Source of the DNA: an uncultured bacterium
Lineage (GTDB): Bacteria > Acidobacteriota > HRBIN11 > JAKEFK01
Reading direction: 5' to 3'
NCBI GenBank assembly: GCA_963777505.1
Contig: CAVZQN010000004.1
Location: 864,001-928,000 of the forward strand
DNA length: 64,000 nucleotides
Each line of letters begins with the position of its first letter. Positions within the stretch are counted from its first letter, which is position 1. The position numbers and the translations under genes are program-made. Below, piece after piece: positions 1 through 64,000 of this stretch. The notes beneath the pieces are model-generated. The model was not told the DNA's origin and did no database searches. It saw only the letters and a program-made list of their open reading frames with translations.

Positions 1-127
1 AACCGTGTATGGTTTCTCCTGAGCGTATGCTGGAAAATATGGTGCAAGAGTTATTAAAATCAAAACACAAAAACGCACAAGTATTTTTTGATGCACTCTC
101 ATTTCTCCTTCGTATGTCGGGAAATAC

Positions 128-361
128 TTAGCTCAACCGCCAAGACGCTAGTTGATCTATTTCTTTGAGCGTTTCGATTTCTTTTTGGAACGAGATTTTA
201 ACTTCCGTTTTTTCTTGGTTTTTGGTTTTAGGTTTGACACGTTCCGGAAGTTCCTTATATCCTGTTTCGCGATTCCACTCTTCGTAAGTCTCTGGAGAAA
301 TTTCTCCTTTCACCAGAAGTTCGGCAAATTTTCTGCGTTGAGCTTTACTTTTGAATGGCAT
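128..361 (-). CDS. small hypothetical protein; true C-terminus is probably a Lys-rich tail (frameshift near 220, corrected stop at 157-159)
   Basis: N-terminus MPFKSKAQRRKFAELLVKGEISPETYEEWNRETG; the shifted frame reads TKKKRKLKSRSKKKSKRSKK*; starts 3 bp after the upstream gene's stop. Confidence 0.6.
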   Translation of the reverse strand: MPFKSKAQRRKFAELLVKGEISPETYEEWNRETGYKELPERVKPKTKNQEKTEVKISFQKEIETLKEIDQLASWRLS

Positions 362-364
362 AAC

Positions 365-742
365 TTATCCCGGTAATAACTCAGTTGTAGTATTCCTCGA
401 CTTCTTGCGGCCAAGATCAACAGCATACTTCAACCAACCTGGTGTGTGATATTTTTCCAGATATGCCTGATCGATTTTATCGTTCAATGCTTCACTTTTT
501 GTTTGACGCGCACGTACGGCGATTTCTTTATCATCGACCAGAATTGCCCCTTGTGGGTCTTCAAGAAATGTACGATACCAACTTCGTCGTTTAATACTCC
601 ATGATCGTACGAAGACGCGGTCAGCAACAACCACAGCCCAGATCCGGATGAATTTGTGATCGCCAGTACCTGCTCGGATTTTGATCGCAATATTTTTCCG
701 TATGGATGCTAATACCGTGCGATTGAATTGGCGCTTTTTCAT
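365..742 (-). CDS. DUF2255-like protein
   Basis: IWAVVVADRVFVRSW...WYR and IDQAYLEKY motifs resemble DUF2255; 125 aa. Confidence 0.6.
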   Translation of the reverse strand: MKKRQFNRTVLASIRKNIAIKIRAGTGDHKFIRIWAVVVADRVFVRSWSIKRRSWYRTFLEDPQGAILVDDKEIAVRARQTKSEALNDKIDQAYLEKYHTPGWLKYAVDLGRKKSRNTTTELLPG

Positions 743-780
743 GAAGACGATTTACACAGCAAGAATGACTCATTCGTTGG

Positions 781-1926
781 TTATTGTTGTCCCAGCCAGG
801 CTTGATTTCCTGACGCATCCTCTATTTCATTCAATATCCGTTGAATAGCCGCATCAGATATCTGGTGTTTCCTATGGGTTGCATCTATGAATATATCAAA
901 TTTTCCCGAACCAAATTTATTGATCCGCTCTTTAACGATGTCTTTATATCGATCCGATTTTGTGCCTGAAAAACAACATGGATCATATTGATTAAATATT
1001 TGTAAATGCTTTCTGCGGTCTCCGTAGGAGTCAAGGATATAAAGATCAAGGTAGTTCACCGTTTGATAAACTTTTGGCTCATTCTGCTCATAATCACCCC
1101 ATTCTCCAGACTCAGGTAGACGAAGATGAATAGGATAGGATCCTGCAACGCTAAAACTGTTTTGGATCCTTTCATCGAGAGCGGATACAAACGTAGTCGT
1201 CCATCCACCTCCTGATATTCCAACCATGGACACAGATGAGTAGTTATAGTTTTTGGATAGATAATTTAGAACAATCAAAACCGGCTCAATGAAGAATTTG
1301 ATTGGATGTCCGTGTTGGGGTTTTAAGAACTTGATGTGATCGTGACGTTCCAATCTAAAGTTCCCGATTGTGGGTAGTACAATAGTCGGCTGATTGTTAC
1401 GTCCCATCAAAGGCATTGAAAAAGCTACAACTGAGTATCCTGCATCAAGGAATTTTCCAATTTGCTTTTTACCCATAAGAAAATCGCCATTATGTCCTTC
1501 ATGGTAAAGAATGACTCTATTGTTTGGAGATTTTGGGATGAAATGATAGCAGTAAGATTCCAGACCGAATTCCATTCTGGCAGTTACTTTGTCGATGCTA
1601 CTTTTTGCGGAGAGATCATCAAAACGGTCATCCACAAAATTTTTCTTAACATCCGAAGGAAGGGTTGATGGAAGTCCAGATTCTCCCCACAAGAGAGTTA
1701 TCAATTCTGTTCTTAGCCGTCCAATATCTTGCTGTTCTTTGATAGAGATGAGGCTGGCGGTATCGTTCTCCAAAAATTCTTCGGGCGGAGGCGGTGAGAT
1801 TTTATTATAGAGTTCTGATAAGAATTCGTAAGGTGGCAGCTTATCTTTATGGATTAGCACCCCCAACATTATTGCCATAAAAAAAAGTATTGTTAAGCAG
1901 GCGAATTTTAGTATTCTCATCCGCAT
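781..1926 (-). CDS. exported or membrane-anchored alpha/beta hydrolase
   Basis: N-terminal hydrophobic helix, GISGGG nucleophile elbow, HEGH, DPCCF, C-terminal His. Confidence 0.7.
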   Translation of the reverse strand: MRMRILKFACLTILFFMAIMLGVLIHKDKLPPYEFLSELYNKISPPPPEEFLENDTASLISIKEQQDIGRLRTELITLLWGESGLPSTLPSDVKKNFVDDRFDDLSAKSSIDKVTARMEFGLESYCYHFIPKSPNNRVILYHEGHNGDFLMGKKQIGKFLDAGYSVVAFSMPLMGRNNQPTIVLPTIGNFRLERHDHIKFLKPQHGHPIKFFIEPVLIVLNYLSKNYNYSSVSMVGISGGGWTTTFVSALDERIQNSFSVAGSYPIHLRLPESGEWGDYEQNEPKVYQTVNYLDLYILDSYGDRRKHLQIFNQYDPCCFSGTKSDRYKDIVKERINKFGSGKFDIFIDATHRKHQISDAAIQRILNEIEDASGNQAWLGQQ

Positions 1927-2016
1927 TTTTTGGGTGCTTTATGAGCGGAACATGAATCGATCCTGGAATAAGGATATAGAAAAACGTCTTTCTTGGAATA
2001 TAGAATCAGAAGATTG

Positions 2017-2304
2017 TTATTCAAGTCGAGCGATTCTGCCATCAAATTTTGTTTTTATCCGGGGAGCATTGGGCGCTTGCTCATCCAGTGACTGGCGATA
2101 CTTTATACAACCTTCAAAAAATTGCGGCCATTCGGGCACTTCCGGAATAGGATCACTCTTCTCGGGCAATAAGCCCCAGAGTTCTGGATGATGCCAGCAG
2201 AGCTCATGCCGGCTGGTGTCCCGATGTTTACGGATTCCAGCTCGAAGTCTCTTCATTTCGTCAATGAGTTGTTCTCGCGACATTGTATCAAGATCGTCAT
2301 CCAT
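2017..2304 (-). CDS. hypothetical protein
   Basis: 95 aa ORF with AGGAGG RBS; HELCWHHPELWGLLPE...WPQFFEGC. Confidence 0.7.
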   Translation of the reverse strand: MDDDLDTMSREQLIDEMKRLRAGIRKHRDTSRHELCWHHPELWGLLPEKSDPIPEVPEWPQFFEGCIKYRQSLDEQAPNAPRIKTKFDGRIARLE

Positions 2305-2403
2305 GATGTTCCTCCTGAAGCCAGTGAATTCACGTTATATAATGAACTCGGCTCCTAGTTAAGCGTCTATTGATAATCTGATCCCATTATTTCTTTCCTG
2401 CAA

Positions 2404-5029
2404 GTGAGTACCATGACTCCAGAACGTTGGAAACAAATTGAACAAATCTTTTCCACTGCGGCAGAATTGCCTCAACACGAAAGAGAAAATTTCCTGAAAA
2501 CGACTTGCGCGAATGATTCCGAGTTGCGTTTTGAGGTTGAATCGCTCCTTGCGCAAGATACCGAAACTGGAACGATGATGCAGACCTTGATTTCAAAGGC
2601 TGCAGGGTCTCTTCGCAGTTCAGATCTTACAGGAAAAAGGATCGGTCCCTATCGAATCATATCTCTTACCGGTGAAGGTGGGATGGCGCAAGTTTATAAA
2701 GCTGTCAGGGATGACGATCAATATCAAAAGGTTGTCGCTATAAAAATTTTGCGACAAGACTCGGCGCCATTATTTCTTATTAGCCGATTCTGGTACGAAC
2801 GTCAAATTCTTGCGAACCTCGAACATCCTTGCATCGCTCGTTTCCTTGAAGGGGGGACAACAGAGGAAGGCATTCCGTACTTTGCTATGGAATTCATCGA
2901 AGGACAGCCAATTACAGAATATTGTGATTCGCATAACCTTACAATTCGAAAACGTCTTGAATTTGTTCAGATCCGTTTGCGAAGCAGTTCAGTACGCACA
3001 TAAAAATCTTGTCATACATCGAGATCTCAAACCAAGAAACATTTTAGTAACCGATGAAGGGGTTCCTCGATTATTAGATTTTGGCATTGCTAAATTATTG
3101 AACCCTGAAATTGGATCCGAAGTTCCGAGCGCAACAATCAGTTCAGTACGCATGATGACTCCCGATTACGCCAGCCCTGAACAAGTACGCGGGGAGAAAG
3201 TTACAACTGCTACTGATACTTATTCACTAGGTCTTGTACTTTATGAAATGCTTTCAGGAAAGAGACCTCAGGAAGTTCATACGAATTCATTTGCTGAAAT
3301 TGAACACGTTGTTTGCGAGCAGGAACCGGAACTTCCCAGCGCTGCAATACTTCACCAAAAGTCCAAAATAAATACCAAGAAATTAAGCCGTGAAATTTCA
3401 GGAGAGCTGGATAACATCGTTTCAATGGCGATGCAGAAAAATCCACTTCAACGCTATGCCACTGTGGAGCAATTTGCGGAAGATATTTCAAATTATTTAG
3501 AAGGTCGCACGATTCGAGCAAAAACACCCACACTGAGTTATCGCGTCATAAAGTTCGCGAGACGGCACCGAACTGCAGTAGCTGTGACAGCATTTGTAAT
3601 TCTTACACTTGCAGCAATTGCTGTATTAATGACAATGCAAGCGTCACGGATAGCAAAAGAGAGAGATCGCGCAAGTGAAGTCACGAAATTTCTTGTTGAG
3701 CTTTTTCAAGTTTCCGATCCAGGTGAATCGAAAGGGAATTCTGTCACTGCGCGCGAACTTTTAGACAAGAGTGCTAAGAAAATTGAAAGCGACCTTAAGG
3801 AACAGCCCGAGGTTCAGGCTGCATTGATGGAAACAATGGGTAAGGTGTATGGCAACCTTGGACTCTATAACACCGCGATCCCAATGCTGGAAAAAGCACT
3901 TGAGATTCGCAAACAAACTCTTGGTTCTAAAAGCCCGGAAATTGCAGCAACCATGAATAGTCTTGCTGGAGCTCTTCAGAATGCAGGAAAACATGATAGA
4001 GCATTAAAAATCGGAGGAGAGGCGCTCGCATTGCGTCGAAAACTCTTTGGAAATCAACACCCAAGTGTCGCTGAAAGTTTGAGTGTCACTGGCGGCTCCC
4101 TGTTTGAAAAAGGACAGCTCAAAGAAGCGGGCGCTGTGTTTCGAGAGGCATTGGCAATCCGGGAAAAAGCGTTCGGCCCTGAACACTTACTTGTGGCAAC
4201 GAGCTTATCTCAACTTGGTTTGATTCTTTCGGTAGAAGAGAAGAAAGATGAAGCAGAGCCTTTGTATCGGAGAGCACTCACGATCCGCCGAAAACTTCGT
4301 GGTGCCGATCATCACGAAATTGCAACAAGCCTGAATAACCTTGGGAGAATCCTGCTGGATAAAGGTGATTACATTGGTGCTGAAGAAATGTTTCGGGAAG
4401 CTGTGCAGCTGGATAGAAAAATATTAGGAAATGATCATCCGGATCTTGCTGTAACGCTTTCTAGTCTCGCATGGACATTGAAGGAACAAGAAGAATATTC
4501 AGAATCGGAAGAGCTTTTTCGTGAAGCACTCGCTTTGCGAAAACGGGCTCTTGATTCCCAACATCCAGCGATCGCCAGAAGCTTATACAACTTAGGTTGT
4601 ATTCTTACTGACAAAAAGGATTTCGATCAAGCTGAAACCGTATTGAAAGAAGCTCAGGAGCATTGGAAAAAAACGCTTCCTGAAATTCACGCGAACCATG
4701 CAACTTTGTTAGCCGCGATCGGAAAAGTCCAAATGGGAAAACAAAAACTGAATGAAGCTGAAACCTCATTCAAGCAAGCAATCGAAATGCGGATTCGCAC
4801 ATTGAGCGCCGATCATCCGAGTATCGCAATCGCGAAAGGGACTCTTGGAGAGTGCATGGGCTTGCAGGGCCGTTATAAAGAAGCCGAAGTCTTGCTCCTT
4901 GAATCCTACAATGCTTTGCTTGCCAAGTATCCAAAAAGTCATCCGGAGGCAAAGGAAGCACAATTACGCCTCATTTCGTTTTATACATCCTGGGGAAAAC
5001 CAACCGAAGCCGCCCGATACAAACAGTAA
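2404..5029 (+). CDS. Hanks-type Ser/Thr kinase - TM - TPR protein (one frameshift near 2962; joins ORFs 2404..3003 and 2810..5029)
   Basis: MTPERWKQIEQIF N-terminus, GEGGMAQVY, VAIK, HRDLKPRN, DFGIAK, TPDYASPE, TM helix, many HPxxAxSLxxL TPR repeats. Confidence 0.9.
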
Positions 5030-5057
5030 TCTCTGCGCCTCTGTGGTTGAGTTTAAA

Positions 5058-6944
5058 CTATCCAAGTTCGATCGGGCGTTTATGGAACACGATGCGCCAA
5101 TCCAGAATTTCATCGATCATTTTTTCCGAAATGTCATCCACGATCTGCGCAAGCGATGCAGAATCAACCGTTGATTTATTTCGAAACGTCTCCAGGTCAA
5201 CGTATTTTTCGTCAAGATATTCAGCCATCGCAACATTGTGACGTCCCACCCTTTGAAATTCTCCCTGACTGAGAATTCCTGCAAAGGCAGCACCAAAAGC
5301 AGGACAGACAATGGATAGAAGAGAAAAGGCAGTGCCTAGTTGAGGGAAATCATTCAAATAAGGCCGTATAGAAGTATTGGAGTATACAAATGGAAGGTCT
5401 TTCAATACATGCAATCCACATCCTATTGCAGCCAGGATGAACATTCCGAATGCTAAAAGATGAAGGCGATGATGGATATTTCCATTCCATGTTGCTTTTC
5501 GAAAATGATAGGCTGCTTGATGTTTTGTTTCCTGTTGAATCAAGCCTGCAACTGCCTTGAGATAATCCTGAGTGAGTTTGGTGTTTGGTAAACCAATATG
5601 TTTCGCCACACCGGAAAAATGCCAGTGAACCCAGCTTGAAGAGGGATCTTCATAGTGAGTGTGGATTGGCTCAGGTGCAGCCAATGGAGGAATCCGCCCG
5701 ATTGCTGCGAGAAAACGTGTTTGACGGAGCAACTCGGCGAGCAAACGGTAATCGATCCGTCTGTCATACCATTTGCGTGAACGATCAAAAAGATAAACAA
5801 CGATGATCGAAGCAATTGCAAATAATTCCGCAAATCCAAGCGCATGTTTATGCAGCACAAACGCAAGAAAAGCAAACAGCACAGCCAAAGCGCTCATCAA
5901 GTAGTTCCAAATAAATCCACTGTGATAGAGATTTGTATAATAACCAGCAAGAGCATCTGCAAATTCATAGTGCGGTCTGACTTTTTGTTGTATGTTTTCA
6001 ATAACCTTCGTAAGCTCTTCTCTGGCCGCAGGCGAAATGTTTTCTATGGATTGAATGGATGCGGTCCAATCTTTGGGTTGATCCTTAATTTTCTTCAGGC
6101 TCCTGTCGTAGCCGAAAACCTTATTAAATAATTTCCATAAGACTGCAAAATTCCAACTCGGAATTTTCTCAGAAAAATACATGCTCCGAAGATCAACGAC
6201 TTTTGTTGCATGATGTGCAATCTCATGTGGATCTTCTTCTTTGGGTGGAAGTATTCTTAACGCAACGGCGGCATGAAAATCCGTTTCATCCACATCTTTA
6301 AATATCTTTTCTTTTTCTATCGGATCATTCTTATCTTTCTGTCGTTCATTTTTCGATTTCGGACGGCGATAAACGACGTCATGCGGCTTATCGGGGTTGA
6401 CTTGTACGATAGGAATCGAAAACTTTTCTGCTTCTTTTACGATGTGCCCTGTACCGCCGGCACCACGCGGCTCCTGTCCATTCCAGATTGCAACTAAAAC
6501 GTCGGAATGTCTGAGTACCATTAAACCCGCAGCTTCATATGCTTGTTCTTCTTTTTCAGTAGAACCATCCATTTCAAAAATCACTGGCTCTTCGTCGCCA
6601 GGTTTATTTACGTTTTCACCGTAAATTTTTTCAGCATCCGTTGGGCTTCCAGGTTTAAAAAAAGGGAGAGGGCAGTAAAGCTTATATCCGGACTTTTGTG
6701 CTATCGAGGCTACAATTTGATCTGCTCCGTCAGCAAGTGGGGAAAGGATCTGTAAGCCATGCTCAAGACCATCTTGTTGTTTTGGAAGTGATTGAATAAC
6801 GCCTTTTAGTTTTGTGAAAATTTCATTCAGCTTTTGGTCGATCTGATCACGATCCATCTTTTGCAAGTCTTTCATTCGATGGCCGGTAACTCCGACTCGT
6901 AAGATGAATCCGTGAGACTCAGGTGATGTTCCCTTTGCTGGCAT
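5058..6944 (-). CDS. SLOG (YspA-like) nucleotide-binding domain fused to two SLATT-like 2TM effector modules
   Basis: SLOG motifs RVGVTGHR, SPLADGADQIVA, DVLVAIWNG, GGTGHIVKEA; TM pair followed by WYDRRIDYRLLAELLR (SLATT/DUF4231-like); second TM pair near the C-terminus. Confidence 0.75.
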   Translation of the reverse strand: MPAKGTSPESHGFILRVGVTGHRMKDLQKMDRDQIDQKLNEIFTKLKGVIQSLPKQQDGLEHGLQILSPLADGADQIVASIAQKSGYKLYCPLPFFKPGSPTDAEKIYGENVNKPGDEEPVIFEMDGSTEKEEQAYEAAGLMVLRHSDVLVAIWNGQEPRGAGGTGHIVKEAEKFSIPIVQVNPDKPHDVVYRRPKSKNERQKDKNDPIEKEKIFKDVDETDFHAAVALRILPPKEEDPHEIAHHATKVVDLRSMYFSEKIPSWNFAVLWKLFNKVFGYDRSLKKIKDQPKDWTASIQSIENISPAAREELTKVIENIQQKVRPHYEFADALAGYYTNLYHSGFIWNYLMSALAVLFAFLAFVLHKHALGFAELFAIASIIVVYLFDRSRKWYDRRIDYRLLAELLRQTRFLAAIGRIPPLAAPEPIHTHYEDPSSSWVHWHFSGVAKHIGLPNTKLTQDYLKAVAGLIQQETKHQAAYHFRKATWNGNIHHRLHLLAFGMFILAAIGCGLHVLKDLPFVYSNTSIRPYLNDFPQLGTAFSLLSIVCPAFGAAFAGILSQGEFQRVGRHNVAMAEYLDEKYVDLETFRNKSTVDSASLAQIVDDISEKMIDEILDWRIVFHKRPIELG

Positions 6945-6966
6945 TTAATTTTCCATGGCTCGAATT

Positions 6967-8427
6967 TTATTTTTTTAGATCATCAGCAAAGATTGCGACG
7001 CGAAAGCCTGTGTCACTGAATCTGCGTGTAAATTCTTTCCGGGTTCGTGAAGAACTACGACAAAATGCTGCGGCACTTGAATAGGAACCGCCGCGAACAA
7101 CACGATATTGCGGATCGCCATGTGTTTCCCATACCGAAGCTCCTGATGGTGATCCTTTGTAGTTTGGATGCCATGGATCCATGCACCATTCTTGCACATT
7201 TCCATGCATATCAAGAAGGCCGAAACCATTAGCTGCATCCGTGCTTCCTGAATCAAATGTTTGTTGTCTTCGTACTCCCGAAAGAGTACGACCCCACGGA
7301 GAAGTGGCATCAAAATTCGCAATGGTGGGAGAAATTGTTTCGCCGAAATGGAATGGTGTGAGGGTTCCTGCGCGGCAAGCAAATTCCCATTCTCCTTCAC
7401 TTGGCAATCGATAAGGCCTGCCAGTACGAGCTGAAAGGCGATCGCAAAATTCGATCGCTTCTTCCCATGTTATTTGTTCAACAGGACGATCTTTTCCACG
7501 GAAAAATGAAGGCTCAGAATTGAGTTCGATCTTCACTTGCGGCCAATCAGCAACCTCAGCCCATTGGGCTTGTGTAATCTCGAGACGCGAAAGAAAAAAC
7601 GAAACAACTTGAACCTGTCCTTGCGGAGTTTCGGCTTGTGCAACTTCTTTAGCTTGCAGAAGCGGTAAACCAACACGCTGTAACTCTTTTACAACCTGAC
7701 TAAACTCTGTTTCCGAAGAACCCATCCAGAAATTCCCACTTGGAAGTTCAATCATTTCCAATGATTCATTGCTTCCTAAGTCTTCCCGAAATAATCTTCC
7801 TTCGCGCTGCATTCCTCCTTTCATTACACCGGAACTATCAATCGTCGCTACTGTGAATTGAAATGTTTCAAAGCGGGCAGACGGAACGATCGCACGATAG
7901 ATTAGAAAGGCAACAACGAATGTGAAAATTGTTAACAAAAGTGCGGCAGGCAAAATCCATTTTGTAGCGGATCGAATTTGCGCAATTGTTTGATTTCCAG
8001 GAATGACCCGCTGAGGCTCTATTCTTTGGCCGGTAAGAAGTGAGTGCACATTTTCAGCAAGACGCAAAAGATGTCTGTGCAACGGTGGAGTCAGCGCGTC
8101 CAACCAGTGCGGAACACTGATGAAATACTCCAGAGATTTTGACATTGGCACATCTTCGATGCGAAAGGGGATGATTGCGAGGCCTTTGTGAACGGCTCGC
8201 TCAACTTCACGCTTCACTTCGTACGAAGAATTCGCATGATTCGAAAAAACAAGAATGAAGATTCGTGCTTGATTGATTGCTTCAATGATCGCTTCACCAC
8301 GATCGATTCCAGGCAAAATGTCACGCGGTGCAATCCAACAGCGGATACCATTTGCTTCCAGCGTTGCACAGGCTGCATCACCGACTGGCTTGTCAGGCGC
8401 GGCGTATGAAATGAAAACGTCATGCAT
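6967..8427 (-). CDS. TIR domain - TM helix - FGE/SUMF1-like (C-type lectin fold) domain protein
   Basis: DVFISY...CWIAPRDI...VKREVERA TIR; TM WILPAALLLTIFTFVVAFLIY; FWMGS, RLPSEGEWEFACRAG, NGFGLLDMHGNVQEW, RGGSY, GFRV. Confidence 0.9.
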   Translation of the reverse strand: MHDVFISYAAPDKPVGDAACATLEANGIRCWIAPRDILPGIDRGEAIIEAINQARIFILVFSNHANSSYEVKREVERAVHKGLAIIPFRIEDVPMSKSLEYFISVPHWLDALTPPLHRHLLRLAENVHSLLTGQRIEPQRVIPGNQTIAQIRSATKWILPAALLLTIFTFVVAFLIYRAIVPSARFETFQFTVATIDSSGVMKGGMQREGRLFREDLGSNESLEMIELPSGNFWMGSSETEFSQVVKELQRVGLPLLQAKEVAQAETPQGQVQVVSFFLSRLEITQAQWAEVADWPQVKIELNSEPSFFRGKDRPVEQITWEEAIEFCDRLSARTGRPYRLPSEGEWEFACRAGTLTPFHFGETISPTIANFDATSPWGRTLSGVRRQQTFDSGSTDAANGFGLLDMHGNVQEWCMDPWHPNYKGSPSGASVWETHGDPQYRVVRGGSYSSAAAFCRSSSRTRKEFTRRFSDTGFRVAIFADDLKK

Positions 8428-8439
8428 AATTAGATTGAA

Positions 8440-8547
8440 CGGAGCGCAGGCTTCCAGCCTGCATTACGGGCCGCGGACTTCCAGTCCGCCAATTCCGCAG
8501 GCAAGATGCCTGCGGCCCATAATGCGGGCAAAGATGCCCGCGCTCCG
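8440..8547. repeat. composite nested palindromic REP-like element (copy 1)
   Basis: CGGAGCGCAGGCTTCCAGCCTGC...GCGGGCAAAGATGCCCGCGCTCCG; first 50 nt identical to 33635-33684. Confidence 0.85.
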
Positions 8548-8554
8548 TATAAGC

Positions 8555-9943
8555 TCAGAAAATTTTCTTGAATTTGTCTTTTAACTTTCGGAAAAGATTT
8601 TTGCTTTCTTTTTCTGCTAACTGTTTCAACTTTTTCTCTGTCCAGGATTTCATACCAGGATCCAATTTTCCGCAGCGATCAAAATCATTTTTTGCTAATG
8701 GCAAATTTCCCTGGGACAGATAAATTGCTCCGCGATTACAATATGGCTCGGCAAAATTGGGTTCGAGCTTGATCGCCAATGTATAGTCCGTAACCGCTTG
8801 TGTAATATTTTTTAACTCCTGGTTTGACACCCCGCGAGAATTTGCCGCTTTCGCATGCTTCGGGTTTAATCGCAGCGCTTGCGTGAAATCGGAAACAGCA
8901 TCTCTATGTTTATCCAGGCTCTGATTGGTTAAGCCACGCTGATAAAATACCTCCGCCTGATTTGGATCGTATCGCAGTGCCTCGTTTAAGTCTTTTAATG
9001 CGAGCGCTTCGTTCCCTTGCTTCTTATATACCTGTGCGCGATCGCTGTAGGCTGCTGCAAAATCCGGTTTCAATCCAATTGCTTTACTAAAATCCACAAT
9101 GGCTTGATCGTAATTGCCTGAAATGCTGTAAGCCTGACCGCGATGATGATACGCTTCGGCATTTTGAGGATCCAACTGCAGTACTTTGTTGTAATCGATG
9201 ATCGCATTGGGATAGCGATCGAGTTTGTAATACGCTTGACCGCGGTAATGATAAGCATCTTCGAAATTCGGATCCTGTTGAATTGCTTTGTCAAATGATT
9301 CAATCGCTTTATCGTATTTTCCTTCCTCAAATTCTCTGACGCCTTGCGAGTAATATGGATTCTCTTGAGGTTTCGGGCGTTCAACAACTCCTTTGCTTCG
9401 CAGCAGATTCATCACATAAGGCAAACCTTTGATCAAACCGAATGTAGCAGTGAAGGCAATGAAGAGCGTGAGTATGACACTAGCAGCAATTGCTTTGCCG
9501 CTAAATTTCTTGCTTCCGAAAAGTTTTGGTTGTGATGTGCCGCGATTCAAGAGTTGCGATACTGTGTCTCCTAACAACTCAAGATGGCTTTCCTGGGGTC
9601 CCGAATATGCATCGAGATATTGCAAAGAGCCGATGTAATATTCGAGAGCCTTATCCGCAACTACATTTTGAACGCGATAAGGAAGGACCGTTACGCCTTT
9701 GTTGATTGCACGTTCTACTTCACGATGAATTTGACGCGATGCATTCGCGTGTGTAGACATTACGAGAACCATCACCGATGCTTCATTGATGGCTTCGATA
9801 ATTGCAGCGCTCCAATCTGCGCCAGGTGTGATATTGCGAGGAGCTATCCAGCAATTGATCCCGCGAGCTTCCAGAGTGACACAGATTGCGTCTGCAGCCG
9901 CGCGATCGACAGACGAATAGCTTATAAATACTTCGTGAGCCAT
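8555..9943 (-). CDS. TIR domain - TM helix - TPR repeat protein
   Basis: HEVFISY...CWIAPRNI...IHREVERA TIR; TM AIAASVILTLFIAFTATFGL; about 7 canonical TPRs (AYxxRG...AIxDFxKAIxLxP). Confidence 0.9.
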   Translation of the reverse strand: MAHEVFISYSSVDRAAADAICVTLEARGINCWIAPRNITPGADWSAAIIEAINEASVMVLVMSTHANASRQIHREVERAINKGVTVLPYRVQNVVADKALEYYIGSLQYLDAYSGPQESHLELLGDTVSQLLNRGTSQPKLFGSKKFSGKAIAASVILTLFIAFTATFGLIKGLPYVMNLLRSKGVVERPKPQENPYYSQGVREFEEGKYDKAIESFDKAIQQDPNFEDAYHYRGQAYYKLDRYPNAIIDYNKVLQLDPQNAEAYHHRGQAYSISGNYDQAIVDFSKAIGLKPDFAAAYSDRAQVYKKQGNEALALKDLNEALRYDPNQAEVFYQRGLTNQSLDKHRDAVSDFTQALRLNPKHAKAANSRGVSNQELKNITQAVTDYTLAIKLEPNFAEPYCNRGAIYLSQGNLPLAKNDFDRCGKLDPGMKSWTEKKLKQLAEKESKNLFRKLKDKFKKIF

Positions 9944-10005
9944 ACCCCTATCTGTCCATTCTAAGTATTACACAAGTTAACCGCAGAGACGCCGAGCCCA
10001 CAGAG

Positions 10006-11400
10006 TCATTTAATCTTGCGCGGTTCGGTTAGATTCGCAGGATCGAACAGCGTGGCGAATTCTTCATCGCTAAGAAGTTTGCGTTCCTTCACAATTTCTT
10101 TGATTGATTTCCCCGTTTGTTGTGATTCTTTGACAACTTCTGCAGCTTTCAGATACCCAATAAAAGGGTTGAGTACTGTTGCTAGACCCAATGTTCGGTC
10201 TGCATACCGATTGCAGGCTTCAGCGTTAGCCGTAATCCCTGTAACGCATTTTTCGGTAAATGCGCAAATACCGTTTGTAAGAATCGTCATCGATTCAAAC
10301 AGATTATGTGCAATAACAGGCATCATCACATTCAATTCAAGCTGTCCTGCTTGTGCAGCCATCATTATCGTTGTGTCATTTCCAATCACATGAAATGAAA
10401 TCATGTTCAACATTTCAGCCATTACAGGATTTACTTTGCCTGGCATAATCGATGATCCTGGCTGCACTGCCGGTAACGTAATTTCATCTAACCCAGTATT
10501 CGGTCCTGATGCGAGCAATCGAAAATCATTTGCGATTCGCGTCAGCTCGATTGCAAGGTTGCGGAGCGACGCCGATAATTCTGTAAATGAAGACATGCTT
10601 TGCATTGCTTCAAACATGTTTTCGGCAGGACGCAAGTTGAAGCCTGTGAGTCCACTCAAGTAGGAAACAATTACGCCACGATAATCCGGATGCGTATTTA
10701 CGCCGGTTCCTACTGCGCTTCCTCCGATGCCAAGTTCTTCCAATGAAAGCTCCGAATGAATAATCTGAAAACGCATTTTTTGGATGGCGCGCGCATAGCC
10801 GCTAAATTCCTGTCCTAATCGTATCGGTACCGCATCTTGCAAATGAGTTCGGCCTGATTTCAAGACTGGATCAAATTCTTGTGCTTTTTCGCCAAGTGCA
10901 TTCTCAAGCTTTTCAAGCTGATTGAATAGACCCGGCAGAAGCGCTAACGCTGCTAAACGCATGGAGGTTGGAATGACATCATTCGTAGATTGCCCCATAT
11001 TTACATGATCGTTCGGACTGATGAGTTGATGATCACCTTTCTTTCCACCTAAAACTTCAGCCGCGCGATTTGCGATCACTTCATTGACATTCATGTGAAA
11101 CGATGTGCCGGCGCCGGCTTGAAAAACATCAACGACAAAGTTGTCGTTGTATTCCCCAGCCGCAACCTGCGTAGCAACATCTATGATTGCTTTTGCTTTA
11201 TGCTCATCAAGATAACCAAGCTGCATATTTGTTTTTGCAGCAGCTACCTTAATTAGAGCCGCTGCACGGATCAGCTCTGGATGTGCTTTTTGCCGGCTGA
11301 TTGGAAAATTGCGGACGGCACGCGCAGTCTGCACGCCATAATATGCCTCCTCCGGAACTTCCATCGTGCCTAGTGAATCCTTTTCTACCCTCGTTCCCAT
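10006..11400 (-). CDS. aspA: aspartate ammonia-lyase (fumarase/aspartase family)
   Basis: RVEKDSLG, GAGTSFHMN (AspA-like rather than FumC GSGTQ), GRTHLQDA, GSSIMPGKVNP; GGAGGAG RBS before ATG at 11400. Confidence 0.8.
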   Translation of the reverse strand: MGTRVEKDSLGTMEVPEEAYYGVQTARAVRNFPISRQKAHPELIRAAALIKVAAAKTNMQLGYLDEHKAKAIIDVATQVAAGEYNDNFVVDVFQAGAGTSFHMNVNEVIANRAAEVLGGKKGDHQLISPNDHVNMGQSTNDVIPTSMRLAALALLPGLFNQLEKLENALGEKAQEFDPVLKSGRTHLQDAVPIRLGQEFSGYARAIQKMRFQIIHSELSLEELGIGGSAVGTGVNTHPDYRGVIVSYLSGLTGFNLRPAENMFEAMQSMSSFTELSASLRNLAIELTRIANDFRLLASGPNTGLDEITLPAVQPGSSIMPGKVNPVMAEMLNMISFHVIGNDTTIMMAAQAGQLELNVMMPVIAHNLFESMTILTNGICAFTEKCVTGITANAEACNRYADRTLGLATVLNPFIGYLKAAEVVKESQQTGKSIKEIVKERKLLSDEEFATLFDPANLTEPRKIK

Positions 11401-11472
11401 GACTCCTCCATACGGTATGTGTGAAACATACAACATGTATTATAAAATCCATTAACCACAAAGGCGCAAAGT

Positions 11473-12540
11473 ATGAAAGCGATTGTTTTGCAAGAGATTG
11501 GAGATATAGTCCTCCAGGAATTTGATCCTCCTCGGATAGAAGACTCCGGCGATGCGCTTGTTCGCGTAACCACTTCCGGAATTTGTGGTTCTGATCTTCA
11601 TATTATTCATGGCCGCGATCCTGGAATTCGGATGGGCACAATCATGGGTCATGAGTTTGTTGGCGTGATTCAGGAATGTGGAAGCTCAGTTGCGAATCTG
11701 AAATCCGGAGATCGAGTCGTTTCGCCTTTTACTGTTAACTGCGGAGTTTGTTTTTATTGCAAACACGATTTTCCGGCACGATGTGTGCGCTCAATCGGTT
11801 TTGGTTTTATTAGCGAAGATGGTTCAGGCTTGCACGGTGCTCAAGCTGAACTCGTTCGAGTTCCGATGGCTTCAACTACCTTGATGAAAATCCCGGACCA
11901 AAAAGAAAATGGTACGCCTTTAAAAGATGAAGATGTTTTGTTTCTTGGCGATATTTTTTCTACTGCCTATTCAACTGCTGAAGGAGCAAAGATTAACAAA
12001 GGTGATACGGTGATCGTTCTCGGCTGCGGTCCGGTTGGACTTTTAGGCATTCTTTCCGCAAAGTTATTTGAACCAGCCCATATTGTAGCGGTGGATTCGG
12101 TGGAGTACAGACTTGAGAAAGCCCGCAGCTTTGGTGCAATTACTGTGAATCCAGACCAAAAGGAAATTGCAAAAGTCTTAGCTGAGTTAACTGAAGGCCG
12201 TGGTGCAGATGCTGCGATCGAAGCAGTAGGAAATCCATCTGCGCTGGATCTTGCAATTCAAGCCGTACGTCCGGGTGCTGTAGTTTCCATTGCAGGCTAC
12301 CACACAGAAAATGTTTATGAGTTGCCGATCCAACTCGCTTATAAAAAGAACCTGACTATCAGAATCGGCCGCTGTAATGCGGGTAAATACATGCGTCAGC
12401 TCTTGCCTTTTGTTCTGCAGAATAAGGTCCCGATCACAGACATCATCACGCATGTACTTCCACTCAATGATGGAATCCGCGGTTACGATATCTTTACCAA
12501 ACGGCATGAAAATGCAATTAAAGTTTTATTGAAGCCGTGA
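11473..12540 (+). CDS. zinc-dependent alcohol/formaldehyde dehydrogenase (MDR family)
   Basis: CGSDLH, GHEFVG, CxxCxxC structural Zn site, GCGPVG. Confidence 0.9.
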   Translation: MKAIVLQEIGDIVLQEFDPPRIEDSGDALVRVTTSGICGSDLHIIHGRDPGIRMGTIMGHEFVGVIQECGSSVANLKSGDRVVSPFTVNCGVCFYCKHDFPARCVRSIGFGFISEDGSGLHGAQAELVRVPMASTTLMKIPDQKENGTPLKDEDVLFLGDIFSTAYSTAEGAKINKGDTVIVLGCGPVGLLGILSAKLFEPAHIVAVDSVEYRLEKARSFGAITVNPDQKEIAKVLAELTEGRGADAAIEAVGNPSALDLAIQAVRPGAVVSIAGYHTENVYELPIQLAYKKNLTIRIGRCNAGKYMRQLLPFVLQNKVPITDIITHVLPLNDGIRGYDIFTKRHENAIKVLLKP

Positions 12541-13163
12541 CGAACAAAATTAATCACTCCTTGCGCGAAGAACTCATTGAAATGATTCAGCACGATGAAT
12601 CGATACGCGAAGAACTTGCGCAAACCGGTGAGCTGTTTGTTGGATATCATCCCAAAATGGCGGAAGTTCATCGTCAAAATGCGAAACGCCTTGACGAAAT
12701 TGTTGCACGTCATGGCTGGCCTGATGAATGCGCTGTTGGTAAAGACGGATCGGAAGCCGCATGGCTGATTGTTCAACATGCGATCGATCAACCAGATTTT
12801 CAAAGACGAATGTTTATCTATTTGCAGAACGCAGCAGAGCAAGGACGCGCCGAAGCATCGCAACCGGCATTTTTAGAAGATCGCATCCGCTCATTGGAAG
12901 GGCGTCCACAAAAATATGGGACGCAATTTGATTGGGATGAATCGGGTGAAATGAGCCCCTATCCTGAAATCGAAGACCCCGCGAATGTGAATGAACTTCG
13001 TGCATCGGTAGGACTTCCAACAATTGAAGAAGCAATTCGAGAGATGCGCGAAAGCATGAAAAGAGTACTGAACCAAAGCCACTCGACATTACGAAACGAA
13101 GAAAGGAAATGGAAGAATGGGCAAGCTCCGTTGGATGGCGCAAGAATAGAGAATAGAGGATAG
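12537..13163 (+). CDS. DUF6624-like protein (probable frameshift near 13060)
   Basis: HGWP, AAWLIVQHA, LEDRI...GRPQKYGTQF; alternate frame ends EEWASSVGWRK. Confidence 0.7.
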   Translation: MTNKINHSLREELIEMIQHDESIREELAQTGELFVGYHPKMAEVHRQNAKRLDEIVARHGWPDECAVGKDGSEAAWLIVQHAIDQPDFQRRMFIYLQNAAEQGRAEASQPAFLEDRIRSLEGRPQKYGTQFDWDESGEMSPYPEIEDPANVNELRASVGLPTIEEAIREMRESMKRVLNQSHSTLRNEERKWKNGQAPLDGARIENRG

Positions 13164-13210
13164 AAGATAGAGGATAGAGTCAGCTCCTCATCGCTCTATC
13201 TTCTATCCTC
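13144..13210. terminator. heptamer-repeat hairpin between convergent genes
   Basis: (RRATAGA)x5 followed by the complementary CTCTATCTTCTATCCTC. Confidence 0.45.
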
Positions 13211-14555
13211 CTCCTATACTTGATAGAGCACGATAACAAATACCAAGAATAGAAGCAGCAAGAACGACTTTTGTCATGCTGAACTTAAATCGCAAGAGAG
13301 CGACAAAACTTGCGACACTTACAGCGAGCACAAAAAAATCGATTCCACCGGTTTTCGGAAAGAGGGCATGCAAAGCAAACCAGACTGCCAAATTTAAGAT
13401 CACTCCAACAACAGCTGCAGTGATTGTAGACAACGAGGAATTGATTAATGTGTTTCCGCGCAGCAGCTCTACGTACGGCGCACCAAGAAAAATCCATAAG
13501 AAGCAGGGCAGGAAAGTTACCCAGCTGGAAATGAATGCACCGATTGACGCAGCAACCAGTGGACTCATGCTGTCAGATTGATTCCAACCACCCATGAACC
13601 CGACGAATTGAACAACCATAATCAGTGGCCCAGGTGTTGTTTCGGCGAGTCCTAATCCATCCATCATTTGTCCTGCAGTAAGCCAGTGGTACTGCTCTAC
13701 AGCTTGCTGTGAAACATATGGAAGCACAGCGTAAGCTCCACCAAATGTAACCATGGCTGCTTTGCTGAAAAACAATCCTTCTTTAAAGACCGTACTATTC
13801 CACCCCAGCATCGCGCCCGATAACAATACAGGGGTCCACCAGAGTGCAAGACATACGAACAAAATTTTCATAGAACGTAAAAGCGAAGGGCGGGTGTGTT
13901 CAGGTGATTGGGTATGATCATCAATGACGGAATGATTTTCCGTGGAAGCTTTTGTATGGTTCTGAATGATTAGAAATTTCGCCGGTCGAAGTTTTCCGCC
14001 GATAAGCCCGATCAAGCCAGCGGCCAGGATAATGATAGGGAACGGAACTTTGAAAAAGAAAATTGCTACAAAAGCCAAAGCAGCAATGCTCCACATCAGT
14101 TCATTCTTTAATGCTTTGCTACCGATCCGAACAACTGCAACTGCAACAATTGCAATCACAGCGCCTTTCAATCCATAAAAAATTGAGGCAATCCAATAAA
14201 CATTTCCATACGCCGCATAAACATAACTCAGCGTCCATAGAATAAGCATGGAAGGAATAACAAAAAATGCTCCGGCCACGATACCGCCAATCGTTTTGTG
14301 AAGCAGCCATCCTATATAAATGGCAAGTTGCTGTGCTTCTGGGCCAGGCAGCAGCATGCAGTAATTCAGAGCGTGAAGAAAGCGTGAATCGCTGATCCAC
14401 TTTTGTTTTTCAACAAGTTCAGAATGCATGATTGCAATCTGTCCGGTGGGGCCACCAAAACTAATAAAGCCAAGCTTTAACCAGAAGCGGAATGCTTCCC
14501 AGAAATTGACACTGCGGGGTATTGATGGAGGTGGATCCTCAACTGTTGATGACAT
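13203..14555 (-). CDS. chrA: chromate ion transporter (CHR) family, long-chain type
   Basis: KLGFISFGGPTGQIA, LPGPEAQQL, TFGGAYAVL, ETTPGPLI; two homologous halves. Confidence 0.9.
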   Translation of the reverse strand: MSSTVEDPPPSIPRSVNFWEAFRFWLKLGFISFGGPTGQIAIMHSELVEKQKWISDSRFLHALNYCMLLPGPEAQQLAIYIGWLLHKTIGGIVAGAFFVIPSMLILWTLSYVYAAYGNVYWIASIFYGLKGAVIAIVAVAVVRIGSKALKNELMWSIAALAFVAIFFFKVPFPIIILAAGLIGLIGGKLRPAKFLIIQNHTKASTENHSVIDDHTQSPEHTRPSLLRSMKILFVCLALWWTPVLLSGAMLGWNSTVFKEGLFFSKAAMVTFGGAYAVLPYVSQQAVEQYHWLTAGQMMDGLGLAETTPGPLIMVVQFVGFMGGWNQSDSMSPLVAASIGAFISSWVTFLPCFLWIFLGAPYVELLRGNTLINSSLSTITAAVVGVILNLAVWFALHALFPKTGGIDFFVLAVSVASFVALLRFKFSMTKVVLAASILGICYRALSSIGGG

Positions 14556-15540
14556 CGCAGAAAAAACCGATCCCTTGTTGTATCGCGCGCCGATAGACAA
14601 TTGCAGCTGCTGCTACATCCTGAAGTGCGGTACCGGTGGAGTCAAAGATAAAAATATCATCCTTAGAAGTCCGGCCCGGCTTAATCTGAGAAACGACTTC
14701 ACCAAGGTCAGCATGCACATCTTCAATTTTCATTGTGCCGGCAGAGATTGCATGATGCAAATCGCCGATTTTCGCACATTGATCACGGATGTCGGTTACA
14801 ACTTTGCTTGAAGCAAGTAATGAAGGTTCAAGTTCTTGTTTGTCATGACTGTCAGCGCCCACACCCGCTACAAAAGTTCCCGGACGAATGTGTTCGCTTG
14901 TAATCAAAAATTTTTTTGAAGTTGTGCAGGTCACGATTGCATCACTGCTTCTCGTTGCTTCTGCGATTTCCGGAACCGCTATCACTGGAATTCCGAGTTC
15001 CATAGTCATTGCCTGAGAAAATTCTTTTGCAAGCTGCTGATCCTGATCGAAAGCAAAAGCGCGATTGATTGGAAGTGAATGTTTTAGAGCAGCAAGCTGA
15101 ATTCTTCCTTGTCTGCCGCAACCAATAATTCCAGCGGTTGTTGAATCGGAACGGGCCAAATATTTTGCCGCTACAGCAGTTGCTGCGCCTGTGCGTTGAA
15201 CTGTAATCTCAATCGAATCAAGAAACGCAAGTGGAAATCCACGGATTCCATCGGATAGCAGAATTGCTCCTTGAATCGTTGGAAGTGCAAATCGTGTTTT
15301 GTTTTGAGGAAAATTGCCATTGATTTTTACTGCGACGTAAATCTCATCATCATATGGCATCGATGCAGCTTTTATATGGAACATTCCGCCCTGACCGGTG
15401 ACATCAAGAACACCAGGTTGCGGAAGTTTGCCTTCAGCGTACAGCCGAAACGCTTCTTCAACTGCCTCAACATAATCACCGAATGACATAAGCTTCTGAA
15501 TATCAGAACGCTTTAGAATCAGAGTACCGCGGTAGCTCAT
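14539..15540 (-). CDS. ornithine cyclodeaminase/mu-crystallin family protein
   Basis: RTGAATAVAAKYLAR, GCGRQG, GVGAD, FDSTGTALQDVAAA. Confidence 0.9.
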   Translation of the reverse strand: MSYRGTLILKRSDIQKLMSFGDYVEAVEEAFRLYAEGKLPQPGVLDVTGQGGMFHIKAASMPYDDEIYVAVKINGNFPQNKTRFALPTIQGAILLSDGIRGFPLAFLDSIEITVQRTGAATAVAAKYLARSDSTTAGIIGCGRQGRIQLAALKHSLPINRAFAFDQDQQLAKEFSQAMTMELGIPVIAVPEIAEATRSSDAIVTCTTSKKFLITSEHIRPGTFVAGVGADSHDKQELEPSLLASSKVVTDIRDQCAKIGDLHHAISAGTMKIEDVHADLGEVVSQIKPGRTSKDDIFIFDSTGTALQDVAAAAIVYRRAIQQGIGFFCDVINS

Positions 15541-15548
15541 GTTGATTC

Positions 15549-16688
15549 CTAGCCACAAAAAAGGCGGATGAATTCGATGATTGCATTGCGACATGCAATG
15601 ACTTCATTGATCCATACATATTCTTCGATGCTATGTAATCCAGCGCCGCCGGGTCCAAAGACGACGGATGGGATACCGGCTTTTCCCAAAATTGCGCCAT
15701 CGGTCCAAAAGGACATTCCATTGCGAGTGGTATTTTTTCCGATTTTTTTCATCGAAGCTTCAAGAAGGTCAGGCACGTTGCTATCAGACGGCAATTCATA
15801 GGATGGTTGTCCAAAAAGATACTTTGCTTCCGCTTCAAATTCAGGATCGCCATTGGACAAATTATTTAAGATCGATTGAATTTCATGAAGTGCTGTTTGG
15901 TTTGCTTCACCTGGAATCAAACGGCGTTCGACTTGAAGCGTGCATAAATCTGGATATGTGCTGAGTTCGCGTCCACCTTGAATTAGCGACGCGTGTAAAG
16001 ATGGATGTTCAACAAGTGGATGCGGATCGCGCGCAGCAAGTTGCTTTTCTAATTGTTCAAGCCCTGAAAGAACGCGTCCCATGCGAAGGATTGCATCGCG
16101 TCCATCGCGCGGACGGCTTCCATGCGCTGCGACACCGCGCGTTGTCACCTCAACCCAGGAAAAACCTTTGTGCGCAATTCCGATCTGAAGATCTGTTGGT
16201 TCCAATACGATTGCTGCATCCGCTTTCCATTTTTGCACCAACGACTCAGCTCCAATACTTGCATATTCTTCATCAGCTACTGCTGCAATGATCAATTCGC
16301 CTGAAGGCAGACCGCCACGCAAAGCATAGGAACGTGCCGCAGAGATCATCGCCGCAACTCCGCCTTTCATGTCTTGCGAACCGCGGCCATACATTCGATC
16401 ATCCCGTTCAACAGGATCAAATGGCGCTTTCATTCCGATTACGCCAACAGTATCCAGGTGTCCACACAACATCAGCGATGCGCCTTTGTTTTTGCCTTTC
16501 AATACGCCAACAACATTTGGACGTCCAGGCGCTGCTTCACTGACTTCAACATCGAGTCCATAGTTGCGCATCTCCCGCGCAACAAATTCAGCAATCTGCT
16601 TTTCTCCAGCAGCACCAGGAACCAGTGAAGGATTCACAGAATCAATGGCAATTAAGTCACGTAAGAGTTCAATCGAATCATCTTTCAT
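15549..16688 (-). CDS. ArgE/DapE-family M20 deacylase
   Basis: CGHLDTV, GRGSQDMKGG, ADEE, EPT, AHGS, FGPG...LHSIEE. Confidence 0.9.
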   Translation of the reverse strand: MKDDSIELLRDLIAIDSVNPSLVPGAAGEKQIAEFVAREMRNYGLDVEVSEAAPGRPNVVGVLKGKNKGASLMLCGHLDTVGVIGMKAPFDPVERDDRMYGRGSQDMKGGVAAMISAARSYALRGGLPSGELIIAAVADEEYASIGAESLVQKWKADAAIVLEPTDLQIGIAHKGFSWVEVTTRGVAAHGSRPRDGRDAILRMGRVLSGLEQLEKQLAARDPHPLVEHPSLHASLIQGGRELSTYPDLCTLQVERRLIPGEANQTALHEIQSILNNLSNGDPEFEAEAKYLFGQPSYELPSDSNVPDLLEASMKKIGKNTTRNGMSFWTDGAILGKAGIPSVVFGPGGAGLHSIEEYVWINEVIACRNAIIEFIRLFCG

Positions 16689-16727
16689 AAACTTCCTGCT
16701 GTAGTCTGCACCGCAGAGGCACAAAGA

Positions 16728-19403
16728 TTAATGCGAAAGTAAATAGATATCGGCTTGCATGGCTGGCTGCGCAAAAATAATTGTGGAAAGATCACGCGTA
16801 AAATCGTAACCATTCCCTTCAAAGGATAACGGAAAAGAGAAGGGCACCTTCAATGCGACCTCCGGAGATCCAATCAATTTTCCATTTTTCCAATTTGCAC
16901 GATAAAAAAGGATTTCATTATTATCACTTTCTACTGCATAAAGAAATGATTGATCATCCGGCGCGATCCGCACCATCATCGTAGGAACATCTCGAATTAA
17001 CAATATCGATTCTTTAGTCTCCAGAATTAACGAAGAAATTCCTGTCTTCTCACCTTCAGTTGCGCGGCCAATTAGATATTTACCGTCACTGGTTATATCG
17101 CCTACAACAAAGCCATTTTGAGTTACAAGTTCCATGTCTGAAGTTTCTGGTGAAACTTTCCAAATTGTACGGTCTGGATTTTGTCCTGTCCGAACGGACA
17201 TATAGATTGACTTACCATCTGACGACCAGATCATATTACTGATGTTGCCTTCCATCGGTTTTAATGCTTTGACTTTTCGGCCGTCCGCACTACCAACAAA
17301 TGGTTTATTTATATCCAGAAAAACAAAACGAGAGGAATCTCTTGTCCAGTCTCCGGTACCGATACCGGTTCCTTCACCGATTCGAATCCCCCTTGAACTT
17401 CCATCTGTGGGCGAGATCCAAAGCTGATCATTTGAATTACCAGAACCGAATTTTAAAAACATGATCATTTTGCCATCAGGGGAAATCACCGGCTGAGATG
17501 AAACTTCTTCGATGATTCTTTTGACTTCTCCTGTTTTCGAGTCATATCGAACCAATGCGCCGGATCCTCTGCCATTCACATAATAAATTCCACCGCCACG
17601 ATCGGGCATCGGCTCAAGATCAGGGCCTGGTCCGAAGGTAACCTGCGTGAACTTTTTCTTATCCAGATCAAACTTCCAAATGTTTTCGATTCCATTTTCT
17701 CGCTTACGTAAAAGAATGCTGTGATCTGGCTTATACCAAGCAAAATCTCCAGAAAAGTCGTTTATAACAGCTAAATCTTCAAAAATGCGATCATTTAGAT
17801 TCACTTTATAAATATGAGCTTCAGTCGCCGGATTCATTCGAGCGCGAACCAATAGTTGATTTGGATCAGTAAAAGGCAGGATTGTGGTTGGGACTATGTT
17901 TTCTTTAAACTCAAATACGCTCTGTTCATTAATGCCCGTCTTTTCGCTTCGATAGATTACGTTTCTACCTGCATTTTTGAAGTAATAAAGATATTTACCA
18001 TCGGAAGATGGTTCGACATTTAGGCCGGCCACAACAAACTCTGGTTTGCCGCCAAGGGTCGGTACTGCCCAGGTTTCCTCCCGGCCGAAATCCCTGCGGT
18101 AATAGATTTTCGTTCCATCTGCTGAAAAACTTGAAACAAGTTTACTCCCGACATCATTCGTGAGCTGAAGCGGTTCACCGCCTGTTGTAAGCATTACGAA
18201 CACCTGAAGTATGTTGTCTACTGGTGCACTGAATGCAATTGCATGTCCATCAGGAGAAATTCTGGATTCGATAATTTCCTTATTCCAATTGCTGATCTGA
18301 CGCACCTTTGTCGGAAGTTTTTCTTCCGGTTCCGGCCAAAATTTATATGCAGCAAAGCCTGCTGCTAAAAGAACAGCTAAAAGCCCTGCGAAGAGAAACT
18401 TCTTTTTGTTTGAAGCCGGTGGCGCGGTTCCTGTCGTTGACACTTCCGCTGGCCGAGCAATTGTTTGGGAACTTGCAACCGGCACAGAGACGGAAGCAGA
18501 ACGGCCTGAATCGATTTCCCGTTTCAACCGTTTCAAGTCAGCGCGCATTTCCGACGCAGTCTGGCATCGTACATCGCGATCTTTTTCCAGAGCTTTGCGG
18601 ATGATACGATCCAATTCAGGATGCGTTTCAGGATTTAATCTTGTTGGAGGGATCGGATCTTTATTCAGGATCGCTTCAAACACAACGGCTGAAGTTGGAC
18701 CGCTGAAAGCCTGTCGTCTTGTGATCATTTCGTATAGCACTGCCCCGAATGAAAACAGATCGGTGCGTGTGTCAATGTCTGCTCCGCGTGCCTGTTCGGG
18801 AGACATGTATGCAATTGTTCCGATTGTCATTCCTGGACTTGTCAGCGATTCAGGATTTTCTTGCGTTTGCATCGCAGATGCTTCGCCTTGCAGCGTACGG
18901 GATGGAAGTAATTTCGCGAGACCAAAATCAAGCACCTTTGCGTGACCACGTGAAGTCACAAAAAGATTTGCAGGTTTAATGTCACGATGAATTATGTTCT
19001 TGCTGTGAGCAGCATCCAGAGCATCTGAAATCTGAATGGCAAGTTCGACAATTCCTTCAGTCGAAAATTGTTTTGCTTCAATGCCATGCTTTAATGTCAT
19101 CCCTTCAAGCAATTCCATGACGATGTAATGGACGAATGGTCCGTCATTTGATCCGTTTTCACTGAGATGATCCGCGCCGATGTCGTAAATTGTGCAGATA
19201 TTGGGATGATTCAATGCAGATGCGGAACGTGCTTCGCGTTGAAGCCGTTCCAGGGCTTGTTTGTCATTGGCAAGTTCTTGCGGCAGAAATTTTAGCGCAA
19301 CTCCACGGCCAAGGCGCACATCCTCAGCGCGATAGACAACCCCCATTCCTCCGCCGCCTAGCCGCTCAATGATTCGGTAGTGCGAAATTGTCTTACCAAT
19401 CAT
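16728..19403 (-). CDS. Ser/Thr kinase - TM - TolB-like beta-propeller protein
   Basis: [38 protein letters not shown]; TM helix; SPDG/SSDG repeats. Confidence 0.9.
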
Positions 19404-19469
19404 CGGCAGAAAGTTTACTACACTTTCTCTATGACTCTGTGGTAAAAAAAGTACAAGGAGAAAACGACT

Positions 19470-21239
19470 ATGAATCGTAGAGAGTTTATGCGGAATTCAG
19501 CGATCGCAATGACAGCAGCGGGTATTTCGGCGGATGTATCTGCAACAGAAAATGCAGCGACTCCTGTTGCAATGGAATCATTGCCAAGAGTTGGACCAAA
19601 ACAGACCGTCAAAGGAAAAAAAGCGGTAGCCAGCAGTGACAATCCGATCGTTACCCAAACGATGCTTGATGTAATGCGAGACGGAGGCAATGCAGTCGAT
19701 GCTGCAGTTGCTGGATGTTTAGTGCAAGCCACAGTTGCGCCTCATATGACAAACCATACGGGAACCGTGATGTTCCTGTATTGGGAAGCAAAAACGGGGA
19801 AGTCGTATGCGCTTGATAGTTCCGGAACGCTGGTACCAGGAATGGCGCCATTCCGTCCAGTTCCGCCTGGATTGGGAGTCCTGGATTCCGGACCTGTTGC
19901 GCCGATGGGATGTATTCCTGGATTCATGCCTGGTCTGAATGAAATGCATAAACGTTTTTCTACGAAGTCATGGTCGTCCTTGTGTGAACCTTCAATTCGT
20001 TGGGCCGAAGAAGGCTTTCCAATCTCTTCATTCATGCATTCAGTATTAGCTGAGGAGATGCCACTTTATGCATATTTTCCAGAAGGACGTGAATTGTTTA
20101 CGCCGAATGGATTTCTTCCGCAAGTCGGCGATCGATTAAAAAATCCAAAACTCGCACAGACGTTGAAAAGGCTTTCTGCCGAAGGACCTGAATATTTTAC
20201 AAAAGGGGATTGGGCAAAACATTTTGTCGCTGAAGCAAATCGATTGGGCTGGAATATCAAATTGGAACACATGACAGAAATTCCGCCAAGATGGGATGAG
20301 CCATTGAAGTATGAATACAATGGTTACGAAATTCTGCAGTTTGGTCCGCCGCAACGTCAGGCACTTTTTACAGCGTACGTTCTCAATGTGCTGAATTTGT
20401 TGAACATCAAATCGTTGGGACATTATTCGAAATCTCCTGAGACGCTTTACTATTTCGCACATGCGATGCGACGCGCACAGTTTGAACTTGGAATGCTGCA
20501 TGATCCAAAACATTTCGATGTGCCAGTTGATGTCTGGATGTCAAAAGATTTTTATCGCATGGCAGCGGAAATTTTGAAACGAAGTAGGCCCAAAATTGAT
20601 TTGACCGAACATGTGAAAGTCACATCAGGAAATCCTGCATTAATCGCTGCTGGAATTCCTGCAGGTACGCCTGATAAACGCGCGGTCCATGTTGGAAGTT
20701 GTGAGCTGAGCATTGTGGATCAACAAGGAAACTGGGTGCAGATGATGAATACACTGCAATCCGGTGGCATTCCAGGCGCCGTTGTGGATGGTGTGATTAT
20801 GGTGGGGAGTCATGCACAAACATCGATGGATTCTCCGATTGCAGGATGGCTTACCGGTGGTTGTAGAATGCGCAGCGTTTATGGCAGCACGATTGTGCTG
20901 AAAAACGGACGCCCGATTTTATCGATGGGTACTCCAGGCAGTCCGCATTTTACGATGCCGATCGTTTTGTCCAATGTACTTGATTTCGGAATGGATCCGT
21001 ATGATGCGGCTGATGCTCCGCGTATGGCACCGATCAGAGACGATTACACGATTGAAGTTGAGAGTCGCGTGCCACAATCAGTATTCAGTGGATTGTTAAA
21101 ACTCGGAGTTCATGTGCGCGCACTTCAAATGTATGACTATCATATGGGTTCTTTCCAAATGTGCTGGCGCGATGAAACGACAGGGTTGCTGAATACGTGC
21201 GCCGATCCGCGCAGAGCAGGAAACGCGGACGGCTTTTAA
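19470..21239 (+). CDS. Tat-exported gamma-glutamyltransferase-family (Ntn hydrolase) protein with atypical nucleophile
   Basis: MNRREFM Tat signal; [10 protein letters not shown]; [12 protein letters not shown] at the autocleavage site; GTPG; ADPRR. Confidence 0.8.
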
Positions 21240-21286
21240 GGGAGCGCGGACGTCTCGTCCGCATCAGGAATCGCATATTGCAATCG

Positions 21287-21353
21287 ATTGTAGATTGTAC
21301 GATTTAATATTGGAACTATAAAATTTGCAATTTGCAATCGTACAATCTGCAAT
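21287..21353. terminator. heptamer-based inverted repeat between convergent genes
   Basis: ATTGTAGATTGTACGATT ... AATCGTACAATCTGCAAT, with TTGCAAT heptamers. Confidence 0.45.
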
Positions 21354-21373
21354 AAATCTTTAGAAGTTTTCGA

Positions 21374-21398
21374 ATTTACCGCAGAGCTACGCAGAGAT
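21374..21398. repeat. 25-bp inverted repeat, left arm
   Basis: ATTTACCGCAGAGCTACGCAGAGAT; 24/25 match to the reverse complement of 22344-22368. Confidence 0.75.
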
Positions 21399-21424
21399 AA
21401 TCGACATTCGCATCACCATCATCT

Positions 21425-22243
21425 TCAAAGGTTGACTGTTACGCGTAAAAAAGTAGCAGCGATTGATGTGCCACCATCAGTACTCGTGTTGTGCGCTTTC
21501 GCCAGTTCCACAAGCTGATTGTGCAGTTCCTCAACTTTTCCATTCTTTTCGGCAGCTTCGTAAGCGTTCATTGTGGGGCCGTAGAATTGCCTGAACATTT
21601 CAATCACTTGTGTTGGGTTCTGATCAGGCGAGATGAATCGGAATGTGTCTTTGATGAATGATATCTTTTCTCTGGCTACTCCTGCCTTGGCAAAACGTTC
21701 GACGACATGATCCTCTACACCCCACGTCATGGGGCTGATGAAGCCTTCCGGCGGTGGAGGTGTGAACGACGAGCTGATTTTTAGCACCTGTGCCACGAAA
21801 GTTGGATCGTTCGGAATCCAGTTGCCCATCACGATGCGGCCGCCTGGTTTTGTAACCCGAACCATTTCCCTGGCTACATCGAAAGGTTTGGGTGCGAACA
21901 TGGCGCCAAAAATGGAAATTGTCAAATCAAACGAATGGTCTTCTACGCCTTGTAAGTTACACGCGTCTCCTACCATGAATTTCAAATTGTTGAGCTTCGC
22001 TTCCGCTGCCCGCCTGTTTCCGGCCTCAACGAGATTTTCGGCTATGTCGATACCGACAACTTCAGCTCCCAAACGGGCCATAGGAACTGCCGTCGTACCA
22101 TCTCCGCATCCGAGGTCCAACACCCGAAGAGGCGGCTTGACCCCGATTGAATTCACAAGGGTTTCTCCAGATTCACGCATCAGGGAAGCAATCCTGGTAA
22201 AATCGCCCTTCTCCCACAAAGCTTTGTTCGGATTCATATTCAC
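21425..22243 (-). CDS. class I SAM-dependent methyltransferase
   Basis: VLDLGCGDG, GIDI, GDA, FDLTISIFGAMF, VTKPGG. Confidence 0.9.
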   Translation of the reverse strand: MNMNPNKALWEKGDFTRIASLMRESGETLVNSIGVKPPLRVLDLGCGDGTTAVPMARLGAEVVGIDIAENLVEAGNRRAAEAKLNNLKFMVGDACNLQGVEDHSFDLTISIFGAMFAPKPFDVAREMVRVTKPGGRIVMGNWIPNDPTFVAQVLKISSSFTPPPPEGFISPMTWGVEDHVVERFAKAGVAREKISFIKDTFRFISPDQNPTQVIEMFRQFYGPTMNAYEAAEKNGKVEELHNQLVELAKAHNTSTDGGTSIAATFLRVTVNL

Positions 22244-22343
22244 TCCTCAGGGACATGTATGATTCGCGGCCATGAGAAGCTCCGCGCCGCAAATTATTGT
22301 TAAGCCTAACTATGACTGCGCTTTATACAATTTGCAATTTGCA

Positions 22344-22368
22344 ATCTCTGCGTATCTCTGCGGTAAAT
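22344..22368. repeat. 25-bp inverted repeat, right arm
   Basis: ATCTCTGCGTATCTCTGCGGTAAAT. Confidence 0.75.
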
Positions 22369-22379
22369 CGCTAGAATCT

Positions 22380-24800
22380 TTATTCGTTACGAAGTGCGAT
22401 CGCTGGATCTACTTTCAATGCTCGCTTTGCAGGAACAACCGATGCAAACAGTGAAACAACTAGCAAAGCAGCCGGTACGATAAAGAAGGTGAATGGGTCA
22501 AATGCTTTGACATTGAACAGCTCACTTGAGATCAGAGTTGCAAAGCCGAAAGAGATGGGTAATCCGATGATGAGTGCGATCGCAAATTGTTTTAGACCGC
22601 TGTTCAGGAACATATTCACTAATTCCTTATCAACAGCGCCAAGAGCACGCCGGACGCCAATTTCACGCTTGCGTTGATTCACCGTGTATGCAAGAACAGC
22701 ATATTGTCCAGTTGCCGCTAACAAAATCGCTGCGATTGCAAAAATCCCAAATAAAGTTGCAAGAAACGAAGTTCCAAATCTTCCGATCTGAATCCATTCA
22801 TCTAAGAGTCGAACCCAATATACAGGCAAATCGGGATCGATCTCTTGAACTGCTTTTCTTAAGCTTTCCGAATAACGCATTGGATTGTCCGTTGTTCGAA
22901 GCACAATACTAACGAAGCGTGGCACTTCTTGTTCGATTGGAAGATAAAGAGTTGGGCTTAGCTTTTCATCCACTTCATCCTGCTGGACGTTGCTGACTAC
23001 ACCGACAACTGTTAGCCACGGATTATTTTCATTGAGCTCACCAAGTCGCAGACGTTGTCCCACTGCATCCGCTCCCGGCCAGAATTGTTCAGCAAGCATT
23101 TTATTCACAATCACAACCTTCTGAGCATCCTTGTGATCCCTTGAATCGAAAAAACGTCCTTTGATCAAAGGCACTTTGAAAGTTGTGAAATAATTTGGAG
23201 CAATGCTTGCTTGATGAGCAACAGGAAGAAGATTGGATTCCGTGGTAGAGTTTTTCTCCGTTGTAACGTAGTTCGAAGGAACAAAAGTGCCGGGTAAGCT
23301 GGATGTAATCGTAGCGGATTGAATTCCCTGGATCGCACCAAGGCGTTCAATGAGTTTTTGATAGAAACGAAGTTGTGAATCTGAATCAGGATATTGAGCC
23401 TCAAAAAGTCCAATGCGTCCTGTTAATATGCCATCAATGTTTGCGCCTAGTTCAATATGACGTAACTTCAACACGCTGCGTGTCATCAATCCGGCTGAAA
23501 TTAAAAGTACACACGAAAGCGCGATTTGACCTGTGACCAGACTGCGACTCACTTTTCCAAGAGGCTTTGCTGAAGAATATCCTCCTTGATGCAACGATGT
23601 AACAAGATCCGTTCTGGATGCACGAAATGATGGAAGCAAGCCTGCCAGAAGAGCTGCAAACAAAGCGGCACCGATTCCGAACAGCAGCGTACGCCAATCT
23701 GTCCCCATTTCGATCCAGTAAGGCGGAGCCATATTAGGATTATTTTTTAATGTCGCTATTGTGTAATGTCCAGCCCATTCAGCCAACAAAGATCCAATAA
23801 GTCCACCGGCAAAACTGATCACAACACATTCTGTGAATATGTTTACGATGAGTCGCCATCGATCGGCTCCGAGTGCAGAACGGATTGCAAACTCGCGGGA
23901 ACGAGCGAGCGAACGTGCTAACGTGAGGTTCGCAACATTACCACACGCAATTAACAGAACTAAAAGGACTGCTCCAAACATTGCGAATAGGATCGATCGA
24001 GTTTCGTCATCTACATATTCCCGTTCATAAGGTTTCACAACAGGCACGAGCCCTTTGATTTCCGGATTCTCTTTCGCCTGACGTTCCGCTATGGTGCGGA
24101 ATTCGGAGCGAACGTGTGCAATCGTTGCTCCTTTTCGTAAACGTCCAAAGACTTCGAGGTTGGCGCTGTCACTGCGTTTCACATTGCTGATGTCCAGTGA
24201 TAACGGAATCCAAACATCTTCCCGTGCCGGAAATCTAAAATCGGGAGGCATGACACCAACAACAACTGTGTTTCGTGCGTTTACGCGAATGGTTTGACCG
24301 ATAATATTAGGATTTGCGTCATATCGATTTCGCCAAAGATGATAGCCAAGAATTACTACTGGGTTTGCGCCAGGTTGATCTTCGCCTGTAACGAATAACC
24401 GGCCGAGATGCGGTTTTATTTTGAGCACATCAAAAACATTCGTGGTGACGTAGGCTCCATCAAATCTTTCTGGTCTTGAATTGCCGCTTAAGTTAATCGT
24501 CCCTTGATAAAATGCGGCAAGGCTTTCCATATTTCGCTGCGAGACGCGCCACTCAAGGAAGTCATGAACAGGGACAGATAAGCTGTCCTCACCTTGCGAT
24601 GGATTGCTCCATTCCATATGAACGAGTTGATCCGATTCATGAAAAGGTAAAGGCCTCAGAATAAATGCATTGATTGCACCGAACATGAACATCGTTAATG
24701 CGAGTCCGGTTCCTAAAATCAGAATTGAGATGAGAGTGTTTCCAGGATGTCGAAGTAAGATACGAAAGCTCAGAGCGAGTTCCCTCAGAAATGGTCGCAT
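22380..24800 (-). CDS. ABC transporter permease, duplicated MacB/FtsX type (ADOP-like)
   Basis: LRPLPF, VVGVMPPDF, LLIACGNVANL, REFAIRSALGA, REIGVRRALGA, VDPAIALRNE. Confidence 0.9.
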   Translation of the reverse strand: MRPFLRELALSFRILLRHPGNTLISILILGTGLALTMFMFGAINAFILRPLPFHESDQLVHMEWSNPSQGEDSLSVPVHDFLEWRVSQRNMESLAAFYQGTINLSGNSRPERFDGAYVTTNVFDVLKIKPHLGRLFVTGEDQPGANPVVILGYHLWRNRYDANPNIIGQTIRVNARNTVVVGVMPPDFRFPAREDVWIPLSLDISNVKRSDSANLEVFGRLRKGATIAHVRSEFRTIAERQAKENPEIKGLVPVVKPYEREYVDDETRSILFAMFGAVLLVLLIACGNVANLTLARSLARSREFAIRSALGADRWRLIVNIFTECVVISFAGGLIGSLLAEWAGHYTIATLKNNPNMAPPYWIEMGTDWRTLLFGIGAALFAALLAGLLPSFRASRTDLVTSLHQGGYSSAKPLGKVSRSLVTGQIALSCVLLISAGLMTRSVLKLRHIELGANIDGILTGRIGLFEAQYPDSDSQLRFYQKLIERLGAIQGIQSATITSSLPGTFVPSNYVTTEKNSTTESNLLPVAHQASIAPNYFTTFKVPLIKGRFFDSRDHKDAQKVVIVNKMLAEQFWPGADAVGQRLRLGELNENNPWLTVVGVVSNVQQDEVDEKLSPTLYLPIEQEVPRFVSIVLRTTDNPMRYSESLRKAVQEIDPDLPVYWVRLLDEWIQIGRFGTSFLATLFGIFAIAAILLAATGQYAVLAYTVNQRKREIGVRRALGAVDKELVNMFLNSGLKQFAIALIIGLPISFGFATLISSELFNVKAFDPFTFFIVPAALLVVSLFASVVPAKRALKVDPAIALRNE

Positions 24801-24949
24801 TCACTACCCTCCTGCGCGCAACATGCGACGTGCAAGTGTAATGCCATCCATTCTTCCTCTAAAACGCAATTGAGTGTGTTCATATGTGGGATTTATTTAG
24901 TCAAAAGCGAACAGGAAGAATTTTTAATCGCAAAGTCGCTGAGAGATTT

Positions 24950-26668
24950 TTATTGAAGTGTTAGCCGGAAGGCGGCCATTTCTTGAGCGTTTCGAACGAG
25001 AAGGATATTGCCAACTAGCACAGGATGATTCCAAGTTTTCCCTTTGATAGCCTGGAACCGTGCGACTTCTGTGAACTGTTCAGGCACAGCCTTGACTAGT
25101 GCAAGCTCGCCTCGTTCTGACAAGATCAATAGCAAGTCTTGATCCGCGATCAGCACAAGTTGTCCATTTCCAAATTTTCCACCCTTCCACTTTTTGGCAC
25201 CCTCTTTAAGATCGATGCAAGCCACATAGCGTCCGTCAAATCCGTAAGCATGACCTTTGTGAACAACAAAGTCGGTGAAGTATGGTTTTAGACCGATCGA
25301 TGTCCAACGCTCTTTGGCAGTCCATCCTGAAGTATTCTTTGTTACTGCGAGGCGTCGTGTTCCGCCTCGATCACTAACACTGATTAATACATCCCCGTCT
25401 GCAGTTAAAGCAGGCTGCACAATTGGGTAACCTTTCCAATCGTGTTTCCAGAGCAGTTTTCCATCAGTGGGTGAAACGCTACTTAAACCTGCGCCGCTCA
25501 ATACAAGAATTTGCGGCACTTCGTTAATGGTCATTAAGTGGGGTGAACTGTAGCTCTCAGCACCCACTGGACCTGTCCATCGTGGATTGCCATTAGATAC
25601 ATCGTAGGCTACTAAAACGCCGGAAATGGCAACGACAACGATATCATTGACTACTAGAGGTGAGCTCGAAAATCCCCAAATTGGCACTTTCGTTTTTGTT
25701 TCAGTCGCTGGATTCCTAGACCAGATAACTGAACCATCAACTGCATTCAGCGCATTCAGGATTCCAGTTCCACCAATTGTATAGATACGACCATTACTAA
25801 TTGTTGGAGTTCCACGCGGACCTGCACCACCATTGGATTCCCAGAACCGTGCTTTATCTGTGTGCTTCCACACCGGCTCACCAGTTGTCAATTTATAACA
25901 AGCAACGACTTCCTCATCTCCACGTTGTTCCTGCGTATAAAAAAAGTTGTCGCGTGCTGCGAATGATGACCAGCCAGGTCCGATGGGCCGCCGCCATAAT
26001 TCAGCAGGTGGCGATGCAGACCAATTGGTTTGAATACTTACACCATGAATAATGCTGTCGCGATTCGGTCCGCGGAAACCAGGCCAATCTGCATTCGTTA
26101 TATTTCCCGGCTGCGCTGTTGAGCCTGCTGTAGCTTTGTCAGTTAATTTATCTGTTAGTTGATCTTCAGGAGTTGCCGACCAACGCCACGCGAGATCGTT
26201 ATCGAAATCACTTGTTATGCCACCGGTTCTAAGCAGGATCCAAATTCCTGCCGCAAGAAAAATTGTTGCAACCATTGTGATGCGGCGAGCGCCAAGAGAA
26301 AGGTGACGGGTTGCGACTGCCCATCCTACAAATGCGACAGCAACGATCGGGACTGACAGGATGTAAAACAACATCCCCATTCCACCCTTGGCAATCGACA
26401 CATGAATCAGGCGTGATGTAATGAAAATCGCAACTGCCATCAAAACAATTGCGGTCAAACGATCGAACCAAGGTGCGCGGCTGAAAAACAACCACCACAA
26501 AATAATCAGCAACGCGCCAATCAACCCTCCAAATACACCAATCAATAAAGCATCCGGAATAAAAACAGGAACGACATACTTGAGCAGCAACATTAGTACA
26601 GCAATGACCACGCCGGGCCACACTCGGAGGGATTTCGGATTCGATTCGCCTATCTGGGTCATAGACAT
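24950..26668 (-). CDS. membrane-anchored PQQ-binding-like (BamB-type) beta-propeller protein
   Basis: N-terminal TM helices; DWPGFRGPNRD, GWSS, SSPLV, KTWNHPVL. Confidence 0.85.
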   Translation of the reverse strand: MSMTQIGESNPKSLRVWPGVVIAVLMLLLKYVVPVFIPDALLIGVFGGLIGALLIILWWLFFSRAPWFDRLTAIVLMAVAIFITSRLIHVSIAKGGMGMLFYILSVPIVAVAFVGWAVATRHLSLGARRITMVATIFLAAGIWILLRTGGITSDFDNDLAWRWSATPEDQLTDKLTDKATAGSTAQPGNITNADWPGFRGPNRDSIIHGVSIQTNWSASPPAELWRRPIGPGWSSFAARDNFFYTQEQRGDEEVVACYKLTTGEPVWKHTDKARFWESNGGAGPRGTPTISNGRIYTIGGTGILNALNAVDGSVIWSRNPATETKTKVPIWGFSSSPLVVNDIVVVAISGVLVAYDVSNGNPRWTGPVGAESYSSPHLMTINEVPQILVLSGAGLSSVSPTDGKLLWKHDWKGYPIVQPALTADGDVLISVSDRGGTRRLAVTKNTSGWTAKERWTSIGLKPYFTDFVVHKGHAYGFDGRYVACIDLKEGAKKWKGGKFGNGQLVLIADQDLLLILSERGELALVKAVPEQFTEVARFQAIKGKTWNHPVLVGNILLVRNAQEMAAFRLTLQ

Positions 26669-26747
26669 ACTAAATCAAACGATTTTCAAAACTGGTTTGT
26701 TCCTGAGAACGTCTGCTTTGTTTATCGTACCATTAAACATTCTTATA

Positions 26748-27146
26748 CTACTCTATCTCAAGGCGCTGTTTCATATCAGCGTATGCAGATTCGATGAGTC
26801 TGACGAGGGCCGTCGCATTGATGTTGCTATCGGGCCTGAGCTTTACATGGCGCATGTACTTGCCGGTACCTTCCAGCAGTCCTGTTGGATCCTCAAGTTC
26901 GGCGCCGCGGAAAAATCCTACATTGACATGGTCTTTGAACGCATTGACATAAGCGAAGGCGGCATCAGCGATGCATGCGGTCGGGTGACCATCATGCAGC
27001 AATTCGCGTACATCATCTCCACACTGGCGGATGATGTCGAACCAATGCAGCGCGATATCACCCAATTCACCTGAGTGTTCGTTCATCCAGGCAGTGATTG
27101 CAGGATCTCGCTTGACCGAACCGAAGAATCGCAAGACTTGACTCAT
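26748..27146 (-). CDS. DUF1801 (YdhG-like) protein
   Basis: HVNVGFFRGAELEDPTGLLEGTGKYMRHVKL. Confidence 0.8.
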   Translation of the reverse strand: MSQVLRFFGSVKRDPAITAWMNEHSGELGDIALHWFDIIRQCGDDVRELLHDGHPTACIADAAFAYVNAFKDHVNVGFFRGAELEDPTGLLEGTGKYMRHVKLRPDSNINATALVRLIESAYADMKQRLEIE

Positions 27147-27206
27147 AAAGTTGCGTGGCTCATGATTTTTGCGTCTTTGCGGTTCAAGGAGCTGAGCCGT
27201 ACAAAT

Positions 27207-27620
27207 TTATTGCTGGTTAGCGATAAAGGTGCCCTCGTTGATTACGCCGGGAAATCCTGAAAAGCTCCATTCGCCACGGATCGTTTCTCCTTCAAAAGTG
27301 CCACCCAGGAAAACATTATTATCCGCGACTCCAGGATTCAAATTAATCCCGATGGTCTGGCCATCAAATGAGCCTTCCAGTGTGCCTGTTCCAATTTGCG
27401 GACCTACTTCAACATCCGATGAACCAATTCTATCAAGCTCCCAGCGTCCGCTAACGCGAGTGGTGCTGACTTCATCAAGATAGATAAACCCTTCAACAAC
27501 CCGTATTCCTGAATGAAATGCGGTATAGCGATATCTTCCAGTTTGGGATGGATCGTCGTCACTACAACTCACAATAAAAACTGCTGCCAACAAAACAATT
27601 AAAAGTCGCAAATATTTCAT
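27207..27620 (-). CDS. hypothetical lipoprotein
   Basis: MKYLRLLIVLLAAVFIVSC lipobox; beta-rich mature part. Confidence 0.65.
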   Translation of the reverse strand: MKYLRLLIVLLAAVFIVSCSDDDPSQTGRYRYTAFHSGIRVVEGFIYLDEVSTTRVSGRWELDRIGSSDVEVGPQIGTGTLEGSFDGQTIGINLNPGVADNNVFLGGTFEGETIRGEWSFSGFPGVINEGTFIANQQ

Positions 27621-27771
27621 TGATAACCCTCGATTCATATCTATGCAATAACTATACCCGAACTATGTTCGAGCAGTCCTGCTACCGACTCTCAAAAAAC
27701 TGTATAGCTCGTAACAGTAATCTGATTCTTCATTCATCTTTCCTCTTTCATATTTCATCGTTTAGAATAGA

Positions 27772-28577
27772 GTGCTTATGCCTGATCTTGAAGCTGCATT
27801 AACTCGCCGGCGGTTTGCTGAAACTTTACGGAAAGATTTATGGTGGTTGCAGTCGCTTCTTACTTTTATTGGCCTTGGCTCTTTTGTTTTTTACGCAACA
27901 TGGGCAGCGATGCAGGGCAATCATTTTGAATGGGGACCTTACCTTTCTCCGTTTTATTCACCGCTTCTCTTTGGAGATTCCGCTCACAGCTGGTTTGGAG
28001 CCCGTCCGGGCTGGATGCCGTTATGGGTTACAGCAGCGATGCTGATTCTTTGGGCACCGGGTGGATTTCGCGTTACTTGTTATTACTATCGCGGCGCATA
28101 TTACAAATCATTTTGGGCAGATCCACCAGCGTTGCGCCGTCGGTGAGCCTCGCAAACATTATCTCGGTGAAAAGTCGTTTCCATTGATCATGCAAAATAT
28201 CCATCGTTTCTTCCTATATATAGCGCTCATTTTTATTTTGGTTCTGGCTTACGACGTCTGGCGTGCCATGTGGTTTGTCAATCCTGAGACCGGCAAAACT
28301 GAATTCGGCATTGGATTAGGAACGCTAGTGCTGCTATCTAACGTAATTCTTTTAGGCGGTTACACGTTGGGTTGTCATTCATTGCGGCATTTAATTGGCG
28401 GCAAGCATCGATGAAATCTCAAAAAAGCCGGCCTGCTACTTTGCATATCAAAACGTCAGCAAACTCAATCGCAGACATATGCTTTGGGCCTGGATGAGTT
28501 TGATCATGGTTATGTTTTCGGATGTCTATGTGCGGATGTTATCGATGGGAATTTGGAAAGACTGGAGAATTCTTTAA
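27772..28577 (+). CDS. succinate dehydrogenase membrane anchor, Sdh1/Rv0249c-like (two frameshifts, near 28131 and 28405)
   Basis: YLSPFYSP, FRVTCYYYRGAYY, PPxCAVGE, QNIHRFF, GCHSLRH, HMLWAW spread over three frames; TAATG overlap with sdhA. Confidence 0.75.
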
Positions 28578-30392
28578 TGGCTGATTATCAGCAGATTAAC
28601 CATGATGTGCTTGTCATTGGTGCGGGTGGTGCAGGTTTGCGTGCCGTGATCGAAGCTGCATCTGCAGGTGCCAAAGTTGGAGTGATTTGCAAATCACTTT
28701 TGGGAAAGGCTCATACAGTTATGGCGGAAGGTGGAATTGCTGCTGCGCTTGCAAACGTTGATGAACGGGACAATTGGAGTGTTCATTTTGCCGATACAAT
28801 GCGCGGCGGACAATACATCAACAATTGGAAAATGGCGGAGCTTCATGCGAAAGAAGCACCCGATCGCGTTAAGGAACTGGAAGCATGGGGAGCTCTTTTC
28901 GATCGAACGAATGATGGACGCATCCTTCAACGAAATTTTGGCGGACATAAATATCCGCGTCTTGCTCATGTAGGGGATCGTACTGGTCTTGAAATGATCC
29001 GTACTTTGCAAGATTACGCCATTCATCTCGGCATTGATGTTCATATGGAATGCACGGTGCTTAGACTGCTTCAAGATGGACAAGAGAGTCATTGGTGCCG
29101 TTGCGTATGAACGCGAGCGCGGACGCATCAAAGTTTTTCATGCCGGTGCTGTCATTCTTGCAACAGGCGGTGTCGGACGCGCTTACAAAATCACAAGTAA
29201 TAGCTGGGAATACACAGGCGATGGTCATGCACTTGCGTATCGCGCAGGTGCAGATTTGATGGATATGGAATTCGTGCAATTTCATCCAACAGGAATGGTG
29301 TGGCCTCCGAGTGTTATGGGAATTCTTGTCACGGAAGGAGTTCGTGGCGAAGGCGGTATTCTTTCAAATAAGGAAGGCCGGCGATTCATGTTTGATGACA
29401 TTCCGGAAAATTATAAACATCAAACGGCTGACACACCTGAAGAAGGCTGGCGTTATTGTCAGGGTGATAAAAACGCGAGACGTCCTCCCGAGTTGTTAAC
29501 GCGTGATCACGTTGCGCGATGTATCGTTCGCGAAATCAAGGAAGGCAAAGGAAGTCCGCATGGCGGAGTCTATCTTGATATTTCATGGATCAAAGAAAAA
29601 CTTCCGAATGCCGCAGAACATATTAAGAAAAAATTGCCAAGCATGTATCATCAATTTAAACAGCTTGCCGACATTGATATTACGCAGACAGCAATGGAAG
29701 TCGGGCCAACGACTCATTACATCATGGGTGGTATTCGTGTTGATGCAGAAACTGAGATGTCAACGCTTCCTGGATTATTCGCAGCAGGTGAGTGTGCTGC
29801 TGGAATCAATGGTGCCAACCGTCTTGGTGGAAATTCTCTTTCGGATTTACTTGTGTTTGGAAAACGTGCGGGTGAATTTGCTGCAAGATTTGCAAACGAA
29901 AATCCTCCAGGCAAAATCGATCCGCATCAAATTGAAGACGCAAAAACCATGGCGCTAAAGCCTTTTGAAACTTCTGGCGGCGAATCGCCTTACGCGATTC
30001 AACAGGATCTTCAAGAAACGATGCAGGATTTAGTTGGGATCGTTCGCAATGAAAAAGAAATGCTGGAAGCACTTAATCGGATCGGTGTTTATCAATCGCG
30101 AAAAGAAAAGGTGAGTGTTACCGGAAATATTGAATACAATCCCGGATGGCATACCGCACTCGATCTAAATAATCTCTTAATTGTTTCAGAAGCGATTACA
30201 CGTTCAGCCATTCAAAGGAAAGAAAGCCGCGGTGCACAATTCCGCGATGATTATCCTGAAAAAGATCCGCAATGGGGTAAGTACAATATTGTTATACGAA
30301 GAGGAACAAAGGGTGAGATGATTGTTGAACGCGTATCAATTCCTGAAATTCCAGGCGAGTTAAAACAGGTGATTGAGGAGAATCAGCAATAA
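28577..30392 (+). CDS. sdhA: succinate dehydrogenase/fumarate reductase flavoprotein subunit (frameshift near 29080)
   Basis: IGAGGAG, KAHTVMAEGG, QFHPTG, TEGVRGEGG, HYIMGG, GANRLGGNSL, ESRGA. Confidence 0.9.
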
Positions 30393-31129
30393 TGGAAGCA
30401 ACATTTCAGATCTGGCGCGGTCAGCGTGAATCGGGTCGTTTTGAGGAATACAAAACCGAAGTGGCTGAAGGAATGGTCGTTCTGGATGCGGTGCTCAAAA
30501 TTCAAGCTGAAAAGGCAAATGATCTGGCGGCACGTTGGAACTGCAAAGCAGGTAAATGTGGTTCCTGCTCCGCCGAAGTAAATGGAATTCCGCGATTGAT
30601 GTGTATGACACGAATGAATACTTTGCCGATGGATAGTCCAATTACTGTTGAGCCGATAAAAGCATTTCCCTCGATCAAAGATCTTGTTACGGATGTCTCA
30701 TGGAATTATGAAGTTAAGAAAAAGATTAAGAAGTTTAAGCCGAGACCGCCTGATGCTTCCGATGGAACGTGGCGGATTTTTCAGCCGGATGTAGATCGCG
30801 TTCAAGAGTTTCGTAAGTGCATTGAATGTTTTCTTTGTCAGGATGTTTGTCATGTGTTGCGTGATCATCATTTACATCAAGGATTTATTGGCCCAAGATT
30901 TCTGGTGTATGTTGCTGCCCTGGAAATGCATCCACTTGATACGGAAGACAGATTGGCCGAGTTGAAGAATCAACAAGGCATCGGCTATTGCAATATTACG
31001 AAATGCTGCACGAAGGTATGTCCGGAAAATATTACGATTACGGACAACGCAATCATTCCATTGAAAGAAAGAGTGGCTGATCAATTCTACGATCCACTCA
31101 AAAAGCTTTTACGCATTTTCAGAAAGTAG
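30392..31129 (+). CDS. sdhB: succinate dehydrogenase/fumarate reductase iron-sulfur subunit
   Basis: CKAGKCGSC, CIECFLCQDVC, CNITKCCTKVCP. Confidence 0.9.
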   Translation: MEATFQIWRGQRESGRFEEYKTEVAEGMVVLDAVLKIQAEKANDLAARWNCKAGKCGSCSAEVNGIPRLMCMTRMNTLPMDSPITVEPIKAFPSIKDLVTDVSWNYEVKKKIKKFKPRPPDASDGTWRIFQPDVDRVQEFRKCIECFLCQDVCHVLRDHHLHQGFIGPRFLVYVAALEMHPLDTEDRLAELKNQQGIGYCNITKCCTKVCPENITITDNAIIPLKERVADQFYDPLKKLLRIFRK

Positions 31130-31150
31130 GGGCGGGTCTAAGACCTGCCC
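31126..31150 (+). repeat. GTAG-type REP overlapping the sdhB stop codon
   Basis: GTAGGGGCGGGTCTAAGACCTGCCC. Confidence 0.8.
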
Positions 31151-31171
31151 GTATTTCCGCAAGGAGGCAGC

Positions 31172-31667
31172 ATGTTTAAATTGAAACCGATCGAAAAGAG
31201 TTCGATTCCCCGTGCGATTGAAAAAGCGGAACGCTACAGGCTTTTGAATGAACCTGTTGAAGCGGAGAGCATCTGCCGTGATGTTCTTGAAGTTGATTCA
31301 CACAAATCAAAAGGCACTTGTTGTTTTACTGCTTGCTTTAACAGATCAATTTGAAAAGGGAATCCCTGTAAGTGAAGCCCAATCGATTCTGCCCAGGTTG
31401 GGGCATGAATATAACAAGGCGTACTATGGCGGAATTATTTGTGAAAGAAGAGCAAAGGCTTTGCTAGAAATGGGATCGGTTGGATCTGCATTCGTTGCAT
31501 ATGATTGGTTTATGCAAGCAATCCGTTTGTATGAAAAAGCTGAAACGCTGCGTCCTCCTGAAAATGATGATGCAATTTTGCGCTGGAATACATGTGTGCG
31601 GATCCTTGAACGGAATCCCGAACTAAAACCATCATTTGATGACCGCGTCGAACTCCCTTTGGAGTAA
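31172..31667 (+). CDS. helical (TPR-like) hypothetical protein downstream of sdhB (frameshift near 31300)
   Basis: AAGGAGG RBS; KAERYRLLNEPVEAESIC continues in a shifted frame as NQKALVVLLLALTDQF...DDAILRWNTC. Confidence 0.7.
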
Positions 31668-31727
31668 GACGGGACCGCAGACGTCTGTCTGCTTAGGGTC
31701 GCGAAATCTGTCTGCATATGATAAATT

Positions 31728-32561
31728 ATGAGCAATACTACAATCTGGTTTTCTTCTGCTTTCTTCCATTTGTTTTGCACAAGACTCAACCGCAGCAATC
31801 TCTACTACGAAATGAAAGGCGACACCGGACCTGTGATCGTATTTTCCCATGGTGGTTTTGGTGATCGAAGAATGTGGGATGGTCAATTCGATGAATTCGC
31901 AAAGAAGTACCGTGTAATTCGATATGATCATCGCGGCTTTGGTAAATCTCCTGCTCCGGAGTCCGCATATTCACCAGTGCAAGATCTTGTGAATCTTCTA
32001 GACCAATTGAAAATTGATCGTGCTCATATTGTTGGAAATTCAATGGGCGGAAGTCTTGGGATCGATTTTACGCTTCTACATCCATCGCGCGTTATCAGTT
32101 TAACTGTCGTCGCTTCAGGTCCTAATGGAGTTCCTGTGCCGCAGGAAGATCAGGAAAAAATGAATGCAGTTTTCAAGACAGCTGCAGAGCAAGGCCTTGA
32201 AGCGGCCGGTCAAATGTGGGTCAAAAATCCGATGGTTGCAGTAACCGCCCGAATGCCTTCCACCGAACCTTTACTCAAAACTATGATTCATGACAATGCT
32301 TCGATTTTTAAGATGCGATTTTGGCCGATTGAGAAAATGGATCCTCCTGCAGCGAAACGTCTTGGCGAAATTAACACCCCGACTTTGATTGTTCTTGGCG
32401 GCAAAGATACAAAGTTGGTGAATCAATTAGGTGAAGTAGCAGCAACCGGCATCAAAGGAGCACGAAAGGAAATCATTCCTGAAGGTGATCATCTTCCCCA
32501 AATGGTCGACCCCGCCAAATTCAATTCTATCTTGCACAAATTCTTTGAGTCTTTGCGGTAA
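31728..32561 (+). CDS. alpha/beta hydrolase (N-terminus uncertain)
   Basis: HGG, YDHRGFGKS, GNSMGG, PTLIVLGGKD, His near the C-terminus. Confidence 0.85.
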   Translation: MSNTTIWFSSAFFHLFCTRLNRSNLYYEMKGDTGPVIVFSHGGFGDRRMWDGQFDEFAKKYRVIRYDHRGFGKSPAPESAYSPVQDLVNLLDQLKIDRAHIVGNSMGGSLGIDFTLLHPSRVISLTVVASGPNGVPVPQEDQEKMNAVFKTAAEQGLEAAGQMWVKNPMVAVTARMPSTEPLLKTMIHDNASIFKMRFWPIEKMDPPAAKRLGEINTPTLIVLGGKDTKLVNQLGEVAATGIKGARKEIIPEGDHLPQMVDPAKFNSILHKFFESLR

Positions 32562-32562
32562 A

Positions 32563-32602
32563 CTCTGCCATTTGGCATTATAATAGATACAATATGGCAG
32601 AG
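32563..32602 (+). promoter_or_regulatory. putative autoregulatory operator/promoter of the Xre-RES module
   Basis: CTCTGCCAT...ATGGCAGAG inverted repeat, nested TGCCATTTGGCA palindrome and TATAAT just upstream of the antitoxin. Confidence 0.45.
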
Positions 32603-32610
32603 GTCTTAAA

Positions 32611-33045
32611 ATGTATGCAAATGCTGGTGTGATTGAAGCTCTTGGTGGCTTTCGGATCTTGAAGCGCAAAGTTTCAAGTGACAATGAATTGCAAGAAATT
32701 ATTCGCTCAGGTTTACCGTATGCTTCTTTTCGTTATGTGATGCAGAAGCTTGGTTTGAAGAGCGCAGAAGCTTCGGCTGTTGTCAATCTTCCGATGCGGA
32801 CGATTGCAAGGCGCAAGAAAGAAAAGAAGTTGCGTCCGGATGAATCGGACCGCCTTGTTCGCGTCGCACGAATTGGCGCGATTGCTGAAGCTGTTTTGGG
32901 CAGTGAACAAAAAGCTGCAGCGTGGTTGCGTGAATCGAATCGCGCGTTGGGTGGGATTGCTCCGCTCGAAATTCTGGATACAGACATCGGTATCAAACAA
33001 GTGGAAGAAATCTTAGGACGGATTGAATACGGCGTTTATAGCTGA
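32611..33045 (+). CDS. Xre/MbcA/ParS-family antitoxin
   Basis: HTH region, ESDRLVR, WLRESNRALGGIAPLEILDT, GRIEYGVYS; TGATG coupling to the toxin. Confidence 0.9.
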   Translation: MYANAGVIEALGGFRILKRKVSSDNELQEIIRSGLPYASFRYVMQKLGLKSAEASAVVNLPMRTIARRKKEKKLRPDESDRLVRVARIGAIAEAVLGSEQKAAAWLRESNRALGGIAPLEILDTDIGIKQVEEILGRIEYGVYS

Positions 33046-33506
33046 TGCTGGCCTGGCGCATTGTTTCGAAACGCCGGCAGAATTCTGCCTATGATGGCGA
33101 AGGTGCCAGAAGATTTGGAGGCAGATGGAATCCACCCGGCCGGCGTGTTGTTTACACTTCTGCAACTCTGTCACTTGCGGCGCTTGAGTACTTCGTCCAT
33201 GTCAGCGTTCAAACGAAACCTGACGATCTTGTTTCCATCTCAATTGAAATTCCGCAGAATCTCACGATGGAACGGATCTCCGAATCCAGGCTTCCGAAGA
33301 ATTGGCGTATGTATCCCGCATTGCAACAGCTGCAAGTGATCGGTGAAAAGTGGTTGAAGAGTGGAAAGAGCGCTATTCTTGCTGTACCCTCCGCAATCAT
33401 TCCACAAGAGTTGAACTACTTGATCAATCCGGAACACTCCGACTTTGCGAAATGCAGAATTCATAAACCCCAGCCATTCGTATTAGATCCAAGAATGTTC
33501 AAGTAG
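33045..33506 (+). CDS. RES-domain toxin (NAD+ phosphorylase family)
   Basis: WRI, GEGA..GGRWN, YTS, LE, VPS, NYLINP. Confidence 0.9.
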   Translation: MLAWRIVSKRRQNSAYDGEGARRFGGRWNPPGRRVVYTSATLSLAALEYFVHVSVQTKPDDLVSISIEIPQNLTMERISESRLPKNWRMYPALQQLQVIGEKWLKSGKSAILAVPSAIIPQELNYLINPEHSDFAKCRIHKPQPFVLDPRMFK

Positions 33507-33568
33507 GGGCGGGTCTAAGACCCGCCCGCGATGTGTCACAAAATAACCTGGCGGGTCTTAAACCCGCC
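33503..33568 (+). repeat. GTAG-type REP doublet overlapping the RES stop codon
   Basis: GTAGGGGCGGGTCTAAGACCCGCCC ... GGCGGGTCTTAAACCCGCC. Confidence 0.8.
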
Positions 33569-33634
33569 TTGCCCAGGATGCTCAACCGGTATGATCAAAT
33601 CTGGCATTGGTAAGGATTTACCGCAGAGCCGGTT

Positions 33635-33744
33635 CGGAGCGCAGGCTTCCAGCCTGCATTACGGGCCGCGGACTTCCAGTCCGCAATTTTCGTGCAGGCA
33701 AGGATGCCTGCGGCCCGTAATGCGGACAAGATGTCCGCGCTCCG
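33635..33744. repeat. composite nested palindromic REP-like element (copy 2)
   Basis: Near-identical to 8440-8547. Confidence 0.85.
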
Positions 33745-33748
33745 TATG

Positions 33749-35491
33749 CTAGCGAGTTTTCAGGATGTCAGCTTTGCGGAGTGGGGCCAGTTTATGGCCC
33801 AGCTCCGTACTACGATCATAGTACGCAAAGGCCTTGGAAATTTCTCCGCGGTTGTAGAGGAATTCAGCCAGATTGAAGTATGTTTCGCCATCAGCATGGC
33901 CTGAATCGACCGCCTTTTGCAAAATCACTTCCGCTTCGTCTGCCTTGTCCTGGTAAAAATATACAGCGGCTAGTCCATTGTAAGGGGCTGCGGATGGATA
34001 ACCCGACTCAATCACTTTGACAAACATCGATTGAGCTTCCGGATAATTCTTTTTCTGCAGCAAGACTTCCCCATAACGCAAAAGCAATAATGGGTTGGAT
34101 GGATCAAGCTGCACAATTTCGTCATACGCCTTTGCGCGTTCTTCTAGCGACATCGGTTTCATTGTAAGTTCCGCAATCTGACGCGCCACGTCCACGCGAT
34201 CCTTTGGATCGGCACCATTCCAGTTGATCTTTTGTGGTGCGCTGGCAACATACCCAAGCGCGCGCAGCCGCTCCATTTCTTCTGCAGAAGGTGTATGTCC
34301 GGAATTTTCTGATTTGTTTCGAGTCAGCAATGCTTCCACCTTCGCTTTGTATTTCGCAGTCTGCTGTGAAGACGCGACGAGGTTTTGCATTTCTGAAGGA
34401 TCCGAATCAACTTTATACATCTCAGGTTTTGGTGCATGAATGTACTTGAACTGCGCATCTTGCAAACATGCCAGCGGACTCCACCCAAAATCGATTGCCG
34501 GAGCAAAGCTCTCCGAATAACTTTCGAGCGATTGAAGCTTTTTGCCTCGCATCAAACCAACGAGCGAAACTCCATCTGAATTTGAAGAAATCTTCCATTC
34601 CATGAGTTCCACAATTGTTGGAAAAATATCAATAATTCTAACGAGTTCTGTGTATCTTCCAGGCCGAATTCCTGGAGAAGAAATCATCAACGGGATTCTC
34701 AACGTCGTGTTGTAAACGAATAACGAATGGCTGACTTCACCATGTTCGCCAAATGCTTCCCCATGATCCGATGTAATCACTACCAGATCGTTACTCACTG
34801 CATTCCGTTTGTTTAGAAACTCAAAAAATTCTGCGAGTTGATGATCTGTATAAGCCACTTCTTGCTCATACGGTTTCAAATCCGAGTAGCCATGAGTTTC
34901 GTATGGATGATGCGGATCAAAAAGATGAAGCCACAGAAAGAAAGGCTTACTGCTGTTGCGTGTTGTCAGCCAGTTTTGCGCTGCAAGTCTGACCTGTTCT
35001 GCGTTCCGTTCCGGATATGAAAAGATTCCTGATTCCGTTTGCACTTTTTGAAAGGAATCATCGTAGTGATCGAAGCCTTGATTTAATCCATAGATCGCTG
35101 CAACTGGCGCGGCGCCAACAAATGCGCCTGTTTCAAATCCTGCTGAACGAGCTGTTTCCGAAAGTAGATTCAAAGATTGCGGTGCACGATAAACACCATT
35201 GTGTCTCACGCCATGAGATGGCGGATTTAGTCCTGTAAATAGCGAGACATGTGCAGTGAGTGTGATCGGTGCCGTTGTGAATGCTTTTTCAAATACCGCA
35301 CTGTTTTCGGCGAAACGTTGCATGAATGGAGTCGGTGTTTTGCTTCCATAAACTGACAATGCATCGGCACGAAGAGTATCAATTGTAATCAGAATGATAT
35401 TGCGCGGCTTGGAAGGAGTATTTTTGCAAAAACAGAGTGGCAGAATAAAACAAAGCAAAATTGCGATTGATAAATATTTATTGAGGTTCAA
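33749..35491 (-). CDS. exported sulfatase-like hydrolase with C-terminal TPRs
   Basis: ITIDTLRAD, TLTAHVSLFTG, FDPH, SDHGE; N-terminal signal; C-terminal TPRs; TTG start overlaps the upstream gene's stop. Confidence 0.8.
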   Translation of the reverse strand: MNLNKYLSIAILLCFILPLCFCKNTPSKPRNIILITIDTLRADALSVYGSKTPTPFMQRFAENSAVFEKAFTTAPITLTAHVSLFTGLNPPSHGVRHNGVYRAPQSLNLLSETARSAGFETGAFVGAAPVAAIYGLNQGFDHYDDSFQKVQTESGIFSYPERNAEQVRLAAQNWLTTRNSSKPFFLWLHLFDPHHPYETHGYSDLKPYEQEVAYTDHQLAEFFEFLNKRNAVSNDLVVITSDHGEAFGEHGEVSHSLFVYNTTLRIPLMISSPGIRPGRYTELVRIIDIFPTIVELMEWKISSNSDGVSLVGLMRGKKLQSLESYSESFAPAIDFGWSPLACLQDAQFKYIHAPKPEMYKVDSDPSEMQNLVASSQQTAKYKAKVEALLTRNKSENSGHTPSAEEMERLRALGYVASAPQKINWNGADPKDRVDVARQIAELTMKPMSLEERAKAYDEIVQLDPSNPLLLLRYGEVLLQKKNYPEAQSMFVKVIESGYPSAAPYNGLAAVYFYQDKADEAEVILQKAVDSGHADGETYFNLAEFLYNRGEISKAFAYYDRSTELGHKLAPLRKADILKTR

Positions 35492-38400
35492 AACGAGCCC
35501 TGAATGGTTCAGGCACGCTTGGCTGCCATAGATTCCAATGTTCGATCCAATCTTTGCGAAATTTATCATCCGTCCAGCCAAGATCCAAAAGCAATTTGTA
35601 GCATCGATGGATAACTTCATTTTGTTTCTGACGCAGTGCGGCATCAAGAACGACCATCACTTCGTTTGCAGAAACCGGAAGGCCCAGTAACTTTCGTTGT
35701 TCGACAACATAGATGCGCGACCTGGTTAGCCACATGCTTTGCCGGAATTGTGTTGCGGTTTTCTCAGCTTCCTGTGATTCGAGTAAGGCTTCATTGATTC
35801 TTCCAAGCCTTTGAAGCTGCATCGATGATAACAAATGCGAAGCGGTGATCAGATATGCGTGTTCCATTTTTGTTGCGATTGTACGCAATTCATCTTGCTT
35901 GGCGATCGATTTTGATTCTTGTGCTTCCAAGACAGCTGCGAATCCTTCAGCAGCCGTTTTCCAAAACAGATATTCTGATGATGGATTTTTCCCTTTATAT
36001 GATGTGCCGATTTTCCAGTGTTCCTTGGCTGCTTCAAGATCACTCAGGAGCCAGACAAAGGAAACCGAGCTTTAATTCTGCTTCCATGCATCCTGCTTCA
36101 TCCTGAATCTCATTACACAATTTCAACGATTCCGTTAACGAAGAGAGCGCTCCGGCATAGTCTCCTTGAAAGTAATAAATTGTTGCTTCCTGACGCTGCA
36201 ATTCACTGACGCGTTTTCGTAGATTTTTTTCTTCAGCAAGTTTTCTCGCTTTCACAGCCGCTGAAATTCCGGCATCAAGTTCGCCTGTAATCATCCGGTG
36301 TTGTGCTCGATTCTGAAGATAGTAGGTGAGTCCAAGGCTATGTCCGAGGTCCATATAAATTTTTCCGGCGCGTTCATTTAACTTGTCGGCAAGATCGTAA
36401 TTTGAGAGATCCAGTTCAAGCTCAGCTTGATTTACAGCACAGGCAGCAACGCCGAATGGATCTCCAATCTCTTGTGCGAGAGCAAAAGCATTCACGATGT
36501 TTTGTCTGGCTTCATGCATATTTCCCAGTACATGCCTGATGATGCTTATGTTCAACAGGCATTCGATCATGCCGGGTCTATCCCCACGCTTCTGAAAAAT
36601 TTCGAGTGCCTTTCGGAAATGCTGCAATGAGCTTTCATAATCACTGCGTTCCAAATGGATAATTCCTGCGCTGTTTAAATACTTGGCTTTTAGGCCGGAA
36701 TCTTGTTCTGCGCTTGTTAGTTCTATTGCTTGATTCATATACTCAAGCGCTTTTGAGTAATCACAAAGCCGCCAGAAATTTTTTCCAAGATTGTAAAAAC
36801 TCTGGCAGATTCCGGCGCGATAATTCTCTTCGCGGGAGATCTTTAATGCTCCATCTGCAAGCGCACGAGATCGATCAAAATCTTCCCGCTTATAATGCAC
36901 GCGGCTCAAATGGTTCATAGCATCGGCTTCCAGAACTTTGAACTCTCGCGGCTTTTTTAAACTCAACAGTTGTTCGTAACACAAAATTGCAGAATCCCAA
37001 CTTCCAAGCGCTTCAAGCGATAGACCCTTATAAGTATGAAGTTCAGCAAGCAATTGAGTGCCAGTGGCATCCACCATTTCTTTGTACTTCGAACATCTTT
37101 CAAAGTGCTGATATGCATCGCCATAAGCATGAATCTGGAGCGCTTTCTTGCCTGCTTCAAGTGAATATGCAAAAGCTTTCTGTATGATGCCTGCTTGCTC
37201 GAAATGATATGCGAGATCCTCAGCGAACAATCCAAGATTGTCTTGATGAAGCATCTCTAAAATTTCACCAACTTTGCGATGATACTTCTTGCGCTTAATC
37301 AGTCCCATCTCTTCATAAATCACATCGCGGATTTTGTTGTGCGTAAACGCAAAGCGGTCTTCAATTCCAGAATGGATTTCGCGGATGATCTGAAGTTTCG
37401 TCAGCTGTTCAAGCTGATCCAGCAGGTATCCCTCATTTTCTTCGATCAACTTAACCAGAATATGAAGATCGAATTCATAACCGATAATGGATGAAAAACC
37501 AAGAACACGTTGAAGTGCTTCACTTAAACGCCCAACGCGTCGCTGCACAAGAGCGCGGATGGAATAAGGCAGCGCCGATTTATCCGGCTTTCGCAGCTGC
37601 ACTTCATTTCCCGAACGCTGAATTGATCCTTCTTCAAGAAGCAGTTTCACAAGTTCTTCAATGTAAAATGGAATGCCTTCCGATTCATCATGAATCCATG
37701 ACTTGAATGAATCTGAAACAGTAAATCCCTTAAAAATCTCTTCGAGCATTAATCCGGATTCCTCGGGTTTTAATGCCTTCAGTTCGATCGTGTTGTAGAG
37801 ATTTTCGCGGCTCATGTTTTTAAGAGTCGCAGGAAGCGCGGGCTGTAATGATTCTTCATCACGAAATGTGGCGATCAGCAAAATTCTTTCATTTGGAATA
37901 TTGCGCGCAAGATAATGCAACAGACTTAACGTTGCTTCATCACTCCAATGAATATCTTCAAGCACCATGACAGTCGGAAGCTGTCTTGATAGGCCCTGTA
38001 GAAGTAGAAAGATGCTTTCGAGCAGGAAATATTTGTCGGAAGATTGTTTAGGCTGAAGCGGTTCCTTTTCAAATCGATCGAATTGAGGAACGAGGCCGAT
38101 TAATTCCCTGCGGTAATGTTCTTCGAGATTTTTATAGATATTTACTGTAGCGGGATCTTTCGCTTCGAATCCTTTTTTTAATGCGCTGCGGACCGGAGCG
38201 TACGAATGGATCAATGTTCCTTCAATGCATTGTCCAACAAGGATGTGAAAGTCACCTGTTCTTTGCCGCCGGGAAAATTGTCTGAGCAAACGTGATTTTC
38301 CAACGCCTGCTTGACCAACGATAAAAAGCAAACGTCCTTTTCCATTTTTGCAATCCGAAAAATGGGTTTGTAATGTGTTCCATTCGATTTGACGCCCGAT

Positions 38401-39039
38401 CAGGGATTCACAATGAACCTGAACCGGCCAATGGCCGACATTCTCTTTTTGATCTCGGATTATCTGACGTCCTGAACGAAAACAATTTCTGCCCGCTTCC
38501 TTGCTTGCATATAAAGCACGATCGGATAAGTGAAAAACTTCAGAAATAATCGTGCTGTCATCAGGAAAAATGCTGAAACCCATGCTCAGCGAAATGCTTT
38601 TCAAAGGAAGGTTTTCTTTGTCGTCCGCCAGGCATCCTGCGATTCGTGAAAGCAATACATCGCACAAGGCAGCGGTTTGACTTTCTCCACAATCGCGAAG
38701 CACTACAACAAATTCATCTCCGGCGTATCGGAATACCCATCCGCGGTCACGGAAAAAGTCTTTTAGCTCTTTCGCTACACGAATTAATGCAGCATCTCCA
38801 ACGGCATGTCCGTGTGTATCATTGATTTGTTTGAAGTGATCGATGTCTAGAATAAGAAGTGCAAACGGAGAATTTGTGGATTCGCTTTGTGTTTTTTGTT
38901 CTTCAACACAATGGCGGAAAAAACGTCGATTATACAGACCCGTCAAATCGTCTGTATAAAGAAGTGTACGGAGTTGTTCGACCTCTGTTGGCGCGCCTGG
39001 CCGCGGAGTTTGATCGAAGCGCGCGTCATCTACACCCAT
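35478..39039 (-). CDS. GGDEF - STAND/AAA ATPase - TPR protein (frameshift near 36055; joins ORFs 36040..39156 and 35478..35930)
   Basis: DDLTGLYNRR, DIDHFKQINDTHGH, RYAGDEF, LYASKEAGRN; Walker A GQAGVGKS; Walker B VLEDIHW; GIPFYIEE; FTHNKIRD; TPR array. Confidence 0.85.
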
Positions 39040-39180
39040 AGGACGCTTATATACCCTCTTCCCCAGTGTGCAACTATGCGCAAGCTTAACGTAACTTGCA
39101 TCCTCGTGCAAGGTATGGGCTTTGCGTCTTTGCGGTAAAATATAGCGCCATTTCACAGGATTGGTTACAATTGGAGCGGT

Positions 39181-40320
39181 ATGGGAATCGTACGGAAGCC
39201 GACGAGAAAAGTAAAAGTAGGATCAGTTTACATCGGTAATAGTTCGCCGATTGCTGTCCAAAGCATGTGTGCGACCCGAACTCAGGATATTGATGCTACG
39301 GTCGAGCAGGCTGAACAGCTCCGAAACGCCGGCGCAGCAATTGTGCGGATTGCCATCGACAGTGATAAAGACGCGGAAGCGTTGAAGGAAGTCCGCCGCC
39401 AGACAAAAGCGACTCTTTCGGTTGATCTTCAAGAAAACTACAGACTCGCATCAAAAATCGCAGCATATGTAGATAAAATCCGTTATAACCCTGGACATCT
39501 GCATCATCACGAAAAGGAAAAGTCGATCCCGCAAAAAGTTGAATGGCTTGCGTCAGTGGCGCGTGATAATGATGTCGCTATCAGAATTGGTGTGAATTGC
39601 GGATCGGTTGCCCCAGAGTTCCTAAAACTTTACTCGGGCGATCAGATGAAAGCACTAATCGAATCAACTGTTTATCACTGCAGTCTTATGGAAGATTTGC
39701 ACTTTGAAAATTATGTGGTCAGTCTGAAAGATTCCGATCCTCAAAAAGTCATTGATGCTAATGAACAATTCAGTAACCGGTTACCGCAAGTCCCTCTTCA
39801 TCTTGGAGTGACTGAGGCAGGCCTTCCACCAGATGGAATCATCAAGACTCGTCTCGCGTTTGAAAAGCTTCTTGCGAAGGGAATTGGTGACACAATTCGA
39901 GTTTCATTGACTCTTCCTAATCCAAGAAAACATGAAGAAGTGATTGTAGGGCAAAAAATTATTGAAGATGTCTATGCCGGACGTTTCATTTCAGTGCCAG
40001 ATTTTGGAAAAGGAATGAATATCATCAGCTGCCCGAGCTGTTCGCGCGTTGAAAACGAAAAATTTGTGGAACTTGCAGAAGAAGTGAAGGCGATGAGTGA
40101 GTATGCAAAAGCGCATCGTTTGACGATCGCTGTTATGGGATGCCGTGTGAATGGTCCCGGAGAAACTGATGATGCGGATCTTGGGCTCTGGTGTGGTCCA
40201 ACGCACGTAAATTTGAAGCGAAGGGCAGAATCTGTAGGTGCCTATACATATGATGAGATTCTTGCCAAATTAAAAGAAGAACTGGATGCTCTAATTGCTT
40301 TGCATGAACCGCAAAGATGA
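39181..40320 (+). CDS. ispG: (E)-4-hydroxy-3-methylbut-2-enyl-diphosphate synthase
   Basis: [50 protein letters not shown]. Confidence 0.95.
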
Positions 40321-41711
40321 AAAATTCATATAGGCTCATCTTCCTTCTTGTCACTTTCATTCCATTTGTTGCACAGAGCCAGGATAATCTCTCGGAGTTA
40401 AGCCGCTCTTTTGAGGCTCTTTCCCGTCGTGTTGGTCCCGCTGTAGTTCAAGTTTTTGCGACAGGCTACAGTTCGGATGAATCAAGCTTAAGCAGTGAAA
40501 GCTTGCTAACTCGACAACGCAGCAGCGGTTCAGGCGTCATCATCGATCCGGAAGGATATGTCATTACGAATGCGCACGTTGTTCAGGGTGCGCTTCGCGT
40601 TCAGGTCATGTTGAACGCTGGGGCCGATGATGGTTCACCGCGGGAATCAATATTGAAATCCAGAGGGAGGGTTGTTCCTGCAGCAATTTTAGGAATGGAT
40701 TCTGAAACAGATCTTGCGTTGCTTCGAATTGAAGGCGGTAATTTGCCGCATTTGCAATTAGGGGATTCTGATCTGTTAAAACCTGGACAGCTTGTGCTTG
40801 CGTTTGGAAGTCCATTCGGACTTGAAAATTCTGTGACAATGGGTGTTGTTAGCGCAATTGCACGACAGCTACGAGCCGAAGATCCGATGATTTACATTCA
40901 AACAGATGCGCCGATCAACCCTGGGAATAGCGGCGGACCGCTTGTTGATGCGGAAGGACGATTGATGGGCATCAACACTTTCATTTTTACTCAATCCGGC
41001 GGAAATGAAGGTGTTGGATTTGCAGCTCCAGCAAACATTGTAAAAAACGTGGTTCAACAAATCCGTAAAACCGGACGAGTTCGACGTGGTGAAATCGGCG
41101 TCTTAGTGCAAACGATCACTCCTGCACTGGCGAATGGACTTGGACTTGCACAAAACTGGGGAGTGATTGTTAGCGATGTCGTTATGGGAAGTCCGGCTGA
41201 AAAAGCAGGACTTCAAAGCGGCGATCTAATTTTGACGATGGATGGAAAGGTCATGGAAAATGGCCGCCAATTTGATGTGAATTTATATCGACGTTCGGAA
41301 GGTGACACAGTCACCGTTGAATTCTTGCGCGGAGATAAAAAGCAAATCATTGAAATCAATGTCATTTTTCGCGGAGAAGATCTTGATAGCATTCCTGAAT
41401 TAATACGGCCTGAAACAAGTCTAATTGCATCGCTTGGTATTTTCGGTGTAACAATGAACGATCAAATTGCAGAGTTGTTACCCGCGTTAAAGAAGCAATA
41501 TGGTGTTGTTGTTGTGGGTAGAGCTGCTGATGCGCCATATTGGGCGCGTGAATTCAGGACAGGCGATGTGATTCATACAATGAATGGCAAATTCATTACG
41601 TCTGTGGAACAACTCCGATCCATTATGGACAATCTACGCGCTGGTTCACCGGTCGCTCTTCAAGTCGAACGCCGTTCCCGCCTTTTCTATGTCTCCTTCG
41701 AAGTAGAGTAA
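40317..41711 (+). CDS. DegP/HtrA serine protease with two PDZ domains
   Basis: [26 protein letters not shown]; two PDZ domains. Confidence 0.9.
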
Positions 41712-41726
41712 TTGTCAAAGACTGTC

Positions 41727-41896
41727 GTAGCTCCGCGGATAGGCAGGGGAGAAGGGGAGCTGGGGAGAAAGGGAGAATTTAAAGGTTAAGGTTTTTGTAG
41801 CTGCGCACAAAGAATGTGCATAGCTACACCAACTTCAATGTGCCACTCACCCCTGCTCCCTTTCTCCCCTGCCCCCCTGCATATGCGCGAAGCTAC
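41727..41896. repeat. 170-bp GTAGCT-ended nested inverted-repeat element (copy 1)
   Basis: GTAGCTCCGCG...polypurine arm...central GTAGCT..AGCTAC hairpin...polypyrimidine arm...GCGCGAAGCTAC; homolog at 57243-57412. Confidence 0.75.
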
Positions 41897-41920
41897 AGAA
41901 AAAATGTGATGCAAATGCGG

Positions 41921-42328
41921 TTATTCTCCGCACATTTTCATTAATAGCTTCCATTGAGCATCATTAACAGGCATGACTGAAAGACGAGGCAGGCGGGTCA
42001 ATGCAAAATCGGCGAAATCTTTCCGGGCTTTAACTTCTGCAAGCGTTGGATGCTTCTTAAAACGCTTAATTGCTTTGATATCAACCACACTCAACTTTTC
42101 GTTCTTTTGCTTCGGATCAGGATATGCTTCACGAATCGCTTCAGCTAAGCCGATAATCGCCTTTTCTTCGCCTGTGTGGTAAATCAAAATCTTATCGCCC
42201 TTTTTTATGCTGCGAATATTTCTCAGCGCGACAGGATTGCTAACGCCATCCCATGTGGTTTGTTTATCTTGTTCCAGATCATCGTAACCATACGTTTCCG
42301 GGTCGGATTTAAAAAGCCAATACGCCAT
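41921..42328 (-). CDS. EVE domain protein
   Basis: MAYWLFKSDP, WDGV, YHTG, RLSVMPV. Confidence 0.85.
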   Translation of the reverse strand: MAYWLFKSDPETYGYDDLEQDKQTTWDGVSNPVALRNIRSIKKGDKILIYHTGEEKAIIGLAEAIREAYPDPKQKNEKLSVVDIKAIKRFKKHPTLAEVKARKDFADFALTRLPRLSVMPVNDAQWKLLMKMCGE

Positions 42329-42338
42329 TTTTATTACC

Positions 42339-43091
42339 TCAAGTCTTTTTTGCTTTGCCTTGACCAGCGACTGCATCCATTGCTTTTTTAATTTCTTCTT
42401 GATCGCCTAAATAGTAATGCCGAATCGGTTTCAACGAAGTATCAAGCTCATAGATAAGTGGCACTCCCGTAGGAATGTTCAAACTCACTATGTCTTCATC
42501 TGAAACATTGTCTAGATACTTCACAAGCGCACGCAAACTATTTCCGTGTGCAGCAATAATGACTCGCCTTCCGCTTTTCACCACCGGCGCAATTTGCTCA
42601 TGCCAATACGGAAGGAATCGAGCGACTGTATCTTTTAGGCTTTCAGTTTTCGGCAATTCATCACCGGAAAGGCCTGCATAACGAGAATCATGTCCAGGCC
42701 AGCGTTCATCCGATTCTTCCAGAACTGGCGGACGTATATCGTAACTACGTCTCCATATATGGACTTGTTCATCGCCATATTTTGTAGCCGTTTCAGCTTT
42801 GTTTAATCCCTGTAATGCTCCGTAATGCCGCTCATTTAATTTCCACGAATGATGAATAGGAATCCACATTAAATCCATTTCATCCAGAACGATCCAAAGC
42901 GTGCGGATGGCTCGCTTCAAAACTGAAGTAAAAGAAACATCGAAAACAAATCCATCTTGTTTTAAAAGTTGACCAGAACGGTGGGCTTCTTGTACCCCTT
43001 TTTCAGAAAGGTCTACATCAGTCCAGCCTGTAAAGCGGTTCTCTTTGTTCCAAGTGCTTTCACCATGCCGCAATAAAACCAGTCTGAACAT
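42339..43091 (-). CDS. gpmA: 2,3-bisphosphoglycerate-dependent phosphoglycerate mutase
   Basis: [37 protein letters not shown]. Confidence 0.97.
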
Positions 43092-43123
43092 AACTTCCTC
43101 CCTTTAAGACTCTGCGGTTTAAT

Positions 43124-44452
<1,329 letters not shown>

Positions 44453-44498
44453 CTAGCATAGTTTTGCATGCATGTTGATAATGAGGCACTCAAGTTCT

Positions 44499-44527
44499 TT
44501 GACTTGAAAAAAGTGGGCACCTATACT
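44499..44527 (+). promoter_or_regulatory. sigma70-type promoter of lon
   Basis: TTGACT-17 bp-TATACT, about 85 bp upstream of the lon ATG. Confidence 0.6.
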
Positions 44528-44611
44528 TATGTGGTACCAGCAAAATTGTGGCAGGGGAATTAATCCCGTACAATGGAACCACGTTAAGCTGGTTAAGAGA
44601 GGTTACAGAAA

Positions 44612-47041
44612 ATGAAAAATGCGAAGAATAAAAAAGTAAATATTCCGGACATTATTTCCGTACTGCCATTACGAGATGCAGTATTGTATCCGGAATTGAT
44701 GATACCTCTTGTTGTAGGGCGGGATCGCTCTGTAAAGCTAATTGAAGACTCGTTAAAAACAGACAATATCATTGGACTCGTAACTCAGAAGGATCCAAAA
44801 ATCGAAGAGCCGAAGACTGAAGATTTATATTCGCTTGGAACTACGGCTTTGATCACTAAAATGATCCGTATGCCTGATAGCACCCTGAGAGTGATCGTGC
44901 AAGGATTATCCCGTTTTCGGGTCGAATCATTTTTACAAACGGCTCCTTATTATGTCGCAAAGGTCGACATTATCGATGAGCCGGATGACAAGAGTATTGA
45001 AATTGACGCTCTTGTGATGAACGCCAAAAAGCTGTTCAAAAAACTTAGCGAGATGGCCAGCTATTTATCTTCCGATTTGGCTTCCGTAATCGTAAATATG
45101 GAGACTGCAGGGAAGCTTGCCGATTTAATCGCTTCAAGTCTCAAAATCTCCACGGAAGAAAAACAGGAAGTACTCGAAGCGATCTCAATGAAAGAACGGC
45201 TGGAGAAAGTCAATCTTTTATTGAATAAAGAAATTAACATTCTCGAAATTGGGAACAAAATTCAGTCACAGGTTAAAGGTGAAATTGATAAAACTCAGCG
45301 TGAGTATTATCTACGGGAACAAAAGAAAGCAATCGAAAAGGAATTAGGCGAAGGTGATGAACGCGGAATGGAAGTCGAAGAATTCCGCGAAAAAATCGAA
45401 AAGGCAAAAATGCCTGCCGATGTAAAAAAGGTTGCAGAAAAAGAATTAAAGCGTCTTTCTAAAATGCATCCTGCATCTGCAGAATATTCAGTCTGCAGAA
45501 CCTATCTCGAAGTGCTTGTTGAATTACCCTGGATGACTGGAACAGAAGATAACCTCGATGTAAAAATGGCAGCCGAGGTTTTGAATGAAGATCATTACGA
45601 TCTCGAAAAAGTCAAAAAACGACTTCTAGAATATCTTGCGGTACGTCAGTTAAAAGCTGATATGAGAGGGCCGATCCTGTGCTTTGTTGGACCTCCCGGC
45701 GTTGGTAAAACTTCGTTAGGACGTTCCATTGCAAGAGCACTTGGACGCAAATTTATTCGAATTTCGCTGGGCGGCGTCCGTGATGAAGCAGAAATTCGCG
45801 GACATCGCAGAACTTATGTGGGCGCATTACCCGGCCGCATCATTCAAAGCATAAAGAAGGTTGGTTCACACAATCCCATTTTCATGCTGGATGAAGTCGA
45901 TAAGATCGGTACGGATTTTCGTGGCGACCCGTCTTCAGCATTGCTTGAAGTATTGGATCCTGAACAAAATTTCGCATTCTCGGATCACTATCTTGAAGTG
46001 CCATTCGATTTGTCGAAAGTAATGTTCATTGCAACAGCGAACTTGCTCGATCCAATTCCAGCTCCGTTGCAAGATAGAATGGAAGTCATTGAGATTCCAG
46101 GCTATACCGATGAAGATAAGCTGCGAATTGCGACTAATTTTTTGATTCCAAAGCAACGTAGCGAACATGGCTTGAATGAAGAGCAAATTGTTTTTGAAGA
46201 AACTGCAGTGAAGGAAATTATCCGAAACTATACGCGAGAAGCAGGCGTACGTAATCTCGAACGTGAGATTGCAACAATCTGCCGCGGTACAGCGAAAGAA
46301 ATCGTGGAAGGCACGATTCAAAAGTCTGTGATCACTCCGGAGATTGTCAGCAAATATCTCGGACCGATTAAGTTCTTTTCCGAAGTTGCGGAAAGAACAG
46401 CGGTTCCTGGAGTTGCAACTGGTTTAGCATGGACTGCTTTTGGCGGTGACATTCTATTTGTGGAAGCGAGCAAGATGAAAGGAAAGCGAACTCTTTCACT
46501 CACCGGACATCTTGGGGATGTCATGAAGGAATCGGCACAAGCTGCATTGAGCTACCTCAGGTCGAAAGCGAAAGAATGGGGTATTCAAGAAGATTTCTTT
46601 GAAGAATATGACATTCACGTTCACGTTCCTGCCGGTGCTCAACCGAAGGACGGTCCATCTGCCGGCGTAACACTGTTTGTTGCGATGTTTTCAATGTTAA
46701 CTGGAAGACCGGTTAACAATGATGTGGCAATGACAGGTGAAATTACGTTACGTGGCGCAGTGCTTCCTGTTGGCGGTATTAAAGAAAAAGTTCTGGCTGC
46801 AAAACGAGCAGGATTAAAGAAAGTGATTCTGCCGGATCGCAATCAGAAAGATCTTGATGATGTGCCAGCAAATGTACGCGAAGGAATGGAATTCCTCTTC
46901 ATTAAGCGTGTAGATGAAATCGTTGACCTCGCACTTGCTCCAAAGCCGGGTGAAGAAGTCCCTGTTCCGCCAAAAGAAGAGGGACCAAAACTCGAGCCGG
47001 GAAATTATGCCCGCTTAGCGAGCGACGAACGACCTAATTAA
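44612..47041 (+). CDS. lon: ATP-dependent protease La
   Basis: [35 protein letters not shown]. Confidence 0.97.
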
Positions 47042-47056
47042 GTCCAACCATCTATG

Positions 47057-47084
47057 AAAAAGGCGGCATCCGTGCCGCCTTTTT
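47057..47084 (+). terminator. intrinsic terminator after lon
   Basis: AAAAAGGCGGCA-TCCG-TGCCGCCTTTTT. Confidence 0.8.
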
Positions 47085-47123
47085 CTGTTTCTAGATAGCT
47101 CTTCGTGTCTCTGCGGTTAGAAT

Positions 47124-47924
47124 ATGCAGATGCATTCATTGTGGAACAATGCTATTGAGGCTCCATGGTTTATTGACATTTATCTTTTCCTGGTTGGTTT
47201 AGTGATTGGCTCATTTCTGAATGTTTGTATTCATCGTCTTCCATTAAAACAATCGATTGTTCATCCACGCTCGCAATGTCCTCATTGCAAAACACCAATC
47301 CGTTGGTATCACAATATTCCGCTTTTGAGTTATATATTTCTGCTCGGGCGATGTTCCACCTGCAAGGCCCGAATTTCACCTCTTTATCCCTTTGTCGAAC
47401 TAACTACAGCAATTCTCATCGTGCTGCTTTGGCGCAGGTTTGGAGCAACAATCCCATTTCTGATTTACACGATCTTTGCCTGCATCATGATGGTTCTAAT
47501 ATTTATTGATTACTATCACCAAATTCTGCCTCATCGAATCACATTTCCAGGGATCGTGTTAGGGTTCGCAAGTTCATTTGTAAATCCATACGTAAAACCA
47601 ATCGAATCTGCTCTTGGAATTTTAGTCGGCGGATTACTTCCATTAATCGTTCTGTTTGCCTATAAATGGATCCGTAAAAAGGAAGGCCTGGGACATGGCG
47701 ATGTTTTTATGCTTGCACTCATCGGCGCATTTCTTGGCTGGCGTCAGGTGCTTGTCGTACTTTTCCTTTCTTCACTTGTTGGTTCAATCATTGGACTCTT
47801 TATCATTCTTGTGTGGAAAAAAGGGTCCGATTTTGCTTTGCCATATGGGACATTTCTTGGAGCGGCTGCATTATTTGCGGTTTTTTTCGGAAGATTTCTC
47901 TGGTTGGCCTATTTTAATCTTTAG
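47124..47924 (+). CDS. pilD: prepilin peptidase/N-methyltransferase (A24)
   Basis: GSFLNVCIHRLP, CPHC, CSTC, GLGHGD, PYGTFL. Confidence 0.9.
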   Translation: MQMHSLWNNAIEAPWFIDIYLFLVGLVIGSFLNVCIHRLPLKQSIVHPRSQCPHCKTPIRWYHNIPLLSYIFLLGRCSTCKARISPLYPFVELTTAILIVLLWRRFGATIPFLIYTIFACIMMVLIFIDYYHQILPHRITFPGIVLGFASSFVNPYVKPIESALGILVGGLLPLIVLFAYKWIRKKEGLGHGDVFMLALIGAFLGWRQVLVVLFLSSLVGSIIGLFIILVWKKGSDFALPYGTFLGAAALFAVFFGRFLWLAYFNL

Positions 47925-47927
47925 AAA

Positions 47928-48000
47928 GTAGGGGCGGCCTTTGTGGCCGCCCGATGAAACTTAACCATGACACAACGGGCGGGCACAAGGCCCGCCCTAC
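47928..48000. repeat. GTAG-type REPIN (inverted REP pair)
   Basis: GTAGGGGCGGCCTTTGTGGCCGCCC ... GGGCGGGCACAAGGCCCGCCCTAC. Confidence 0.8.
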
Positions 48001-48011
48001 TGAGAACTAAA

Positions 48012-48680
48012 ATGAAAACTCTGCTATTAATTTTTGCTCTTTTGTTTTCAAGATCCGTTCATGCACAAGAACTTGAGTTCCGGTTCATCGGGAACATGGC
48101 ATTTTCTATCACCGATGGAAAAGTAACGATGTTTACGGATTTCCCTTATGAGTCTGGCGCATTTGATTACATGAAATACGATCTAAAGACCATTCAGATT
48201 CCAGAAAATAGTTTTACCCTGATTACGCATGGACATTTGGATCATTGGGAACCGAAGATATTTCAACAATTGAAGAATTTAAAAGTAATTGGACCACCCG
48301 ATGTAACCAAAGGAATTGATTCTGCACGAATTGTGCCGCTGAAGGATATGACCGCTGAATATCAAGGAATCAAGATTGAGGCGATTGAGACGCCACACGT
48401 ACCCAATCTCAAACACTATTCCTACATCGTTACGTGGCATGGAATCAGAATGTACTTTACGGGTGATACGGAAGATACAGGAGCATTGCTGAACGCTAAG
48501 AAGCTTGATGTTGCGTTTATCTCACCGTGGCTTTCTCGGAAGTTATTGAAGGATGGAACTGGCGTTGACGCAAAGAAGATCGTGATTTATCACCATGCCG
48601 AAGGTGAAAAAGTTCCAGTGCCGAAAAATGGTGTCGTTCCCAAACAAGGTGAAACGTATCGATTGCCGTTTAAGGATTAA
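48012..48680 (+). CDS. secreted metallo-beta-lactamase-fold hydrolase
   Basis: Signal peptide MKTLLL...VHA; THGHLDH; YFTGDT. Confidence 0.75.
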   Translation: MKTLLLIFALLFSRSVHAQELEFRFIGNMAFSITDGKVTMFTDFPYESGAFDYMKYDLKTIQIPENSFTLITHGHLDHWEPKIFQQLKNLKVIGPPDVTKGIDSARIVPLKDMTAEYQGIKIEAIETPHVPNLKHYSYIVTWHGIRMYFTGDTEDTGALLNAKKLDVAFISPWLSRKLLKDGTGVDAKKIVIYHHAEGEKVPVPKNGVVPKQGETYRLPFKD

Positions 48681-48682
48681 TT

Positions 48683-50272
48683 TCAGTAGTTTCGTTTTAA
48701 TTGCCAGCGGTGGAAAGATTCGGCTGCAATAAAAAATCCAGCAGAAATTGCGGCATAAATGGCAACGATGGATGGCGTAGTCTGATTAAACCATCCTGCA
48801 AAATCGAATGATGCGGTATGGCCCTTATCATTCATTACTAGATACAAAAAGAAAAGAAAGATCACAATAAATGTTTTCGGATTGGTTGTCAGAATCCCTA
48901 ATGCCGTAGCTGCCGCTGCTGCAAATAATGTCCCGCCAATTACGGCAAGTGCGCTAAAGGGTTGTATGAAGAGAAGTTTTAAGATTGCGATCCACGTAAA
49001 TGCTAGCGCCAGCAAAACCGCGCTGCTTAACTTCCATAACACAAAATTCTGGCGTAATTTGGGTGCCGAAAAAATCACAGGAAGAGTTCCTGAACTTTTT
49101 TCACGTGTTGCAAGATCAGAAAGCACCAAGACCATTGCGGCAAAAGCAAGTGGAAGTTTGTTTTGAATTCCAGCCGGCGAAAGGATCGCAAACCAAATCG
49201 TGAAGAACGCAATCAGCACAGCGCCAGCGGGGTAAATCTGCAGAGCCAGCAGGACTTCAGAAATCACTGAGCGAATAAACGAGGGCTTACCTCCAACCGT
49301 GGTGAGTTTTAAGGCAGGTGCTGTTAAAAGCGCTGCAATTGGCTTCATCAGCGCGTTGATTTTGGCAGGGATGCCTTGCCGTACTCTCTTTGATGTTGCC
49401 TTAATCCGATCAGGATTAAACCGATGAAATCGTACAAGTGATATTAACAACAATGGCAATGGATACAATAATGAACTGAGACGTGGAAGGATCCATTCGC
49501 GTTTGAACACAATTCCTGAAATTACAAACGGCGGCTTAGTTTTATCATATGGTGAACTCCCGATAGACAAACCGGAAACACCTGCGATCGTTCGCGTTTG
49601 CTCGATCAGATAACCCATTCCCATTGAATCGACATAAGATCCTGCGTTCGGATAACCTTTTTTCTCTGATCCGATTGCGCCGACTGAGAGAACCGTAAGC
49701 CAAACAGCAAAGTACAACACATCGCCAAATTTACCGGACAAAAATCGGATCGATTCAAACACGATAGCAATCGTTGAAACAAAAATAATTAATGGGGGAA
49801 TCATGACAGCATAGTAGGCAAGGAAGATAAAAGGTTCGATCGGTCCTTCACCGCGGATTAATTGCATAATGATGCTGCTTATAAGAAAACCAAACGAGAG
49901 TGCAGTCAAAAACAAAACATTTCCCGCGAACTTTCCAATCAAATATTCACTGTTCTTCAGGGTTGTTGATGCAAGAATGAATCCTGTGCGCGTTTGAATA
50001 TCTTTTTTAATCGAATTGCTTACGAGATAGTATCCAAACAATCCCATCATTAACGTGAATATTGTGGAAGTGCCGATCGCGAGGGCCGATGAATTGTAGA
50101 GTGCACGTTGCTCGTTCAGTTGGATCAGTGCCTTTCCGCTGGAAGGATCGGGTATCCAGAGATAGGCGGCTACGCATAAGATTAAAAAAATTACAGCGGT
50201 CGATGCTTTGCGAAAGCGCAGCAAAAAGTCCGTTTTAATTACGGCAACGATCCGTTGGAATCTTTCGCTCAT
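48683..50272 (-). CDS. ABC-2-type transporter permease
   Basis: Multiple TM helices, YLIGKF; overlaps the ATPase gene. Confidence 0.7.
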   Translation of the reverse strand: MSERFQRIVAVIKTDFLLRFRKASTAVIFLILCVAAYLWIPDPSSGKALIQLNEQRALYNSSALAIGTSTIFTLMMGLFGYYLVSNSIKKDIQTRTGFILASTTLKNSEYLIGKFAGNVLFLTALSFGFLISSIIMQLIRGEGPIEPFIFLAYYAVMIPPLIIFVSTIAIVFESIRFLSGKFGDVLYFAVWLTVLSVGAIGSEKKGYPNAGSYVDSMGMGYLIEQTRTIAGVSGLSIGSSPYDKTKPPFVISGIVFKREWILPRLSSLLYPLPLLLISLVRFHRFNPDRIKATSKRVRQGIPAKINALMKPIAALLTAPALKLTTVGGKPSFIRSVISEVLLALQIYPAGAVLIAFFTIWFAILSPAGIQNKLPLAFAAMVLVLSDLATREKSSGTLPVIFSAPKLRQNFVLWKLSSAVLLALAFTWIAILKLLFIQPFSALAVIGGTLFAAAAATALGILTTNPKTFIVIFLFFLYLVMNDKGHTASFDFAGWFNQTTPSIVAIYAAISAGFFIAAESFHRWQLKRNY

Positions 50273-51150
50273 ACTCGTTCAAGCTGATTTGTAGAGTCTT
50301 CCATTGCGAGCAAGAAGGCTTCTTCTAAGGCTGGTTCAACTGGCAATGCGGTCGAATGTGGAATCATAGCGCTTACGATACGAAGATGAACGCCGTCCGG
50401 TCTGCGGACAGCTCCTGAAATTTTCAACGTTCTGCGCATTTTCTCAAATTCATCAGAGGAAACAACAACTTCCCAAACACATCGTTCTGCGGATTTCAAC
50501 AAATCTTCAGGTGCAGCAAAAATCACGAGTCCACCGTTTTTCATGATTGCAATTTCTGTAGCAATCGATTCAATATCAGAAACGATGTGTGTAGAAAGTA
50601 TGACCAATTTGCTATGACCCAGATCGGTCAAAATATTGCGGAATCGCACGCGTTCTTCGGGATCCAATCCAGCTGTTGGTTCATCCACAATTAATAATTC
50701 CGGATCGTTAATTAAGGCTTGGGCGATGCCGAGTCTTTGTTTCATCCCTCCGGAAAACCCTCCTACCGCGCGCTTTGCGACAGTATGAAGATTCACCATC
50801 TCAAGCATTTCTTGTACCTTTGTGCGTGAATGAACTCCTTTCAACGAAGCAAAATAACTGAGAAATTCAAATGCGGTAAGGTTTTCATAAATTCCAAAAT
50901 CTTGTGGTAAATAACCAAGACGGCTTCGCAAAAATTCCGGATGTCGAACGATGTCAGTATCTTGAAAAAGGATTGTTCCTGTTGTGGGGCGTGTAATGGT
51001 TGCGATCATCTGCATCAGTGTGGTTTTGCCGGCACCGTTTGGCCCCAACAAACCGAGTACACCGTTACGCGCAGAAAGTGTAAAATCTTTCACGCCATAG
51101 TTTCCGGCGGAAAAACGTTTTGATACGTTTTCTATTTGAAGGACGTTCAT
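50269..51150 (-). CDS. ABC transporter ATP-binding protein
   Basis: GPNGAGKT, FSGGMKQR, VDEPT, STH. Confidence 0.93.
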   Translation of the reverse strand: MNVLQIENVSKRFSAGNYGVKDFTLSARNGVLGLLGPNGAGKTTLMQMIATITRPTTGTILFQDTDIVRHPEFLRSRLGYLPQDFGIYENLTAFEFLSYFASLKGVHSRTKVQEMLEMVNLHTVAKRAVGGFSGGMKQRLGIAQALINDPELLIVDEPTAGLDPEERVRFRNILTDLGHSKLVILSTHIVSDIESIATEIAIMKNGGLVIFAAPEDLLKSAERCVWEVVVSSDEFEKMRRTLKISGAVRRPDGVHLRIVSAMIPHSTALPVEPALEEAFLLAMEDSTNQLERV

Positions 51151-51231
51151 AGATTTTTCCTCGTGCAATTAATAGATCATACGCCCGAAACTGTTTTTGG
51201 TTCATAAAACTCATTTCCGGAGGTGATTCTA

Positions 51232-51804
51232 ATGGATCGTTGTCCATGGCCCGCAAAAGATCCGCTTATGGTCGAGTATCACGATAAAGAGTGGGGAACA
51301 CCACTCCATGATGACAGAAAGATTTTTGAATTTTTGGTGCTTGAAGGTGTGCAAGCTGGTTTAAGCTGGCAAATCGTTTTAAGGAAGCGTGAGAATTATC
51401 GAAAAGCATGTCATGATTTTGATCCTGTTCGGATTTCAAAGTATGGCGCAAGAGACATAAAGCGATTGCTGAATGATGCTGGGATCATACGGAACCGTTT
51501 AAAGATCGAAGCAATGATCACGAACGCGAAAAAGTTTTTAGAAGTTCAAAAAGAATTTGGGACATTCGATAAATACATCTGGGGATTTGTTGGAGGTCGT
51601 CCAATTCAGAATAATTTCACAAGTTTGTCACAGTTGCCTGCAACATCAAAAGAATCAGATGCTTTAAGTAAGGATCTAAAATCGCGTGGATTCAAATTTG
51701 TGGGTTCGACGATCGTGTACGCTCATATGCAAGCGACCGGAATGGTGAACGATCACATTGTAGAGTGCTTCCGTCACAAGCAGCTAACCAAAAAGAAAAA
51801 ATAG
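51232..51804 (+). CDS. tag: DNA-3-methyladenine glycosylase I
   Basis: RCPW, YHDKEWG, QAGLSW, IIRNRLKI, GFKFVG, VNDH. Confidence 0.93.
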   Translation: MDRCPWPAKDPLMVEYHDKEWGTPLHDDRKIFEFLVLEGVQAGLSWQIVLRKRENYRKACHDFDPVRISKYGARDIKRLLNDAGIIRNRLKIEAMITNAKKFLEVQKEFGTFDKYIWGFVGGRPIQNNFTSLSQLPATSKESDALSKDLKSRGFKFVGSTIVYAHMQATGMVNDHIVECFRHKQLTKKKK

Positions 51805-51879
51805 CAAGGTCTTTTCTAACGCAGAGTGCGCCGAGTTTAAAATTAATGACTCTGCGTCCTCGGCGTTAAATATTCTTTC

Positions 51880-53563
51880 TCAATTTCCTAAGGCGAAGCC
51901 GCCGCGGCGAGGATCAGCAGCGCCTAATTTCATCCCTGTTGCAGGATCAACCATAATGACGTGCACATCACTTCCAGTGCTATCCGGCTCCTTTGCGAAA
52001 TGATGACCACGCAACTCAAGCGATTTTCTAACGTCTTCAATCAATCCGAAAGACTCGAAGACTATTTCATCGGGCAGCCATTGATGATGGAATCGCGGAG
52101 CATCCACAGCTTGCTGTAACTCCATTCCAAAATCAATAACATTAATAATGCATTGAGCAACGGCTGTCGGAATTCTTGAGCCACCCGGACTCCCAAGCGC
52201 CATAAAAGGTTTATCGTTTTGTAAAACGATTGTAGGTGTCATGGATGATGCTGGACGCTTTCCTGGTTGAATTGCATTGCTTTCGCCTTGCACAAGTTGA
52301 TACAGATTGGGCTTTCCGGGTTCTGTCGTGAAGTCGTCCATTTCATTGTTGAGCAAGAAGCCTGCGCCAGGAACAGTGACTCCAGAACCGAATGATTCGT
52401 TGAGTGTTGTTGTAACCGCAACGATATTTCCCAATCGATCGATGATTGATATATGAGTCGTATTTCCCGAAAGTTTTGAAATGACTGCAGGATCCAAAAT
52501 TTCTTTCGATGGTGTTGCGCGATCTCTGCGAATTGAGTTGCTAAGCTCTTTGATGTGCTCAGGGGAGAGTAGAAGATCTAGAGGGACATTTGTGAATTCA
52601 GGATCGCCTGAATATCGAGCGCGATCGGCAAAAGCGCGCTTCATCGCTTCAACAAGCAAATGAATTTCATCCGAAGAATGGAATGCCGGCCGTTTTCAAA
52701 TCATGGTTTTCAAGCATTTTCAGGATTTGTATGAGGGCGATTCCTCCGGAAGAAGGAGGAGGTGCGGTTAGCAAGGTATAACCTTTGTAATCTGCCGATA
52801 GCGGCTTTCGAATTACAGGTTTGTAATCGCGCAAATCTTCAGCAGTAATCAAGCCGCCATTTTTCTTCATTTCCTGAACAATCAAATTTGCGGTTTCACC
52901 TTCATAAAATTCGCGAGATCCTTTTTCCTGAAGCCGTTTCAATGTTGCTGCCAGATCAGGCTGTACCAGAACATCGTCTTCATTTAAGAATTTTCCATTG
53001 CGTAAAAAGATTTTGGACGTCTCAGAAAATGAAGTGAGCTGCTTTTCGTTCTTTTTCATTCGTTGTGCCGTTTTGAGGCTGACTCGAAAACCATTCGATG
53101 CAAACTTGCGCGCTGGTTCGATAAGTTCATTCCATTTCAAAGAACCATGACGTTCAAGAGCCATTGCCATTCCTGCAACCGCTCCAGGAACCGCAACTGC
53201 GAGGTGTCCAACCGTGGAAGCATTCGATTTCCCTTTTTGATACATATCGCGCGTTGCAGCCTTCGGGGCTATTTCCCGCGCATCGATAAATTCTGTTTTG
53301 CCATCAGAATTTCTGATTAAAAAGAATGTCCCACCTCCCAGATTTCCTGCTTCGGGCCAGACCACTGCCAACGTAAAAAGGGCGGCAACTGCGGCATCCA
53401 TAGCATTTCCCCGCTGCAAAACATCAACAGCTGTGCGCGTCACGATTTCATTAACGCTAGCAACCATTGAATTTCGAGCCCGCACGGCATCGCGCGAGGC
53501 AGCACCTGATCCGAAACTAAAAACGACAACTAACAGAAGTGCAAATAATGATTTCAACTTCAT
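51880..53563 (-). CDS. ggt: gamma-glutamyltransferase (frameshift near 52675)
   Basis: GNAMDAAVA, GNLGGG, PPPSSGG, TTHISIID, NNEMDDF, SSMTP, GSPGG, ADPRR. Confidence 0.9.
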
Positions 53564-53686
53564 ACTGAATTTGATCTTAGCATGACCTGAGGCTGTAGCC
53601 GTTGCTACTTTTCGTTGTATATTTGCGTAGAGGCGGTCTGAGATCCGCCTGTAAGAAAACATGCTTTTAACGAGAAGAGGTGAAGA

Positions 53687-54082
53687 ATGGTAAGCCCGAT
53701 CGCAAGATGTTCTTCCTATTTTTATGCTCTCCTGCGGATCATTGCAGGGTTGATGTTCATGATGCATGGCACACAAAAATTGTTTGGTTGGCCTCCCTCT
53801 GACAGGCCGCCAGTTGATATTGCATCAGTGGCAGGAATTGGAGGAATTCTTGAACTGGTTCTTGGTTTTTTAATTGCAATTGGTTTACTCACATGGATTG
53901 CGGCATTTTTAGCCAGCGGTGAAATGGCTGTAGCGTATTTTATGTTTCATTTCCCTGGAGGATTTTGGCCGATCGTAAATCATGGTGAACTTGCAGCACT
54001 ATACTGTTTTGTGTTTTTGTACATTTCTGCAACTGGCTCAGGTATTTGGAGTGTTGATGCTGCGCGGCGAAGTAGTCCGTAA
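53687..54082 (+). CDS. DoxX family membrane protein
   Basis: LRIIAG, HGTQKLFG, SGEMAVAYF, NHGELA, GIWSVD. Confidence 0.88.
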   Translation: MVSPIARCSSYFYALLRIIAGLMFMMHGTQKLFGWPPSDRPPVDIASVAGIGGILELVLGFLIAIGLLTWIAAFLASGEMAVAYFMFHFPGGFWPIVNHGELAALYCFVFLYISATGSGIWSVDAARRSSP

Positions 54083-54092
54083 TTCAGAACTA

Positions 54093-54117
54093 GTAAGGGC
54101 GGGTCTTAGACCCGCCC
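54093..54117. repeat. REP palindrome between convergent genes
   Basis: GTAAGGGCGGGTCTTAGACCCGCCC. Confidence 0.7.
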
Positions 54118-54121
54118 GTTC

Positions 54122-55024
54122 TTAGATTTTCAACAGTCTGCCCAGTGAGAAGAAGCTCCCAAAAAATCCTACGACCATTCCGCCCAAGATAACGGAAAGA
54201 ATTATCCATGTGGGCAGGAAGTAAATTTGAGTGCCTCCAAAAAAAGGCGCGTTGAGAGCATTCACTTTTGCAACAATAAACGAATACATCGCAAATAAGA
54301 GACCTGTCGCAAGCAGCCCACCTATCATGCCATGCAAAATTCCTTCGGTAAGAAATGGACCCTTGATGAAGCTATTGGTTGCGCCAACCAGCCGCATGAT
54401 TTCGATTTCATCTCTTCTGGAAAGTACGATTAGTTTGATTACGTTTGAGATTGAAAATGTGGCCGTAAACATTAAGATCCCGCCAAAGACAAGCCCTATA
54501 ATTTCGACAAATCGGATCATAAATTGAACGCGGTCAATCCATTCTTGATCATATTCAACATCTTGAACTGAATCGTGCGAGCGAAGCAGCTTCACGAATT
54601 CACTGACAGTCTTTTGATTTTGAAACTCTTTTCGCACTGTGATTTCGAATGATGCAGGAAAAGGGTTGTTCTGAAGATCATCAGCAAGGTCCTTCATTGA
54701 AGGATAAAAATCACGAAATCGATTTAAGGCCTCATCTCTGCTAACAAATTCGAACCGGGAAACCAGTTGCGAAGATTTAATGAAGGCTTCAAGTTGTGTT
54801 GTTTGGTTTGGATTTGGGTTTTCGTTTAAGAAAACGCTGATCTTGACGTTTTCGGTCCAGTGACCAATCAAACGCCCAAGATTTTGAGCTGTCAACAAAA
54901 ACAGGCCGAGTGTGAATAGTGAAAAAGAAATAATTGCAATTGAAACAAAATTATTAAATCGATTTGACCACAGATTTCCTGCTGCCTCTCTGAAAAAATA
55001 GCGGAAAACGTAAAGCAGGCGCAT
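54122..55024 (-). CDS. ftsX: cell division permease FtsX
   Basis: NPFPAS, RRDEIEIMRLVGAT, PFLTEG; follows ftsE. Confidence 0.9.
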   Translation of the reverse strand: MRLLYVFRYFFREAAGNLWSNRFNNFVSIAIISFSLFTLGLFLLTAQNLGRLIGHWTENVKISVFLNENPNPNQTTQLEAFIKSSQLVSRFEFVSRDEALNRFRDFYPSMKDLADDLQNNPFPASFEITVRKEFQNQKTVSEFVKLLRSHDSVQDVEYDQEWIDRVQFMIRFVEIIGLVFGGILMFTATFSISNVIKLIVLSRRDEIEIMRLVGATNSFIKGPFLTEGILHGMIGGLLATGLLFAMYSFIVAKVNALNAPFFGGTQIYFLPTWIILSVILGGMVVGFFGSFFSLGRLLKI

Positions 55025-55026
55025 GT

Positions 55027-55692
55027 TTATAAAGAAATATCGTCCGAAAGACGTCCATGATCCAGCGTAACAACTCTACCTCGGATCTTTTGAATCATGT
55101 CTTTATCGTGCGTTGCAATCAGAACCGTGGTGCCACGCGCATTAATACGCTTAAAAATCTGCATAATTTCAAAAGCGAGTTCCGGATCCAGATTTCCTGT
55201 AGGCTCATCTGCAAGTAGCAACACGGGTTCTTGAATCAAAGCACGCGCTATAGCAACACGTTGCTGCTCTCCGCCGGAAAGCTGCAGGGGAAATGAATGC
55301 ATCTTGTGTTGAAGTCCTACTGTTTTTAGAATCTCAAGCGCCCGTTTCTTTTGTATGCGAGGCGATGCGCCAATAACATGCAGAACGAAAGTTACATTTT
55401 CATAAACCGTTTTTCTTTTAAGAAGTTTGAAGTCCTGGAAAATGAAACCGATATTGCGGCGCAGAATTGGAATTTGATGGTCAGGAATGATTGCAATGTT
55501 TCTTCCATTGACAATGATTTGTCCGCTTGTCGCAATTTCTTCACGGATCAATAGCCGGAGTAATGTTGATTTGCCAGCACCGCTTGCGCCCGTTAGAAAT
55601 GCAAATTGTCCTTTAGGAATGTTCAGCGTGACATCATTGAGTGCTACATACTGGTGATCGTAGCGTTTAGTCGCATGAAACATTTTGATCAT
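55027..55692 (-). CDS. ftsE: cell division ATP-binding protein FtsE
   Basis: GASGAGKS, FQDFKLL, LSGGEQQR, ADEPTGNLD, ATHD. Confidence 0.92.
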   Translation of the reverse strand: MIKMFHATKRYDHQYVALNDVTLNIPKGQFAFLTGASGAGKSTLLRLLIREEIATSGQIIVNGRNIAIIPDHQIPILRRNIGFIFQDFKLLKRKTVYENVTFVLHVIGASPRIQKKRALEILKTVGLQHKMHSFPLQLSGGEQQRVAIARALIQEPVLLLADEPTGNLDPELAFEIMQIFKRINARGTTVLIATHDKDMIQKIRGRVVTLDHGRLSDDISL

Positions 55693-55709
55693 ATCTTTGC
55701 GTCTTTCTG

Positions 55710-55759
55710 GTAGGGGTGGGCCTTGTGCCCACCCGGGCGACCACAAGGGTCGCCCCTAC
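55710..55759. repeat. GTAG-type REPIN
   Basis: GTAGGGGTGGGCCTTGTGCCCACCC-GGGCGACCACAAGGGTCGCCCCTAC. Confidence 0.8.
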
Positions 55760-55767
55760 TTAAAAAC

Positions 55768-57204
55768 TTAACTGATTTTTTCGCGGATCAAGCGATTCAC
55801 AAGTTCGGGGTTGGCTTTTCCTTTTGTTATCTTCATGACCAATCCAACCAGCACGCCTTGTAATTTTACCTCTCCCTTTCTGAGCCTCTCAACGACTTCA
55901 GGATTGTCTCGAATGACTTCATCTACAAAACGTCCCACTTCTTCCTCCCCTGAGATCTGGGTCATTCCGCTTTCATCCACTATGATGGACGGCTTTTTCC
56001 CGGTAGTCCACATTTTTTCAAAAATTTCTTTTCCCTGATTCGTGCTGATTGTCCCCTTTTGTATAACATTTACAAGGTCCGCAATATGTTCAGGGCTAAT
56101 CGGGGATTCATTAATGTGTCTGCCCGTTTCATTTAACTTCTGTAAAAGGTTATTCAGGATCCAGTTTGCAGTTTGTTTCGAATTGCTGCTTTTTTGGGCA
56201 GCCTCTTCGTAGAAGTTTGCAAGGTCACGTTCAGAGGTTAAAGTTTCCGCATCGTTAAAAGCTAATTGATATTGATTCACAAACCGAAGCCGCTTTTCGG
56301 CAGGCAATTCAGGAATCGTACTTTGAACAGAGTCATAAAATTCTTTTGAGATTTTCAACGGAAGAAGATCGGGATCAGGGAAATATCTATAGTCGTGCGC
56401 TTCTTCTTTTGATCTCATCGGCTCTGTTATTCCTTTTGTAACGTTGAATAATCTTGTTTCCTGCCTGAGAGCCTCACCAGTATCAAGTGCTTTCGTCTGT
56501 CTTTGAATTTCATACTCAAGCGCTTTTTGAACATTACGAAAAGAGTTTAGATTCTTAACTTCCACTTTAGTTCCAAGCGTGTCCGACCCTTCCGGCCGTA
56601 GCGAAATATTTGCATCGCAGCGAAGATTTCCTTCCTCCATATTTGCCAGTGAAACATCTGCGTAACGTAATATTGCTTTCAATTCGACGAGATAGTTATA
56701 TGCATCGTGTGGATTGTGAATATCAGGCTCTGTCACAATTTCGATCAACGGAACCCCGCTTCGATTGAAATCAACATAGCTACCATCGCTTTGACTCTCA
56801 ACGCCTTCATGCACAAGCTTTCCGGCATCCTCTTCCAAATGCAGACGTTTAATACGGACTATTTTTTGTTGCTCTTTGGACGGAATTGCAAGTTTTCCAT
56901 TTACAGCAAGAGGTTTATCAAATTGTGATATTTGATACCCTTTCGGCAAATCAGGATAGAAGTAATTTTTTCTCGCAAAAATCGAGAAATCAGGAACGGT
57001 GAAAGTTAATGCAATTGCTGCACGTACTCCGAGTTCTACAACCTTTTCATTTAGAACCGGTAATGATCCTGGCAACCCAAGACATACCGGACAGGTATTC
57101 TCATTCGGAGCGGCTCCGAAGCGAGTGCTGCAGCCACAAAAGATCTTCGTTTCTGTGAGAAGTTGAGCATGAACTTCGAGGCCAATAACGGGTTCGTATT
57201 TCAT
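55768..57204 (-). CDS. gatB: Asp/Glu-tRNA amidotransferase subunit B
   Basis: IGLEVHAQL, RKNYFYPDLPKGYQISQ, EEDAGK, DYRYFPDPDL. Confidence 0.97.
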   Translation of the reverse strand: MKYEPVIGLEVHAQLLTETKIFCGCSTRFGAAPNENTCPVCLGLPGSLPVLNEKVVELGVRAAIALTFTVPDFSIFARKNYFYPDLPKGYQISQFDKPLAVNGKLAIPSKEQQKIVRIKRLHLEEDAGKLVHEGVESQSDGSYVDFNRSGVPLIEIVTEPDIHNPHDAYNYLVELKAILRYADVSLANMEEGNLRCDANISLRPEGSDTLGTKVEVKNLNSFRNVQKALEYEIQRQTKALDTGEALRQETRLFNVTKGITEPMRSKEEAHDYRYFPDPDLLPLKISKEFYDSVQSTIPELPAEKRLRFVNQYQLAFNDAETLTSERDLANFYEEAAQKSSNSKQTANWILNNLLQKLNETGRHINESPISPEHIADLVNVIQKGTISTNQGKEIFEKMWTTGKKPSIIVDESGMTQISGEEEVGRFVDEVIRDNPEVVERLRKGEVKLQGVLVGLVMKITKGKANPELVNRLIREKIS

Positions 57205-57242
57205 GTTTCACAAAAGAACAAAAGTATAGCATGACGTTCATT

Positions 57243-57412
57243 GTAGCTTCGCGCATACGAAAGGGAGCAGGGGAGCAGGGGTGAAAGGGAGATTTGAATA
57301 AGCAGAGTTGTGTGTAGTTACGCAAGAAGTATTGCGGAGCTACAAACAACTTATCCTTACGATCTCCCCTGCACCCTTTCACCCCGGCTCCCCTGCATTT
57401 GCGCGGAGCTAC
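57243..57412. repeat. 170-bp GTAGCT-ended nested inverted-repeat element (copy 2, inverted relative to copy 1)
   Basis: GTAGCTTCGCGCAT...GCGCGGAGCTAC; same length and architecture as 41727-41896. Confidence 0.75.
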
Positions 57413-57438
57413 AATAAAGTCGTATATGATGAACCGCA

Positions 57439-57921
57439 ATGGGTACTGGAATCTTTCTCGGTTTAGGCTCAAATATTGGAAATCGGCTCGCGACATTAGA
57501 GAACGCAATCGAAATGCTGGAGCTTGAAATTGTTTCAACTTCTTCACTTTATGAAACTGAACCTGTCGCTTTTTCGAATCAACCGTGGTTCATAAACCAG
57601 GTTATTGAAGTAAAGACCGATCTGGATCCGCTGGAGCTTTTATCGTTATGCCAGAATGTGGAAAACAAACTTGGACGAACGCGCACAATTAGCAAAGGTC
57701 CACGAACAATCGACATCGATTTGCTTTTTTACAATGATGCAATCATCGAAAGTCATTTGTTAACTTTGCCTCATCCAGGCATTCCAAATCGACGATTTGT
57801 TCTAATACCACTCGATGAAATCGCTTCAAATTTCGTCCATCCTGTATTGAAGCGCTCGGTCAGTGAGCTGTTGAAAAGCACCATGGATCGTTCGGAAGTA
57901 AGACGAATTGATCCCACCTGA
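57439..57921 (+). CDS. folK: 6-hydroxymethyl-7,8-dihydropterin pyrophosphokinase
   Basis: LGLGSNIG, YETEP, GPRTIDIDLL, LPHP, RRFVL. Confidence 0.95.
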   Translation: MGTGIFLGLGSNIGNRLATLENAIEMLELEIVSTSSLYETEPVAFSNQPWFINQVIEVKTDLDPLELLSLCQNVENKLGRTRTISKGPRTIDIDLLFYNDAIIESHLLTLPHPGIPNRRFVLIPLDEIASNFVHPVLKRSVSELLKSTMDRSEVRRIDPT

Positions 57922-57951
57922 TGGAATCTTTATACTATTTCGGGTTCAGAA

Positions 57952-58025
57952 GTAGGGGCGGGTCTAAGACCCGCCCGCCCGGCACATTGTATTAAAAAAC
58001 GGGCGGGTCTTAGACCCGCCCCTAC
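57952..58025. repeat. GTAG-type REPIN
   Basis: GTAGGGGCGGGTCTAAGACCCGCCC ... GGGCGGGTCTTAGACCCGCCCCTAC (perfect 25-bp inverted pair). Confidence 0.85.
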
Positions 58026-58034
58026 AGAACAAAT

Positions 58035-58817
58035 ATGTTTGATTTGAAATTGAAGGTTTTTGAGAACGTTTGTCTGACCGGCAAATATTACAGGATGCGG
58101 ATTCGCGCACCTGAGATTGCATTGGAAACAAGGACCGGCCAGTTTTGTATGCTTCGCGCGGAAAATTCCGGCGAAAGCTTACTTCGGAGACCCTTTTCCG
58201 TTGCCGCAATTCGCGAAGGCGATATTCTTGAATTTGCATATACTTCAATCGGACGCGGCACGCGATTGCTCGCAGCACTCAAACCAGGGGATCCTGTTTG
58301 GTGTCTGGGGCCGCTTGGAAATACTTTTCCGATCATTGAAGGATGCCATGCAATCGTAGTAGCGGGTGGTATCGGCGTCGCACCATTTCCACTTTTAAAC
58401 AGCGTACTGAATCAACATCGAATATTTCCAGTGACTCTGTACGGAGCACGCAATGCCTCCGAGCTGATTTATGTGGAAGAGTTAAATCAGCTCAGTGAGC
58501 GTCTTGAAATCGCAACGGATGATGGAAGCGCTGGTTTTCATGGTTTTGTTACTCAGCTCTTGGAAAAGGAGCTTGAAAAAAAATCTCGGACTTCTGTAAT
58601 TTACGTTTGCGGACCTCATCCTATGATGAAACGTGTGAAACAAATCGCGGAACAATTTGATGTGCCCGCATATTTGTCTATGGAAGAAATTATGGGATGC
58701 GGTGTTGGAATCTGTATCGGGTGTCCAATCCCTGGAGTTACATTGAATGGTGATGACATCCAATATTTGTGCTGCAAAGATGGGCCAATTTTCCCATCAA
58801 GTCTTGTGAAATTATGA
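58035..58817 (+). CDS. pyrK: dihydroorotate dehydrogenase electron transfer subunit
   Basis: RRPFS, GPLG, AGGIG, CGP, MGCGVGICIGC, CKDGP. Confidence 0.92.
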   Translation: MFDLKLKVFENVCLTGKYYRMRIRAPEIALETRTGQFCMLRAENSGESLLRRPFSVAAIREGDILEFAYTSIGRGTRLLAALKPGDPVWCLGPLGNTFPIIEGCHAIVVAGGIGVAPFPLLNSVLNQHRIFPVTLYGARNASELIYVEELNQLSERLEIATDDGSAGFHGFVTQLLEKELEKKSRTSVIYVCGPHPMMKRVKQIAEQFDVPAYLSMEEIMGCGVGICIGCPIPGVTLNGDDIQYLCCKDGPIFPSSLVKL

Positions 58818-59728
58818 AGCCTGATTTATCCGTTCAACTTGGCGAACTTAAATTAAAAAATCCGATTATGACTGCAAGCGGTTGTTTCGGATATGGTCTT
58901 GAGCTTACGGAATTAATCGACATTAACTTGTTAGGTGGAATTGTTTCGAAGAGTCTAACCCCGACTCCCAGAATGGGATCAATGCCGCATCGGTTGATTG
59001 AAACACCTTCCGGATTAATCAATGCGATAGGACTTCATAATATTGGGGTTGACACATTTCTAAATGAGAAGTTTCCAAAGCTTCAGAAATACGATACAGC
59101 TTTGTTCGTAAACGTAATGGGCAACACGATTGAAGAATATGGAGAGGTTGCCGCACGGTTTAAAGGTCTTGAAAAAATTGCAGGAATTGAAGTCAATATT
59201 TCTTCACCGAACGTCAAACAGGGTGGTATGCATTTTGGAGTCGATCCTGAAATGACTTATCAGGTTGTTCGGGCTGTTAAGGACGCAACTGATCGTCCGG
59301 TGATTGCAAAGTTAAGCCCAAATGTAACCGACATCGTATCGATAGCGAAACGTGCCGTCGACGCCGGGGCTGATATGATTTCGCTTATTAATACTTTAAT
59401 GGCCTTTGCAATTGATATTCAAACTGCGCGGCCGCATCTAGGAAATGTTACAGGCGGACTATCAGGTCCTGCAATAAAGCCTGTAGCATTACGCATGGTT
59501 TGGCAGGTTGCACAAAAAGTTCCAGTGCCTGTAATTGGCATGGGAGGAATTGCAACTTTAGAAGATGTGATTGAATTTTTAATGGCAGGCGCTTCGGCGG
59601 TACAAATCGGTACTGCAAATTTTTATGAGCCAGGAATTACAATTCGCTTGATCCGTGAACTTTCCGAATTCTGTACAGCACGCGGTCTTGATAGCATACG
59701 CAGTGTAATCGGATCTGTTAAAGTGTAA
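58814..59728 (+). CDS. pyrD: dihydroorotate dehydrogenase class 1B, catalytic subunit
   Basis: ASGCFGYG, NAIGL, NISSPN, KLSPN, INT, GGLSGPAIKP. Confidence 0.93.
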   Translation: MKPDLSVQLGELKLKNPIMTASGCFGYGLELTELIDINLLGGIVSKSLTPTPRMGSMPHRLIETPSGLINAIGLHNIGVDTFLNEKFPKLQKYDTALFVNVMGNTIEEYGEVAARFKGLEKIAGIEVNISSPNVKQGGMHFGVDPEMTYQVVRAVKDATDRPVIAKLSPNVTDIVSIAKRAVDAGADMISLINTLMAFAIDIQTARPHLGNVTGGLSGPAIKPVALRMVWQVAQKVPVPVIGMGGIATLEDVIEFLMAGASAVQIGTANFYEPGITIRLIRELSEFCTARGLDSIRSVIGSVKV

Positions 59729-59750
59729 GGTCTGGATCTGAGGTGTAAAA

Positions 59751-60158
59751 ATGCGTTGGATTTTGAGTGTTTTAGTTATCTTAGCGGTCGCTAATAGTGC
59801 ATGCAGTCCCAGTCAGCCTCCAGCTACTCCGGAAATTGAGCATAAGGATGAAGAGGGTCAAGTATTTATTGGGCTTGCATCCTATTACGGATCAGAATTT
59901 GAAGGTAAGACAACTGCTTCGGGTGAACAATATGATCCTACGAAAATGACTGCAGCCCATCGGACGTTACCTTTTGGCACTCGTGTTAGCATCACAAATC
60001 TTGACAACAATCGCACTGTGATCGCCACAATTACCGACCGGGGTCCGCAGCAACCTGATCGAATCATCGATGTTTCATTGAATGTTGCAACAGAACTAAT
60101 GATGCTTCCTTCCGGTGTGGTTAAAGTTAGAGTCGAAGTGCTGAAAGATGAACAATAA
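59751..60158 (+). CDS. rlpA: RlpA-like lytic transglycosylase lipoprotein (DPBB)
   Basis: Lipobox; GLASYYG, TASGE, TAAHRTLPFGT, DRGP, RIIDVS. Confidence 0.88.
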   Translation: MRWILSVLVILAVANSACSPSQPPATPEIEHKDEEGQVFIGLASYYGSEFEGKTTASGEQYDPTKMTAAHRTLPFGTRVSITNLDNNRTVIATITDRGPQQPDRIIDVSLNVATELMMLPSGVVKVRVEVLKDEQ

Positions 60159-60825
60159 AGTTATTGTTGCTCTTGATACAAATACGGCTGCAGAAGCATT
60201 ACAAATGGCGAAACTTATTTCGCCTGTTTTCCCATTTTTCAAAATCGGAAGTCGATTGTTTACACAGGCAGGCCCGGGGCTTGTTCGTGATGTTCGCGAG
60301 TTTGGCCGTGTATTTTTAGATTTAAAGTTTCATGACATTCCGACAGTGGTTGCCGAAGCAGCAGCAAATGCAACGGAACTTGGAGTTTCTTTGCTAACGC
60401 TTCATACCTCAGGCGGTTCCGAAATGATGTCGCTTACAAAACAGCGGCTCCAGCATTTCGATCAGAAGCCGGCAATTTTGGGTGTTACGGTTCTAACCAG
60501 CACCTCTGACCTAACTGAGTTTGGTATTTCACGGACTGTTCCAGAACAAGTAGCATTTCTTGCAAGTCTGGCGCAGCAATCAGGAATGGATGGAATTGTC
60601 TGTTCACCCGCTGAACTTCCTGCTTTGCGTCAGAAATTCCCTTCACCATTTTTAATGGTGACACCTGGAATCCGATCGCCCGAAGATTCAAAAGGTGATC
60701 AAAAACGGACTGCCTCACCGAAGGCCGCACTGGAGGCTGGTTCGGATTATCTTGTAATCGGACGTCCAATCATCGAAGCATCAGATCCGCTTTCCGCCGC
60801 AAAACGGATTGCTGAATCGCTTTGA
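60148..60825 (+). CDS. pyrF: orotidine-5'-phosphate decarboxylase
   Basis: VALD, FLDLKFHDIPTV, VTPGIR, GDQKR, IGRPI. Confidence 0.96.
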   Translation: MNNKVIVALDTNTAAEALQMAKLISPVFPFFKIGSRLFTQAGPGLVRDVREFGRVFLDLKFHDIPTVVAEAAANATELGVSLLTLHTSGGSEMMSLTKQRLQHFDQKPAILGVTVLTSTSDLTEFGISRTVPEQVAFLASLAQQSGMDGIVCSPAELPALRQKFPSPFLMVTPGIRSPEDSKGDQKRTASPKAALEAGSDYLVIGRPIIEASDPLSAAKRIAESL

Positions 60826-60855
60826 TTCAACCTTCTTCCCGCTAATAATGAAACG

Positions 60856-61581
60856 ATGCGCTGCAAACTTTTTATACCGATCTTTGTAGTTGCGACCATT
60901 ATTATGGGGTTGTTTTCAAGTATTGTGTCGATCTTCGATCGATCGGGACGCATTTCACATCACTTTGCAAGATATTGGTCTCGATTCGTTTTTGCAGGTG
61001 TCGGGATCCGGACGAAAGTACGTGGGATCAAAAATATTCCTAAAGATCGAGCTGTAATTTTCGCTGCAAACCATCAGAGTACGATGGATATTCCTGCGAT
61101 GTTTGGTTATTTGCCAGTCCAATTCCGAATTATGGCTAAACAGATTTTGTTCATGATCCCATTTTTTGGCTGGCATCTTTTTATGTCCGGACATATTCCA
61201 ATCAATCGCAAAGATGCAAGACAAGCATTCGGCAGCGTCTTTAAAGCTTCCAATCTTTTGAAACGCGGCATCTCGCTGCTGGTTTTTTTGGAAGGAACAC
61301 GTTCGAGAGATGGTAAATTGCACAGATTCAAAAGAGGTGGCTTTACTTTAGCTCGAAAACTGAACGTTCCGATCGTTCCCGTTGCAATTAAAGGATCAGG
61401 TAAGCTAATGCCTGCCGATGCGTGGACTGCAAAGGGCGGCACAATTGAAATTGAAATTATGCCTGCAATAGAGATTTCGCCTGAAAGTGATATCAATAAA
61501 ATTGCTCATGATGTGCGAAAGCAAATGATTGATGCAGGTCTGGAAGATGCTGAATCGAAGTCTACTAAGGGTTTAGATTGA
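60856..61581 (+). CDS. plsC: 1-acyl-sn-glycerol-3-phosphate acyltransferase
   Basis: NHQSTMD, FLEGTRS, FKRG, PIVPV. Confidence 0.88.
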   Translation: MRCKLFIPIFVVATIIMGLFSSIVSIFDRSGRISHHFARYWSRFVFAGVGIRTKVRGIKNIPKDRAVIFAANHQSTMDIPAMFGYLPVQFRIMAKQILFMIPFFGWHLFMSGHIPINRKDARQAFGSVFKASNLLKRGISLLVFLEGTRSRDGKLHRFKRGGFTLARKLNVPIVPVAIKGSGKLMPADAWTAKGGTIEIEIMPAIEISPESDINKIAHDVRKQMIDAGLEDAESKSTKGLD

Positions 61582-62468
61582 TGAATATAGAATTTGGACA
61601 GTTTTTGAACGAGAAGCAAAAGCTGATTGAGGCGCGACTTCTTGAACTTGTACCTTCCATGGAATCTGAGCCAAAGAAGCTTCATGAAAGTGTTCATTAT
61701 TCACTTTTTGCTGATGCTAAAAGGATCCGGCCGATATTCTCTCTTGCAGTCGCAACAATCTTTCGTGTGCCTGAAGATGAATTGCTGGATGGTGGCTGCG
61801 CGCTTGAAATGGTTCATACTTCTTCATTAATCCTTGATGATTTGCCCTGCATGGATGGAGCCACTCTTCGTAGAGGGAAACCTGCAAACCATCTCGTTTA
61901 CGGCGAGGATACTGCAATTCTCGCTGCTATGTTTTTGCTGAATCGATCCTATGGGATTCTTTCTAGCTATAGAAAAACATTTTTCAGCCCAACTTTATCT
62001 TCAACGCTGGCTTCAATCCTTTCGCGTTCTATTGGCTCGGAAGGAATTATCGGTGGTCAGGTTGTGGATCTTGCATCGAAAGGAAAAAATATTGATCTTG
62101 AAACTCTGGAGATGATTCATAGCCGTAAGACTGGAGCACTCTTTTATGCAGCGGCCGATATGGCAGCCTCATTTGGAAGAGCCCGGGATATTGATCGCAT
62201 CGCCGTGCTTACATTTGCGAAGAATTTAGGGTTGGCGTTTCAGATCAGTGATGACATTCTTGATGCTACTGCTGATTCCACTGTAATCGGAAAAGATACT
62301 CAAAAAGATACAGACAAAACAACGTTTATTACATTTTGCGGATTAGATGGTGCGCGATCCCTTGCAAAAGAATTAATTGAAACTGCAGTTGAAGCTTTAA
62401 AGCCATTGAAGTCACGCGGTGACCTATTGCGCAGTTTCGCAGACTTTGTCCTGAGACGAACGAAATAA
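61578..62468 (+). CDS. ispA: polyprenyl (farnesyl/geranylgeranyl) diphosphate synthase
   Basis: KRIRP, DDLPCMD..LRRG, GQ, KTGAL, FQISDDILD, GKD. Confidence 0.88.
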   Translation: MMNIEFGQFLNEKQKLIEARLLELVPSMESEPKKLHESVHYSLFADAKRIRPIFSLAVATIFRVPEDELLDGGCALEMVHTSSLILDDLPCMDGATLRRGKPANHLVYGEDTAILAAMFLLNRSYGILSSYRKTFFSPTLSSTLASILSRSIGSEGIIGGQVVDLASKGKNIDLETLEMIHSRKTGALFYAAADMAASFGRARDIDRIAVLTFAKNLGLAFQISDDILDATADSTVIGKDTQKDTDKTTFITFCGLDGARSLAKELIETAVEALKPLKSRGDLLRSFADFVLRRTK

Positions 62469-62469
62469 C

Positions 62470-62634
62470 ATAGCCCCCAGCGTAAGCTGGGGGTAAAGAT
62501 GGTTGGGAAGTAGTCCAGCCCGCCCTTGATGGCGGGCGCAAGACCGTGAAATATTATTCTCTTACGCCCGCCGCGGAGCAGCGGGCTCGTCGTGTTCTAA
62601 CGTGCATTTACCCCCGGCTTACGCCGGGGGCTAT
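62470..62634. repeat. third REPIN-like nested palindrome family
   Basis: ATAGCCCCCAGCGTAAGCTGGGGGTAAA ... TTTACCCCCGGCTTACGCCGGGGGCTAT with internal GCCCGC hairpins. Confidence 0.75.
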
Positions 62635-62639
62635 CTAAA

Positions 62640-63173
62640 GTGAAGAGAATTTTTAGTGTGGGGCATTCGAATCTTCCACTGGAAGAATTCATATCGATGC
62701 TAAAGAAGAATCGTATCGAACTCATTGCCGATGTCAGGCGCGTTCCGCGATCAAGATTTAATCCTCAATTCAATACGACTAAATTAAAAGAGAGTTTGCA
62801 AAAAGAAGACATCGAATATTTCTGGATGCCGGAGCTTGGTGGTAAACGGGATCCGATTCCTGGTACAACGAACATTGGATGGAAGGAAGAAGCATTTCAA
62901 GGATATGCCGATCACATGCAAACTTCAGAATTCGATCATGCGCTTGCTCAGCTCATGATTCATTCAAAAATTCATACGACTGCATATCTTTGTGCAGAGG
63001 CTGATTATCAACGCTGCCATCGCAGACTGCTTTCAGATGCACTATCCGCCCGGGGTTTTGAAGTATTACACATCACAAAGACAAATGTCGTACCGCATGC
63101 GTTAACACCATTTGCCTGCGTTGAAGGAAATCGCGTTACATATCCTTCAGCGTCACCTGAGTTGGATTTTTAA
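62640..63173 (+). CDS. DUF488 family protein
   Basis: VGHSN, DVRRVPRSR, LGG, GYADHM, LCAE, CHR. Confidence 0.85.
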   Translation: MKRIFSVGHSNLPLEEFISMLKKNRIELIADVRRVPRSRFNPQFNTTKLKESLQKEDIEYFWMPELGGKRDPIPGTTNIGWKEEAFQGYADHMQTSEFDHALAQLMIHSKIHTTAYLCAEADYQRCHRRLLSDALSARGFEVLHITKTNVVPHALTPFACVEGNRVTYPSASPELDF

Positions 63174-63901
63174 AGCGCAGCGGGTGAAAGTCGTATGATC
63201 CGGAAAAGTTGCAGCATTCGGATAATCGGATAAACCGGATCGAACTCAAACCATTTAAACGCAAAATTCGTGCGGTTTGGATGCTTGTGATGATTGTTTT
63301 GATACAACTCACCCATCATTAAGAAATCCATCACAAGCGTATTGCGGGATTTATCATCATTCTCAAAATTTCTGTAACCATATTTGTGGCCGCACCAATT
63401 TACGATTGCGCCATGAATTGGCCCCATCAAGAAATGAACTGGTAAGAAGATGAGCATCCACAGGTCTGTGATGAAATAAAAATAGAAACATGCATACAAG
63501 ACACCCCAGAGGATTCTCAACCAATAGGAGTCAGTAAACTTTTCAAATGCTTTCCAATCAGGAACGTTCTGAGTGAAACGATCTTCCGGCGCCGTTCTGC
63601 CATGAGCGAAATCGCTGTAGATCGTCCACATTTGGACGATCATGCTCCAGAGGTTTGCGTGATGTGGTGAATGTGGATCTTCCTCGGTATCACTATATGC
63701 ATGATGCATTCGATGCATGATTGCATATGCGCCAGGGTTCAGATAAGAAGATCCTTGAACTATAAATGTCATCACGTGGAAAAATCTTTCCCAGAAGCGT
63801 GACATTGTAAACATCCGATGAGCGGCGTAACGATGAAGAAAAAACGTCTGACAAAAAAGTGAAAGAAACCAGTGCGCAACAATAAAAATTAATATGACCA
63901 T
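63170..63901 (-). CDS. acyl-CoA (delta-9-like) fatty acid desaturase
   Basis: His boxes HRYAAH, HRMHH and QNNHH; DPHSP. Confidence 0.88.
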   Translation of the reverse strand: MVILIFIVAHWFLSLFCQTFFLHRYAAHRMFTMSRFWERFFHVMTFIVQGSSYLNPGAYAIMHRMHHAYSDTEEDPHSPHHANLWSMIVQMWTIYSDFAHGRTAPEDRFTQNVPDWKAFEKFTDSYWLRILWGVLYACFYFYFITDLWMLIFLPVHFLMGPIHGAIVNWCGHKYGYRNFENDDKSRNTLVMDFLMMGELYQNNHHKHPNRTNFAFKWFEFDPVYPIIRMLQLFRIIRLSPAAL

Positions 63902-64000
63902 TTGTAGATCCTTAACTCAACCACCGTGTGTTTATTGCTCCCGGTAAACCCGGTGGTGAGCTCCTCCTATTTATTATCTGTCAATTCCAAATCAAAAACG

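What the first reader, a model, noticed from the sequence alone, without database searches (positions are those of the whole stretch)
5058..9943. Candidate new Thoeris-like system: two membrane-spanning TIR receptors plus a SLOG-SLATT membrane effector
Seen: three co-directional genes in the order TIR-TM-TPR, TIR-TM-FGE-like, SLOG-2TM-2TM. Only 22 bp separate the last two, and the other gap is filled by a REP element. Both TIR domains keep a Glu at the expected catalytic position (VKREVERA, IHREVERA). Established: in type I Thoeris, TIR proteins make a glycocyclic ADPR signal from NAD+ that is read by the SLOG domain of ThsA. Type II Thoeris uses a TM-macrodomain effector. SLATT is a SLOG-associated 2TM effector family. 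Inference: the TIRs here generate an NAD-derived messenger, and SLOG binding gates a 4-TM membrane-disrupting or channel effector. Unlike characterised Thoeris systems, the TIRs appear to be triggered by extracytoplasmic ligands (phage, predator or envelope damage). Two sensors feeding one effector mirrors multi-ThsB loci.
Basis: partly seen in the sequence, partly recalled or inferred. Interest (0 to 1): 0.9.

Follow-up and report, generated by a model that had tools for sequence, protein, structure and literature searches.

The report
Membrane TIR receptors with SLOG-SLATT effector
Two membrane-anchored TIR proteins with outward-facing sensor domains sit beside a membrane protein that has a nucleotide-sensing SLOG domain, which looks like a receptor-driven variant of the known Thoeris "make an NAD-derived signal, open the membrane" immune circuit.

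Summary
Three co-directional genes encode TIR-TM-TPR (8555-9943), TIR-TM-FGE-sulfatase (6967-8427) and a 628-aa protein (5058-6944). The gaps are 127 bp, filled by a genome-wide repeat, and 22 bp. The third protein's N-domain has a SLOG fold: YpsA Z 13.6, and ThsA SLOG bound to 3'cADPR at E 1e-3. Its membrane part is SLATT/DUF4231-like. This genome holds only two TIR genes and one SLOG-SLATT gene, all here. In other genomes, 40 of 80 SLOG-SLATT loci hold a TIR gene, within 1 kb in 29. Most of these TIR proteins carry a TM segment beside the TIR and an outer domain (TPR, FGE, DUF4189, PD40/WD40, CHASE2). The catalytic Glu is kept in 45 of 51 TIR domains.

The best reading is that the outer domains switch on the cytoplasmic TIRs. 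An ADPR-type signal then binds SLOG and opens or assembles the SLATT membrane effector.

This is not a new kind. TIR+SLATT is type VII Thoeris (2025 preprint) and was predicted earlier. It is a new variant, with receptor-type TIRs, a SLOG-plus-tandem-SLATT effector and no defence-island context.

Against it, half of the loci lack a TIR, and some genomes with the effector have none. Nothing has been tested experimentally.

The parts
8555..9943 (-). Gene 1: TIR-TM-TPR protein, 462 aa (P0001)
   Evidence: ORF, translation. Pfam TIR_2 at 5-116 (E 1.6e-22) and TPR_1 (E 5.8e-52, 7 stretches).
9557..9937 (-). TIR domain of gene 1 (residues 3-129); candidate catalytic Glu is E75
   Evidence: Domain limits come from the iterated TIR profile. 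The E75 column is Glu in 45 of 51 aligned TIR domains, and S69 is conserved in 45 of 51.
9434..9490 (-). Single TM segment of gene 1 (residues 152-170)
   Evidence: Kyte-Doolittle window of 19 residues scores 2.18. K+R is 4 on the TIR side and 3 on the C side.
8624..9364 (-). TPR array of gene 1 (about residues 194-440), inferred to be extracytoplasmic
   Evidence: TPR families hit. The location is inferred from the single TM and the cytoplasmic TIR.
8428..8554 (.). Intergenic repeat element (REP- or MITE-like nested hairpins)
   Evidence: 47 matches in the own genome, about 20 others near full length at 78-93% identity. RNA fold -82.4 kcal/mol, z -9.15. Sequence read.
6967..8427 (-). Gene 2: TIR-TM-FGE-sulfatase protein, 486 aa (P0002)
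   Evidence: ORF, translation. Pfam TIR_2 at 4-100 (E 1.7e-19) and FGE-sulfatase at 224-478 (E 3.7e-43). The best NCBIfam hit is periplasmic PvdO, E 1.4e-33, below its cut-off.
8044..8424 (-). TIR domain of gene 2 (residues 2-128); candidate catalytic Glu is E74
7900..7956 (-). Single TM segment of gene 2 (residues 158-176)
   Evidence: Kyte-Doolittle score 2.72.
6994..7758 (-). FGE-sulfatase (C-type-lectin-fold) domain of gene 2, inferred to be extracytoplasmic
   Evidence: In other proteins the same domain follows kinase or caspase modules.
5058..6944 (-). Gene 3: SLOG plus tandem SLATT-like membrane protein, 628 aa (P0003)
   Evidence: ORF, translation. Whole-protein model has pLDDT 88.7 and pTM 0.89. 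The family counts 4723 cluster representatives at E<=1e-30.
6240..6908 (-). SLOG domain (about residues 13-235)
   Evidence: Foldseek: YpsA 2nx2 E 1.7e-5, DprA 5e-4, BcThsA SLOG with 3'cADPR (7uxs) 1e-3. VIA: YpsA Z 13.6, DprA 11.2, TRPM2 7.9, ThsA SLOG 7.6. Invariant loop residues are G21 H22, A71 G73 D75 and G164 T165.
5700..6032 (-). First 2TM unit, SLATT/DUF4231-like (about residues 305-415)
   Evidence: NCBIfam SLATT_1 at 321-414, E 3.3e-5, below cut-off. DUF4231 or SLATT_1 hits fall on the same region in homologs. Helical hairpin in the model.
5082..5570 (-). Second 2TM unit (about residues 459-621), weakly SLATT-like
   Evidence: TM segments at 496-514 and 540-558. Weak SLATT_1 hits on the matching region of P0063 (E 3.2e-4) and P0034 (E 6.3e-3). 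hhalign of unit 1 against unit 2 is not significant.

Best explanation
This is a three-gene, receptor-driven TIR signalling module of the Thoeris kind.

Two paralogous bitopic membrane proteins hold an enzymatic TIR domain in the cytoplasm. Each exposes a ligand-binding domain outside the inner membrane, TPR repeats in one and an FGE-sulfatase/C-type-lectin-fold domain in the other. A change sensed outside is expected to cluster or re-orient the receptors. That would activate the TIRs to convert NAD+ into an ADP-ribose-derived messenger, most likely a cADPR isomer.

The messenger would bind the YpsA-like SLOG domain of the third protein. That domain would then drive its two SLATT-like TM hairpins to open or assemble, so that the inner membrane becomes permeable. 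The outcome would be growth arrest or death, or ion flux.

Shown here: the domain folds, the gene order, the conserved catalytic Glu, the N-in/C-out charge bias, and the recurrent TIR/SLOG-SLATT linkage across phyla.

Inferred: TIR activity, the identity of the signal, binding of the signal by SLOG, the effect on the membrane, the nature of the outer stimulus, and whether the module serves as phage or predator defence or as envelope-damage sensing.
For: 1. Architecture.

2. SLOG fold. The N-domain model matches YpsA, DprA, ShosA, LOG, MoCo carrier protein, BcThsA SLOG bound to 3'cADPR, and TRPM2 MHR1/2. The invariant residues of the family sit in the glycine-rich loops.

3. SLATT relation. 31 of 42 homologs hit DUF4231 and 5 of 42 hit SLATT_1. 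The positions are shown.

4. Linkage in this genome. There are only 2 TIR_2 matches and 1 SLOG-SLATT match in 5.23 Mb, and they are adjacent.

5. Linkage elsewhere. Of the 80 best loci (out of at least 550 in 185,579 species genomes), 40 hold a TIR gene within +-8 kb. The nearest TIR lies within 100 bp in 15, within 1 kb in 29 and within 2.5 kb in 36. Pfam confirmed TIR_2 in 47 of the 48 ORFs found with my profile. TIR density in these loci is 42.8 per Mb. In ten whole genomes of the window's phylum it is 0.64 per Mb, a rough comparison made with different profiles.

6. The partners are receptor-like. 27 of the 40 loci have a TIR protein with a TM-like segment beside the TIR. The outer domains are TPR, FGE, DUF4189, PD40/WD40 and CHASE2. 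In the two CHASE2 proteins the TIR lies on the cytoplasmic side in both gene orders.

7. Topology. K+R is greater on the TIR side in 23 of 26 single-TM partners, equal in 3 and smaller in none.

8. Catalytic Glu is present in 45 of 51 TIR domains.

9. The same trio, with the same upstream flank, occurs in the same-genus genome G001/L002.

10. Other recurrent partners are RyR-domain proteins: TrkA_N(+RyR), STAND-RyR and small RyR proteins. RyR domains bind or cleave 2'/3'cADPR (bioRxiv 10.64898/2026.05.28.727677, abstract read). This points to an ADPR-type ligand in this family's networks.

11. Precedent. TIR+SLATT is type VII Thoeris, with cADPR as signal and phage defence shown (bioRxiv 10.64898/2025.12.03.692087).
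Against: - 40 of the 80 loci show no TIR within +-8 kb. About 23 of them have only housekeeping-like neighbours at the +-1 positions I scanned.
- In the window's phylum, only G000 and G001 of 8 genomes with an intact full-length homolog have an adjacent TIR. G186 and G286 (93-94% complete) have no TIR_2 match at all.
- P0003 itself reaches no curated threshold for SLATT and matches nothing in PADLOC.
- The two TIRs reach no ThsB model threshold. The best ThsB hit is E 4.1e-4. ThcB4 scores 22 bits against a cut-off of 220.
- The flanks are metabolic genes, not defence genes.
- A strong hairpin repeat lies between genes 1 and 2, so co-transcription of all three genes is not assured.
- There are no expression data.
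- Between the two same-genus genomes the supposed sensors are well conserved (74-75% identity) while the effector is only 47% identical. This is the reverse of what an arms race on the sensors would give.
- SLOG domains can also be enzymes (the LOG clade), so a sensor role is an inference.
Confidence: 0.6

Rival explanations
1. Same wiring but an ordinary, non-lethal signal transduction role. The outer TPR and FGE domains read an environmental or envelope cue. The TIR product then acts as a second messenger that gates the SLOG-SLATT protein as a regulated channel, for ion or osmotic homeostasis, rather than as an abortive-infection pore.
For: - The locus lies among metabolic genes and shares its upstream flank with the same-genus genome.
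- The sensors are conserved at 74-75% identity between the two genomes.
- The same FGE domain serves as the outer module of receptor-like kinases: 9 of the 120 listed hits are kinase-FGE.
- Some family members sit beside two-component or K+-channel-like (TrkA_N) genes.
- Earlier scan notes e1-3530974 and e1-4273998 reached a similar reading in other genomes (unchecked AI notes).
Against: - The distribution is patchy: 2 of 41 relatives, and about 8 of 401 phylum genomes hold an intact full-length copy. That is typical of accessory conflict genes.
- Partners elsewhere include STAND NTPases, NB-ARC, patatin and caspase-type contexts.
- Characterised TIR+SLATT systems defend against phage.
Confidence: 0.22
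2. The TIR proteins act on their own as NAD+-depleting effectors or as scaffolds. The SLOG-SLATT protein would be an independent neighbour, or the SLOG domain an enzyme that processes nucleotides rather than a receptor for a TIR product.
For: - Many bacterial TIRs are NAD+-depleting effectors (stated in the section 5 text of 10.64898/2025.12.03.692087).
- SLOG includes enzymatic clades (LOG; PMC9503650 passage).
- The effector family occurs without TIR in half of the loci and in TIR-free genomes.
Against: - TIR density beside the effector is about 60 times the genome background.
- The gap is 22 bp here and no more than 100 bp in 15 loci.
- Partners of at least six different architectures all bring a TIR.
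- The closest structural relative of the SLOG domain is YpsA, and the cADPR-binding ThsA SLOG is also matched.
Confidence: 0.12
3. The adjacency has no functional meaning: three unrelated membrane-protein genes that happen to lie together.
For: No promoter or terminator evidence for an operon. A repeat element separates genes 1 and 2.
Against: - The only two TIR genes and the only SLOG-SLATT gene of the genome are adjacent.
- The trio is conserved in the same-genus genome.
- 40 of 80 loci from many phyla repeat the TIR linkage.
Confidence: 0.03

Closest known systems
Type VII Thoeris (TIR ThsB + SLATT effector ThsH; signal canonical cADPR). bioRxiv 10.64898/2025.12.03.692087, passages and section 5 read.
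   Same: A TIR gene lies next to a SLATT-type membrane effector. The expected logic is that a TIR product activates a membrane-breaching protein.
   Different: - Here the effector carries a separate N-terminal SLOG domain and two 2TM units. ThsH is described as binding the ligand in pockets between SLATT protomers.
- The TIRs here are bitopic membrane proteins with large outer domains, and there are two of them.
- The locus is not in a defence island.
- Homology of P0003 to ThsH could not be tested. No ThsH sequence was at hand, and the preprint's supplements are closed.
Type I Thoeris (ThsB TIR + ThsA SIR2-SLOG; 3'cADPR)
   Same: A SLOG domain acts as receiver of a TIR-made cADPR isomer. The P0003 N-domain matches the BcThsA SLOG/3'cADPR structure 7uxs (Foldseek E 1e-3, VIA Z 7.6).
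   Different: There is no SIR2 domain, and the output is a membrane part. YpsA (Z 13.6) is a closer structural relative than ThsA.
Type III Thoeris (several TIR proteins + a SLOG-containing effector; signalling uncharacterised)
   Same: More than one TIR gene with a SLOG-bearing effector.
   Different: The NCBIfam ThcB4 equivalog gives P0001 only 22.2 bits against a cut-off of 220. P0003 hits no NCBIfam effector model. I could not read the effector architecture of type III.
SLOG and SLATT families as defined by Burroughs et al. 2015 (NAR 43:10633). The paper is not held, so it is known to me from recall and from citations in PMC9503650 and PMC7159879.
   Same: SLATT was named for its association with SMODS and SLOG and was predicted to be a nucleotide-gated 2TM pore former. 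A TIR-SLATT neighbourhood is described in PMC9503650.
   Different: In the papers I could read I found no description of this roughly 600-aa SLOG plus tandem-2TM family paired with TM-anchored TIR receptors. The 2015 paper and its supplements may contain one.
PCTM systems (ParA with a C-terminal TM and a periplasmic TPR, pentapeptide or SPOR region, coupled to SLATT or caspase effectors). bioRxiv 10.64898/2026.10.19.760177, passage read.
   Same: A bitopic sensor with a periplasmic TPR-type region is paired with a SLATT effector. The authors propose detection of periplasmic or intramembrane perturbation.
   Different: The cytoplasmic module there is a ParA NTPase, not a TIR. No small-molecule messenger or SLOG receiver is involved.
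Animal TRPM2 channels and Toll-like receptors (an analogy of design)
   Same: TRPM2 has an N-terminal SLOG-fold (MHR1/2) domain on a cation channel, and the P0003 N-domain matches it at VIA Z 7.9. Toll-like receptors combine an outer repeat sensor, one TM and a cytoplasmic TIR.
   Different: There is no homology in the membrane parts. The domain order in the TIR proteins is reversed, with the TIR N-terminal. Animal TLR TIRs act mainly as adaptors.

Membership tests
TIR domain (enzymatic, NAD+-cleaving type) | Match to the TIR_2 profile over the curated cut-off | tested here: met
   P0001 scores 80.7 bits and P0002 71.0 bits, against a cut-off of 28.
TIR domain (enzymatic, NAD+-cleaving type) | Catalytic Glu in the S-x5-E position. 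The motif is recalled from SARM1, plant and bacterial TIRs. | tested here: met
   E75 (P0001) and E74 (P0002). The column is Glu in 45 of 51 aligned TIR domains.
TIR domain (enzymatic, NAD+-cleaving type) | NAD+ cleavage or cyclisation activity | not testable with these tools
   Needs an enzyme assay or LC-MS.
SLOG superfamily | Rossmann-like SLOG fold related to LOG, DprA and YpsA | tested here: met
   Foldseek ranks 1-13 are all SLOG-type structures, led by YpsA at E 1.7e-5. VIA gives YpsA Z 13.6 (rmsd 3.1 over 153 residues) and DprA Z 11.2.
SLOG superfamily | Binding of an ADPR-derived ligand | not testable with these tools
   Only fold similarity to BcThsA SLOG with 3'cADPR (7uxs).
SLATT (SMODS and SLOG-associating 2TM effector) | Match to a SLATT-clan profile over the curated cut-off | tested here: inconclusive
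   P0003 gets NCBIfam SLATT_1 at 23.9 bits against a cut-off of 41, and no Pfam hit. Of 42 homologs, 31 hit DUF4231 and 5 hit SLATT_1 at E<=0.01. Some are over cut-off, such as P0063 (DUF4231, 31.5 against 24.7) and P0058 (SLATT_1, 31.5 against 26.3).
SLATT (SMODS and SLOG-associating 2TM effector) | A two-TM hairpin preceded by a cytoplasmic helix | tested here: met
   The model has helices 305-364 and 367-390, then 459-514 and 534-561.
Thoeris type VII | A TIR gene adjacent to a SLATT-domain effector gene | tested here: met
   22-bp gap. See the SLATT rows for the caveat.
Thoeris type VII | Effector homologous to ThsH, and TIR belonging to the type VII TIR clusters | not testable with these tools
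   No ThsH or ThsB type VII sequences were available. The bioRxiv supplements are closed.
Thoeris type VII | Protection against phage; signal is canonical cADPR | not testable with these tools
   Needs experiments.
Thoeris type I | Effector with a SIR2 NADase fused to SLOG | tested here: not met
   P0003 has no SIR2 hit. Its C-terminal part is membrane helices.
Thoeris type III | TIR proteins matching the NCBIfam type III equivalog (ThcB4) | tested here: not met
   P0001 scores 22.2 bits against a cut-off of 220. P0002 has no hit.
Defence-island gene (criterion used in the 2025 Thoeris survey) | Neighbourhood enriched in known defence genes | tested here: not met
   This applies to this locus only. 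The flanks are lyase, ADH, chromate transporter and peptidase genes. PADLOC gives only generic kinase and methyltransferase hits. It was not tested for the family as a whole.
Formylglycine-generating enzyme (true FGE) | FGE-sulfatase fold | tested here: met
   PF03781, E 3.7e-43.
Formylglycine-generating enzyme (true FGE) | Catalytic Cys pair and sulfatase-maturing function | not tested
   The best curated model is PvdO, far below its cut-off (116 against 500 bits). I treat the domain as a ligand-binding module.

The most novel reading that the evidence does not exclude
A bacterial Toll-like-receptor pathway that runs from outside to inside. Extracytoplasmic TPR and lectin-fold domains detect an envelope event, such as phage adsorption, a predator or cell-wall damage, before any cytoplasmic invasion. 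They transmit it across one TM helix to an enzymatic TIR. The TIR's ADPR-derived product then gates a SLOG-coupled membrane channel. That channel would be the prokaryotic counterpart of SLOG-bearing TRPM2-type channels. It would belong to a large unnamed effector family (about 4,700 clusters at 50% identity) that also partners with RyR-domain proteins. This would make TIR/SLOG/RyR a shared ADPR-signalling toolkit of bacteria and animals.
Probability: 0.3. Interest if true: 0.85.

Novelty: new variant of a known kind. Interest (0 to 1): 0.6.

Why it matters
All characterised Thoeris sensors (ThsB) are soluble cytoplasmic proteins that respond to phage components inside the cell. A TIR that is the cytoplasmic output of a transmembrane receptor would show that bacterial NAD-derived immune signalling can be triggered from outside the cytoplasm. 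That is the logic of animal Toll-like receptors.

The effector belongs to a large, unnamed and uncharacterised family of about 600-aa proteins, with 4723 representatives at E<=1e-30. It recurs with TIR and RyR-domain partners in many phyla. Naming and testing it would annotate thousands of 'hypothetical proteins'. It would also give a tractable model for how SLOG domains gate membrane proteins, which bears on TRPM channels.

Tried and rejected
- A sequence search of the solved structures with the family profile gave only chance coiled-coil hits.
- Foldseek with the whole 628-aa model gave no hit at E<=0.001, although SLOG structures were listed at probability 1.0. I therefore folded the N-domain alone.
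- hhalign of the first 2TM unit against the second was not significant (probability 1.8%). A tandem duplication is suggested only by weak SLATT_1 hits on the second unit in 2 of the 7 homologs scanned.
- Two scans of metagenome contigs for close relatives, with P0003 and with alignment A3, found no confirmed locus. The closest homologs (44-57% identical) could therefore not be examined in context. Their linkage to TIR-FGE genes is inferred only from equal contig lengths.
- Sequencing runs: none was listed, and no RNA holder was listed.
- The promoter and terminator scan was uninformative, with 2 promoter-like sites against 8.0 expected and 5 terminator-like sites against 5.3 expected.
- Complex prediction with three copies of residues 300-628 returned no verdict (collected).
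- Burroughs et al. 2015 is not held.
- A search for ThcA/ThcB papers was swamped by cannabinoid literature.
- No held paper combines 'RyR domain' with the TIR and SLOG terms. The listed papers have 0 occurrences of 'RyR domain'.
- Search terms used for prior descriptions: SLATT+TIR+SLOG, type III Thoeris, SLATT+SMODS+SLOG, bacterial TIR+periplasmic+transmembrane+Thoeris, RyR+Thoeris+phage.
- I rejected the idea that the window lies in a defence island.

Full report
**What is there**

One search lists three minus-strand ORFs at 8555-9943 (462 aa, P0001), 6967-8427 (486 aa, P0002) and 5058-6944 (628 aa, P0003). The gaps between them are 127 bp and 22 bp.

Pfam gives P0001 a TIR_2 domain (5-116, E 1.6e-22) and a TPR array. 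It gives P0002 a TIR_2 domain (4-100, E 1.7e-19) and an FGE-sulfatase domain (224-478, E 3.7e-43). Each has a single strongly hydrophobic segment shortly after the TIR, at 152-170 in P0001 and 158-176 in P0002.

In my alignment of TIR domains from this and related loci, that column is Glu in 45 of 51 rows.

The 127-bp gap is a repeated element. It has 47 matches in the 5.23-Mb genome, and about 20 others are near full length at 78-93% identity. It folds into nested hairpins (-82.4 kcal/mol, z -9.15). Another copy lies in the window at about 33635-33747.

**The third protein**

P0003 has no Pfam hit over threshold, no PADLOC hit, and only a sub-threshold NCBIfam SLATT_1 match (321-414, 23.9 bits against 41).

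It belongs to a large family of about 600-aa proteins. A word-seeded search found 158 hits. The exhaustive profile search found 4723 cluster representatives at E<=1e-30. Of 42 aligned members, 31 hit DUF4231 and 5 hit SLATT_1, on the first TM hairpin. The second hairpin gives only weak SLATT_1 hits in two homologs. An hhalign of the two units is not significant.

AlphaFold models are confident (pLDDT 88.7 for the whole protein and 88.3 for the N-domain). With the N-domain alone, Foldseek ranks 1-13 are all SLOG-superfamily structures. These include YpsA (E 1.7e-5), DprA, ShosA, TM1055, the BcThsA SLOG domain bound to 3'cADPR (E 1e-3) and MoCo-binding proteins. The Foldseek-independent VIA search gives YpsA Z 13.6, DprA 11.2, TRPM2 MHR1/2 7.9 and ThsA SLOG 7.6.

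The 'SLOG-2TM-2TM' reading is therefore right. The SLOG call rests on fold, and the SLATT call rests on family-level profile hits.

**Is the adjacency meaningful?**

In this genome the only two TIR_2 matches and the only SLOG-SLATT match are these three genes.

A scan of one genome per species found at least 550 loci that encode a relative, and the best 80 were kept. With a TIR profile iterated on the ORFs of these loci, 40 of 80 loci hold a TIR ORF within +-8 kb. The nearest one lies within 100 bp in 15, within 1 kb in 29 and within 2.5 kb in 36. It is on the same strand in 23. Pfam confirmed TIR_2 in 47 of the 48 ORFs. The exception is the upstream half of a split GAF-cyclase-TIR gene in L017.

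TIR density is 42.8 per Mb of locus DNA. In ten whole genomes of the window's phylum it is 0.64 per Mb. This is a rough comparison, because the profiles differ and related genomes are not independent.

The partners have many architectures:
- TIR-TM-TPR plus TIR-TM-FGE (L002, the same trio as here)
- TIR-TM-DUF4189 (L003, L004, L005, L024)
- TIR-TM-PD40/WD40 (L023, L046)
- TIR with CHASE2, in both orders (L041, L079)
- long TIR-TM-TPR proteins in sphingomonads
- cytoplasmic types: TIR-AAA_35, TIR-NB-ARC-TPR, X-TIR next to nSTAND1-TPR, TIR-PNP

In 27 of the 40 loci a TIR protein has a TM-like segment beside the TIR. Among 26 single-TM cases (the window's two included), K+R is higher on the TIR side in 23, equal in 3 and lower in none. 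This fits TIR inside and C-terminal domain outside.

The FGE domain of P0002 is most like periplasmic PvdO. In other proteins the same domain follows kinase (9 of 120 listed hits) or caspase (8 of 120) modules, and 55 of 120 carry TIR_2. It therefore behaves as a general outer sensor module.

**What speaks against a fixed TIR-effector pair**

Forty of the 80 loci have no TIR in reach. I scanned only the +-1 neighbours in those loci, and about 23 show only housekeeping-like genes.

In a sample of 401 genomes of the window's phylum, 19 have a match. About 8 hold an intact full-length gene, one is degenerate, and the rest are SLOG-only proteins. Only G000 and the same-genus G001 have adjacent TIRs. 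G137 has one 9 kb away. G207, G139 and G399 have TIRs on other contigs. G186 and G286 have no TIR_2 match at all.

In G186 and G286 the gene 9-12 bp upstream encodes an ~877-aa protein with RyR domains. Across the 80 loci, a ~670-aa TrkA_N(+RyR) protein lies directly downstream in 11, and upstream in L012. A small RyR protein lies upstream in L011 and L013. RyR domains were recently shown to bind or cleave 2'/3'cADPR (abstract read). These partners therefore still point to ADPR-type ligands. They also show that the effector family is wired to more than TIR receptors.

**Context and evolution**

The flanks are metabolic genes (fumarase-like lyase, ADH, chromate transporter and others). PADLOC finds only generic kinase and methyltransferase similarity. 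This is not a defence island.

The same-genus genome shares the upstream flank (lyase 80% identical, ADH 71%) and the trio. Its TIR receptors are 74-75% identical, but its effector is only 47% identical along its whole length.

The same pattern shows in metagenomic proteins. TIR-FGE homologs of 75-87% identity lie on contigs whose lengths equal those of SLOG-SLATT homologs of 46-57% identity (that they are the same contigs is inferred).

The full-length gene was found in 2 of 41 relatives. This patchy spread fits an accessory module. I have no explanation for the fast-evolving effector beside conserved sensors.

**Mechanism**

The best-supported reading (confidence 0.6) is the Thoeris logic with a receptor front end. 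Outer TPR and lectin-fold domains sense something outside. The cytoplasmic TIRs then make an ADPR-derived nucleotide. The YpsA-like SLOG domain binds it, and the SLATT-like hairpins permeabilise the membrane.

Folds, order, linkage, charge bias and the catalytic Glu are shown here. Enzyme activity, ligand, gating, stimulus and biological role are inferred. The main rival keeps the wiring but makes it ordinary, non-lethal signalling (0.22). The remaining rivals are TIRs acting alone or SLOG acting as an enzyme (0.12), and chance adjacency (0.03).

**Comparison with what is known**

TIR+SLATT is type VII Thoeris (ThsH, canonical cADPR, phage defence shown). Type III is several TIRs with a SLOG effector, and type I uses SLOG to read 3'cADPR (10.64898/2025.12.03.692087, passages and section 5).

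Aravind's group described TIR-SLATT neighbourhoods and predicted an ADPr-derivative-gated SLATT (PMC9503650 and PMC7159879, passages). The founding 2015 paper is not held, so I rely on recall and on those citations.

A 2026 preprint describes ParA-TM-periplasmic-TPR sensors paired with SLATT and proposes periplasmic sensing.

The kind is therefore known. What differs here is the combination: TM-anchored TIR receptors, a SLOG plus tandem-2TM effector, and a non-island context. In the papers I could search I found no description of this combination. The closed supplements of the 2025 preprint, which list 29 putative types, may include it.

Earlier notes of this scan report related SLOG-SLATT, TIR and RyR modules in other genomes. 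They are unchecked AI notes, and I use them only as leads.

**Verdict**

This is a new variant of a known kind. Interest is 0.6.

Noticed in passing
window 8428-8554; another copy at about window 33635-33747 (G000:C4:897635-897747): A ~110-bp palindromic repeat family with 47 matches in the genome, about 20 of them near full length at 78-93% identity, plus many half copies. It folds into nested hairpins (z -9.15). It is inserted between the two TIR genes here. In the same-genus genome the corresponding gap is 71 bp.
   Followed up: partly
L030-L033, L039, L045, L047, L052, L056, L058, L063 (directly downstream of the SLOG-SLATT gene); L012; L011 and L013; L087:3793-6432; L088:3509-6139; L089:12765-14786: RyR-domain and TrkA_N proteins are the second most frequent partners of the SLOG-SLATT family. 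They come as ~670-aa TrkA_N(+RyR) proteins, ~877-aa STAND-like RyR proteins and ~110-aa RyR proteins. In two cases the genome has no TIR_2 match at all. RyR domains were recently shown to bind or cleave cADPR isomers.
   Followed up: partly
window 5058-6944 compared with L002:8001-9845: Between two genomes of one genus the effector is 47% identical, while the two TIR receptors are 74-75% identical and the flanking lyase 80%. This is the reverse of the usual pattern of a fast sensor and a conserved effector. I have no explanation.
   Followed up: partly
window 2810-5029 (+) and 16728-19403 (-): Two Ser/Thr kinase genes with sensor-type C-terminal parts: kinase-TPR, convergent with the effector gene and ending 28 bp from it, and kinase-PD40. 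Kinase genes also lie near the effector in L021 and L037. Whether they belong to the module is unknown.
   Followed up: no
L026, L028, L036, L054 (Marinicaulis), directly downstream of the SLOG-SLATT gene: 626-729-aa proteins with a C-terminal FGE-sulfatase domain and an N-terminal ~400 aa that neither Pfam nor my TIR profile recognises. They may carry a divergent TIR-like or other signal-generating domain.
   Followed up: no
L019, L041, L070, L076: A patatin-like phospholipase gene lies next to the SLOG-SLATT gene in four scanned loci. It may be a second effector.
   Followed up: no
L032:12968-16105, L039:11839-16263, L045:6061-9994, L089:14932-19001: A recurrent 1045-1474-aa protein with no Pfam hit lies downstream of the TrkA_N gene in Acidobacteriaceae-type loci (a cluster of 7 loci).
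   Followed up: no
G006, G009, G005, G220, G244 and others: Stand-alone proteins of ~190-200 aa, and others of 370-405 aa, match only the SLOG part of the family profile. They occur in relatives that lack the full-length gene.
   Followed up: no
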